A stretch of 64,000 nucleotides of DNA from Octopus vulgaris (lineage: Eukaryota): positions 40,548,001 to 40,612,000 of the forward strand of contig OX597838.1 in assembly GCA_951406725.2 (NCBI GenBank), written 5' to 3'. The notes under the pieces are model-generated. The model ran no database searches and was not told the origin of the DNA. It saw only the letters and a list, made by a program, of their open reading frames with translations. Made by a program: the position numbers and the translations under genes. Positions 1 to 64,000 of the stretch are shown here, in pieces. Position 1 is the stretch's first letter. Every line of letters begins with the position of its first letter.

Positions 1-1718
1 GTGTTATCTTGATATTCATAAGTACATTCTTTCTCCAAGAACGTTTTTGATATCAATCTATATATAGAGAGAGATAGAGATATAGATAGAGACATCCACC
101 TACGTGTATACATATATCTATATACACACATTCATACACAAACGTTTATATTTCGTTTATTTCTTTAATGTTTTAAAGATTTTTCGTTTTGTGTTTGACA
201 TATTTTCACCTTTAATTATAAAAAAAAAAAACTCAGCTTCGTATAAAGAAAAAAAAAAGGAAATAGAAGGAAGTAACAACAACTCCAACAATAACAAAAA
301 AGAACTGGTGATAAATATCGATAGAAGAAATGGCATTTGGCTCCTTGTCAAATACCAGCTGTTTTTAGTGTTCAGGACTAACTGCGAAGAATTGATATCA
401 CGTGACTGGTGTTCTCCGATAACTACACATATAAACGCAGACAAACACACACACACACACACACAGAGAGAGAAATACACACATACACACACATACCAGA
501 CAAACGAATATTATTAATGGTTAATTCAGAAAAAAGTGCCATTACAGAAACTGCAAAAACAAACATGAAAATAATATCATTTTTCCCATCTCAAAATCGT
601 TCTCACTCCCTCCTTCTTTCTCTCTCTTTCTCTATCTCTTACGTGTTATTTCCCTTTCTCTATCGTTTTCTATCTCTCTCTTTTTCCATTAACCAACATA
701 TTATGTGTTTTGAAGCCACTGCACTTTATAACTCATATCCACCGATATCTTCTCACCTTACTGCCCCAGCTTTGGCAATCGATAAAGCTTTAATATTAGT
801 ATAAGTGGGAAATAAATAAATAAATAAGTGGGAATAAATATATAAATAAAATGGCGTCTGAAACTCCGTAAGGTGTTGATTCCATTCTCTTGCAGATTTT
901 TCGTAATATTTTTCAGATTTTAAAGAAAAAAGTTGCTATTTTCTGATGTCCGATGTAATTTTTCCTCGAGAATTTAACCAACGTAATTACATGAAGAGTT
1001 TCAGCCAAGGGTGAAACTCGTAGCCACAGCCAAAAAAGCTGGGAGTTAATCTACGGTTCTTCATTGGTTTTTGGTGAATATTGATTTCTTTGCAATAGTC
1101 TCAATAATATGATGAAAGCAAAACATGATTATATGTGTGAGTGTGTGAGAGCGTGTGTGTGTGTGTGTTGAGAGAAGTAGCTACGCAGAAATAAATACTA
1201 TTCAGACGAGTTATTAGGATGTCAATTATGATTGGCCTGCTCTTTGAGATTACCCTATTACTATTGTAGATTAAATTAAATACTTCATTTTCTCAACGCA
1301 CCTCTTGTGCTAACGCCCAAACATCTCTTTGCACCTCAATGACACGATACCACTACATGCATCGCAACAGGATGGGAACAATTTGTGGCCAACCAAAGCA
1401 ACCAAAACCTGACAAAGAACATTTGACTAAGCTGTTGAGTATTTCTAATTTCTTTGTCTTGTGGTAATTGTTATTATTTCACAGACGCGTCTAATAAAAA
1501 TCGCAACAGGGTCCAAACTCACTCTGCCCTATTTTGTTTGTTTTTTTTACTTTTTTGACATAAAAAACTAATATGAAATCCTAATTTCACTTAAGAGGAT
1601 GTAACTATTTAATCTGCGGGAGAAGTAACATCTCCGACTGCCCCTCGATCGGTTTCGATGTCACTTATGGGAAGGCCTGATCATATATGCCAGACATCAC
1701 AACAATCTAATCAAGTAA

Positions 1719-2260
1719 TCTTGGGTCATACATATCATCATCTGGAAAAGATTTTCTAACTAGAAAGGATATGACCTGGTCAGCCTGTAATAACATGCGT
1801 AAGATCTGGTCATCAAATCTAAGAAGAGACTTCAAACTTGAAATCTTCAAAGCCACAGTCGAACCAATTCTACTATATGGCTCAGAAACCTGGAAGCTTG
1901 AAAGGCGGTTGGATGGAACCTACACTCGCCTCCTTATGAGAGCTCAAAATCTCGTGGAATCGTCATCCAACCAAAATGCAAATATATGGGGAACTACCAC
2001 CTGTGTCATCTCTTGTGAAAGGTAGAAGAGTCCAGTTTGCTGGACACTGTTGTAGAGCTGAAAAAGAGGTAATCTCTACTCTTCTCCTCTGGAAGCCATC
2101 TACTCGCAATACCAGAGGGCACACACTCTCCTACCCTGATGTAATCTCCAGGGATACAGGCATCCAGCAACAGGACCTCCGTGATGCCATGATGGACCGT
2201 GAAGTCTGGCGTAGCATGGTAAATTCCATTGTCTCGACCACGGTCGAACAATGATGATGA
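1719..2260 (+). mobile_element. 5'-truncated RTE-clade LINE (C-terminal RT/thumb region, frameshifted) with (TGA)n tail and 11-bp TSD
   Basis: Translations LGSYISS..., FKATVEPILLYGSETW, RRLDGTYTRLL, RRVQFAGHC, AMMDREVWRSMV are typical of the RTE ORF2 C-terminus. Ends in ATGATGATGA. Flanked by the direct repeat TAATCAAGTAA at 1708-1718 and 2261-2271. Confidence 0.9.
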
Positions 2261-3139
2261 TAATCAAGTAAATTAACGCAAAAGGCCGAAGAGATTCGTA
2301 GCATCACGACAATTCATTGCATCAATGAGAGCACAACAACCGGGTTGGTGGTAAACCGTGGAGGGGAACTTCAACTGGTTTGTACTGTCCAGGATTAGCA
2401 TTTAGCTTCATTAGACAATCGAGCAAGTTCGCTTGAAAGAGAAAGATTATCCGCTGAGTGGGCGACGTCTCGGTGCCTCATAAATAACTGCCGAGTGGTG
2501 GCTTTTGAATAGTGTGGCACTACTCACGAGTAATTTGTTCTTTCATTAGCCAACCAAGCAAATAAACAAGAAAGAGAATGTGCGCTTGCTTCCGTAGAAA
2601 CACAGAGGCTCAGTGCATCATTAATGCCACATCAGTCACGTGGTGATTCTTCAGCTGAGTTGGATTGCTCGGACTGTAGCTTATAGCTTCGTTAGATACT
2701 AGGAAACTCTAATTCCTCTTATACTGATACCAAATATTGCAACAGCTTAACTACACAAAATCCGATTGTGCTTAAGTAGTCATTAACCGAATGTGGCCGA
2801 ATGCCTCCATTGGTAAATAATAACGAGTACACAAAACTGAAGCTTAAGATTTTCGAGTAAAAGAAGGACACACCTTCTCTCAGTATTCTGATCTATTTCC
2901 ACGTCATAATAAATATTTAATTCAAGTTCCTCTAAAACAGCATTATCATCGAATGTTACTTCGCTGTCTTGAACTTTTCTTGGAGAGAGAAGGAAAAGAT
3001 TCTTATTAAATTTTAATTTAGCAGATCTTTGTTCAATTTACCATTTGTCCAAAGTTTGTTGGAATTAGTCACAGCTTAATGGCCTTTCCCAATCCTACAT
3101 ATTAATGTAGGTCAGATTGTAATTTCATGGGAGAAAACA

Positions 3140-3390
3140 CCGTCACCAATGCTACCACCACCACCACCACCACTAATATCGACACTTCCAGTTCCAATAG
3201 CAACATCAATAACAACAACAGAACACCAACATACGGCCCTTACCTCAAACACCAACAACACCATTTCCACTCCACTATCACTACTACCATCACCTCCTCC
3301 ACCACCAACCACACCAGCACCGTCACCACCACCAGCACACTACCAACACCGTCTCCATCTCCACCCCACTCAACAACAGCAACAACAACT
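3140..3390. repeat. Degenerate (CCA/CAA)n low-complexity tract
   Basis: Imperfect trinucleotide repeats that produce the poly-T and poly-P ORFs. Confidence 0.8.
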
Positions 3391-4043
3391 AGGGACGCTG
3401 ATATTGCTGCATCAACCATGCTGTCATCAACCATGCTGTCGTCTCCATTGCTCTTCGAGTCACGTCGAGAGAACCTCTCGGTGGTCGATGAATCTACAGA
3501 AAATAGAAGTCAAATTGCTTTATACTATCTTGTATCCGCGTTAAAACAACGTTAGGTAACATTGAAGAACATGATCTCACAGACGTTATATGTGAAAGGA
3601 AGATTGAGATGAGGCCAGCTTTGATCCTAGAGACAATGACCCAATCGGGCCTTAGCCGAGGGTTAAACAACGTCAACAACAATAACGAAGACGACGAATC
3701 AAATTGCTAAGATGAAACTATTTGAGTGCTGAAATGTGATGATTTGTTCAGAATCTGAAAATATATTTTGGCTGAAGTCGAAACCTTTTCAGAGATTGTT
3801 TCTTCGAGGCTCAAGCCTCTCCATCTCACTATTTATGAGGTGGCTTCCTACACACTCGAGGATTTGGAATCTGCAGAGCATCTATCGACAAGTCAAGGTG
3901 AATTTGAAGCAAGGAAGTATCTGTGCAGCTCCGAGTATCATACTCCTCCTCTTACCAACCAACCACTGCCCTATTACTAACACGATATATTACTGGATTC
4001 TAATCTTTTTTTTATTTTGTAATTGCTTAGTCAAAAGAGAAGT

Positions 4044-4200
4044 CGTGTGGCCTAGCGGTTAGGGTGCTTAACTCTCGATTATAGTATAGTATCGTGAGTT
4101 CACTTCCTGAAGCGGGCGGTACACTGTTCTTGAACAAGTCATTTCGTTTCACGTTGCTCCAGTCTATGCAGCTACAGACGAATACCATCTGACCGCTCGT
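4044..4200 (+). mobile_element. Old tRNA-derived SINE fragment (A box plus conserved central domain)
   Basis: TGGCCTAGCGGTTAGG A box, then CTTGAACAAGTCATTTCGTTTCACGTTGCTCCAGT. Related copies on the minus strand at about 32075-32205 and 52625-52755. Confidence 0.6.
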
Positions 4201-4211
4201 GAACCACCCTC

Positions 4212-4309
<98 letters not shown>

Positions 4310-4689
4310 TCACTCACTCTTATTCTCTCCCACTTCTTCAACCTATCATATCCAAGCGTGCGGCTGGGCCAAAAGGAAGCCTATGACTGCTCGTGACCAT
4401 ACAGGCATCTGAAACCATTAGCGAAAGCATGGTACATGTTGCCTAGAGATAACCGCTCGCGACTGACAGGAAGGGGTCTTTGAAAAATCAGAAGAGGAAA
4501 ATGTAGTGCCTGACATTTTTCATGGCTTCTGAGATTACTGGGGCGGAAGACCTGATCAGAATATCCCAGAAAAAGGGTCGGCTTTCCTAAAGGTATCAAA
4601 CAAGCGATGGTATAAAACCAGGCGACGTTTTATGGTATAAAACCTAACCTACTTCTCAAGAACAGTCGCACTTGCTCACTCTCTCTCTT

Positions 4690-4747
<58 letters not shown>

Positions 4748-4748
<1 letters not shown>

Positions 4749-4885
4749 GGTAAGTAGCTTGTTTACAAATTACATGGTTCCGGGTTCAGTCACACTACGT
4801 GGCATCTTGGGCAAGTGTCTTCTAGCCAACCAAAAGCCTTGTGAGTGGATTTGGTAGACGGAAACTGAAAGAAGCCGGTCGTACT

Positions 4886-4924
<39 letters not shown>

Positions 4925-5101
4925 CCCATCATCGCTTGACAACCGATGTTGGTGTGTTTACATCCCCGTAACTTAGCAGTTCGGCAAAAGGGACCGATGG
5001 AATAAATACTAGGCTTACAAAAAATAAGCCCTAGGGTGGATTTTTTCGACTAAAGGCGGTGCTCCAGCATGGCCACAGTAAAATTAGTGAAACAAATAAA
5101 A

Positions 5102-5104
<3 letters not shown>
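4748..5104 (+). mobile_element. SINE family A (tRNA-derived, internal TA/TG microsatellite, CR1-like 3' tail), 5'-trimmed
   Basis: Matches the other family A copies: GGTTCCGGGTTCAGTC B box, CTTGGGCAAGTGTCTTCT core, GGCGGTGCTCCAGCATGGCC tail. Confidence 0.9.
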
Positions 5105-5144
<40 letters not shown>

Positions 5145-5209
5145 AGGTGGTGCTATTAAGTTAGACATGGCCTGGGCCAATAATGGCCGAAACCTATCAA
5201 AGTATCAAA

Positions 5210-5274
<65 letters not shown>

Positions 5275-5623
5275 CACCCTGTGGGGCATTTCCAAACAGT
5301 TTTTCAACCAAGTTTTACAAACAAGACTCGAGTCAATCCGATGCTCCGACAGAAAATAATTTTACATTTTTACATGTTGCTATGTTGTGAAATTGAACCC
5401 GAAACCACATAGTTGCGAAAGAAAGTTCTTATATTCACATTTATGTCTGTGATTCAAAAGTAAACTGGAAAGTAATCTTACATCACAACTGATAAGGAAT
5501 GCAAAACTTTGTTATCTTTATTCAATTTCACTTCTGTCAACATCTCCCTGAAGAAGGATTCTGTCCCAAACGTTGAACTTTCCAATTCCAATACTAATCC
5601 ACAGTGCTCCTTTTGTCGTTTTA

Positions 5624-5660
<37 letters not shown>

Positions 5661-5782
5661 TATACTTTATTTTAAGCAGCAGAAAATTCAACAAAATGCT
5701 GCTTAAAATAAAGCATATTACTCTACCACTGGTATTTGAGTACTCTTTTTTCCACCTTGTTTCACATTTATGTGTTTACTCC

Positions 5783-5784
<2 letters not shown>

Positions 5785-5857
<73 letters not shown>

Positions 5858-5980
5858 GTATATATATCTATATATATGTATATATATATATATATGTATA
5901 TGTATATATATATATATGTATATGTATATATATATATGTATATATATGTATGTATATATATATGTATGTATATATGTATA

Positions 5981-6035
<55 letters not shown>

Positions 6036-6096
6036 GTATATATGTGTATATATATATGTATATATATGTATATATTTATATATATATATATATATA
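5785..6096. repeat. Compound (TA)n/(TATG)n microsatellite
   Basis: Seen directly in the sequence. Confidence 0.95.
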
Positions 6097-6714
6097 TGAT
6101 TTTGATTTTGATTTTTCCAGTTTCAGCTAATGAGCTGTGGCCATGCTGGGGCACCGCCATTTGGTTTGCAACATGATTTTACCTCACGAATGCCTTTTAG
6201 CAACTGCCATTTGGTGCATGAGGGAGTTCGATGCAGCTGCCCTCATCTGCACCTCCTGCCCTGAAGTTGGTTCATCCGGGACACCTGACAGGAAGAGATC
6301 CAGTCCTACTTTAAAGACATCCGCATCTACACCATGCAGGTCCCTCAGGTTCTTCGGGAGGATATTGAAGAGATGTGGGCCTCTGAAGCCCAGGCTATCA
6401 CAGTATCTTGTCCTACATCTTGATGGCAAATTTGGAGTCCTAGGCACCACGCAGTGGCGCCCGGTTCTGGCATTTGTGTAATTCTCGATGCTAAAGTTTG
6501 GGACAAGTCCCTCCAGGATCTTCCAGATGTATATTATGGCATATCTTTCTCGCCTACGCTCCAAGGAATAGAGTTTTAATCTCTTGAGTCTTTCCCAGTA
6601 GCTTATATTCTGCATAGAGGCTATCTTCGTGTAGCTACGTTGGATCGCCTCAAGTTCTGTGATCAACTTGACACTGGATGGTAACCATAGCTGAGAGCAA
6701 TAGTCAAAGTGGCT
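6097..6714 (-). mobile_element. CR1-group LINE 3' fragment (ORF2 C-terminus, 3' UTR, (AAAATC)n tail)
   Basis: [65 protein letters not shown]. The 3' end carries a hairpin and an AAAATC repeat tail. Confidence 0.9.
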
Positions 6715-6839
6715 TATATATGTATATATATATATGTATATAAAAAAGGAAATGAAGAAAATGCTGACAAATAATTGAAGTAATTTAAGTAATTTAATTA
6801 GGTGAAAGTTCTTTTTACCGGTTGCGCATTTGTTATGCT

Positions 6840-7182
<343 letters not shown>

Positions 7183-7237
7183 GTAATGCAATACGAAAGT
7201 ATTGCTTTCCAGTAAAGAATAGCCCGTGACGGAAAAT

Positions 7238-8287
<1,050 letters not shown>

Positions 8288-10304
8288 TCTGGTTAAGCTT
8301 AATAAATTAAGAGCATCACAAGTAGTAGATTAACTAATCCACAGACTATCCTTTAATCTGGACAACGGCAAGGAGTGATCTGATAGATTTAGTAAATTGT
8401 TCGGTGCCAAATTCTGAGCCCGTTACCAATAATACACGTACCTAGATATTGATTTGCCGCACTTAAAAACAACCCGCGATACAATTAGATTACACGTTCT
8501 GATAACCACATTCACATATCTCGTTCGAGCCGTAAAAATCAATAACGCTAAAAACGTATATTACTTCTTTATCTCCTTCATTCTTTATGCGGCTAAAATA
8601 CGCACGAATCAACAACGTTCGTTTTGCACCTCATTTTCCTAGTACCGATTCAATTTGATAACGAAAAATGGATATTGTTTTGTTCCGTTTTTTGCCTTGT
8701 CGTTTTTTGAATTAATCCCACTGATATCTACCCATAAATTAATTAATTAATTAACATGTCTAACACAACTTTAATTAGCGAAGTTTATGATTTCATTTCG
8801 CTTTCCATTTTTCATATAAACAGTAAGTCCAGTTTATCTTCTCTTTTACTTTAAACCATATAGATGGCGCCATTGTAAGTATTTTCAACATTTATACAAG
8901 TCGCCGATCAATTTCTAAGATAAAACTTATATCATACTTTTTTATATCTTATCTATTTTGTATATATTTATTCATTATCGACATTGGTTTAAACATTTTA
9001 CGCATAGTTCTTATCTTCGCATACAATTTATGGTCAATATTTTCCACTCATTCCTAATTATTTCTAAATATCAGCTATAATAAAAAATGAATTATATATT
9101 TATTTAACATCGAAATGTACCATTGTTCAGGTGTCATCTACGGATGTAGACCACGCCCCTCTACGGATAAAAATCGAAAACATAATCTATTATAGATGCA
9201 CCATTCATATTAATCGTTTGATGATTGACTAATAATTAATATTTTAATGTATGGGGGGGGTGTATGTTTTCTTAGAATTCCCAGTTTGGTGTGGGAAGTA
9301 CTGTATTGGAACTTCGGTTTCAAGTCCAACAATATGGACCACTTTCTAAAATGAAAATAAAGATGTCGTGCAGCGTTTAGAACTAAACCATCGAAATTTT
9401 GCAGAAACAGAATAAGATTATAGGAAGATAATTATGGGACACAATCAAAGACCTTAAGATTGTTTACTGCTTAACCTTAAGAGTAACATAGTAAATAGGA
9501 GGTGATACGTGTATAACAAAGGTTCCAACGATGTTCTTCCCTGATATTGTATCTTCAGTACTATCTATATGAAAATAATGTCGCAGGAAAATGGTAAATT
9601 TTAAAAGAAATTACGCAATTCAGAATTCTCTACAGAATTTTCAAAACAACTGTGGAAATTCTACATTTAGAGATGGTTTGCTAAATTTCTTACATCCGCT
9701 TTTTCAAAACACTTCACTTTGATGATCACTTTTAATTTTCAGAATTTCTAATTTTTTATATTAAGAGAGTTATGCAAATTAAGAGTACAAGCGGCTATCT
9801 TCCAATGACCTTTCCTTTGAGCGTATTTTCTCGACATTTATTGTCTTCCATACTGGTTTCTACAATGTTTTTTTTTAAATATGTGTGTGTGTGTATACAT
9901 GTGTCTATGTATGTATATATAAGAGCATGGATATGACAACTTGGGTAGACCATAATCTTTATCTTCAAAAATAGGTTTTTGTTTTTGAACACTCGTTTTT
10001 GAACACTCGCAGCAGGAATCAGAATTTCAGGCCTTCTGCCTAAATTGGAAACAATTATTATAATGTCCATTTAAGGTAAACGTTCTTGTTGTTGTTGCTG
10101 TTGTTGTTGTTGTTGTTGCTATTGAATCTCGAGTCTGCATGGATCAATCAGATTATTTTCAATGACCTGACAATTTAGTGACATACCGGTCGACTAGGCG
10201 TTCCTTCCCAATGTTGCTTCGGATTTAGTGCCTGGGATGATCCTAGTATAATTCTTAGATATTTTCTTCCAAGTGTTGAAGTAAAAACAAAATACCTTTC
10301 GTCG

Positions 10305-10910
10305 CACTGCGGCCATGCTGGGGCATCACCTTGAAGAATTTAGTCGAACAAATAGACCCCCAGCACTTCATTTTAAGTCTGGTTCCTTATTCTATCGGAA
10401 TCTTTTGTCGAATTGTTAAGTTACGGGAATGTAAACAAATCAACACTGGTTGTCAAGCAGTGGGTGGGTGAGGGGGACAAACACAAACACACATATATGT
10501 ATGTATATATAAACATATATACGATATGCTGGCGAGCTGGCAGAAACGTTAGCGAGTCGGGCGAAATGCTTAGCGGTATTTCGTCTGTCGTTACGTTCTG
10601 AGTTCAAATTCCGCCGAGGTCGACTTTGCCTTTCATCCTTTCGGGGTCGATAAATAAAGTACCTGTTTCGCACTGGGGTCGATGTAATCGACTTAATACC
10701 TATGTCTGTCCTTGTTTGTCCCCTCTATGTTTAGCCCCTTGTGGGTAGTAAAGAAATACATATACGATACACTTTCCACACAATTTTCCTCAGCCAAATT
10801 CACTCGTAAGGTCAGTCCGGGGCTGTAGTGGAAGTCACTCGCCCAAGGTAGCGCACAGTGGCACTGAACCCACAATTACATCGCTGCAAAGCGAGTCTCT
10901 TAACCACATA
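10305..10910 (-). mobile_element. Older SINE A-related copy interrupted by a SINE C insertion
   Basis: The 3' half (GCGGCCATGCTGGGGCA...) lies at 10305-10525 and the 5' half (GCCCAAGGTAGCGCACAGTGGCACTGAACC) at 10770-10910. Confidence 0.75.
10530..10758 (+). mobile_element. SINE family C, full length, with 10-bp TSD
   Basis: GGCGAGCTGGCAGAAACGTTAG head, GAGTTCAAATTCC B box, AAAGAAATA end. TSD ATATACGATA at 10517-10526 and 10760-10769. Confidence 0.9.
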
Positions 10911-12174
10911 CACGCGGCGAAGGCGGCGGCGGCAGCGGCCAAGGCAGTCGTGGTTTCGGCGTTGTTATTACATCTGCGTTGCTTATATAATTAAGAACTA
11001 TTAACACATCTCAAATCTCGAGAGCTTTACTAAAGATTGTTACAAGATAGAAATTGAATCATTATCTGCCATCCACCGCAGCTGTTTGGATGTTTCACAA
11101 GAACAGATTTTGCCAACAGGAGGCTTTTAATCTGCAATATATTGTACACTTTGCCCGTCTGATGTAGAATTTATCAGCACAAGAAGATAAACATTCCAAC
11201 AAAGGAACGAAAAAGATAGTCGGGAATGGAGAACATAAACCACCATAAATCAGTTTGATTAAAAGGAGAATTATAATTGAGATCCTAGCAACTTGTCTAA
11301 AGGCAATATTTTTCTGGGGAACAATTTCTATCGCCATTTGTATAAATATTTCAATAATTAGTCAACTTCCTTTCTTCCATCACGTCTGGCAGTCGTTCTT
11401 TAGACGCACACAACTGACTGTCACTTGCACCGTTAACAATGCAAGACGGATTACGTATAAGTCAGAGTTTTCTGTTTTTTTATATATGCCTGCACCAACA
11501 TATAAACAAACATGCATGCACAAACACATACACACATGCATGTACACACATACGCATATAGACACAGACACATCTATATACGCTCATACATCAAACCTCC
11601 TCTAAATCACACATCCTGCTCTCTTTAAAAAGTAAAAATACTTTCAGATTTGTCACACACCTAAACTTCTGAAAAAGTGATGATTACCATTTACGAAGAA
11701 AATAAAAGAATATCACAGGAGAGAAACGAGACACTTCGTAAAAAGGACGAACAACGGGCGTTGAGTCAGGATAACTAACAGAATGTGCATGAGTTATTAT
11801 TTCACACTTCACTGAATGAACACCCCTTTAACACACCACCACCTCACAGCTCCACCCCCAATCAAGTATCTTGTTTTGGCCATCCACTATTTCCTTTCAG
11901 CTCTTATTCATCAAGATCCTTTCACTCCCACACTGATTAACAAACTCCAACCCCAAACATACCTAAATCCCATATATAGAGCCCCCCCCCCAAAAAAAAA
12001 ACCCCAAACCCTCAGATCAGTTTGATAACGAATGCGAGAAAGTCTCCAGAAAGAATTTTATAACAAAGATTTTTAAAAAGAAAAATCTCCCCACCCAAGT
12101 TAATAAAGAATTTACTAGATCTACGAATTAAAGAGTAAAATTTATATTAATAAAAAAATTATAAATAATAATTT

Positions 12175-12474
12175 CGTTTTGGGATTTGGTTTGCAAGATT
12201 CTTTATATGAGTTCGTGTTTTGAAGCAAATTCTGTTGTGTCTGGGGAGAGTCAGTCTCTTTTAGTGCCTTATTATTTAACACACACACCAGTAAAATTTC
12301 CACTTATGTCTTATTTTTATTTTCCTAAAATTTTCATTGCGTCTTGCAGACTATTGAAAAGGTTGCAAGACGCAATGAAAAATTTAGAAAATAAAAATAA
12401 GAAATAAGTGGGAATTTTACCGTGTGTTAAATAATAAGGCACTAAAAGAGAATGACTCTCCTCAGACACAACAG
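12175..12474. repeat. Inverted repeat (about 115-bp arms, 15-nt loop); probable Penelope-like element terminus
   Basis: 12232-12348 is the reverse complement of 12364-12474. A hammerhead-like remnant sits at the turn. A degenerate relative of the unpaired left part lies at about 49385-49450. Confidence 0.7.
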
Positions 12475-12542
12475 TATAAATAATAAATTAAACTGATTAG
12501 AACTAACAGTGAACACTTTCTTATTCCTTTTTCAAATATATA

Positions 12543-12892
12543 TATCGGCGTCTGATATTTGTATCCGGACTGTTGCCATAGTAACGAAGTATCCGGACTG
12601 TTGCCATAGTAACGAAGCTTAATTAAAGTACGCAGAGTAAAGCCGCTCGACACAGATTGATCTTGACCTTTGCTGTGCATGCGCACTAAGTTTTAACGCT
12701 CTAGCTCACTTCCGCCGTTTACAGCAGTGCTTGGAAGGAAAGGGTGTAATGTGTGATCGTCGCATTGACCATAACAGAGCAAGTTCTCATGGTGATACCT
12801 GCTCAGAGGCCTCTGCAAAGTTGCAGAAAGGGTATGGAGAGGAGTGAATGATCCGCACACAAGTCTACGAGTTGTTCATATGTTTCCAAAAG
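12543..12892 (+). mobile_element. Mariner-like element 5' relic with a 28-bp tandem duplication in its terminal region
   Basis: Homologous to 44760-45080. GTATCCGGACTGTTGCCATAGTAACGAA is repeated at 12561-12588 and 12589-12616. Carries a degraded transposase N-terminus (GDTCSEA.AKLQK.YGEE). Confidence 0.8.
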
Positions 12893-12960
12893 GTTTTTGA
12901 TCGCATGAAACTAGTGGTAGCTCATAAAAATACATATTGTATTTATTAAATATGTTATAT

Positions 12961-13233
12961 ATCACCGTGACCGACCAGGCTATCAGATGTTGCTACACAT
13001 CGCTGGTCACATTGTTTTAGCCTTCAAGTGACGCCACCCCGCTGGCTAAGCGAGCAGGCCAACAGAAGAAAGAATGAAAGTTGTGGCTAAAGAGTACAGC
13101 AGGGATTGCCACCACCCCCTGCCGGAGCCCCGTGGAGCTTTAGGTGTTTTCGCTCAATAAACACTCACAACGCCCGGTCTGGAAATCGAAGCCGCGAGTC
13201 CGCTGCCCTAACCACTGGGTCATTGCGCCTCCA
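12961..13233 (-). mobile_element. SINE family B
   Basis: Reverse complement of the 15199 and 19633 copies. Flanked by ATGTTATATA on both sides. Confidence 0.9.
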
Positions 13234-13237
13234 CATG

Positions 13238-13323
<86 letters not shown>

Positions 13324-13570
13324 GAGGGAGAGAGATTGAGAATGTGTGTGTGAGAGAGAGGCGGGAGGGAGAACCTTAAATCATAGCATACAAACACTGA
13401 GCCATACAAAACCTTTTTGGATCGGAAAATGTCGCAAGCTGCCGAAAGAGTTTTCCCAGCCAGTGTTTAGCTTTTTGTGTGGAGTCTCGAGACCCAATGT
13501 TCCAGGGAAGGATTGTTTCACGTTCACTCGAACGTTTATAAAAACATTCTTATGACGTCAATAATATATT

Positions 13571-13735
13571 GGAGTGGCTGTGTGGTAAGTAGCTTGCTTA
13601 CCAACCACATGGTTCCGGGTTCACTCCCACTGCGTGGTATCTTGGGCAAGTGTCTTCTACTATAGCCTCTGGCTGACCAAAGCCTTGTGAGTGGATTTGG
13701 TTGACGGAAACTGAAAGAAGACCGTCGTATATATG

Positions 13736-13789
<54 letters not shown>

Positions 13790-13987
13790 TGTGTCTGTGT
13801 TTGTCACCCCAACATCGCTTGACAACCGATGCTGGTGTGTTTACGTCCCCGTAACTTAGCGGTTCGGCAAAAGGGACCGATAGAATAAGTACTAGGCTTA
13901 CAAAGAATAAGTCATGGGCTCGATTTGCTCGACTAAAGGCGGTGCTCCAGCATGGCCGCAGTCAAATGACTAAAACAAGTAAAAGAG

Positions 13988-13988
<1 letters not shown>
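13571..13988 (+). mobile_element. SINE family A, near full length
   Basis: Runs from GGAGTGGCTGTGTGGTAAG to AAACAAGTAAAAGAG. Confidence 0.92.
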
Positions 13989-14026
<38 letters not shown>

Positions 14027-14094
14027 GTGTGGGTACGTATTAGTTATTTTTTTATTTAACTAGTTTCACCTCGAAAGCTCGTCATTCTGGGACA

Positions 14095-14139
<45 letters not shown>

Positions 14140-15110
14140 CAAAATGGGACAAGAACGCAAAACATTCAAATAGACGATACAAAAACACGGACGGGTCATT
14201 CGAAGCCTTTAATCTTCAGTCAAGAACCGGATCATCCTCGCAATTTCGGCTGATTAATCTTCAGATTGCTCCGATCTGGCCAGCCCCCAGAGAGAGAGAG
14301 GGGGAGAAGTGTGAGATAGAATAGAGTCCCATCTGTAAATCAGTTGGAATATTCATTATTGCCGTGTATAGCATCAGATGTAGATTTATTTTATGATGAT
14401 GATGAGGAGTTGGGTGGCGGTGGGGGGGCGGTAGCCGTCGCAAGGAAATAATGTAATAATGACCATCATGATCATAATGATGGTGATGGTGGTGGTGATG
14501 AGAATGCTGGGTATCATTATTGTAATCATCATCATAATCATTATCACCATCATCACCATCACCATCATCGTCACAGCCAATAAAACATCGACAACCAAAT
14601 TACAAGCTGGTGAACCCGTATATCCGGCCCCGACCCCACCCCCTCTACCTTTCCGCCATCTTCCTCCTCCACCATCCTTGTCTCTCCTAACCTAATCATT
14701 CTATCGAATGTAGACATCATAACAATCGCCATCCATATAATCTTTTAGAGTCGCCATAAATATTACATATCGATATTTTCTTAAAGCAAATATCGAACTC
14801 TGATATGTGACCAATTTCTTATCAATATTATCTCCTTCAGTTGACGTAGTTTTCACCTAAGTGATTATTGGCAACCATTCAGACGTGTCATGTGACCTCG
14901 CCGTTCTTCATTTTGTTTTCAGCAGTTTTTTTTCTCTTTTAATTCCAGACATCATTACTGTTCTTCATACTAAAACTATTATTGTCATTATTATCATTGT
15001 TGTTGTTGATATTTTCTTTTTCCTCTCGTTCTTCGTATTACTTAGGTTTGTGCGGGGGGAGGGGCAAGTACTGTGGAAGTTCAAGTATATGCGTCTATAT
15101 ATCTGCATAA

Positions 15111-15155
<45 letters not shown>

Positions 15156-15198
15156 CATACATACATACATTTATATATGTTTGTATATCAATATATGT

Positions 15199-15489
15199 GG
15201 AGACGCAATGGCCCAGTGGGTAGGGCAGCGGACTCGCGGTCGTAGGATCGCGGTTTCGATTCCCAGACCGGGCGTTGTGAGTGCTTATTGAGCGAAAACA
15301 CCTAAAAGTTCCACGAGGCTCCGGCAGGGGGTGGTGATCCCTGCTGTACTCTTTCACCACTCTTTCTTCTGTTGGCCTGCTCGCTTAGCCAGCGGGGTGG
15401 CGTCATTCGAAGGCTAAAACAATGCGAACGCATTGTGACCAGCGATGTGTAACTACATCTGATGGACTGGTCGGTCACGTGATCACGTG
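15199..15489 (+). mobile_element. SINE family B with 12-bp TSD
   Basis: TSD ATATCAATATAT at 15185-15196 and 15490-15501. Ends in CACGTGATCACGTG. Confidence 0.92.
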
Positions 15490-15511
15490 ATATCAATATA
15501 TATAATTATAC

Positions 15512-15547
<36 letters not shown>

Positions 15548-16148
15548 TGTGTTTTTGTGTGTATTTCTGTTGTGTATGTCAATATATTTACAATATTAGC
15601 CACGAAACAGAGCCCCGATTAATTGTTGATTCGCTGTTCACTCTCTGTGACGGAATAATAACCATAAAGGAACTAAAGCGTGGGTTCATTATTCGTGTAT
15701 CTACCATACAGCGCCTGGCGCGAATTAAACCGTCAAAGCCTATTATATACATTCAATAGGACACCGTGAATATATTTTTCACTGCATTTCTCAGATGATA
15801 TATAAAATATTTCCTAACGAGGGTTAAAGGAATCGTTTGGTTTCTTACACCATTTCAAGCTGCTGCACACATAATATCCATTCACTCATGTGTAGCTAGA
15901 TTTGCAATGTAAATGTAAATTTATGAGATTAGACAAAATATGTAAAGTGATGCAAAAAAAAAAAGAAAATTTTAAAAGGTATTATATATATATATATATA
16001 TGCATACACACATGAATGGAGGTGGCTTTTCTGATATTTTTTCCACTTTAATAATTAGATGTTTAATTATTCAAGTGGAAAATTTATCGGAAACGCCATT
16101 TCTATTCATTTTTTTTCAAATATATTATACTCTATCAAGAACTTTCTA

Positions 16149-16200
<52 letters not shown>

Positions 16201-16378
16201 AATCGTCTACCAAACCCACTCACAAGGCTTTGGATGGCTTAGGGCTATTGTAGAAAAGACTTGCCCAAGCTGCCACGCAATGCGACTGTAGCTGGAATCA
16301 CGTGGTGGGGAAGCAAGCTTCTTCCTACACAGTTACGCCTGCAGATGCATATATATACACACATACACAAACACACAT

Positions 16379-16662
16379 AATGTCGCAAGCTGCCGAAAGA
16401 GTTTTCCCAGCCAGTATTTAGCTTTTTGTGTGGAGTCTCGAGAGCCGATGTTCCAGGGAAGGATTGTTTCACGTTCACTCGAACGTTTATAAAAACATTC
16501 TTATGACGTCAATAATATATTGGAGTGGCTGTGTGGTAAGTAGCTTGCTTACCAACCACATGGTTCCGGGTTCAGTCCCACTGCGTGGTATCTTGGGCAA
16601 GTGTCTTCTACTATAGCCTCTGGCTGACCAAAGCCTTGTGAGTGGATTTGGTAGACGGAAAC
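16379..16662 (+). repeat. Local duplication of 13428-13711 (unique flank plus SINE A 5' half)
   Basis: About 140 bp of non-SINE flank and the SINE head are nearly identical to the earlier copy. Confidence 0.88.
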
Positions 16663-17219
16663 AAACACACATACACACATACACAAACTCACATACAGAC
16701 ACGCGAGTGTGCGCGTGTGTGTTTGCACATACGAACACAGAAACGTATATTTATGAAGAAAGTGTATGAGTGCGCATCTTTTGAAAGTGTTACCTAAAAC
16801 AATCTTTAAAAACAATTAGTACAGACCTGGCAGGTGATATGGGGATATTTTTGTAAGCAGCCTCACGCTCAACATCAGGGTATCTAAGGTTTGAAAAAAC
16901 TTCACAGACTCTTTTCTCGGAATGCAAATCCACCTCAGCGGAATTTGAGCTCAGAACTTTTGAGTTCACACCCTGTTACCATTAAGTACTTCACCCCAAT
17001 CTCAGAATTCAACTTATTTAAACTGAGTGATATTTAAAAAAAACAATTAAAACTAAAACCAGAATCATGAAAAAAAGATATGAGAAAGTATTAGAATTGA
17101 TCGAGTTGAAGCAACTTGAAGATTTAGTCGAATATTTAGGAGAGGAAGGAATTGGATAACGATCGGAGGAGATGAAGGCGTAGGGGAAACATACACGGAA
17201 CATGACGTGAAGGTATCTG

Positions 17220-17540
17220 TATGTATATATACATATATGTATGTGAATGTATGTATGTATGCATATACATATATATGCATACACACACACACACACACAT
17301 ATATATATGCATATACATATATATGCATACACACACACATGTATGTATGTATGTATGTATATATGCATATACATATATATATGCATACACACACACATAC
17401 ACATATATATATACATATACATATATATGCATACACACACACACATATGCATACACACACACACATATATATATATGCATACAGACATATGTATGTGAAT
17501 GTATGTATGTATGTATATATATATATATATATATATATGC

Positions 17541-17581
<41 letters not shown>

Positions 17582-17622
17582 TATACATATATATGCATAC
17601 AGACATATATATATATATATAC
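17220..17622. repeat. Compound (TA)/(CA)/(TATG) microsatellite array
   Basis: Seen directly in the sequence. Confidence 0.95.
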
Positions 17623-18017
17623 TACTGGATATATATTGTTGGCATGTCCGTGTGTATGTACGCGTATACGTATCTATGTATGTTAACAGTTGTGTTTATG
17701 AATGTGTGTGTGTTGATATCGCTTCCCTGTCAGCATAAGTAGCAGCAGCAACAGCAGCAGCAGCAACACATTAATGCATTTACTTTAATTTACGGAAGAT
17801 TTTAGTTTCCGCATATCCAATATAACTTGGCTTACGTCATTAAGATATTGTATTAATTGTCGACCACACACATGCGCGCGCACATACACACACACACACA
17901 TCTACACATGGAAATGTACATGCATATGTAAGTGTATATATACATATATATATACGCACATGTATATGCATGTACATTTACATATATATATATGTGTATA
18001 TATATATTATATATGCG

Positions 18018-18054
<37 letters not shown>

Positions 18055-18373
18055 CAATGTATATATATATATGTACATTGGATGTATAGAGAGAGAGGCA
18101 GACAGACAGAGACAGAGATGGGGAAGAAGAAAGGGAGAGGGAAAGAGAGAGAGAGAGAGGTGAGTAAACTGTCAACCTTTGATATGAGAAGCATGTCCAC
18201 CACCTTACCCAACGTCTTCAGTTCTCTACCAGATAATGGCTTTCAGTGTGAAAAATATAATTAAATACACTTTACAGCTCCTCCATTAATGCGTGTGTTT
18301 GTATATATGTATGTATGTATGTATGTGTGCGTGTGTGTATCTGTGTGTATGCGTGTGCGCGCATATAATGTAA

Positions 18374-18789
18374 TACTCTTTTACTCTTTTACATGATTCA
18401 GTCATTTTGACTGCGGCCATGCTGGAGCACCGCCCTCAATCGAGCAAGTCGACCCCGGGACCCATTCCTTTGCAAGCCCAGTACTTACTCTATCGGTCTC
18501 CCCTGCCGAACCGCCAAGTGACGGGGACGTAAACACACCAGCATCGGTTGTCAAACAATGCTAGGGGGACAGACACAGACACACAAACATACACGCACAC
18601 ACATATATATATATATACATATATACGACGGGCTTCTTTCAGTTTCTGTCTACCAAATCCACTCACAAGGCATTGGTCGGCCCGGGGCTATAGCAGAAGA
18701 CACATGCCCAAGGTGCCACGCAGTGGGACTGAACCCGGAACCATGTGGTTGGTTAGCAAGCTACTTACCACACAGCCACTTCTGCGCCT
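18374..18789 (-). mobile_element. SINE family A, full length
   Basis: Reverse complement of the family A pattern. Confidence 0.92.
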
Positions 18790-19128
18790 AATGTGGATTC
18801 GATAACAAAAATGACGAGAAGAAAAAAAAAACTGGTAAAGCGAAGCATCTGAAATTTTCTGCACTGTCGGTCAAAGTGAATCGGCAGAGATGAAGACTTT
18901 TTGCGCAGCTGATTCATAAGTTGTTTTGGTTTCTGTCGTTGTGTAGGGAGCTGCATGTCAAAGAACAAAGCCAACGTTTTCTCCTTGTGTTTTGAAAGGC
19001 GACTATAAAGGTTTCCGGTAAGATTTGCACACCAATCTCGAACAAACATCAACAGCCACTACCCATCATCACCATTTAAAGCCTGTTTTCCGGTCTAGCA
19101 TGAGTTAGACCTCATATATATATATATA

Positions 19129-19469
19129 CTAGCAGTATCGCCCGGCGTTGCTCGGGTTTGTAAGGGAAATAACTATATAAGCATTTTTAGAGAGTTATAG
19201 CCAAAAAATAGCAAAAACATGCATTAAAAATGGGAAAAAAATGATAGTAAATTTTTTTTTAAATCGTTGACTCATTGTAGACATTTTTAGAGAGTTACTT
19301 CTCTTATATAATATCGAAAAAAGCATTGAAAATGGAAAAAAATGATGGTAATTTTTTTTTTTAATCGTAGACTCATCGTAGACGCGCGCTAATACCCAGA
19401 AGGGCTCGATATGAATCACGACTATAAGATACCCGGTTTTGGTTAAACTGCACGGCAAAATGTGGGAGT
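19129..19469 (-). mobile_element. Non-autonomous Helitron 3' portion
   Basis: On the minus strand, hairpin CCCGAGCAACGCCGGG followed by a CTAG-3' terminus in an AT tract. Same family as 46174-46557. Confidence 0.8.
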
Positions 19470-19632
19470 ATGTATGTATGTATGTATGTATGTATGTATG
19501 TATGTATGTATGTATGTATGTATGCATGTATGTATATATACAAACATATGTGTATATGCAAACGGCAAGACCCACTCCGGACTCAGGGGACATTTGAAAA
19601 CCACACAACTTGACTTTTATATATAAAGATAT

Positions 19633-19942
19633 GGAGGCGCAATGGCCCAGTGGTTAGGGCAGCGGACTCGCGGTCGTAGGATCGCAGTTTCGATTCCCAG
19701 ACCGGGCGTTGTGAATGTTTATTGAGCGAAAACACCAAAAGACCCACGAGGCTCCGGCAGGGGGTGGTGGCGATCCCTGCTGTACTCTTTCGCCACAACT
19801 TTCTCTCACTCTTTCTTCTGTTGGCCTGCTCGCTTAGCCAGCGGGGTGGCATCACTTGAAGGCTAAAAGAATGCAAAGCGCATTGTGACCAGCGATGTGT
19901 AGCAACATCTGATAGCCTGGTCGGTTACGTGATCACGTGATA
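19633..19942 (+). mobile_element. SINE family B, full length
   Basis: A and B boxes, body and CACGTGA tail as in the other copies. Confidence 0.92.
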
Positions 19943-19944
19943 TA

Positions 19945-19980
<36 letters not shown>

Positions 19981-20242
19981 TGTATGTATGTATGGATGTA
20001 TGTATGTATGTATGCATGTATGTATATATACAAACACACATGTGTATATGCAAACGGCAAGACCCGCTCCGGACTCAGGGGACATTTGAAAACCCATAGC
20101 GATCCTGTATCTGAGAAGCGTAACCGCTAGACAAATTTTGTAAGCCCCTCACCAACTTCATGGCTCACTGTCGATCTCACGTTCGTACGACCAATCACTT
20201 GTAAGTCAACTTCTCAGCGATGGCCATGCTGTACGTATATAT

Positions 20243-20273
<31 letters not shown>

Positions 20274-20834
20274 CATACATACATACATACATACATACAT
20301 ACATACATACATACATACATACACGCATACACATATTTGTAAACATACAAGCATAAATATACTTAAGCATACATACATATGGATATACATATACATATGT
20401 CTCTCTCTCTATATATATATATGTATGTATGTATGAACGTATATGTGCATGTATATGTAAGTGTCTAAGTATCTAACGACAGATAGATTGTTACATACCC
20501 ATATGTACCTATGTCTGTATACAGTAACTGTTATTTAATGGCATTTTCTGTTAACATGACCCCAGAAGCTTCAATGAAGCAATAATTAAACTCTCCGTAT
20601 CGAATTGTCAGATACAAATTATGGTGCTGTCAAGCATCAATATTGATATCTTGCACAATTAATTCCAGCTGCAAGCAGATAATTTTCCTCTTAAATAGAA
20701 TTACATCCTCTGGCCGCCTCCTACTGCTGTATGCCAATGCAAACTTTCATATCTCTCTCCTCTTTTCTATCTATCTTTGCTTATGTATGTATGTAAGTAG
20801 CTATCTATCTCTATCTATATATATATATATATAT

Positions 20835-21280
20835 ACTCTTTTACTTGTTTCAGTCATTTGACTGCGGCCATGCTGGATCACCGCCTTTAGTCGAGCAAAT
20901 CGACCCCGGGACTTATTCTTTGTAAGCCCAGTACTTATTTTATCGGTCTCTTTTGCTGAACCGCTAAGTGACGGGGACGTAAACACACCAGCATCGGTTG
21001 TCAAGCAATGCTAAGGGGACAAACACAGACACACAAACATATACACACACACATATATATATACATATATACGACAGGCTTCTTTCAGTTTCCGTCTACC
21101 AAATCCACTCACAAGGCATTGGTCGGCCCGGGGCTATAGCAGAAGACACTTGCTCAAGATGCCACGCAGTGGGACTGAACACAGAACCATGTGGTTGGTT
21201 AGCAAGCTACTTACCACACAGCCACTCCTGCGCCTATCACAGCCACTCCTGCGCCTATAAACAGCCACTCCTGCACCTAT
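20835..21280 (-). mobile_element. SINE family A with triplicated 5' terminus
   Basis: ACAGCCACTCCTGC(G/A)CCTAT occurs three times at 21217-21280. Confidence 0.92.
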
Positions 21281-21291
21281 ATATATAAATA

Positions 21292-21800
21292 CTAGCTTAA
21301 AGTGACCCGCTCTATGCGCGGGTGACACACACACGCACACGCACACACATATATATATAAATTAACCCAATAAATATCTGATTCATAATATTTGTTCTCA
21401 TGATTGTGTGGTAGTTGTGGCGATAATAAAACACTCTATGAATGCAGACAGACGTACAGAGAGAGAGAGGGGGAGGTGGTGAGGGAAAGAGTGACAGCGC
21501 TGGCGAAGGCGGTGGGGGAAAGATAGCAGTAGCTGTCAAACGCCGTTATGGAGAGAAAGTGAAAGGTAGGGAGGAAAGAGAGAGAGAGGGAGGAATAAAG
21601 GCAGATAAGAGAATGAGAGAATTTTGCCCTAGTAACCACAGCTTTTAAGATAGTGATTTCTAACCTAGTCCACTTACATCCGCGCCTCTTTTTACATGTC
21701 CCTGTAAATTTTGGAGCGAATCCGACGGGATCTAATGCCCTTTAACCCGTTCCAATGCCAAAACCAGACAAACAAACTTTTCGCATTTCAGATTTATATA
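21292..21800 (-). mobile_element. Non-autonomous Helitron (second family), copy 1
   Basis: Minus-strand 3' end ACCCGCGCATAGAGCGGGT hairpin followed by CTAG. CAGACAAACAAAC and a TA-rich 5' end. Confidence 0.65.
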
Positions 21801-21804
21801 TATA

Positions 21805-22580
21805 CTAGCTGAAGGTGATCCGCTCTACGCGCGGGTGAGAGTGTGGTTGTTACTTTCTGTTGCTTCCATTCTGTTTTTTATCACCACATTCTCCCTCTTT
21901 GTTTCTCTCTCCTTTCTCTCTCACTTTCCCACTCTCTTACTCTTCCTTTCTCTCGGACTCTCCTTCGCTTTCTCTTACCCTCTATCTTTCTCTATCTATC
22001 TGTCTCCCATTTATAAACAACCAAAGATCTTGAGTAAGTTGAGAAAGAATATATTTTGAAAGATGAATCATAAATATCAGGCAGTGACAACGGAAAGGTC
22101 TGCTTCAAGGCAGACAGCAAAAAACTAACATTTAAAAGAAACAAACTTGCGAGCTGAAAACAAAAATATTGGAAACCAAAGTTTGAAGGGATAGAATCTG
22201 AGGATAGTAGAGTCACTATGGCTGGCATTTCTTAACGACGGACAGCAACGTAGTGGCAGTTTAACGGCTGGCGAAAAAATTTGAACTTGATATAAAAGAA
22301 AATTCCTAAACACCAAGTTTTGAAGTGATTCTTTCTAACGACAGCAGACTCACCATAGCAAGCATTCAAAACTTCTTCATCATAGATGGCAATACATTGA
22401 CGATTTAAAGGCTGGCGCAAATTTTTTAGTTTGATGTAACAGAGAATTCCTAAACACCCGCTCCTGTAAATTTTAATTCCCTTCCAGCCCCATTTAGACC
22501 CCATTTTGGTTAATATAACCCGATTTCATTCGGGTCTACTCGGGCCACATTTTATAAGATGAGGAATTTTGACCTAGAGG
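21805..22580 (-). mobile_element. Non-autonomous Helitron (second family), copy 2, head-to-tail with copy 1
   Basis: CTAGCTGAAGGTGATCCGCTCTACGCGCGGGTG mirrors the terminus at 21292. Contains an internal imperfect tandem repeat of about 150 bp at 22230-22460. The far boundary is uncertain. Confidence 0.55.
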
Positions 22581-22647
22581 TCAGGCCTTTCATTTGAGGA
22601 AAAAAAATAGTTGCCATGCAAACTCGCCAGCACTTTTAACATAGGTG

Positions 22648-23378
22648 TGCATGTTGTCTCCAAGTGAAGTCTTCTTGCGCCTACAGAGTATCTCAACAGG
22701 CATGATAGAGCAGCACAATATATTCACTGGGTAATTTGCAAAAACCTGGACCTGCCCCATGATAAAATCTGGTGGGAACACAATCCACTTCCAGTGCTTG
22801 AAAATGACCACATTTCACTCCTCTGGAACTTCACCATTCAAACTGACAGAAAGATAGACGCGAATAGGCCAGACATCATAGTAAAAGACTTCAGACAAAA
22901 AACATGCCTCCTCATTGATATGACTGTCCCAATCGATATAAACGTATCTGTCAAGACCTACCAGAAACTATAATATAAAGATCTGGAAATAGAAATCAGC
23001 AAAATGTGGAACCTGAAGACTAAAGTAATACCTGTTGTTATAGGTGCCCTGGGAATGATAGCAAAAGGGGCTGATTGCTACCAAACTCAGATACCAGGAA
23101 ACCCCAAAATGGCAGAAATTCAAAAGATATTGCTCATGTGAACTGCCCATAACCTATGCAAAATACTTTCTATGTAATCTCAAGTTTTAAAACAAACATA
23201 ATTTTCGTATGGTTTTTTAGGCACTCACTAATACAACACTAAGTACAAAACCAAATATATGGCACACTAGGCATAACAACAACATGAACTTCCAACGTGT
23301 TGTCTCTAGAGGTCTCTGGGTGAGACTTGGAGCCAGCTTGTGCAAATGTAAAGCAAAAGTCAAACATAGAATAATAAC

Positions 23379-23451
<73 letters not shown>
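22648..23451 (+). mobile_element. R4/Dong-clade RLE LINE 3' fragment (family 1) with (TAA)n tail
   Basis: HVVS..LAPTEYLNRHD..IHWVICK..LWNFTIQTDRKIDANRPDII..LIDMTVP: the CCHC/RHD region and PD-(D/E)xK endonuclease. Confidence 0.9.
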
Positions 23452-23452
<1 letters not shown>

Positions 23453-24070
23453 GATGTATTTTGACTCGATATTATCTCCACCTCTAACACAACACATGTA
23501 AACATGCGTGGAACAACACGATCATCCCCGACCTCAAACACCATGTACAAAGAACTACGAAGAAATTAAATGCCACCGATACTATTCAACCCAAGAATAA
23601 CAATCCAGCGGTACGTACATTAAACCTACAACAAAAAATGCACGAAAAACTACACGTGCGAAATAATGTGACAACAGAAATAAACGGACCGGTACCCTAC
23701 GAAAATGACGACCGTCAAAATAATGGGCCGGACGTTGTACCTCATGTCCCGCAATTAAAACCCAAAAGACGTAAATGGACACGTGAGGAATACATTTCTA
23801 TCTTACACGCATACTTCACAGCAATGCTCTACCCACAAAATGAAAATACAACAACACATACATATAAAATATGAAAGGAAAATAATAGAGATATAGACTT
23901 GGATACAACAATGATACAGAAAATTGCACTACTAGGCACTGCACACATCCTACGCAGAACACTTTCCATACAATAACCATCAGAGCATCACAACAAATCA
24001 CAGCACATACCCAAGGCACACAGAGCTGCGCTCGGTAGTGAAGTGAAAGCACGCTATAAAAATAAAACTA

Positions 24071-24141
<71 letters not shown>
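23452..24141 (+). mobile_element. Internally deleted R4/Dong element (family 2): 5' end fused to 3' end, (TAA)n tail
   Basis: N-terminal KPKRRKWTREEYISILHAYF motif joins directly to IQKIALLGTAHILRRTLS* and the 3' UTR. Confidence 0.8.
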
Positions 24142-24144
<3 letters not shown>

Positions 24145-24481
24145 ATTTTAACAAAATACAAAGACCTGGAAATAGAGGTAACCAGAAAGTGGAATCTAAA
24201 AACAGAAACAATTCCTATCATAGCAGGTGCATTAGGCATGATAAAAAAATATTCAGACAAATACATAACAAAAACACCAGGACTTACAAACACATGTAAC
24301 ATACAGAAAATTACACTACTAGGCACTGCACACATCCTACGCAGAACACTTTCCATACAATAACCATCAGAGCATCACAACAAATCACAGCACATACCCA
24401 AGGCACACAGAGCTGCGCTCGGTAGTGAAGTGAAAGCACGCTATAAAAATAAAACTACTGAATGATGATAATAATAATAAT
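24142..24481 (+). mobile_element. R4/Dong family 2, 5'-truncated 3' end
   Basis: KYKDLEIEVTRKWNLKTETIPIIAGALG..QKITLLGTAHILRRTLS*. The 3' UTR is near-identical to 23912-24073. Confidence 0.9.
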
Positions 24482-24519
24482 AGTGATAACAACAACAACA
24501 AAAGAAGATACAGGTGAGG

Positions 24520-25425
24520 TTAAACATACTCTCCGGGGACATTTCTGTGTTAGACTGAAAAGAGAAGAGGGAGCTCAAGAGTGAACAAAATACAGGGTAC
24601 TGAACAGGAAGTATGATATGGAAAAAAAGGGGCCTGAAAGTGGTGATGGAGGAACTGAAACAACACTTGGTTACAAAGAAGGCAAAGATGATAAGATATG
24701 ACTAAAGAATGAATGGATACCAGCAGGATAGGTTATTCAGAATAGATCAGAAGAGATTCTACAGATATAAATGGAGAGTGTACAGATGAAATGTTGATAC
24801 CAGCTAACATTGAAAGTCAAAGGTTTTGGAGTGATATCTGGAGCAAAGATAAGGAGCACAAGAAGGATGCTGAATGGGTGCAAGAACTGAAACAAACAGT
24901 AGTCTGTTGACAATAGGCAGAACTAGTCATTTCAGTTACGGATGTGGAGGAAATCGGCAAAAGAAAAAAATAGGCAACTGGAAGGTCCCGGGACCAGAGG
25001 GAGTTCAAGGCTACTGGATCAAAAGATTTCGTGAATGTCATGCATGAATAGCTGCACAACTCAACACCTTGTTAAATGCCAATCAAGTAACACCAGAGTG
25101 GTTGACATTGGGTGGGTATTGCTGTACTTGAAAAACATCGAAAAAGGAAATACGATTATTGTAAGGCGTACGATATGAGGAATGTTGGAACCTATTGCAT
25201 CGAATGTTGAGCGATTGCTTGTAAAAAGTATGGCGAAGTGGTGGATGGAACTGACAGCATAAACAGTTTTGTCTATCAGGAGTTGAACAAATAGGGGCTG
25301 CAATAAGGGTGTAGAACTTGCAGAAAACAGCAGTGCTTGGAACCGCTCCAATACTCCGAACGGTACTCGAAAAAATAAGGACTGTTACCTTAGTTCACTG
25401 GTAGTGAACAGCTGACACCGAAGAA
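24520..25425 (+). mobile_element. Degraded, internally deleted R4/Dong element (family 3)
   Basis: Fragments QQDRLFRIDQKRFY, FWSDIWS, NWKVPGPEGVQGYWIK, PEWLTLG, DYCKAYD, LQKTAVLGTAPILRTVL*. Confidence 0.8.
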
Positions 25426-25445
25426 GCTGTACAAAGAAGAAGAAC

Positions 25446-27322
25446 ATTTTCCAGGGTGACTCTCTATCACCATTCCTCTTTTGTCAAGCTTCAATGCCTC
25501 TCTCGATTTTGCTCGATGATGTACAATGCGGCTATAAAATGTTTGATAAAAATATAAATCATCTCATTTACATGGATGATTTAAAGCTCTTTGCAAAAAA
25601 TGACCAACAACTACAGGGCATACTAGCAATTGTTAAACAATTCAGTAATGACATCAGAATGAAATTTGGCCTCGATAAATGTGCAAAAGCTACCTTTACC
25701 AAACAAAAAGTGACAGACATCCAACGTTAATCTTGACCAGTAGAATGTCATAAAGGAGTTAGAACCAGCGGAGAGCTACAAATACTTCCGGGTATTTGAA
25801 GATGATGGAATCAAACATTTAGTGGTGAAGTAAAAGGATTAGAAGAGAATGCTATCGCAAGGAAAGAGCAAGACAGAGATGAATGCAAGAAACAGGATCG
25901 AAGCGATCAATACTTTAGCCATACTGGTCGTGACTTTCAGTTTCAATATCATTAACTGATCAATCACTGAAATATGTAATCTTGACAGAAAAATACGAAA
26001 ATTGTTTACAATGCATAGAAAGCACCACCCTAAGGCAGGTATAGAACGACTTTACCTACCAAGAAAAGAGGGTGGCCGTGGACTTTTACAACTTGAATTA
26101 ACAACGAAGATTGTCACAATTGGCCTAAACACCTACCTGAAAAACTCAGATGACTGGATGTTAAAACTTGTCTCAAAGCATGAAAACAAGAAAGCATTAT
26201 ACTCAGTAACAAAACAGGCAAAGGAATATGTAAGTGAATTCCAAATACAACAAATTCCAGAATTAGACGTACTGGAATCAAGCACAGAAAAAGCTAAGCG
26301 TATGACAATATTGACAATATTGACAATATTGTATGACTTGTAAATGGCAAAGAAAACATTTCAATGGCAAATACCCAGAGAGCTAATAATGTCGATGCTG
26401 ACAGAGCCCTTACCCATCAATGGTTAGTGTCTTCTGGCTTAAAATCAGAAACAGAAGGGTTTATCATAGCAGCCCAAGATCAGTGCCTATCTATAAAGAG
26501 CTTCGAGGCCAACATATTAAAGAACGGCAGTAGCCCAACATATCGTATCAACAACAAAATGAAACCATTGATCATGTTGTCTCCAAGTGCAGTCTTCTTG
26601 CGCCTACAGAGTATCTCAACAGGCATGATAGATTAGCACAGTATATTCACTGAATAATTCGTAAAAACCTGGACCTGCCCCATGATAAAATCTGGTGGGA
26701 ACACAAACCACCACCAGTGCTTGAAAATGATCACATCTCACTCCTCTGGAACTTCACCATTCAAACTGACAGAAAGATAGATGCAAATAGGCCAGACATC
26801 ATATTGAAAGACTTCAGACAAAGAACATGCCTCCTCATTGATATGACTGTCCCAATCGATATAAACGTATCTGTCAAGACCTACCAAAAACTGAGCAAGT
26901 ATAAAGATCTTGAAATAGAAATTAGCAATATATGGAACTTGAAGTCTAAAACAATACCTGTTGTTATAGCTGTCATAAGAATGATAGCAAAAGGGGCTGA
27001 TTGCTACCTGACTCAAATACCAGTAAATCCCAAAATGGCAGAATTCAAAAGATAGTGCTCATGGAAAGTGCCCATATCCTACGCAAAATACTTTGTATGT
27101 ATTTCAAATTTTAAAACAAACACACAATTTTCTTATGCTTTCTTAAACATTCTCTAGAACAACACTATGTACAGGACCAAATATATGGCACCCTAGGCAT
27201 AACACCAACACGAACTTCTAATTTATTGTCTCTTGAGGTCTCTGGGTGAGACTTGGAGCCTAGTTGTACAAATGTAAAGTAAAAGCCAAACATAAAATAA
27301 TAATAATAGTAATAATAATAAT
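25446..27322 (+). mobile_element. R4/Dong family 1, about 1.85-kb 3' part (RT, CCHC, RLE; many stops) with (TAA)n tail
   Basis: IFQGDSLSP, NHLIYMDDLKL, MKFGLDKCA, RLYLPRKEGGRGL, ETEGFIIAAQDQ, RPDIILKD..LIDMTVP. Its 3' part closely matches 22648-23369. Confidence 0.93.
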
Positions 27323-27323
27323 A

Positions 27324-28360
27324 CAGTGGTTGGAAAAAATAATATAAACACCTTATATAGAAATGTTATTTAATACGGAGCTGTTCCATTTTTGACATCA
27401 ATTACAGATTTGATGTATTAATATATCAACTCCGTACGTGTCCGGAACGGCTGTGAGGGCAATTCTGAGTCATAATTCTTTCTGTGTTGATGATAGAGGA
27501 TAACAGTTACTTGCTGCTCAAAATGCACCATAAATGTTCGATTATATTGCGATCTGGTGATTTAATTCAGTGATCGGCGTCACTTTTGTGGTACTAATTT
27601 TAAATAACATTAGTTGTGTGTACCATTGCATTAATATCCGGGAAGATTGCGTTGCCATCCGGAAGCAATACTTGTACCTTCGATGGTCATGGTCAGCCGA
27701 AATGCCCAGATCATCCTTGGGATTAACTCTGCCATGTACAGCAACTAAAGGGCCAAGAGAAAATTCCGTGATATCATCATAGCGTTACCACCATGTTTCA
27801 CAATAGGGGTCAAGCAGTGAAGTTTCTTGGGCTGTCTCCAGGCATAAACTCACCCGAAAGTGTGGAAAATGGTGAATAATGATTTATTAGAGATGATGAC
27901 ATTGTCCATCGGGCTATTGGCCATATTTGGGTAGTCGAGACACCATTTTTACTGCTTATCAACTTTGATAAGGAGCAGGGAAGCGTTAGCAATTGCAGCC
28001 CCAAGCTCCACACCCATTGTATCTAGCTTCATAGGGCTCAAACGGTTTCGGATCAGTTTTTATTGGCCCAGATGGTGGTTTAGATCTGCCGTCCTTTTTG
28101 CAGCAGAGGTTCGATGACTTTTTAGACAATGTATTTCGCTATTTTGCGGCACATTTCTGTGAGGTTTGCTTTGCACCCTGAATTACACTTGCCAAATCTG
28201 GTTTGACCCTGACTTGCGAGTATAAATCTGTTGAGACCGTACATCTTGAAACATTAAATAATTTAACCGTTTTAATGATTGAAATTCCAGTCATCCAAAG
28301 TCCTACAATTAGTCCTCTTTGAAAATTAGTTTGGTCAGGCATTTTAACTTATACCTCGAA
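27324..28360 (-). mobile_element. Degraded Tc1-like DNA transposon
   Basis: TA|CAGTGGTTGGAAAAAATAATATAAACACC terminal repeat. Minus-strand N-terminus MPDQTNFQRGLIVG...LFNVSRCTVS matches the Tc1 paired-like HTH, and a degraded SPDRNIIEHLW lies near the 3' end. Confidence 0.8.
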
Positions 28361-29755
28361 AATAATATCTGGAAAAAGAAAATAAACAAAGACGGCGGGT
28401 CATGTCATGAAATATATCGAATGGATCGATGTGAATTCATCACATCATCAATAAAAATGAGTCTATGTCTACAGGCGAGAAGAGTTAAAGAGTTGAAGTA
28501 AATAATACTAATGAAATAATCAAGGATATTAATTTTGCAGCTGGATCGTTCTTCAGTCACAACTGGAAGTTCCACCGTTTCAGGATCTCCTGGGGATGGG
28601 ATTAAACCCACATTTTGCTAAATGCTCATCTCCAAGCTTGCGATATTCGGGATTTCATTTTCATTGCAAACGATATATGTGATTACCATTTTTACTTATT
28701 TGTTTGAGGGTGTCATGACAACTATTGTAGTATTTTTTGCTTGGAGTTATTTATACATTTATATACTTTTTTGCGGCAAGCACTGATCTGGAGGTGTCTG
28801 GGTGAAATTTTCTACCTGAATAACTGAATAGTCCAACCGTACACTCGTAATTATATACAGATGACTTGTCTTATTTATCGTTTATTCTCAAGAACCGAAA
28901 TAACAACTTCAGTAAAAGAAACTTGACAATATCTCATGAAGAAACCGTTTTTAATACAAAAGCGACTGGTTGCAATAATTCCTTGGCATCAAATTGTTTT
29001 AAGGAAACCGATGTAATAGACACAAATACGAAGTAATAGGAAAAAAACAAAACAGAATGAACAATTTCTCTGGTATATTCCTTCATTTTCGATTAATGTG
29101 AGTACAAAATTAAGCACAAAATTGCTTTAGCTCGTAAAATAATTCATTTTTCACACGGAAATTAAGCAAAGATGATTTTATTTTTAAATTTGACTTTAAT
29201 GATGTGCATTAATAATTTTGTAATAGCTATGAAGAATAAAAAAAGAATGAAGAATTTAAATAAGTAGACGTTTGGAAACGAAGCGAGAGAGACGCAATTG
29301 ATTGCACTGAGTGAAAGACGCCTCGAGGAATTTGTAATGTATGCAGTCGCTGTAAAAATACATTATAAATATAAATAGCATCGATGATACAGGTTTGACG
29401 GTGAACTAATTCAGAAGTACTATTATAACAGGGGAAGTGGAGAGGATAGGTGTACTCCACATTTCATGAAATGGCCACCTTTAGATCCCAATGTACAACT
29501 AACCAGAACAAGTCAACGAGTACATGAAGTACATTTTAGTACCAGTTTCTGTCTAAAAGACAGAAACAAGTACTAAATTGTACTTATTTAGCATTTTCTA
29601 CCTGGTCTTATTTTCATTATACATATCAAGTCGTGTGTCACTTTTCTACCGTTTAATACAGGGTTCGGGGTTCAAGGTTTTGATGCATTTACACTCTAAA
29701 CTACAAAACCTCCTACAAAGGCGATGTGTGCACCACATAATTATACGAGAATAGA

Positions 29756-30245
29756 TGGTTAAAGAAAGAACTGTGTTGATTCAGAAGGACCCAGCCAAGT
29801 GTGCCGTGGCCAATAACTATCGTTCGATTGCTTGTTTAAGGATGATAGGAAGGATATTGTACGACCATCTCGAAAGAAATGAACTGTTAACAGATAAACA
29901 GAAAGGCTGAAGGAAGGGATCTTGAGGAGGAAAGGATCAGTTGCTGATTGATAAAACAATTCTTAAGAATTGCCGAAGAAGGTTGGCGAGTCAATCAGTG
30001 GCTTCGGTTGACTATAAGAAGGCATATGACATGGTTCCTCTGTCGTGAATTCTGAAGTGCTCGGGGATGATCGGGGCAATGAAAAATTATGATTTATTTG
30101 TTGAAAATCAATATGAGAAACTAGAAGACAGTTTTACAGCAGGTTGAAGACAGGTTGAACAAGTCGACATCAAGAGGGAAATCTTTCAAGAAGGCTCCTG
30201 TTTATTGTTTGTATGTTACCATTCTGCATGGTTCTGAGAAAGTCG
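29756..30245 (+). mobile_element. Old R4/Dong-like RT fragment
   Basis: RTVLIQKDPAK..NNYRSIACL, DQLLIDKTILKNCRRR, VDYKKAYDMVP. Confidence 0.8.
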
Positions 30246-33200
30246 TAGATAGCCGATGCTCCACATGGAGCAAAGGGCTTAAGTAAATAAATATATTTTA
30301 ACGCACATTGTGTCCATTGATACATTTATCAAATGATAATAATCTCCATTGACCGAAGAACACAGAGTTGCCAACAAACAACCACCTTTGTTAGACTTTA
30401 GAATAATTTGCTTTTGTCAAAGCATCGTCTGTATTTCGTTTCAAGAATCTCCGCTCGTTTCTACTTCAAAAAATCGATTGACGTTTTTCATTACCAGCAA
30501 AAAGACGAAAATACGTTACCTGAATTAATGCAAGTTAATAAACGAATAAATTATTTTCGCTTTTAGTTAATTCATTGACACTTAAAAAAGAAAAAAAAAA
30601 ATTCAGAAATGTGTTTGTAGATGAGATTTCAATAATAAGGTTTGTTGCAGCAACTTCATCGAGTGAACTTCAAAAAATAGCTTCCAGTAGATTTAATTTC
30701 AGGAAGAGTATGAAGTGTGCTTCACTTCCGAATACGTTGAAAACGTTGAAGAGGACCGTCAGGTGGAGGATCCTCTTCAGAGACCAAAAGAAAGACAGGA
30801 TAGCGATCTGAGGAAAGTGAAGATTAGCAGAAGCTCAATGTAGTTTCGAAATGCATAAATTAGGAGAGGAAATATATAATACCGGTTCCATGGAAACAGA
30901 TATAAAGATTACCATTGTCTGAGAACAATAAAATAAGAAAGAATTTAGGAGAAACGTTGTTCAAGTAAATGATTATAGAAAATGTGGATTTGGCAGGGCC
31001 CGCAAAAATATGAATTGGTTGACTCATAATTGGGTTCAGTTTCATTGCGTCTTATCTTGAAAAAGCGTCTTCTACGATAGCCTCAGGTCGATTAATGCAA
31101 TGGGAGTGAATTTGGTTGACGAACACTGTTTGGATCAGCGGTTCGGTTAAAGAGACCGATAAAATAATTATGAGACTTAATAAGTACGGGTTTGTATTAT
31201 TTGTTTGACTAAACACTTCAAGGTGGTGCCCGAGCATAGCCGCAGTCTAATATACAGAAACAAGTCAAAGATAACCAAAAGAACTACAACAACAACAACA
31301 ACTGTCAAATGATTATTAGAAAAAGATGGGGGAACGCTGTCAACAATGTCGTGCCAAGAAATGGTATTCAGAAGAACCAATTTTGTGCTGCTTGGGAAAC
31401 AATTTCGCAACGTAACAAAAGCCTCCTGAATTTCTACAGAATTTGCTTCTAAATAATCTTATAACATAATAATTCACCGGTTATGACATTCACGAGGAAC
31501 ATCTTTAGGAAATGACAAAGAACAAGACAGACTTTCCATTCTGCAGAACTAAAAACCTCAGAGATACTATTAAGACTTGCAGAATAACCATCTGCCAGTA
31601 TCTGATGATTCTTTTCTCACGAATTTCAGTTGCATTCTTTCATGAATGGCAACGAAACAAAATCACAACAAATATTAACCAATAACCACGGCAGATTCAA
31701 GTTATGCAGTCATGAGGTTACACGAAATATTCTCCCGCCAAAACCACATGTGCGTCGATATCTTAAAATATGCGACGGGGCACAAAAAAACATCAGAATA
31801 GAAGACTCTCTCCACCCCTAACCCCATGCCTAATTACTGAACAGGATCAGAGATATATAGTGAAAATGTCCCTGGTTAAAATTCGGTGAAAATGCTTGAT
31901 GACCAGCAGGAAATTTCTTTTTGTAACAAAGGTCATTTGAATGGATATGTAAAATGAACAGGGTCAGTGGCACCGCTAGACTGTAAAACATTTTAACTAC
32001 GGCAGATATTGTAAGGAGCCGAGGTGAAGGATTCCACTTCGATCATTTTATGGTATAGAATAAGTAACTATATATTACAGCTGAGTGGACAGAAGCAGCA
32101 TGATATGAAATGTTCTGCCCAAGAGCACAAGTCACAACCGGTCTGGGACTCGAAACCGCGATCTCGCGATCGTGAGTGCAACAACTAAACCACTGGGCCA
32201 CTCGTCTTCTTATATGTGCACGGTGCACAAGCATGCATGTGCACAGCTAAACTTGCACTTGTACTTGAGTGTATGTCTCACGTAAGAAGCACACAGGTCG
32301 TTCCAAGTTCTATGAACGGTTGTTTTAAGAATATGCATTTTAAACATTTAAGCTCCCAAATCCAACCAGAACAAGACCATTTCTAGAACTAACATAAACT
32401 CTACCAATTGTAACATTTCCTGTTTTGTATTTTAAGATCTTGTTTGTGATACCACAATAAGGGAGAGCGATGGCAAATGTTGTGTAAACAGTGCCAGAAA
32501 GACGAAAGATGTTACAGTTATGTTTAAGAGAAATCTTAGTGAAATCCCCACTTTTTTTTACAAATGGATCTCATTTGTGTCCATACATATCAGTTTCTCT
32601 TTATATCTAGTGTCTTCTTTTCTCTGTGCGTGTCTTCTTTTCTCAGTAAGATCAGATATTATTTGCCAGGGGAAGCACAGATATATTTTTTGTATTATAC
32701 ACCGTATATTTATGGCTCGATGTTTCTATATTTGTTGAAAGTTGGTTGGATTTTTCGTTCTTAATGTTAGGTCTCCGATCGCTATTTTATACACATGCTA
32801 CTTAGCAGTAATTAGGATGTCTGATAATTTATTGAAACTTGTGTGAGTTTTAATGGGGATTATTTTTTTCCTCCATTTTTTATACATTTGCTAAATTCCA
32901 ATTTCTGATACTAACCGTTCATGAAACGATCTGTTACCAGTAAATCGTTGCACAAATCTAAATCAATATTAACGAAGTTAATCATGTTAACATCTAACAG
33001 ATCTGTGACTTCTTTACTCACCCAAATGGAATTATTTATATGTGTGTGTGGGTGAGACATGTGTCCTAACTCATCAGACTTTTCTCTCTCTACACTTGAA
33101 TGATCCAGGCGGTAAGTGTGATGGTGTCAATAGAATATTTCAGCGTATTTGTTGCAGCTCTACGCTATGCGTTCAAATCCTAGCGAGGTTTCAACATGGC

Positions 33201-34054
33201 CACTCATTCTTTCGAGGACGATAAAAAATATATCGCCGTTAATCTAAGGCTGTGGATCGGTGGAGTTGTAAGACCATCGGAACAGACGTCGTGCGGTGTT
33301 GTGCTTGTTCAGGTTCTTTCTTATCTGAGTTCAAATCATGCCGTGACCTACGTGAGAGATTCCATTCGGGGACAGGTTTGCTGTGTAAGGATAGGTTTCC
33401 TCCTTCCCACTAGTCTGCGAGGCCCTGCAAAAGATTGTGGGTGCAACTGCCTTCTGTCCTGACTGAACATATTTAATTAATCAATGAGGGAATCTTTTAG
33501 TCGTTCCTGCATTGATCCTATTTAAGATAGTAGAGGGTGATTTGAGGGAGATTTGGCTGCTAACTCCAGCACAGGTGGAGCTATCAAGTACAGTAACCCT
33601 ACTGCCACTTCTATTAACATCGTTGCCATAAGTTACAACTATTGTTGCTCTTGCTGCTCCTGCTACTACTACCACAACCACCACCACCACCACTACTATT
33701 ATATTCTATTGATGTCTTAATATGGTGATCACGTGAATAACTTCTTTGATCTCAAAGGTAAACAAACCAACAAAACATCACCTTTAATGCCGCCATTAAC
33801 ACTCTCCCCCATCCTCACCACATCACTACCTTTTAGCCTCAGCCCACAACATCGCCATATCTTCTGCTCTATCTTCCCCCTCCTCCTCATCCCCCGCCTT
33901 TCCTACGCCTTCTTTCTATCTATTTCTTCTTGCCGATCCCCCACCACCACCAAAGGCGATTACGCAGGGAGTTAGAAACCTTCCTTTCTCAAAAAGTTCG
34001 ACTTCATCCTCTTCTTTCCCTCCTGCTCCTCCTCCTCATCATCATCATCATCTT

Positions 34055-34190
34055 CAGCAGCAGCGGCAGCAGCAGCGGCAGCAGCGCCGGAGCAACAGCG
34101 GCAGCAGCAGCGGCAGCAGCAGCGGCAGCAGCAGCGGCAGCAGCAGCGGCAGCAGCGCCGGAGCAGCAGCGGCAGCAGCAGCGACAGCAG
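34055..34190. repeat. GC-rich (CAGCAGCGGCAG)n minisatellite
   Basis: 12-bp unit array with two GCGCCGGAGC variant units. Confidence 0.9.
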
Positions 34191-34498
34191 CCACATCCAC
34201 ATCCTCGTCAAAATCGTCGTTTGTCCTCAACATCGATATATGACAATGAAATAACGATGGAGGCACCGAGAGGCTACTCAACTTTCCAGAAATAGTATGC
34301 ATTTCTACCTCAATTTCACAATCACCTGGTAATATAATTCTGGACGTAGTAGTCACGACTGGAAAGTCTTTGATCATTAGATCTATTTATTCATTAAATC
34401 TGTTCTTGCGCTAAAGAACAGCTGTAACTACAATACCAACAACACCAACAGCGATAGTATAGAGACTTGTTTTGACTCTCATGTTGAAGAAAAATATT

Positions 34499-35098
34499 TA
34501 TTTCTTTATTGCGCACAGAAGGGTGGGGGCTAAACAGAGGGGACAAACAAGGATAGACAAAGGAATTAAGTCGATTACATCGACCCCAGTACGTAACTGG
34601 TACTTATCTAATCGAGCCCGAAAGGATGAAAGGCAAAGTCAACCTCGGCTGAATTTGAACTCAGAACGTAACGGCAGACGAAATACCTATTTCTTTACTA
34701 CCCACAAGGGGCTAAACACAGAGGGAACAAACAAGGACAGACATAGGTATTAAGTCGATTACATCGACCCCAGTGCGTAACTGGTACTTAATTTATCGAC
34801 CCCGAAAGGATGAAAGGCAAAGTCGACCTCGGCGGAATTTGAACTCACAACGTAACGCAGACGAAATACCTATTTCTTTATTACCCACAAGGGGCTAAAC
34901 ACAGAGGGAACAAACAAGGACAGACATAGGTATTAAGTCGATTACATCGACCCCAGTGCGTAACTGGTACTTAATTTATCGACCCCGAAAGGATGAAAGG
35001 CAAAGTCGACCTCGGCGGAATTTGAACTCAACGTAACGCAGACGAAATACCGTTAAGCATTTCGCCCGGCGTGCTAACGTTTCTGCCAGCTCGCCGCC
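34499..35098 (-). mobile_element. SINE family C trimer (one head, three tandem bodies)
   Basis: Units start at 34499, 34688 and 34871. There is a single GGCGGCGAGCTGGCAG head at the 35098 end. Confidence 0.92.
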
Positions 35099-35422
35099 TT
35101 GAAGAAGAGAAATATTGAAGTGAGATGCTTTAAGTCTTGTTTTCATTATATTTAGGGGATTGGCTGAGTTATTTAGAGTCCTGGATAAAATACCCTGTTC
35201 TTTATGTTCTGGGTTCAAATCCGGATGAGGGATTTCAACTTTACTTCTATTTTTCCAAGTTCGGGTTGGAGCAAAAGGGATGAAATTAATTAACAGTCAA
35301 AGTCATCGCAATCCTTTGGGTTTTGAGTACATTCAGAGGAAATTAACTCTGGTGATAGCTTCAAGAAGATACGTTCGGTTCGACAACAACTGCCTCCTCC
35401 TAACGTTGGCGATCTTCCATTT

Positions 35423-35464
35423 TGATGATGATGAGGGAGATGAGGATGAAGACTATGATGGTGA

Positions 35465-35498
<34 letters not shown>

Positions 35499-35582
35499 GG
35501 TGGTGGTGTTGGTGGTGGTGTTGGTGGTGGTGTTGGTGGTGGTGGTGGTGGTGGTGGTGGTGGTGGTGGTGGTGATGATGAA
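35423..35582. repeat. (GAT)n/(GGT)n microsatellite
   Basis: Seen directly in the sequence. Confidence 0.95.
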
Positions 35583-35837
35583 TGCGATTGAGGACTGACT
35601 AATATGAACTGGTGATTCAATGGTTACTAATGGTATAGGTGAGTTGAAGGGAGGATTGGAAGGAAATAGATGAGAAGATATGGAGGAGGAGGAGGCGGCG
35701 GCAAAGATGATGATGAGAACATGGGTGTAGGCGGAGGTTAAAATGCAGTGATGGTCGGAGGAGCTGATGCCTGTAGTGTGAATAGTGATGGTTCGTTTAG
35801 CGCTTGAGATCAAACGGTTTTTGGTTTTGTATTTCAG

Positions 35838-35938
35838 GTGCAGCTGCCAAGTTGCAACAGCTTCAATCAGATGGGCTTTAGAGAATCGAGGAATGTTATG
35901 AGAAGCAACCCCTTTACCTGGACCCTGCAAGGAAAAAG
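35838..35938 (+). other. Candidate isolated exon (101 nt)
   Basis: TTTTGTATTTCAG|G acceptor and AAG|GTAACA donor. One frame is open (VQLPSCNSFNQMGFRESRNVMRSNPFTWTLQGK); no homology recognised. Confidence 0.25.
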
Positions 35939-38186
35939 GTAACAAAGAAATCCCTCGCGCTCTAGCTTTTCTTCCCTTCAATGCCTTTTTCCAGATGACA
36001 AATTGATAAAAGCAAAGATGGCCTATTCTGAGATTTGAACTCAGAATATAAAGAGACGCAATAAAATATCTCCTGTCGTTTTATTATCATTTTGTCACCA
36101 ACATCAATAACACCACCGCCGCTGCCATCACCACCACCATACCACCGGACAACCACTACTATTGCAGCAGCGCCACCACCATCACCATCACTGACTAATG
36201 ACGTTTTTACTCCAAACACAAGCCTTCGCAATAGATATTTGGACCTTTAAGCAGTGACTAACACTGCCACCGACTTCTCCACCACCAACAACACCGACAG
36301 CACCATTTCAACCTCCTCCAGCACCAACAACAAAAACCACAGCGCAAGTTCTACCACCAACTACATCACGATAACATCCACCACCACCACCACCACCACT
36401 ATCAGTATCGTCACGCTCAGAGCAACCACTACCATGCTACCACTAATGCTACAACTACCATATCGATCACAAAACCCTGACGCTTCTGTGCTTTTTATCT
36501 ATTTTGATCTGTTAGAGGAATTCGATTCCAGAATCCGGAAGGGTTTGTCATGAACTTTCAATGCCACAATACGTTCTACTTCCCAAATCCCAAAAACAAT
36601 CCCCTTCGTCAATTTCCCCTCTGGTTTTTTGGGTTTTTTTTTTTAGTTTCCGAGGAATTCGTTCCACTCGCCACATCTTCTGGATACAGATCTTTCAGAC
36701 CCCCTCTACAAATCGTCTCACATGTCCCCAATACACTCTCTCTACTCTAACTTCACCCTAAAAACATGACGTCTCCTTTTTACGTAGACTCCACTTTTCA
36801 CTGAAACTCTCATCTTTCATCTGGGTATCAGTAATACTAACTCCCAATTACTCTGGATCAAAATCTCCTTCTTCACTCCCTTCCTAATACATCTGTGCCC
36901 TCCACAAATCTTCTGACTCCTCAGACCATTAAAATCTCTTCGCCTGTATCTTCTCTTGCACTAAGGACATTTATCACCCTTCACTTAAGTCATCGTCCTT
37001 TGGCACTTCGATATTTACAATTCTTTATCGCAGTTTAAATCATCCCACAACGAATCCACCAAAACAGAAACCAGATCTTTACTAATTTTCAGCTCTCTTC
37101 AACCACTTCTTTCATCCCCTCCGTAAATCCTAGAGCAGCTTTCTGATATTCCAAACACACTTCATCACTTTTGCACCGCCAAACCTAATCAAAGTCAATC
37201 TGGAGCCGTCTCTTCACCTGTCTAATAATCTGCCTCATCCCGTCAACCTTATATACATCCACATATCATACGATCACTCCTATGCCCTGAGTTCTTTGGT
37301 TCTTCATGTTAGTCAACTGGTCAGAGCTCCATTAGTTTTACGCCAACAACCGCTGGGAGTATATGAACTTCACTCTTGACCAGTCAGAAACAACTCGGCA
37401 AATGATTAAACAATTTTGCATTTCCAACACCACAAAAATCCGATGACCCAAGATCCCGCAAATAGTGTGTTCAGAATTGTGCTGAAACTGTTTTAGCACA
37501 AAGGAGGGCTAGCTATTCATCCACTCCTCAAAAGTTGAATTTTCTATCCTCCTTCTTTGAGAGACGGGTGGAGCACATATCTGGGCAGTTGTAATAAGAG
37601 CCTTACGAATGTAGTTGACAGTAGTGCTGACGTGGAGGGCATTGCTGTTAGGTAAGAGCCTATCGAGAGATCAAGGAGACGAGTGGGCCATCAGGGTTCA
37701 TTAGATGCGGGCGAGACCGACAATTTATCCGCACAGCGACCCCTCAGATTCTCTGCCCTCTTTACAAATAACTCCACACTACATTCACTTGGTAAATCTC
37801 CTCCATTTCTATTTCAGGGGTCGCTATCCATCCGGTGCTCTTGTCCCATTCGTCTCTCCTCCTTTTCTCGTTACCCTCGTTGTATCCAACACCCCAGCAA
37901 GTACCAGGTTAGTCACGTGTTCCCATTCCTTCTTTTCCCTAAACGTTCTCCCTCCGGTATTCTCTTTCTGCTCGTTTATTTCCCGCATTAATGCCAACAG
38001 TCTTTCTAAGAGGGTCTGCAAAGGCGATGGGCGCTGCCCCTTTTCTCCAGACACAGTAAGAAGCAACATCAACAACAACAACAAGACAGACATCAAAGCT
38101 GCTACATCACCGCCGCTGCAACCAATCAAAACAACAACAAAACGCCACCAACACCAACACAACCTCTTTCAGCATCGAAACATTGT

Positions 38187-38360
38187 CACCACCACCACCA
38201 CCACTACAACCACCACCACCACCACCACCACTACAACCACCACCACCACCACCACCACTACAACCACCACCACTACAACCACCACCACTACAACCAACAC
38301 CACCACAACCACCACCACCACCACCACCACTACAACCACCACCACTACAACCACCCCCCA
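38187..38360. repeat. (CCA)n/CTACAA compound repeat
   Basis: Seen directly in the sequence. Confidence 0.95.
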
Positions 38361-39164
38361 CTCATATCGTTACCACCATTTCTGGAAAGGAAAAAAATAA
38401 CCGATGCGATGGTCATTACTGGAGTATTTTGTATCAGAAATCTGTACTATAAGGCGTCGACTAAGGGTTAAACATCATCAGCAATAACAACAACAGCTGT
38501 GTAGCAGCACTAACAATAACAACAACACCATCCACAACGGCATCAACAACAACAACTGCAACGTCGCCCATTATCCATTCCAATAACAACAGATTCTCTT
38601 CGTTGTCGTCGTCGTCGTCGTCGTCATTCTAAAGCAACGCCATTACAACGACAACCAACAGCAGCAGCAGCAGCAGCAGCAAAAGTAACACGTGACCTCT
38701 GACCCTCACGTTCCTCAACCAATAATGCGATCCAAAAATATATCTTTGAATTTCCAGATCTACCAGTGCCACAGCTAACACCAATCACCACTGTTACTAC
38801 CACCACCACTACCACCACCACCGCCGCAGCCCACTCTTTTACCGTCTTCATCTTCGCAACAACAACTACTACTACTACTACTACGCTACCACCACGACTA
38901 CCACCACCTCTGTTCTGCTGGCACCAATACTACCATCATCAATACACCAAACACCACCACCACCACCACCACCACTACTACTACTGCTACTACTAGCACC
39001 ATTATCGCCCACCTACTACCACGGAAACCACTCCTAACTGCTGTTACAACTACAACTGTAGCCATCACAGCGACCATTTTCACGCATCGGCTAACCACAA
39101 ATACCACCACCTCCACCATCTTCGGACAACATCTCATCGCCATCATCAACGTCACCATCACCAC

Positions 39165-40160
39165 GCCACCACCACCGCCGCCACCACCACTCACCACCAC
39201 CACTGCAACCACTCACCATTACCACCGCCGCCACCACCACTCACCACCACCACTGCCACCACTCACCATCACCACCGCCGCTACCACCACCGCCACTACT
39301 CACCATCGCCATCGCCACTCACCACCGCCACCACTCACCACCGCCGCCACCACCACTCACCACCACCACTGCCACCACTCACCATCACCACCGCCCACCC
39401 ACCACCACCACCACCACCACTCACCATCACCACCGCCGCTACCACCACCGCCACCCCTCACCATCGCCATCGCCACTCACCACCGCCACCACTCACCACC
39501 GCCGCCACCACCACTGCCACCACACACATCACCATCGCCATCGCCACTCACCACTCACCACCACTCACCACCGCCGCCACCACCACTCACCACCACCACT
39601 GCCACCACTCACCATCACCACCGCCGCCACCACCACTCACCACCACCACTGCCACCACTCACCACCACCGCCGCCCCACTCACCATCGCCATCGCCACTC
39701 ACCACCGCCACCACTCACCACCGCCGCCACCACCACTCACCACCGCCGCCACCACCACTCACCACCACCACTGCCACCACTCACCATCACCACCGCCGCC
39801 ACCACCACCGCCACCACCACCACCGCCACCACTCACCATCGCCATCGCCATCACCACCACCACACCCGCCACCACTGCCACCACTCACCATCACCACCGC
39901 CGCCACCACCACCGCCACCACTCACCACCACCACCACCACCACCACTCACCATCACCACCGCCACCACTCACCATCACCACCGCCGCCACCACCACCACC
40001 GCCACCACCGCCACCACCGCCACCACTCACCATCGCCATCGCCACTCACCACCGCCACCACTCACCACCACCACACCACTCACCATCACCTCCGCCACCA
40101 CTCACCATCACCGCCGCCACCACCGCCGCCACCGCCACCGCCACCACCACCCACCACCGC
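39165..40160. repeat. About 1-kb C-rich compound minisatellite built from CCA, CCG, CACT and CATCGC modules
   Basis: Seen directly; higher-order units of about 49 bp recur. Confidence 0.95.
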
Positions 40161-40800
40161 ACTCCTAAACGATATCTCTAAATCCACATTTGCTTCACAG
40201 CTACAGCAACAAGATCCACAGATTCATTAACAACAACTTTACGATCCTCACCGCCGCCGCCGCCGCCGCCTTCCCCTTCACCATCATCGTCATCGTCATC
40301 ACAATCATCATCATGGCTATCACTACGAAGCCATCATCACGTTTCATTCATTTAAATGAAATACCGCAATATATCCGACGTACGGACAGATCCAGTTCTG
40401 CATTACAGAGATTTACGCGCAGACGCACTCACTCACACATCTGCAAACAACAGACAACACACGCACTCATTCGCAAAGACCTTTACACACAGAGAAAACC
40501 ACGGCTGCGCAGTCATAAAGCACTGACGCAAAAAGTTTAAAGCTAAAAAAATATACAAAATGAGATTGAATTCCTCTCTCCTTCTCCTTCTCCCCCCATT
40601 TATCACATACATACACGCATACATACACACATACATATACACATATGCACAGACACAAGGCAATACACGGACACAGTGATACAGATGGACAGACACACAC
40701 ACATAATGTAGTCAATCTGGAAAATTGAAATTACCACCACAAAACACACACACGTATGCATACATACACATAGAGAGAGATTAATATGGGTAAACATGAG

Positions 40801-40832
<32 letters not shown>

Positions 40833-42058
40833 AGTATATATGTGTGTATATATGCATGTAAGATTATATGTGTACGTGTGTGTGTGTGTGCATACATTCA
40901 TAAATGCGAGCATTCACATACGCTCTCCCTTCCGTAACAATCGTAGAAATACTTTATTAACAAACACCCTTCCCCTGCCCGATGCCATTACCAAGTTAAA
41001 AACTGAAATGGTTCGATCATCTAATCATATGGCCATCCAATAAGAAGTCAGCGCTGGTGCTCCACAAAAACATCCCAAGTCCCAATCAAAATGGTGTCCA
41101 GTGTCTTAGAGTTCTGACCGTTCAGATTAAAATGATCTTCATCCAACAATATGATGCCACCTGGTGAAGATTTTGGGGAGATTAGGCTGCTATTTATAGC
41201 AAGAGGAGTTAACACATATTACAATGATGGCTAACTTAATTAGACCGTTGAACAGAAATTTTAATTTGTTTAATAATGCCCTTATTACAGCATCACATTT
41301 ATTTTAGGTAGCCGTAAATATTTTATAATATAGCATTGTAGGGAGAATTTTTATTTTCAAAATACATCACGTGTCAACTAAAATTCATCACGTGGCATCT
41401 AAAATAACTTGGCATGTAAATTGCTAACTTTCGCTCTATGCTCGCCCTCATAGGTTTGCAATTCGAACCCTTTGAAAGAAACAGTTCCACTTCTATGAGT
41501 AAGGAACATAAACTCTAATTATATTATAGTTTGTCTTGAAGAGGAATATATAACGTTTCGGTCGATAAACCACCATCAGGAAGAGAGATTTTTGTAATTT
41601 AGCTACATGTCTGTTATCAATGACTACACCTTTCTTCAATGATGCTCCTCCTCCTTTTCAGACATAATATGCCTAGAACTACATTAAATAATCTGTCCAT
41701 CCCTGTTTAAGATGGTAGCATATAACCTGACGCATGTTTGGTTGTTATTTTTAGCATTAGTACACTGAGTGACCTCATAGAAATATACGTTTTTGATTAG
41801 TAGATATATGTGTGTATGCGTGTGTATCTATTTACACACAGACACAAGACTCATACGAATTGGCTAAAATAATCAATATAGTCTCACTCACACTATATAT
41901 ACACATATGCACACATGCATATAAAAATATCCTTTGCATATTAAATACCCGCAGCGTTAAACAGATATCTGGTATTGGAACAGTCCTTATAAATATACAT
42001 CGTATCACACATTGAAGAGAGCAGAGGAACAATATTTCTCGCTCTCCTTCTATTTCTC

Positions 42059-42100
<42 letters not shown>

Positions 42101-42423
42101 ACACACACAAATACATACATAGAGACAAACAGACAGAAAGGAGAGAAATATAGTGACTCATCCATTTCCATATATACGAATCCACACACGCATATACAGT
42201 TATTCATAGATAAATAAACATAACGGACACATAGATACAGCATATATTAAAATGACAACAATATATACAGACATAGCGTAAATATATATGAACACGTATT
42301 ACTCATGCAAGAGCAAAGATCAGGGAGTCATGAACCAAACCCAGCACAACCCACACTCAATGGACCCAGATTAAACGCCCTGATCGGATATACGTATTCA
42401 GATACATACTGAACAGGCAAGGT

Positions 42424-42458
<35 letters not shown>

Positions 42459-42714
42459 GCGCATTAACGCATTCGTACGTAAATGTTGTTGAGTTGAATC
42501 GTTGAAGGGTCGGGCAGCCACTTGGGCTATTGAGTTACGCGCTTTTTTTACGTCCACGAATTAGATTTTACTTTATTCTGCGGGATTTTTTTTAATAAAG
42601 AGTTGTAAGTTCAGTAGTAAGTTCAATATAACTGACCCAGCAACAGAAATTTCAAACTTCTCTCTTTAAGATACAACTATTATTATAAAGAAACATACAC
42701 CCAATAGAAATCAC

Positions 42715-42750
<36 letters not shown>

Positions 42751-42809
42751 ATGTGTGTGTGTGTGTGTGTAGTTTGCAATGTTTCACCAAATAGAATTAT
42801 AACTGTTAT

Positions 42810-42874
42810 TAAATATGACTAGAGTATTAGAAACCCCTACAATGTAGGGGTTTCTAACACCCTAGTTACATTTA
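42810..42874. repeat. 65-bp imperfect palindrome with a perfect 15-bp inner stem
   Basis: TTAGAAACCCCTACA-A-TGTAGGGGTTTCTAA core, extended by transition-type mismatches. Confidence 0.85.
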
Positions 42875-42875
42875 G

Positions 42876-43610
42876 TGCTCTAAAGAACCAAATTGATCTC
42901 AACAGCAGTGAGAAAAAACCGTTGAGAGTACCAACTAAAGATTTCATTACCTTCGTGTGCTCAGGTCAGCGGATCCGTTTCAAGAAGAACAAGAAACTTC
43001 CTGTGAGAGAAGAAAAGTGAAACGGCTATTGGAAGGGGACTGCAGATTTTCCAGGGTGCCAGGGACTCTTTCCAATCCCAGTTACGAAAGAACTGGTCAT
43101 TTTAATGTGGTGTGAAAGAAAGAAAGTTGTGAATCTAATCGAGTTAACGGTTCCTCATGAAGATAACATGGATGCCACTCGGGCTCGAAAGATTGACCGT
43201 TATGTAAACTTCCTCGAGAAATGTGAAGAGGCAGACTGGAAAGCGGAACATTTTCCTATCGAAGTCGGATGTGGAGGGTTTGTTGGACACAGCGTGAGAC
43301 GACTGTTGTTATCGTTAGGCCTAACTCATCGTAAGGTAAATACCACCATGACCGATATCCGAACTACAGTGGAGAAGGCGAACCACTGGATTTGATTACA
43401 AAGAGACGATGAGCGAAGGCTAGAGAAATATTGAGTTATATTTAATAACCAGTGGATCTAACAAGCAAGGCCTCATATCAGTGAGGGGGGATGCGTATTG
43501 ATGCCGTCGAGAGGTAGGCCCCGAAACGGCATGCATTCTCTCCTGATGACCCCATACACTTGCTGGTTTCCGGTATGCGGAGTTCTCGACTGGTAGCACT
43601 TGCATGTGCA
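42876..43610 (+). mobile_element. HERO/NeSL-like RLE LINE 3' fragment (endonuclease domain plus structured 3' UTR)
   Basis: Single-frame ITFVCSG...W...FP...MWCERKKVVNLIELTVPHEDNM...RKIDRY...FPIEVGCGGFVG...EKANHWI*LQR. IELTVP, PIEVGCxGF and W(I/L)W are hallmarks of HERO-type RLE domains. Confidence 0.85.
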
Positions 43611-44759
43611 TGTTGTTTGCAAGACACACACATATATAATATGTATACAGACACACACCACCTCGCCTCTCCCTCCCTTCCTAACCCCCCTCCATAGAGC
43701 CGTATGGGCGTCTAACCATTTTTTCTCGAACACCGTTTCTTTTTCATCATATATTTCCTACCGCCTTTTCTTTTTTTCTATTATTTGTGATGAAGAAGAA
43801 CTAGATTCCGAAATGTCAAGTCTCTATCTCTTTTTTTAAGCGTTAAACTAATACAGCATTTGTTAAGACTTGTCCTTCCATGTTATCTTTTTTGTGCTCA
43901 TTGCCTAATGTATATATGTGTGAGTGGGTGTGGGGATGTTTGGTTAGGCGTTTGGATGGGTGTTTGGGTGTGTACTTGTGTGTTTATGCGAGTGTGTGTA
44001 TGCATAGAACACGCCCAAAAATTACTAATAGTTTCCAATTGAAAAACAGGGCCAGCCATTTTGAGGAGAAGGGCTAATCGAAACGACCGACTCAAGTATT
44101 TGACTGGTACATTATTTTTATCGACCCAGGGACAATGAAAGGCAATTTTTAAAAATTGCTGGATTTTAACTCAGAACGTGAAGACTCAGAAAATACCGTG
44201 AACCATTTTTTTTTTTTACGCTGTCATATGTTTTCCACTTACATATATGTGTGGGTGGGTGTGGGGATGTTTTACATTTCCGAAAACTGTGTCTTGAGAA
44301 TTCCTATATGTTTTACTACAGTTCCAATTTATGATACTCTAATCATTTATGCTGTTGTTGCAGTTTAGCCCTAGGCCACACCTCGAGGAACATATCTGTA
44401 GCCAAGAATATCCAAGGTCTAACTTGTCTTCTCTTTTTGTCCTTTCTTTGGGGAGGGAATTCATCCAGGCCCACATTAAATAATGCGATTTTATTTTTCA
44501 GACATTAAGATGTTATTTTATGGAGACTTGGCTGCTATCTCTAGCACATTGAGTGACCACATTCAATGAGTGACCTCCAATGGCTCTCTCTCTCTCCCAC
44601 TGGTGTAAAATCACGCACAAACAGACTCACACAAACACACGCTCATTCACTTATATGAACACCTACATATTCTCACACATCAGGGATTCAATATCCGTGA
44701 AAAAAATCCAGTTTGAAAGATTTGAAAGACATCAAATGCCAACGTTATTCAACCGCATA

Positions 44760-45266
44760 TACGTGGTCTAGTCAATAACTACCCGAACTGTTATAGTAAC
44801 GAAGCTAAAGCACGCAGTGTAAAGCCGCTTGGCACAGATTGACCTTAAACGCTGCTATGCAAGCTCACAAAGTTTTAACGTTCTCGCTCACTTTCACTGT
44901 TTGCAGCAGTACTTGGAAGAAAGGTGTGTAGCGTGTGATCGTCGCATTGACAGAGAAAGTTGTCATGGCGATACCTGCTTTGAAGCCTGCGCAAAGTTGC
45001 AGAAAGTGTAAGGAGAGGAGTGTATGAACCACATACAAGTTTACGAGCGGTTCACACGTTTCCAAGATAGCCGAAAAAAGTCTGACGTACGCAGGATACT
45101 GACGTACGCAGGAGTGGCTGTGTGGTAAGTAGCTTGCTAACCAACCACATGGTTCCGGGTTCAGTCCCACTCCGTGGCATCTTGGGCAAGTGTCTTCTGC
45201 TATAGCTTCAGGCAGACCAAAGCCTTTTGAGTGGATTTGGTGGACAGAAACTGAAAGAAGCCCGTC

Positions 45267-45305
<39 letters not shown>

Positions 45306-46056
45306 TTTGTGTGTTTGTGTATCTGTGTTTGTCCCCCTAGCATTGCTTGGCAACCGATGCTGGTGTGTTTACATCCCCGTCACTTAGCGGTTCGGCAAAA
45401 GAGACCGATAGAATAAGTACTGGGCTTACAAAAGAGTAAGTCCTGGGGTCGAGTTGCTCGATTAAAGGCGGTGCTCCAGCATGGCCGCAGTCAAATGACT
45501 GAAACAAGTAAAAGAGTAAAGAGAGTAGCTCCGAGAGACCTGCAGCCAGCAGAAGTGAGAAAAATATCACAAATGTGCATGCAGTTGAGAGGAAATCGTC
45601 GAATCCCCATCCGTGAGTTATCAGAGGATGTGCAGATTAGTTGCGGTTCAGCTCAGTCCATTCTCACTGAAAATTTGAGAAGCGTGTCTGCCAAGTTTGC
45701 GCCAAAATTGCTTTCAGCTGACCAAAAAGAAACTCGGGTTTCAATTGCACATGAATTCCTTGATTGTGTTGATAACGATGAAAATGTTTTGAACACTTTG
45801 CGCATCTCGAAGCTTTTGGCAAAATTTGATGCAGACTCTCTGCTCAACTTTCTCTGTCATGGTCAATGCGAAGATCACACGCTACACACCTTTCTTCGAA
45901 GCACTACTGTAAACAATGGAAGTAATCTAGAACGTGAAAATTTAGTGCGCATGCACCACAAAGTTTAAGATCAAACTGTGCCAAACGGCTTCACTCTGTG
46001 TGCGTTAGCCTCGTTACTGTGACAACAGTCCGGATACTTATTGATCAGACCTCGTA
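44760..46056 (+). mobile_element. Mariner-derived non-autonomous element with long (about 230-bp) inverted ends, interrupted by SINE A
   Basis: TA-flanked ends TACGTGGTCTAGTCAATAA and TTATTGATCAGACCTCGTA. Transposase N-terminal remnants GDTC.EA.AKLQKV*GEECM..QVYE and IRELSEDVQIS..SILTENL..VSAKFAPKLL..QKETRVSIA. 45815-46056 is an inverted copy of the 5' end. Confidence 0.88.
45108..45527 (+). mobile_element. SINE family A inserted in the mariner element
   Basis: Full family A pattern, preceded by a duplicated CTGACGTACGCAGGA. Confidence 0.92.
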
Positions 46057-46173
46057 TAGACAGCATCCATTCTATACACTTAAGGGGATGGATGCATACA
46101 TTGTTTACCTGTTTCAGTCATTGAACCACAGCCATGCTGGAACACCGCCTTCAAGTCTTGATATATATATATA

Positions 46174-46672
<499 letters not shown>

Positions 46673-47003
46673 CGGCATAGAATAAGAGACCGATAGAATA
46701 CTATCTGACTAACGTACATACAGGCGTATGCGTGGTTATTTATATCATGTACAGGAGTGCGCGTGCGTAGGTGTTTGTGTGTGTATACATATGATCTCCA
46801 AAACCACACACACACACATACACACATATAGAGAGAGAGACAGGGACAGAGACACACCGATAGATAGTTTGCGTCTATCAAATCCATTTATAGGCCTTTG
46901 GTTGGGTTGACCCTAAGCTATAATTTAAGACACTTGCCTAAGGTACCATGCATTGGGACTCACAGACAGACATGAGTCCATATATATATATATATATATA
47001 TAT

Positions 47004-47416
47004 AGGTGCAGGAGTGGCTGTGTGGTAAGTAGCTTGCTGACCAACCACATGGTTCCGGGTTCAGTCCCACTGCGTGGCATCTTGGGCAAGTGTCTTCTAC
47101 TATAGCCTCGGGCCGACCAAAGCCTTGTGAGTGGATTTGGTAGATGGAAACTGAAAGAAGCCCGTCGTATATATGTATATATATATATGCATGTGTGTGT
47201 TTGTGTGAGTGTGTTTGTCCCCCTAGCATTGCTTGACAACCAATACTGGTGTGTTTATGTCCCCGTTACCTAGCGGTTCGGCAAAAGACCGATAGAATAA
47301 GTACTGAGCTTACAAAAATAATAAGTCCCGGGTTCGAGTTGCTCGATTAAAGGCGGTGCTCCAGCATGGCCACAGTCAAATGACTGAAACAAGTAAAACA
47401 GTAAAGAGTAAAGAGT
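47004..47416 (+). mobile_element. SINE family A, full length
   Basis: Family A pattern. Confidence 0.92.
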
Positions 47417-47617
47417 ATATATATATATATATATGTTTTTAGAAAAAGGAGGTATTTTGGATAATTCTTTATTCGCGCTTACGTTCGTTTATCGAACTCG
47501 TCAAGACAAAATGTCTTGTGTAAAAGAATTATCCAAGATTTTGACTGCCTCCTATTTCTCAATATACAATAACTCTATACCATTTCAAACGCTGTATACA
47601 CACACGTGTGTATGTGC

Positions 47618-47669
<52 letters not shown>

Positions 47670-48119
47670 GTAGATATATTTTGTAAGTATGTATGTGTAT
47701 AATATATGCACGTGTACTAAACAAAGAATGTAGACACTTGCCAACATGTATTTCTGTAACTTCTGCAGCTCCTACCAACACACCCAGTCAACCATATTAT
47801 GCACACCTCACACTACATCTCTCACGATTCTACACACACAGCTTTATACGCCCGTAAGTACACCAGCACAAGCATACTGAAAACATACATAGGCTACGCA
47901 AATATAGTTTAACAACACTCACTCGCTCTAGCACGATCCAGCAAAGAAATACATTAATATCCACCCATCCATCCATCGATCCATGCACTTGAACGTGTAC
48001 ACACGGCTCTCTGTACCCGCGAATACAGGACATACACGACGTACAAAATCCAAATATATTTAACAACATTAATTCTAATTCACTCAAGCACAAGCCAACT
48101 CAAACATACCATATATATT

Positions 48120-48178
<59 letters not shown>

Positions 48179-48179
<1 letters not shown>

Positions 48180-48531
48180 GGCGCAGGAGTGACTGTGTGG
48201 TAAGTAGCTTGCTAACCAACCACATGGTTCCGGGTTCAGTCCCACTGCGTGGCATCTTGGGCAAGTGTCTTCTGCTATAGCCCCGGGCCGTCGCATATAT
48301 GTATACATGTATGTGTTTGTGTGTCTGTGTTTGTCCACCTAGCATTGCTTGACAACCGATGCTGGTGTGTTTACGTCTCCGTAACTTAGCGGTTCGGCAA
48401 AAGTGACCGAAAGAATAAGTACTGGGCTTACAAAGAATAAGTCCCGGGGTCGATTTGCTCGACTAAAGGCGGTGCTCCAGCATGGCCGCAGTCTAATGAC
48501 TGAAACAAGTAAAAGAGTAAAAGAGTAAGAG
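48179..48531 (+). mobile_element. SINE family A with an internal deletion of about 50 bp
   Basis: GGGCCG joins directly to TCGCATAT; the ACCAAAGCC...GAAGCCCG segment is missing, with CCG microhomology at the junction. Confidence 0.9.
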
Positions 48532-49269
48532 TATATATATATACGTGTGTGTGTGCGTATGTGTGTGTGTGTGTGTTTGTATCTATGTATGCAATAAACA
48601 TACTCATATATACATCAAGCATACTCACACACACACAGGGTAAGACATAACGTATTACAGAGGAAGCGCTACAAATTCGAGCGACAATCCATTCATCGAT
48701 CCTGCTGCTACCAACTCACACTTCCCTCCCTCCCTCTTTTCCCCCCACCCCCCTCCACATCAATCCATAATGTCGGAACTATCAGCCGGCGGCGTGCCCT
48801 GCAACGCAATGCAACAGCGTCGCCGCTCAACAACACACTCGAACACGGCTAAATTATTAAGCAACATTAGTAGCGTCACTAGAGGCGCTACTGCTGTCCA
48901 AATTGCAATTATCATTGGTCCGGCCAGCAAACATGTCCTCTTCAGCATCTCTCCCAACCTCCTCACGCTTCTCGCTGGTGTTTGCTTTAGTTTTCTTCTT
49001 ATCTTCTTCCAGAGAATCTTTCATTGGATTCCTGCAACTTTATTTATATCCAAGATTGGTTCAGTTGGTTTCGGGATTGAAACTCGGAAATATTGATTTT
49101 ATAACGAATAATATACTCGAGAATACTATCTGACTATCGTGCATACAGGCGCATGCGTGGTTATTTATATCATGTACAGGAGTGCGCGTGCGTAGGTGTT
49201 TGTGTGTGTATACATATGATCTCCAAAACCACACACATATATAGAGAGAGACAGGGACAGAGACACACC

Positions 49270-49356
<87 letters not shown>

Positions 49357-49459
49357 GGATGGATTTCGTTTTTGTATTCAGTGTACAAGATTCTTTCTGT
49401 GAAATCGTATGTTGAAGCATATTTTGTTTTGCCTGGCGAAATCATTCCGTTTTAAGGCG

Positions 49460-49567
49460 AAATATATATACGTATATATACATACATATTCCCGAACATA
49501 TATACATAAACATACATATATACTAATTTATACATACACATATACATATATATATATATACATACAA

Positions 49568-49600
<33 letters not shown>

Positions 49601-49656
49601 TATACATGTACATACAAATATATACATATATATACTTATATATACATACATATATA

Positions 49657-49692
<36 letters not shown>

Positions 49693-49803
49693 CATATATA
49701 CATATATATACATATGTATATATATATATATATACACATGCATACATATATACACATACGTATATAGAAACATACATACGTATACATATACGTATATATA
49801 TAC

Positions 49804-49846
<43 letters not shown>

Positions 49847-50117
49847 TATACATATATATATACATACGTATATATATATATATACATATATATACATATA
49901 TATATACATACGTATATATATATACGGACGTATATATACATACGTATATATATACGTACGTATATATACATACGTATGTATATATATATATATATATATA
50001 TATACATACGTATATATATATACATACGTATATATATATATAAGTATGTATATATATATGAATATATACATACGTATATATATGTATATATATATAAAAG
50101 AGAGAGAGATACGTATA

Positions 50118-50155
<38 letters not shown>

Positions 50156-50178
50156 CGTATATGTTTATATATATCATG

Positions 50179-50213
<35 letters not shown>

Positions 50214-50627
50214 GTATTTATATACATACGTATATATATATATACATACGTATATATATATACATACGTATATATATATATATATATACATACGTATATA
50301 TATATACGTACGTAGAAAGAGAGAGAGAGATACGTATATATATATATATGTATATATATATGTATATATATATATATATATACATACGTATATGTTTATA
50401 TATATGCATGTATATAAATATACATATATATATATATATATATATATGTATTTATATACATACGTATATATATATACATACGTATATAATATACATACGT
50501 ATATATATATATATATATATACATACGTATATATATATACGTACGTATATATACATACATACGTACACTTACATACGTATATATATATATATATATATAT
50601 ATATACGTATGTATATATATATATACG

Positions 50628-50670
<43 letters not shown>

Positions 50671-50753
50671 ACGTTTATACATAAATGCGTATATACATAC
50701 ATGCGTACATGTATGCATACATACATACATGCATACATGCATACATACATACA
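49460..50753. repeat. 1.3-kb (TA)/(TACA)/(TACG) compound satellite
   Basis: Seen directly; it explains the 495-aa and 452-aa pseudo-ORFs. Confidence 0.95.
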
Positions 50754-51128
50754 CTTTCCTCTTCTCTGGTTCTGAATTTTCGCAGCATCCATCGAGCCAG
50801 TCATCTGCACTTTGTCGCCATCCTGGTAATGTGCACTTGGAAAGAAGTATCATCACTCATGTCGATACCCAGGTCCCTCACCGATTCTGGCTCTAGGATT
50901 GAAATTCCCTGTGGACCAGCGTACCTTGTAAGTTTCATGTTCAGTTTCGGGCTTGGAATTTTTGTGCATTCAACGGCATAGTATTATCCTCAGCCGATCT
51001 GTAAATTGAGTCCAACTCCTGCTGCAAATGATCAACATCGCTGAGATTCTGTATTTTCTGCGAGATTTTCGTATAGTCTGCGTAGCGAGTAAGTGTGGCT
51101 ATCCGGGCTGTTGAGGGCATTTTATCTG
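50754..51128 (-). mobile_element. CR1-group LINE RT fragment (YADD region)
   Basis: Minus strand reads [68 protein letters not shown]. Confidence 0.88.
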
Positions 51129-51538
51129 ATCAAATTCATCCTATGTTTGCGGAACTGTTTCCAGAGGGAAATGCAATCTTTCAGGATGATAATGCACCAA
51201 TTAACACAGCAAAAGCTTTTACTGAATGACACGAGGAACATTCTAGTGAAGTTACCTTATCTGGCCACCACAGAACCCCAGATCTCAATATTATTGAACA
51301 TTTATGGTGAATTTTAGAAAAACAAGTAAGAAGTCGATATCCTCTACTGTCATCACTACAAGAGAAGGAGTCTGTTTTAGCTGAAGAATGAACAAAAATT
51401 CCATTGGAAGCAATTCAAACTTTGTACGAGTCCATATGTCGTAGAATTCAAGCAGTAATTACTACTAAAGGCGATCCTACCCCATATTAAAATAAATTTG
51501 AAGTTTTAAGGTGTTTCCATTATTTTGTCCAACCCCCG
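51125..51538 (+). mobile_element. Tc1-like transposon 3' fragment with terminal repeat
   Basis: HPMFAELFPEGNAIFQDDNAP, WPP..PDLNIIEHLW, RRIQAVI..KG.PTPY*. Ends GGTGTTTCCATTATTTTGTCCAACCCC, similar to the 27324 end. Confidence 0.88.
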
Positions 51539-51973
51539 TGGTGTGTGTGTGTGTATTATATAGCTAAATATTAATATATAGCTAAGTACTATATATAGCT
51601 AAGTACTATAATATAGAGAGAGTATCTAGTGTATATGGATGGGTATTGGGCAGAAAGGCTCGACGTGTGTAATCCTTCGATGTCTGGTGACAAGGGCAGT
51701 CAGGCATAACATCATGGTCAGATTCAGCTCTTTTGACCTTATGCCTGCCAGCGTTTAGACACATGCACACACACACACAAACTCATGTGTACCTGTGCGT
51801 GCTTGCCTGTATACATTCAGGCACAGAGGTGCGTGCGCCCACTCGCACACACATACCCACAGACATAGGTCGTCTTGTCAATAGGCACAGGCATCCATTC
51901 ATAGGCATCCGTATACATATTGGTGTCACTCTGCTCAAGTACACGTATGTATATATGTGTGTGTGTGCGTGTG

Positions 51974-52007
<34 letters not shown>

Positions 52008-53878
52008 TGTTTTCATATTTATATTCATACATGCACAGGTATGTGCACGCACGCGTGCACACAAACACATATGTTCAGCCAGGGGGCATTTCTGAAGCCC
52101 AAATTGCATTTTGTTGTCTCTTAGTCGTATGTCCTGGTGGCTATTCAAACGTCTCTAGACGTACAATACAGCAGCGTATTGTGATTGTTGTCACACGCTG
52201 GGCGTTCGTGCGGTACCTGGTATTTTGACATTAGATATAAACCCATAAACATCAGTCTAGGTCCAGCTATTGTGTGCTTAAGGAGTCCGCTTCGCAACCA
52301 AATGGTTTGTGGTTCAGTCCTATGGCGCAGCTCTTTAAACAAATCTGTTCCACTGTACCTCCGGGTAGAACACTGCTTTCTAAGTACATAGGCCAGAAGA
52401 AAAAAACAGTATGGAAGTTCGTTGTATATAACTTTATGTATAAAGTAAAAAGGTGATGAATGACCGTGGGAGTGCATCTAGAAAGTTCCTCTCCGGGGCA
52501 CAAGTCTGGGCAAGGTTGTTTTATGGAAGAGCAGCAGTGGCCCATGCACACCGGCCTCCCCCGTCCTCCACGCCACCGATGTTATCCAAAGGAAAGATGA
52601 AGGCTGATAGAGTCGCAACTCATTTCTACAGCCGAGTGAACTGGAGCAACGTGAAACAAAGTGTCTTGCTCAAGAACACAACACACAGCCCGTCCCGGGA
52701 ATTGAAATTACTACCTCATGGTTGTAAACACGACGCTCTAACCACTGAGCCGCATATACAATGTGTGTGTTATTTGTATATTTGTGTATGTCTTTGTTTT
52801 CGTCCACACCACCACCACCACCGCCACTTGACAACCGGTGCTGGTTTCTTTATATCCTCATAACCACGCGGATAGAATAACAAACAGGTTTTTTTTAAAT
52901 TAAATACTAAGGGATAATATTTCGACTAAACCGATCGAGACGGTGCCCCAGCATGACCACAATGCAGTGATTAAAACAAGTAATGGGTTAAAGGCAATAA
53001 GGCTTCACTTCTTGAAGATTCATTGATGAGTTTGAAGACAAAACAACGAAGTGGTCCCATCCTTAAAGAATTGCAAAAACGATAAAAAAAAAAAAAACGC
53101 TTTGTCTGCTATTTGTTCCGGCACTTTACATATCGCGTTCAAATTCCACTGGGATCATCTTATCTTTTCATCCTCCCGTGGTCGATAAAATAAATTTCGA
53201 GTCATCTACTAAATTCGATGGAATCAACTAACCCCCTCCCCTTAAAATTTACTCTTCTTCTGCCTTAATTAGGAACCAATATTAAATCCGAGGACAGTTT
53301 ATAAACAGATTCTATCGGAACTCTGAAAATCTGGAAGAATTCAAAAGAGAACTTAATGTTTTTCCGGTTCTGTTCGACGCCCACCTCGAACACTCGGAAT
53401 TCTTCGCTACTATTACAAATAAGTGGCATAACGCCAAAGTAAGAATATAGTCTTATTTCTCTATGGAATAATGGTTAATATTCATTCCCAACACAACAAC
53501 AAACTTACATATTTTGTGGCAAACCTACAGGCTATCATTGCCTCCTCTGGTACATCACGGGGACTTTAGGTGTGTGTGAGGGGGGGAGGGTTATCGGATC
53601 GCGGATAGATGAGAAGCAAAGTCTATTTAGGCGTGATTCAAATTGGGAGAAGGCATTTGCTCTCAGACCTCTACATACACCCGCTGGTTTGTGCAACAGG
53701 GTGTATTCTATTAACCGTACCCACAAAGACCAGATGGTGCTGTTCAAACAAAATGGTCTAAAAATATCAAGTTTTTATTTTAAACTAAAGAATTTAGATG
53801 GTTCTTAGAGATATGTTCCTCAAGAGAATTACCAAGACAAGTATACACATGCGCTCATACACACACACACACACACAC

Positions 53879-53921
<43 letters not shown>

Positions 53922-54055
53922 AATGTATATATATGCACAAATGTATATACACATACATACGTGTTAACATGCATATACTGAAACGGGTACATATATATAA
54001 ATATGTATGTGTGCATGTGTGTTTATATATGAATGCAAACACACACACGTGTATG

Positions 54056-54122
<67 letters not shown>

Positions 54123-54544
54123 ATGTATGTATATATACAGAAGAATTGCTTTTCATGTGTCTTTACTTTCACATTCCTCACATCTAACAGTCAAATCCCC
54201 GTTGGCTCCAACTTCTTCTGGCCTCATCGTTTCGAAAAGCAAAATGTTGGCACATTCTTCAGTTTCTGCCGATGCTTTTCTTGGACGATTATCTTGCTGG
54301 AACAATCTCTATAAATAATCTCCATGTATCTTCTGAAATGAAATCTTTTTTCTTTTCTTTTTTCTCTCAAAGAAGTCATTAACACATGTGGTATTCGTTA
54401 TTAATGGAGAAATTCGTCTTTATTCATTTAGTTTAAAGCCTTTTATCTCTTTCTACTTCCCATACTTGCACACACTCACACGCACGCACGCATCACGTTG
54501 GTGAACAGTAGCGTCGTCTCATATTGGTTACCAGTTCTGGGATG

Positions 54545-54894
54545 GAAGCACTCCGAATCAACGGAACAGCCTGCTCGTGAAATTAACGTGTAAGTGGCTG
54601 AGCACTCCACAGACACGTGTACCCTTAACGTAGTTCTCGGGGATATTCAGCGTGACACAGAGAGTGACAAGGCCGGCCCCTTGAAATACAGGTACAACAG
54701 AAACAGGAAGTAAGAGTGAGAGAAAGTTGTGGTGAAAGAGTACAGCAGGGATCACCACCATCCCCTGCCGGAGCCTCGTAGAGCTTTAGGTGTTTTCGCT
54801 CAATAAACACTCACAACGCCCGGTCTGGGAATCGAAACTGCGATCCTATGACCGCGAGTCCGCTGCCCTAAACACTGGGCCATTGCGCCTCCAC
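54545..54894 (-). mobile_element. SINE with family B head and body but a different 3' module
   Basis: 54715-54894 matches family B. 54545-54714 is unrelated to the family B tail. Confidence 0.85.
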
Positions 54895-55199
54895 AAATCA
54901 GACGAAACGCCGCACTGTAGTTTGCCTGGAGTGCTAATGATTCAGCCAGCCCATCGCCTTTACCAGTTCTATCATATCTACGGCGATGAGCCTGCGTGAC
55001 CAGGGGCAGAAGAATAACTACAAGGGTCTGAGATCAAAAAGTTATGAGTCCGTTGTTTTCTTTTGGTCGTCTTTTGGTTCTTGTTTTTTTCTTCTCTTTG
55101 ACGCTTCCATCGACGTGAAAGAAATGCTCACGCATCAACTATGCAAGGCTGAGTGCACCTATGCACATGAGCGCACCAACATAAACGTACGTGTGAGCA

Positions 55200-55257
<58 letters not shown>

Positions 55258-55837
55258 TATCCTTAATCTGTTTGCTTGTTTTACTCGTTTGATGGCCGCC
55301 ATGCTGGAGCACAGCATTTAAAGGATTTAGTCAAACCTAACAATCCCAGAAGATTTCGTTGACGCTGGGGTACGTAGACGTAAACAAACGAACACCGATC
55401 GTCTGTTAGGGAGGAATCAAACACAGCACAAGAAAAAAGACACTGCGATGGCCGAGTGAAATGGCGGTGAAGGTGGTGGAGGAGTGTCTGCTTTGGTCTG
55501 TGTTATTATAAAGGAAATGCTTGTCGAAGTTAACATCATGAGTGGAGCGCGAACCTGAAACCCCTGTCTCCCTTAAGACACAAACATCTTAACCACACAC
55601 CCTCCTCATACCTGGATTCCATCAATTCTATTTAGTACCAGCCAATAGAATTATGATGTGTTCTGCACCATGTTATGTCATTTCACATAAAACTTTCAAA
55701 TAAATATTTTATGATACCAATGACAATGTCGTACTCCTTTCTATGCTTTCATTTTGGGTTGGTTTTTTTTTGGTATTTTTTATTTTACTCCCTTGTATTA
55801 CCTGTATATATCGAACACAACTGGCACTACAACTAGC

Positions 55838-55870
<33 letters not shown>

Positions 55871-56239
55871 ATTTTCCCCTCCCACTTGTTCATTTCGTTT
55901 CTCTACCTTAATAAAAGATTATGTTTTCCTGTAATGCCTGCTTCAATATATAAAGATACGTCGCCTTTTTGTTTTCTTCTGTTTTTACGTATAAGCGAGG
56001 AAACATTGCTAATGTTCTACGTGGTTCCTGCAAGTAGTTTCTTTATTTGCAGTTATATTTTTGATTTATATTGTTCGTTCCTGTATTTTCTGTTATTCTT
56101 TTCCTCATCATCGTCATTATTGTTATCATTTTCCGTCATCATCATCATCATCTTTATCATCATTTATCGACTGCATCCCCCAATTGCGTCGGACGTATTG
56201 AAGGCCGCGCTGGGTAATCTCATTAATTATAGAGAATTA

Positions 56240-56291
56240 TATATAAATACATGTGCATATATATGTGTGTATGTATATATAAATGCATGTA

Positions 56292-56337
<46 letters not shown>

Positions 56338-56338
56338 A

Positions 56339-56381
<43 letters not shown>

Positions 56382-56571
56382 ATAAATACATGTATATATA
56401 TATATATATACATATACATAAATACATGTTTATATATATGTAAATACATGTATATATATGTATATATATATATAAATACATACATATATATATATATAAA
56501 TACATGTATGTATATATATATAAATACATGTATATATATATATATATATATAAATACATGTATATATATAA

Positions 56572-56616
<45 letters not shown>

Positions 56617-56945
56617 AATACATGTATATATATATAAATATATGTACATATATAATATATATATGTATATATATATTATATATATATACATATATAATAT
56701 ATATATGTATATATATATATTATATATATATACATATATACATAAATACATGTATATATATAAATATATATATATATATATACACACATAAATACATGTA
56801 TATGTATATATATAAATATATGTATATATATTATATAAATATATATATGTATAAATATATATATATAGACAGAGAGATAGATAGATAGATATAGATATAT
56901 ATATATATACATAAATGCATGTATATATATATATAAATATATATG

Positions 56946-56986
<41 letters not shown>
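56240..56986. repeat. (TA)n satellite with recurring AAATACATG units
   Basis: Seen directly in the sequence. Confidence 0.95.
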
Positions 56987-56988
<2 letters not shown>

Positions 56989-57932
56989 TCTCTCTTTTAC
57001 TTGTTTCAGTCATTTAACTGCAGCCATGCTGGATCACCGCCGTTAATCGGGCAATTTTTTGTCCTCAGCCTTTTCTGTCGAAGAGCATAGGCTCGAAATG
57101 TCAAAGACATCCCCATTCTTCCCGGGTGTCAAACTTGTTGTTCCCTTGCCTGTCTTCGTCTTCTGTTTTGCTTCACACACACACCGCTTTCCTGCCGAGC
57201 CGACATATACGTTCGGCTATTTAACCAGTCAGAATTAACTGTAGAAATACAATAGTAACAACACCATACGAGCTGTTGACAGCCCGTCTCTTTTTTTTTT
57301 TTTTTTGTCTTTGAGCTTCACAATCATACTTACTGCTTTCTTTTTCACAATCTACGGGAACTACACGCTCGCCCCACCATCAATTACTTCGGCAATAGGA
57401 AGTTTTCCCATGAGGGAAATACCAAATTCACCGCACCTTTTTTCTTCCAATCCCATAAAGAAAATCGTAATAGCCTTCCATATATCGCTTTTTCCTTTTC
57501 CGTCTCTCTATCGCTCTGTGACTCTTTATCAATTACCCTCTCTTTAATCCCTCCCTTTGCTGCTCTTTCTATCCTCTCCATCTATCCCTTTATTACGTCA
57601 CACAGTTGCACATGTTACATCAGCCACCATTTTGACATGTTCACATACTTCCATCAGCGGTGTGGCCTTAATCCTCCTCTTAAATATTCCATCCACCATC
57701 TCTAATTCATCTTGTCTGAATTGAATCACAAACAACATAAAACCTGCCTCAAGACTCCATATATTATTGGACAATTCGGTCAAACCATTCTATTCAACCA
57801 ATTTACTTTTGTTTCGCTCTTTATTTATTTTCTGTCGCAAATAGCACAAATCCAATACTATACCTGCCTGTTCAAGATGAATACTTACGTGTATGTGCGG
57901 GTGAGTGTATATATTGATACATACATGCAATA

Positions 57933-58002
<70 letters not shown>

Positions 58003-58163
58003 CATACATACTTATATATACAAACACATACATATACATACATACAAATACATACATTCATACATACACATACAGACATATATACATATATATATATATA
58101 CATACATATATATATATATACATTTACATACATACATATATACAAATACATACATATATACAA

Positions 58164-58218
<55 letters not shown>

Positions 58219-58470
58219 CATACATAATCATATACACATACATCATACACACTATACACGTAAGTACTCTCTCTCACACATACAGATATAGACAGAATGT
58301 GTGTGTTTGAGAGAGAGTGAGAAAGAGAGAGCGAGAGAAACTCTATTCAGTGGAGCGCCATATGATTTCCCCAGCCGCTCTCATCTACATTTCTTTTCAT
58401 ACAGAATATCGAAATGTTTCTTAAAACCATATTTTGATCCATTTCTTTTCTATTAATGGTTTTATTATAC

Positions 58471-58638
58471 CAAAGTAGTTGTTAGGAATTTATCTATCTG
58501 ATTCCAATCAGAAATGTCAATCTGCGTAGCGGGGCCGTTCAGCTTCTCAGTAAATATTCTCCTAAGCAATTTCTGCATGTTGTTCAGGTAAAGCGACCGC
58601 TCTAGAGAGTGTTCGTTCTCTTCATTTATTTTCTTCAA
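58471..58638 (-). CDS. Candidate internal coding exon (168 nt, phase 0-0) of an unknown gene
   Basis: CCTTTTCAG|TTG acceptor and TTG|GTATAA donor around 56 open codons, LKKINEENEHSLERSLYLNNMQKLLRRIFTEKLNGPATQIDISDWNQIDKFLTTTL, in non-repetitive DNA. Confidence 0.45.
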
Positions 58639-60241
58639 CTGAAAAGGCTGAATACTCTGGTAAAGCATTATTATTGATATTATTTGCGATGTGGCTCAAG
58701 GAGGAATAAAAATATAAATAAAAATAAAACAAGAAAGCGTTCAGCATACTAAGTACAAACATGACAGAGTCTCTTATATATCAGATGTAATATAGTGAGT
58801 TGTAAAACGTCGGTCAACTGAGATTAGTCAAACAATAAATAGATTTTTAAAACAAAGGCGCTCTCTCGAGTAGTATTGAACCTATGAAAACAATATTGAG
58901 ATCGATTGATCGATTTATTTGGATAATAAAGACATACAGTTTGGCATTAATTTAGTCCTTGTCTTTAAAAGCAACTAACGAAAGCGTGCAACATGTTTCC
59001 CTTTGATTAGACCTCCTCAGTGATGTATATGGAAATAGAGAACTTCAATTTAGTTTTAACTGTGTTCTAAGCAAAAAAATGAATGATGAGATGAATAGGG
59101 GGTCTGCTGAGTGAGGCTCAGCAGCAACGATGCCCCATGGATTACCCATAGCCTATTTGTTGAATGTAAACTAGAAGCACTAAACAAATCACAACGGAAT
59201 AGAATGCATTGATTAACAAGTTATTGTGGATGGGATTGTTTAGCCTTATATTGGCCCTGATAAAGAAGACTTAACGCCAAAGACTCTTCAGTCGTGACCA
59301 ACACTTCGTTTATTATATACAGGTGTTCTTCCCTTTATAGACTGATTTGAGGAATATTTGGTTGTAATTTTTAGCAGGATGAATATTTGCTTAACGCTTC
59401 CTCGTTTAATCCTGAACCAGAAAGTAGCGTATTGGGAAGTGAAGCTTTGATAAAATAATCACATTGTTATATTTTAAACCGTTTTATGTCTGTAGCAAAA
59501 ACGTAAGGACATCGTCTCAGAAGTGTCAGCATCATCCAAATGGGGCTTGGGGTTGCATCATATATGAATCCAGCAACTATTCGAATAAGAAAATAGTCTC
59601 TGACTGCGATTAGAAAGCCTAGTCTTTTAGATCAAGCGTCAGATTTGTTTCTTAATCCTCGCTCACAGACTATGAGACCATCCTGCGGACCGTGAAGGGA
59701 TGCGTTAGCTGTATATTCCGTGTATATTTGCAATAACTGTTGTGTCGTCAATGAAAAACGAAATTGCAATGGCAAAGAAGGAAGCTTTCAAAGCCTTTGT
59801 AAATGTAAGTTGCGCACGTTTTGCGATAGCGAGCTACGTTACGCACGGTTAGTTACCGCTTGTATGCGAATAGTCACTGAGAGGGAATAATTGATCGCAT
59901 CCTCACTGTAGTGTGTGTATACGTGCGTATGCGTGTGTGTTTGGAACATCATTAATGTACTGGAGAAATAATGCGGGTTATGGTCAGATGATGAGAGAGA
60001 CAAACGTTGATAAAATGGGAACCGAAGAGAATCTGACGAGAAAATTTCAAATTGAAGAGAGAAGAGAAGGGAGCAGATAAAGTAAAGACGTAAATATTAC
60101 TAGTACGAAATACACTTTTACTTTCTTCGAAAATCTCGAGAGAGGGAGAGAGAGAGAGGGAGACAGACAGACAGGCAGGCAAGCAGGCAAGCAGACAGAC
60201 AGATAGACAGACATCTCGTTTCTTTCTCTCTTGAGATTACT

Positions 60242-60472
60242 TATTTCTTTATTACCTACAAGGAGCTAAACATAGAGAGGACAAACAAGGACAGACATAG
60301 GTATTAAGTCAATTACATCGACCCCAGTGCGTAACTGGTACTTAATTTATCGACCCCGAAAGGATGAAAGGCAAAGTCGACCTCGGCGGAATTTGAACTC
60401 ACAACGTAACGGCAGCCGAAATACCGCGAAGCATTTCGCCGACGCGCTAACGTTTCTACCAGCTCGCCGCCC
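60242..60472 (-). mobile_element. SINE family C with 9-bp TSD
   Basis: TSD GAGATTACT at 60233-60241 and 60476-60484. Confidence 0.92.
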
Positions 60473-60483
60473 CTAGAGATTAC

Positions 60484-60607
60484 TGATGGCTACGCAAGGT
60501 TGAGAAAGATTGAAAATGATAAACAAAAGAAATTAAGTTTGCGATTATTTCCCTGATTGTTGGAGCTGGTGGAGGACACACAGACATGTGTTCCTCTAAT
60601 ATAGGAT
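60484..60607 (-). CDS. Candidate coding exon (124 nt, phase 1-2)
   Basis: TTCTACTTTTAG| acceptor and CA|GTAATC donor. Open frame PILEEHMSVCPPPAPTIREIIANLISFVYHFQSFSTLRSH, phase-compatible with the exon at 63576-63635. Confidence 0.35.
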
Positions 60608-60674
60608 CTAAAAGTAGAAACTATTAGGGTTGATGTAAACATGGCTTTGCAATTATGTGCGTTTCGAATTTCAT

Positions 60675-60970
60675 TGTGCGTCACCTTGGGCAAGACTTTT
60701 CAACTATAGCCCTAGGCCGACCAAAGCCTTTGTGAGTGAATTTGGTTAACGGAAACTGAGTGGAATCCCGCTGTATACATGTGTGTGTACGCATATATAT
60801 ATATGTATGTGTTTGCCTCCATTCCATTCTGCTTGTTTGTGCATTTAATTCCGCGGTTCGGAAAAAGACCTACAAAACAATCGCCTGACATTCGTCCTGC
60901 GATTGACGTGTTCGACTAAGCCCTTTCAGTTGGTGCCCCAGCATGGCCCCACTTCAAGGATTGGAACACA
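60675..60970 (+). mobile_element. Old SINE A-related copy
   Basis: CCTTGGGCAAG..GGCCGACCAAAGCC..GGTGCCCCAGCATGGCC. Confidence 0.8.
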
Positions 60971-61114
60971 AGATTTTTAAAAAATGGAAGAAAACAATGA
61001 ATTAGGAAAAGCATATTCGTGGGTGAGGGGTGGGGTAGCAGCATTCGGACTGGTTGTGGCTGGGTTCAAAGTTTTCACATTTGTCAACTGGACGCCTGGT
61101 CGGGTAGCATTATC

Positions 61115-61490
61115 TTTTACTTTTTTCAATCAGTAGAGTGCGACCATGCTGGGGCACCGCCTTGAAGAATTTTAGTCGAACGACTTTTTTAAAACCTGGT
61201 AGTTATTCTGTCGAGATTTTTTGCCGAACTGCTACGTACCGGGATGCAAACACTCCAACACCGCTTGGCAAGTGGTTGTGGGGCACAAATACAAATACAT
61301 CTAGCCACACACACACACACACACACACATGACAGGATTCTCTCAATTTTCGTCTACCAAATCTACTCACAAGGCTTTGGCCGACCCGGGGCTATAGTTG
61401 AAGATACTTGCCCAAGGTGCCATGCAGTGGGACTGAACCTGGAACCATGTGACTGAGATGGCGATCTTCTTACCACATGGCCACGCTTGC
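61115..61490 (-). mobile_element. Old SINE A-related copy, inverted relative to 60675-60970
   Basis: CATGCTGGGGCACCGCC ... CCCAAGGTGCCATGCAGTGGGACTGAACC. Confidence 0.85.
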
Positions 61491-62935
61491 GTTTATATAT
61501 TTTTTTCTCTAGTTTTAGCTCAGAGTTGCGGCCATGCTGATGCACCGCCGTTAAATCTTATGGAAAATCACATTTTCTGTTGACACCACGCTCGGTACAT
61601 TCGTCAATAAGTGGTATCCGTGTCAGTGTATAGATGTATTATCGCTTTGTTATTATTGTTGTTATTATTGTTGTTATAACTCTGTATTGTTGTTGGTGTT
61701 GTGCAGTTATTCAATGACGTTGAATGGAGTCTGTTTCCGCTTTGACATTAGAAATAAAATTATCATAATTTAGGTAATATAAAATCACATCTGGATATTA
61801 CAGAAAATACATGAATAAGTTGTTGATAAGAATCAACTGAGTTATGTGATAGCTTGAAAGGGAAGTGGCCTCCTTGATACAAACCCTAATCAGACCCTTG
61901 GTGCATATAACGGTGAAGCAGAACAACTTTGTAAATATCCAGATTAAATTTGCAACCAGTTGAGAATTTCTTTAGTTCGATCCTACGAGATAGTTCATAG
62001 GCTGACACTCTGGTAGAAATAGCAATCAAATATTCCTCATTGTATGATACAGTCCTGAATTCCCTACACACAGGAAAAGAACGAGATGGTCACGAGTAAA
62101 ATGCTTTTAAGCATAATTCTGTTCACTTGGAATTGACCAAGAGTTAAACAAAAGGCTATAACAAACCTCGAAATGGTCAAAAGTATAAAATGTAAAAATA
62201 AATTTGAAATCATGCTATTTCACTCAGATTAGATTTAAATTAAGTTTAAATTTACTCTAAGGATTTTAAATTAAAGGTTTTATGACGACAATAATTTTAT
62301 TAAAAATGAATTTACTCCTAATTTTTATGAAGTTATTAATATGATGTTTTGAAATATTTAAGCAGTGAAAATAGTCCATACAGAAGAGTGTTGCTTAACA
62401 CCTTGAAAGTATTTCGTTACACGCTTGGGAAAACATTTCATACACGCTTGGGAAAGGCATGAAAATTTCAACATCTCCAGCTTCAGTTAATTACATATAT
62501 AAAACATTATATAATGTAATGTCAAACCGAAAAACAAGAAGCCCATAATACACAATTGATAATGCTATTAAAGTTTTGAATATTATTAGCTAGTTTAATC
62601 GTAGTCATAGAGTAATATATTGCTTGCAATAATGTTTATAGTAAGACAATTAATATTTGCTGATATCGATTTCATATACGCAGCAACGAAATCAATGATC
62701 AGATGTCTAGAATTAAATAAACAATAAATATACAGAATGAAATGGCTACGACACCCAGATTAACAGAAGCAAAAACTCTACAGACTACTGTCGGCGGAAC
62801 CGTAAAATAAAATCATGTTGTGCTGATATTGCTGCTGCTGCCGCTTGTACCTAATCAATAAGTTTTTAAATCTACTAAATAAGTTTATTGTTGTCGATGT
62901 TACTATTCCTGCTATGGTGGTTGTTGTTGTTATTA

Positions 62936-63385
62936 GGCGAACTTAAAGAATTGTTAGCACGCCGGACAAAATGCTTAGCGGCATTTCGTCTGTCCGTTCA
63001 AATGCCACCCGTGGTCATCTTTGCCTTTCATGCTTTCGAGGTTGATAAATTAAGTACCAGTTGTGTACTGGGGCCTATGTAATCGACTTACTCCCTCGCC
63101 CCGAATTGCTGGTATTATGCCAAAATTTGAACCCATGGTTGCTGTTGTTGTTGTGGCTGTTGTTATTGTTGTTGTTGTTAGGTGGCCAGCAGGCGGGATC
63201 GTTAGAGTGTCAGAAAAAATGCTCTGTGACAAGCGCTGCGGTTTTTTGCGTTCTGAGTTCAAATCCCGCTGAGGTTAGGTTTACCTTTCATCCTTTCGGA
63301 GTTCATAAAGTAAAGAGGCCGATCTAAGCAACTCACTTCCTCCCTCTAAACTTACTTGCCTCTTGCCAAAATATGAAACAGTTAT
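62936..63385 (+). mobile_element. Two older SINE C-related copies in tandem
   Basis: GTTAGCACGCCGGACAAAATGCTTAGCGGCATTTCG and GAGTTCAAATCCCGCTGAGG..CCTTTCATCCTTTCGG. Confidence 0.75.
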
Positions 63386-63389
63386 TATA

Positions 63390-63570
63390 GGTGTTTAGTA
63401 TTGTTTCAGATCTGACCGAGGAGACCTTTACCTAAAAGCATTCCAGCTGTGACCATCCCGTTTTCAAAACATATACAACTACACCATTTAATCTCTCACT
63501 TCAATTTTAAAAGAGAGCAAGGGAGTTGGTTCGAGGGTGATTAGGCTGCTATAGCGAGTAAGCTACAGAG
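63390..63570 (-). mobile_element. Old interspersed repeat family D
   Basis: CATTCCAGCTGTGACCATCCCG and GAGGGTGATTAGGCTGCTAT motifs. Related degenerate copies at about 33530, 41170, 44365-44570, 59235-59410 and 61990-62150. Confidence 0.6.
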
Positions 63571-63575
63571 CTTAC

Positions 63576-63635
63576 TTGATATCTCATGACCCTCACTTTT
63601 CACTGGATTGTCTTCTTTAGTGTGTGGCAGAAGAT
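63576..63635 (-). CDS. Candidate coding exon (60 nt, phase 1-1)
   Basis: Strong TTGTTCCACCTTTCAG| acceptor and CAA|GTAAGC donor. The only open frame is LLPHTKEDNPVKSEGHEIS. Confidence 0.4.
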
Positions 63636-63836
63636 CTGAAAGGTGGAACAAACTGAATACGAACGGATTATAAAAACGCAACAATAAAAAATAGTTTCTT
63701 AAAAATATTTTCTTAGTTTTCTTATCAAATGACAGATAGAGTATAAATTACTGCTTTATATAACACATTATTACTCATAACATACAGAAATGATTACTTA
63801 TAACATACAGAAATAGCCACAACACTATACATATAC

Positions 63837-63957
<121 letters not shown>

Positions 63958-64000
63958 TATCTACTTGTGTGTAAACATATACGTATCTGATCTGTGAGTA

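Follow-up and report, generated by a model that had tools for sequence, protein, structure and literature searches.

Hammerhead ribozymes were split by Eckert et al. (2023) into three blocks, S, G and C, which the available text of that report assumes to be uninterruptible (PMC10085705). In the type-SGC hammerhead (HRIMA-1 and variants) stems I and II are tied together by a helix that has its 3' strand placed between stems III and I, and Eckert et al. described this link as hard to fit to the crystal structure (PMC10085705). The published SGC descriptor requires CUGAUGA to be followed by G or UG and then by stem II, and in all hammerheads known to its authors no more than 1-2 nt separate CUGAnGA from stem II (PMC10085705). 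Related type-SGC RNAs cleave in vitro, and type-SGC ribozymes are slow, with rates of 0.007-0.19 per min (PMC10085705).

Among retroelements, as far as the available text of the following reports goes, hammerheads sit in the pLTRs of Penelope-like elements, which form partial head-to-tail copies of more than unit length, the hammerhead being contained in the part that is repeated (Cervera and de la Pena 2014, PMC4209133). A circular template has been proposed for these elements (PMC4209133; restated in bioRxiv 10.64898/2026.07.22.740005). In animal non-LTR retrozymes, type I hammerheads carried by non-coding repeats of 150-450 nt cut multimeric RNA; RtcB circularises the monomers efficiently, and the circles have been proposed to serve the RT as templates for tandem cDNA (Cervera and de la Pena 2020, PMC7229834). 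In the case of R2, the RNA is released by self-cleavage of a 5' HDV-like ribozyme (PMC13580325).

The locus compared here with these systems lies in the window, i.e. the whole 64,000-nt stretch of Octopus vulgaris DNA that was analysed. Its features are the following.

42865 to 43626, + strand: 5'-truncated, decayed fragment of a 3.74-kb RT+RLE (HERO-like) LINE, unit positions 2970-3734
43021 to 43434, + strand: C-terminal RLE part of the ORF
43459 to 43470, + strand: strand X, 5' side of the closing helix, with partners 43550-43553 and 43559-43565
43471 to 43486, + strand: hairpin arm of the predicted four-way junction, 6/6 bp
43487 to 43490, + strand: strand Y, the 10.x strand of stem II, with G10.1 at 43487 and partner 43519-43522
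43491 to 43496, + strand: strand Z, 5' side of the helix tying the far ends of stems I and II, with partner 43533-43536
43501 to 43514, + strand: block S, with the 5' strand of stem III, predicted cleavage after C43508 and the 5' strand of stem I
43517 to 43532, + strand: block G, with the 11.x strand of stem II, GAAA at 43523-43526 and the 3' strand of stem III
43537 to 43549, + strand: 3' strand of stem I and CUGAUGA core, with C3 at 43543, G8 at 43548 and A9 at 43549
43550 to 43565, + strand: strand X', 3' side of the closing helix, immediately 3' of A9
43566 to 43626, + strand: tail up to the fixed 3' end of insertions (presumed priming point), without poly(A) or repeat tail

The 3' UTR contains the motif, 67 nt downstream of the family stop codon at 43432-43434. 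A first-pass annotation had proposed a pseudoknotted hammerhead fold that is not a circular permutation of the known types, and its core assignments were reproduced: stem III (43501-43507/43526-43532) pairs at 7/7 positions, stem I (43509-43514/43537-43542) at 6/6, the triplet GTC ends at C43508, GAAA occupies 43523-43526 and CTGATGA 43543-43549. This fold was found to be kept in HERO-like 3' UTRs, being complete in 46 of 82 related loci. Other parts of the proposal had to be revised. The span given for the motif (43501..43557) was too short, as it begins at about 43459, and the strand order, regarded then as undescribed, is the S-G-C order already published as type SGC (PMC10085705). Stem II had been called essentially unpaired, with CCCC facing CCCC. 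Its partner is supplied by the upstream strand Y: 43519-43522 pairs with 43487-43490, and 43550-43553 pairs with 43467-43470.

Young copies of the element, 99.5% alike, define a unit of 3737-3738 nt with one ORF of 1115 aa and the predicted cut site at unit position 3617. The only Pfam match of the unit protein was PF00078 (RVT_1), and of its PDB matches, which were R2 and L1 proteins, the best were to R2 over the RT region. Pfam gave nothing significant for the window's RLE fragment; in the 1115-aa protein, CCHC and PD-(D/E)-type RLE motifs were read by eye. The HERO label is provisional and follows the first-pass annotation and a likeness to fish elements. Homologous protein matches include fish and lancelet. 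In three related loci (L133, L136 and L141) the reading frame appears to run on past the RLE into what may be a ubiquitin-specific-protease-like region, judged from a motif; no hammerhead motif was seen in these loci. Insertions of the octopus element have 77 distinct 3' termini (one of them a mis-sorted junction), which fall at unit positions 3734-3738 and carry no tail. Across the 77 distinct 3' flanks, nothing beyond a few AT-rich bases is common, in agreement with the HERO clade being described as mostly without target-sequence specificity (PMC4640811). No target-site duplications were evident in 27 insertions.

Over 766 nt, the window's own copy has 86% identity with the young full-length unit at locus L046, which belongs to the youngest subfamily. 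Its RLE ORF carries a premature stop at 43393-43395. Two G-to-A changes in strand X leave 6/7 distal and 2/4 proximal positions paired, and a small deletion shortens strands Y and Z, with Y reading GGGG at 43487-43490 and GGGGCC in the young family. Having a broken ORF and a single decayed motif, this copy is probably inert; intact motifs are found for example in L046 (8650-8765), L098 (4938-5060), L104 (3669-3787), L119 (1778-1886), L166, which has U3-A8, and L169. Two further repeats were noted in the window. A long imperfect inverted repeat at 42808-42876 abuts and overlaps the 5' end of the LINE fragment and has weak miRNA-like matches. At 34526-35051 a 183-bp unit is repeated 2.9 times with 94% identity, with related pieces seen by eye near 44040-44200; this is probably another interspersed repeat.

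Relatives were collected with an alignment of 34 homologous proteins, and the best 80 of 184 confirmed metagenome-contig loci together with 2 loci in genome bins gave the 82 loci, with protein identities of 28-53% to the query. Downstream of the ORF, 9 loci besides the 46 complete ones were too short and 27 were unparsed. By eye, the unparsed loci comprise about a dozen decayed versions, 2 that are SGC-like and about 13 without the motif. These motif-less loci count against the reading, and lie mostly on other branches of a quick tree that was used only loosely. The two loci in bacterial genome bins (L173 and L174) are LINEs with the motif and most likely represent animal contamination. In the viral contigs searched, no relative was found. 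Regarding existing models, Rfam gave no hammerhead match up to E of 10 for window positions 42500-44500, and 0 gathering-level matches in 9 loci. The published SGC descriptor misses the window copy and a young copy, and matches 3 of the 82 loci via 2-bp wobble stems.

In the octopus genome itself (2.8 Gb), 30 aligned tail copies, taken from the best 40 of 2554 candidates scored, all have the motif and a shared end about 118 nt past the predicted cut. These copies had been chosen for their similarity and each decays on its own, so variation among them was not counted as evidence of selection. The earlier idea that the motif defines the 3' end of the element does not fit, as copies end about 118-122 nt downstream of the predicted cut site.

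Covariation was analysed on 37 sequences, picked at about one per family, of which 4 with long linkers or a poor parse were dropped for MAFFT. The remaining 33 were aligned by sequence only, with 56% column identity. Over helices II, Z, III and I, 89.4% of the cells were paired versus 62.8% after shuffling, and 198 cells showed double changes versus 57; none of 500 shuffles reached the native pairing or double-change count, and slid controls were 35-45% paired. Three rows, including the window's family, are misaligned at Y and Z, a bias that works against this result. Covariation of stems I and III, which had been named as a check on the fold, was borne out with 94.5% and 93.7% pairing and 5 doubly changed pairs in each. 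The stem II helix formed with strand Y was 91.5% paired, and helix Z, the tie between stems I and II, 80.9% with double changes in 6 of 7 pairs.

A canonical stem II, with its strand right after CUGAnGA, was 45% paired, as high as in 84 of 500 shuffles, and was rejected as being at chance level. With it falls the need for a dimer, which had been suggested earlier, since all helices are completed within one molecule.

Strand X and the hairpin gave native versus cross pairing of 0.97 vs 0.48 and 0.94 vs 0.57 (36 sequences). As their 5' strands were located by pairing, the fair control is a shuffled search, in which 0 of 540 controls reached the lowest native score. This control, together with the same arrangement being complete in 46 of the 82 loci, shows that the arrangement is not due to chance. 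Altogether, a hammerhead-type fold is very probably under selection.

Read from 5' to 3', the strands follow the order X, hairpin, Y, Z, stem III, H17, stem I, short linker, Y', GAAA, III', Z', I', CUGANGA, X'. The real stem II thus consists of strand Y paired with the bases preceding GAAA, and strand X pairs with the bases directly following A9. In 32 of 36 sequences X, the hairpin and stem II abut without any unpaired junction base, so that a four-way junction takes the place of the A9-G10.1 link. Argued from topology, helix Z would be the equivalent of the type-SGC interaction helix. In 24 of 36 sequences a kink-turn signature, tandem GA plus a 3-nt bulge, separates stem III from helix Z; bulge sizes of 2 or 4 gave 0 matches. 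Such a kink-turn would fold Z back so that it reaches the distal ends of stems I and II, which is the link noted above as difficult to reconcile with the crystal structure. It is absent in the other 12, the window's family included, and the geometry there is less clear. Nested folding assigned low probabilities to stems I and II (0.10 and 0.20), with a method that cannot model pseudoknots.

The motif shares with type SGC the S-G-C order, the core nucleotides, stems I and III, the short linker between stem I and stem II and the helix tying stems I and II, with its 3' strand between stem III and stem I (PMC10085705). In contrast to type SGC, its block C is broken, with the 10.x and interaction strands placed 5' of block S; A9 and G10.1 are separated by a four-way junction built from a closing helix and a hairpin, and many of the motifs carry the kink-turn signature; and it resides in LINEs, whereas the published SGC ribozymes, in the text available, come from metatranscriptome assemblies (PMC10085705).

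Two variants were seen among the relatives. L138 and L139, distant elements with 30% protein identity, have the same split fold with 28-nt linkers, L139 with a period of 5.0 kb. L169 (about 1045-1135) and L168 belong to a long-branch RT+RLE family in which the ORF is followed, at a distance of about 116 nt, by an apparently canonical type-SGC hammerhead without the split, with a 6-bp stem II after CUGAUGA and a G-run/C-run interaction; L168 diverges 3 nt past the core. This single family could be a link between the canonical SGC and the split form.

Whether the fold is a catalyst was judged from the core positions. All motif loci have the CUGAnGA, GAAA and NUH triplet of the core; as the parser forced GAAA and a near-CUGANGA, only H17, N7, position 11.1 and the 3-8 pair are free tests. 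At H17 the 46 loci have C in 20, U in 16, A in 10 and G in none, though G makes up 29%. N7 takes all four bases (36 sequences), the G10.1-C11.1 pair is present in 35 of 36, with G10.1 coming from the upstream strand Y, and the pair 16.2-15.2 switches together with the triplet. When positions 3 and 8 were left free, a scan of 306 kb gave 50 matches, which are not mutually independent; all were pairable (C-G 45, U-A 3, U-G 2). C3-G8 covarying to U3-A8 is a core pair of natural hammerheads according to the available text of Perreault et al. 2011 (PMC3088659), and in the motif this change is probably one event in one subclade.

Judging by these positions, it is likely that the predicted cleavage after H17 occurs. 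Two points weigh against catalysis. Given the spacing of at most 1-2 nt in known hammerheads, an insertion of two helices at this place may not support it, and a competing fold is present in the window's family.

R2-type proteins bind their template in the 3' UTR, which is also where the motif sits. It could thus be a hammerhead-derived, non-cleaving docking fold for the RT-RLE protein, and the head-to-tail copies would be due to an RT that, on reaching the 5' end of a linear RNA, jumps back to the 3' end of that same molecule. The chance-level pairing of the canonical stem II is in line with this, as are insertions that end downstream of the cut site and so imply that some templates span it. 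A docking fold, however, has no evident need for an H17 that is never G (0 of 46), for a free N7 between fixed bases, for G10.1-C11.1 or for a pairable 3-8, and the helices do not conflict with a hammerhead core once stem II is formed with the upstream strand. For these reasons, and for those concerning the jump given below, we regard this explanation as unlikely.

Additional insight was gained from the structure of the insertions, where copies of more than unit length joined head to tail, absent from the first-pass annotation, point to a circular template. Among 17 long loci, chosen for long ORFs or tandem spacing, 7 combine a full unit with a partial tail in head-to-tail arrangement. A census of 5' ends was then based on the unit's first 240 nt as query: the best 40 of 89 candidates were scored, 3 matches that start inside the unit were left out, and the 37 examined represent 36 insertions. 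This ranking under-samples copies stopping deeper in the unit; copies stopping at the junction would rank top. The unit junction was crossed in 30 of the 36 insertions, by extensions of 9-1977 nt (median 243), and none of the 36 stopped within 5 nt of it. Likewise, no insertion stopped within 8 nt of the cut site, 22 of the 30 crossers ran beyond it, and 18 of the 30 contain two whole motifs. No junction length change was found in 47 junction reads, duplicates included, from copies 77-100% alike.

The two repeats of an insertion resemble each other. A total of 19 private variants, in 8 of 23 insertions, were common to both repeats, and the repeats of L049 differ at 2/962 sites vs 11/962 to the nearest other copy. 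Such shared private variants indicate that both repeats come from one template. In the foreign loci, the UTR runs into the ORF N-terminus in 11 of 82, several contigs wrap with a period of 3.6-5.0 kb, and the motif lies upstream of the ORF in L098, L101, L115, L116 and L164; because short-read assemblies collapse repeats, these loci demonstrate the existence of the junction and no more. In L053 and L022 (1294-1412) an internal or upstream segment is inverted, resembling the inversions of twin priming.

These observations bear on several alternatives. RLE LINEs are often target-specific (PMC4640811, available text), and the tandems could therefore be separate insertions, a truncated copy having entered the 5' end of a full-length one, with the motif unrelated to them. 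This is contradicted by the age, subfamily marks and private variants that the repeats of one insertion share; in addition, no lone copy begins at unit position 1 among the 36 insertions, and the flanks of other copies are unrelated. We consider separate insertions extremely improbable.

The ribozyme could also be used as in R2: a read-through transcript would be trimmed at its 5' end by the upstream copy, and the template would be linear RNA. The release of R2 RNA by its 5' ribozyme (PMC13580325, available text) is a precedent, and a whole motif does precede the ORF in 18 of the 30 junction-crossing copies. A template trimmed only at the 5' ribozyme would however cap insertions at the cut site, with a pile-up there and none past it. 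As 22 of 30 pass the site and 0 stop within 8 nt, 5' trimming is largely refuted and very unlikely. Nor could a linear monomer cut at both ribozymes yield the ORF, since its priming point would be only about 120 nt from its 5' end.

A further explanation is that cleavage does occur, its sole role being to keep transcripts low, to destroy them or to regulate translation, and that the template is the uncut read-through RNA of a partly tandem parent. Type-SGC ribozymes being slow, at the rates given in the available text of PMC10085705, uncut RNA could persist; the existence of a competing fold and of contigs spanning the cut site agrees with this. Under such inheritance, an upstream partial repeat could only shrink with each generation, yet extensions of 9-1977 nt occur at all ages, and the two repeats of one insertion are homogenised. 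Read-through of this kind is rather improbable.

Repeats from separate insertions would not have variants in common. Two options are left, a closed circle and a flawless jump back onto the same RNA. A jump within one molecule gives shared private variants equally well. It would need an efficiency near 100% with no base added or lost, as not one of the 36 insertions ends at the junction and the junction reads are free of indels.

Two observations are less easily accommodated by a circle. Firstly, 6 of the 36 insertions (L084, L088, L089, L090, L091 and L190) stop at unit positions 30-57. These stops could mark a linear 5' end, which counts against the circle; lying just before the end of the first lap, they could also reflect an RT stalling on meeting its own start, or a transcription start. 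The second concerns internally deleted copies, which were found in L071, L076, L079, L083, L086, L087, L091, L183, L184, L186 and L190. About 260-850 nt remain of their 5' part and 300-630 nt of their 3' part, and most of these copies cross the junction. Their breakpoints differ, and cluster near unit positions 680-850 and 3310-3440. The deletion of L073 was matched in full only by itself among the best 40 scored matches, i.e. no spread of deleted units was seen, and this counts against the best explanation.

Junction-spanning contigs occur in the sequencing runs X1, X5 and X6, and not among the X8 contigs shown; none of these runs is recorded as RNA, and taking them for RNA is a guess. No pile-ups were seen, which contigs would not reveal in any case. 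A 1283-nt contig of X1 covers the whole of an internally deleted unit, running across both the junction and the cut site, and its ends overlap by 25 nt. It fits a circle, and also a transcript of a partly tandem copy; with an overlap too small to prove a closed loop, it is a weak hint. Similar deletion joints occur in X1, X6 and X8 contigs, that of X6 matching the L073/L183 deletion, and the joints in run contigs are not GT-AG.

Overall, the explanation that we prefer, with a probability of roughly 0.62, is that a split, type-SGC-like hammerhead self-cleaves and that the element is copied from a circle, a proposal made from sequence. A transcript spanning two copies would be cut at both ribozymes and release a monomer. 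Hammerhead cleavage would supply the ends needed for ligation, and the monomer would likely be ligated into a circle. The RT would then prime inside the circle, about 120 nt past the cut, and copy more than one lap, and a competing fold or a bound protein may switch the ribozyme off. Extended to the clade, with odds a little better than even, autonomous animal RT+RLE LINEs would retrotranspose via a covalently closed RNA circle. The circle would be the product of a seventh kind of hammerhead architecture: a four-way junction would interrupt the supposedly unbreakable block of CUGAnGA and stem II, with a kink-turn as brace. Without true 5' or 3' RNA ends, priming would be internal.

The proposed circle has its closest counterparts in Penelope-like elements and retrozymes. 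With the former, the octopus LINE shares partial head-to-tail copies of more than unit length and a hammerhead in the repeated part (PMC4209133). It differs from them in having an R2/L1-type RT and a C-terminal RLE-type domain instead of a Penelope RT/GIY-YIG, and in a hammerhead that is not the minimal, dimer-dependent type I. With retrozymes it would share the cutting of multimeric RNA, an RtcB-type ligation and circles as the source of tandem cDNA (PMC7229834); unlike these non-coding repeats, its unit is an autonomous 3.7-kb coding element. Like R2, the LINE is an RT+RLE non-LTR element with an RNA predicted to self-cleave. The ribozyme class and position are different, and R2 linear RNA starts at the cut site whereas LINE insertions run through it. 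Thus, the motif is likened to type SGC and to the retrozyme/Penelope circle, yet fails a defining feature of each.

The block order has already been published, and the build with a split stem II is new as far as the searched literature shows. No description of the motif or of circular templates in HERO elements was found there; Repbase Reports and most subscription journals lie outside this search, so that a note on tandem HERO elements is possible. In their available text, neither PMC4640811 nor PMC13580325 mentions the motif or circular HERO templates.

If the preferred explanation is true, the hammerhead fold would extend beyond the six permutations thought possible, and the motif would be, as far as our searches show, the first non-circularly permuted hammerhead in animal genomes, with thousands of copies. 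An R2-group LINE would gain a circular template, and target-primed reverse transcription would start inside an RNA without a 3' end. The idea of a circular template, which comes from Penelope elements and retrozymes, would become directly testable in an autonomous element with a single ORF and with young, intact copies.
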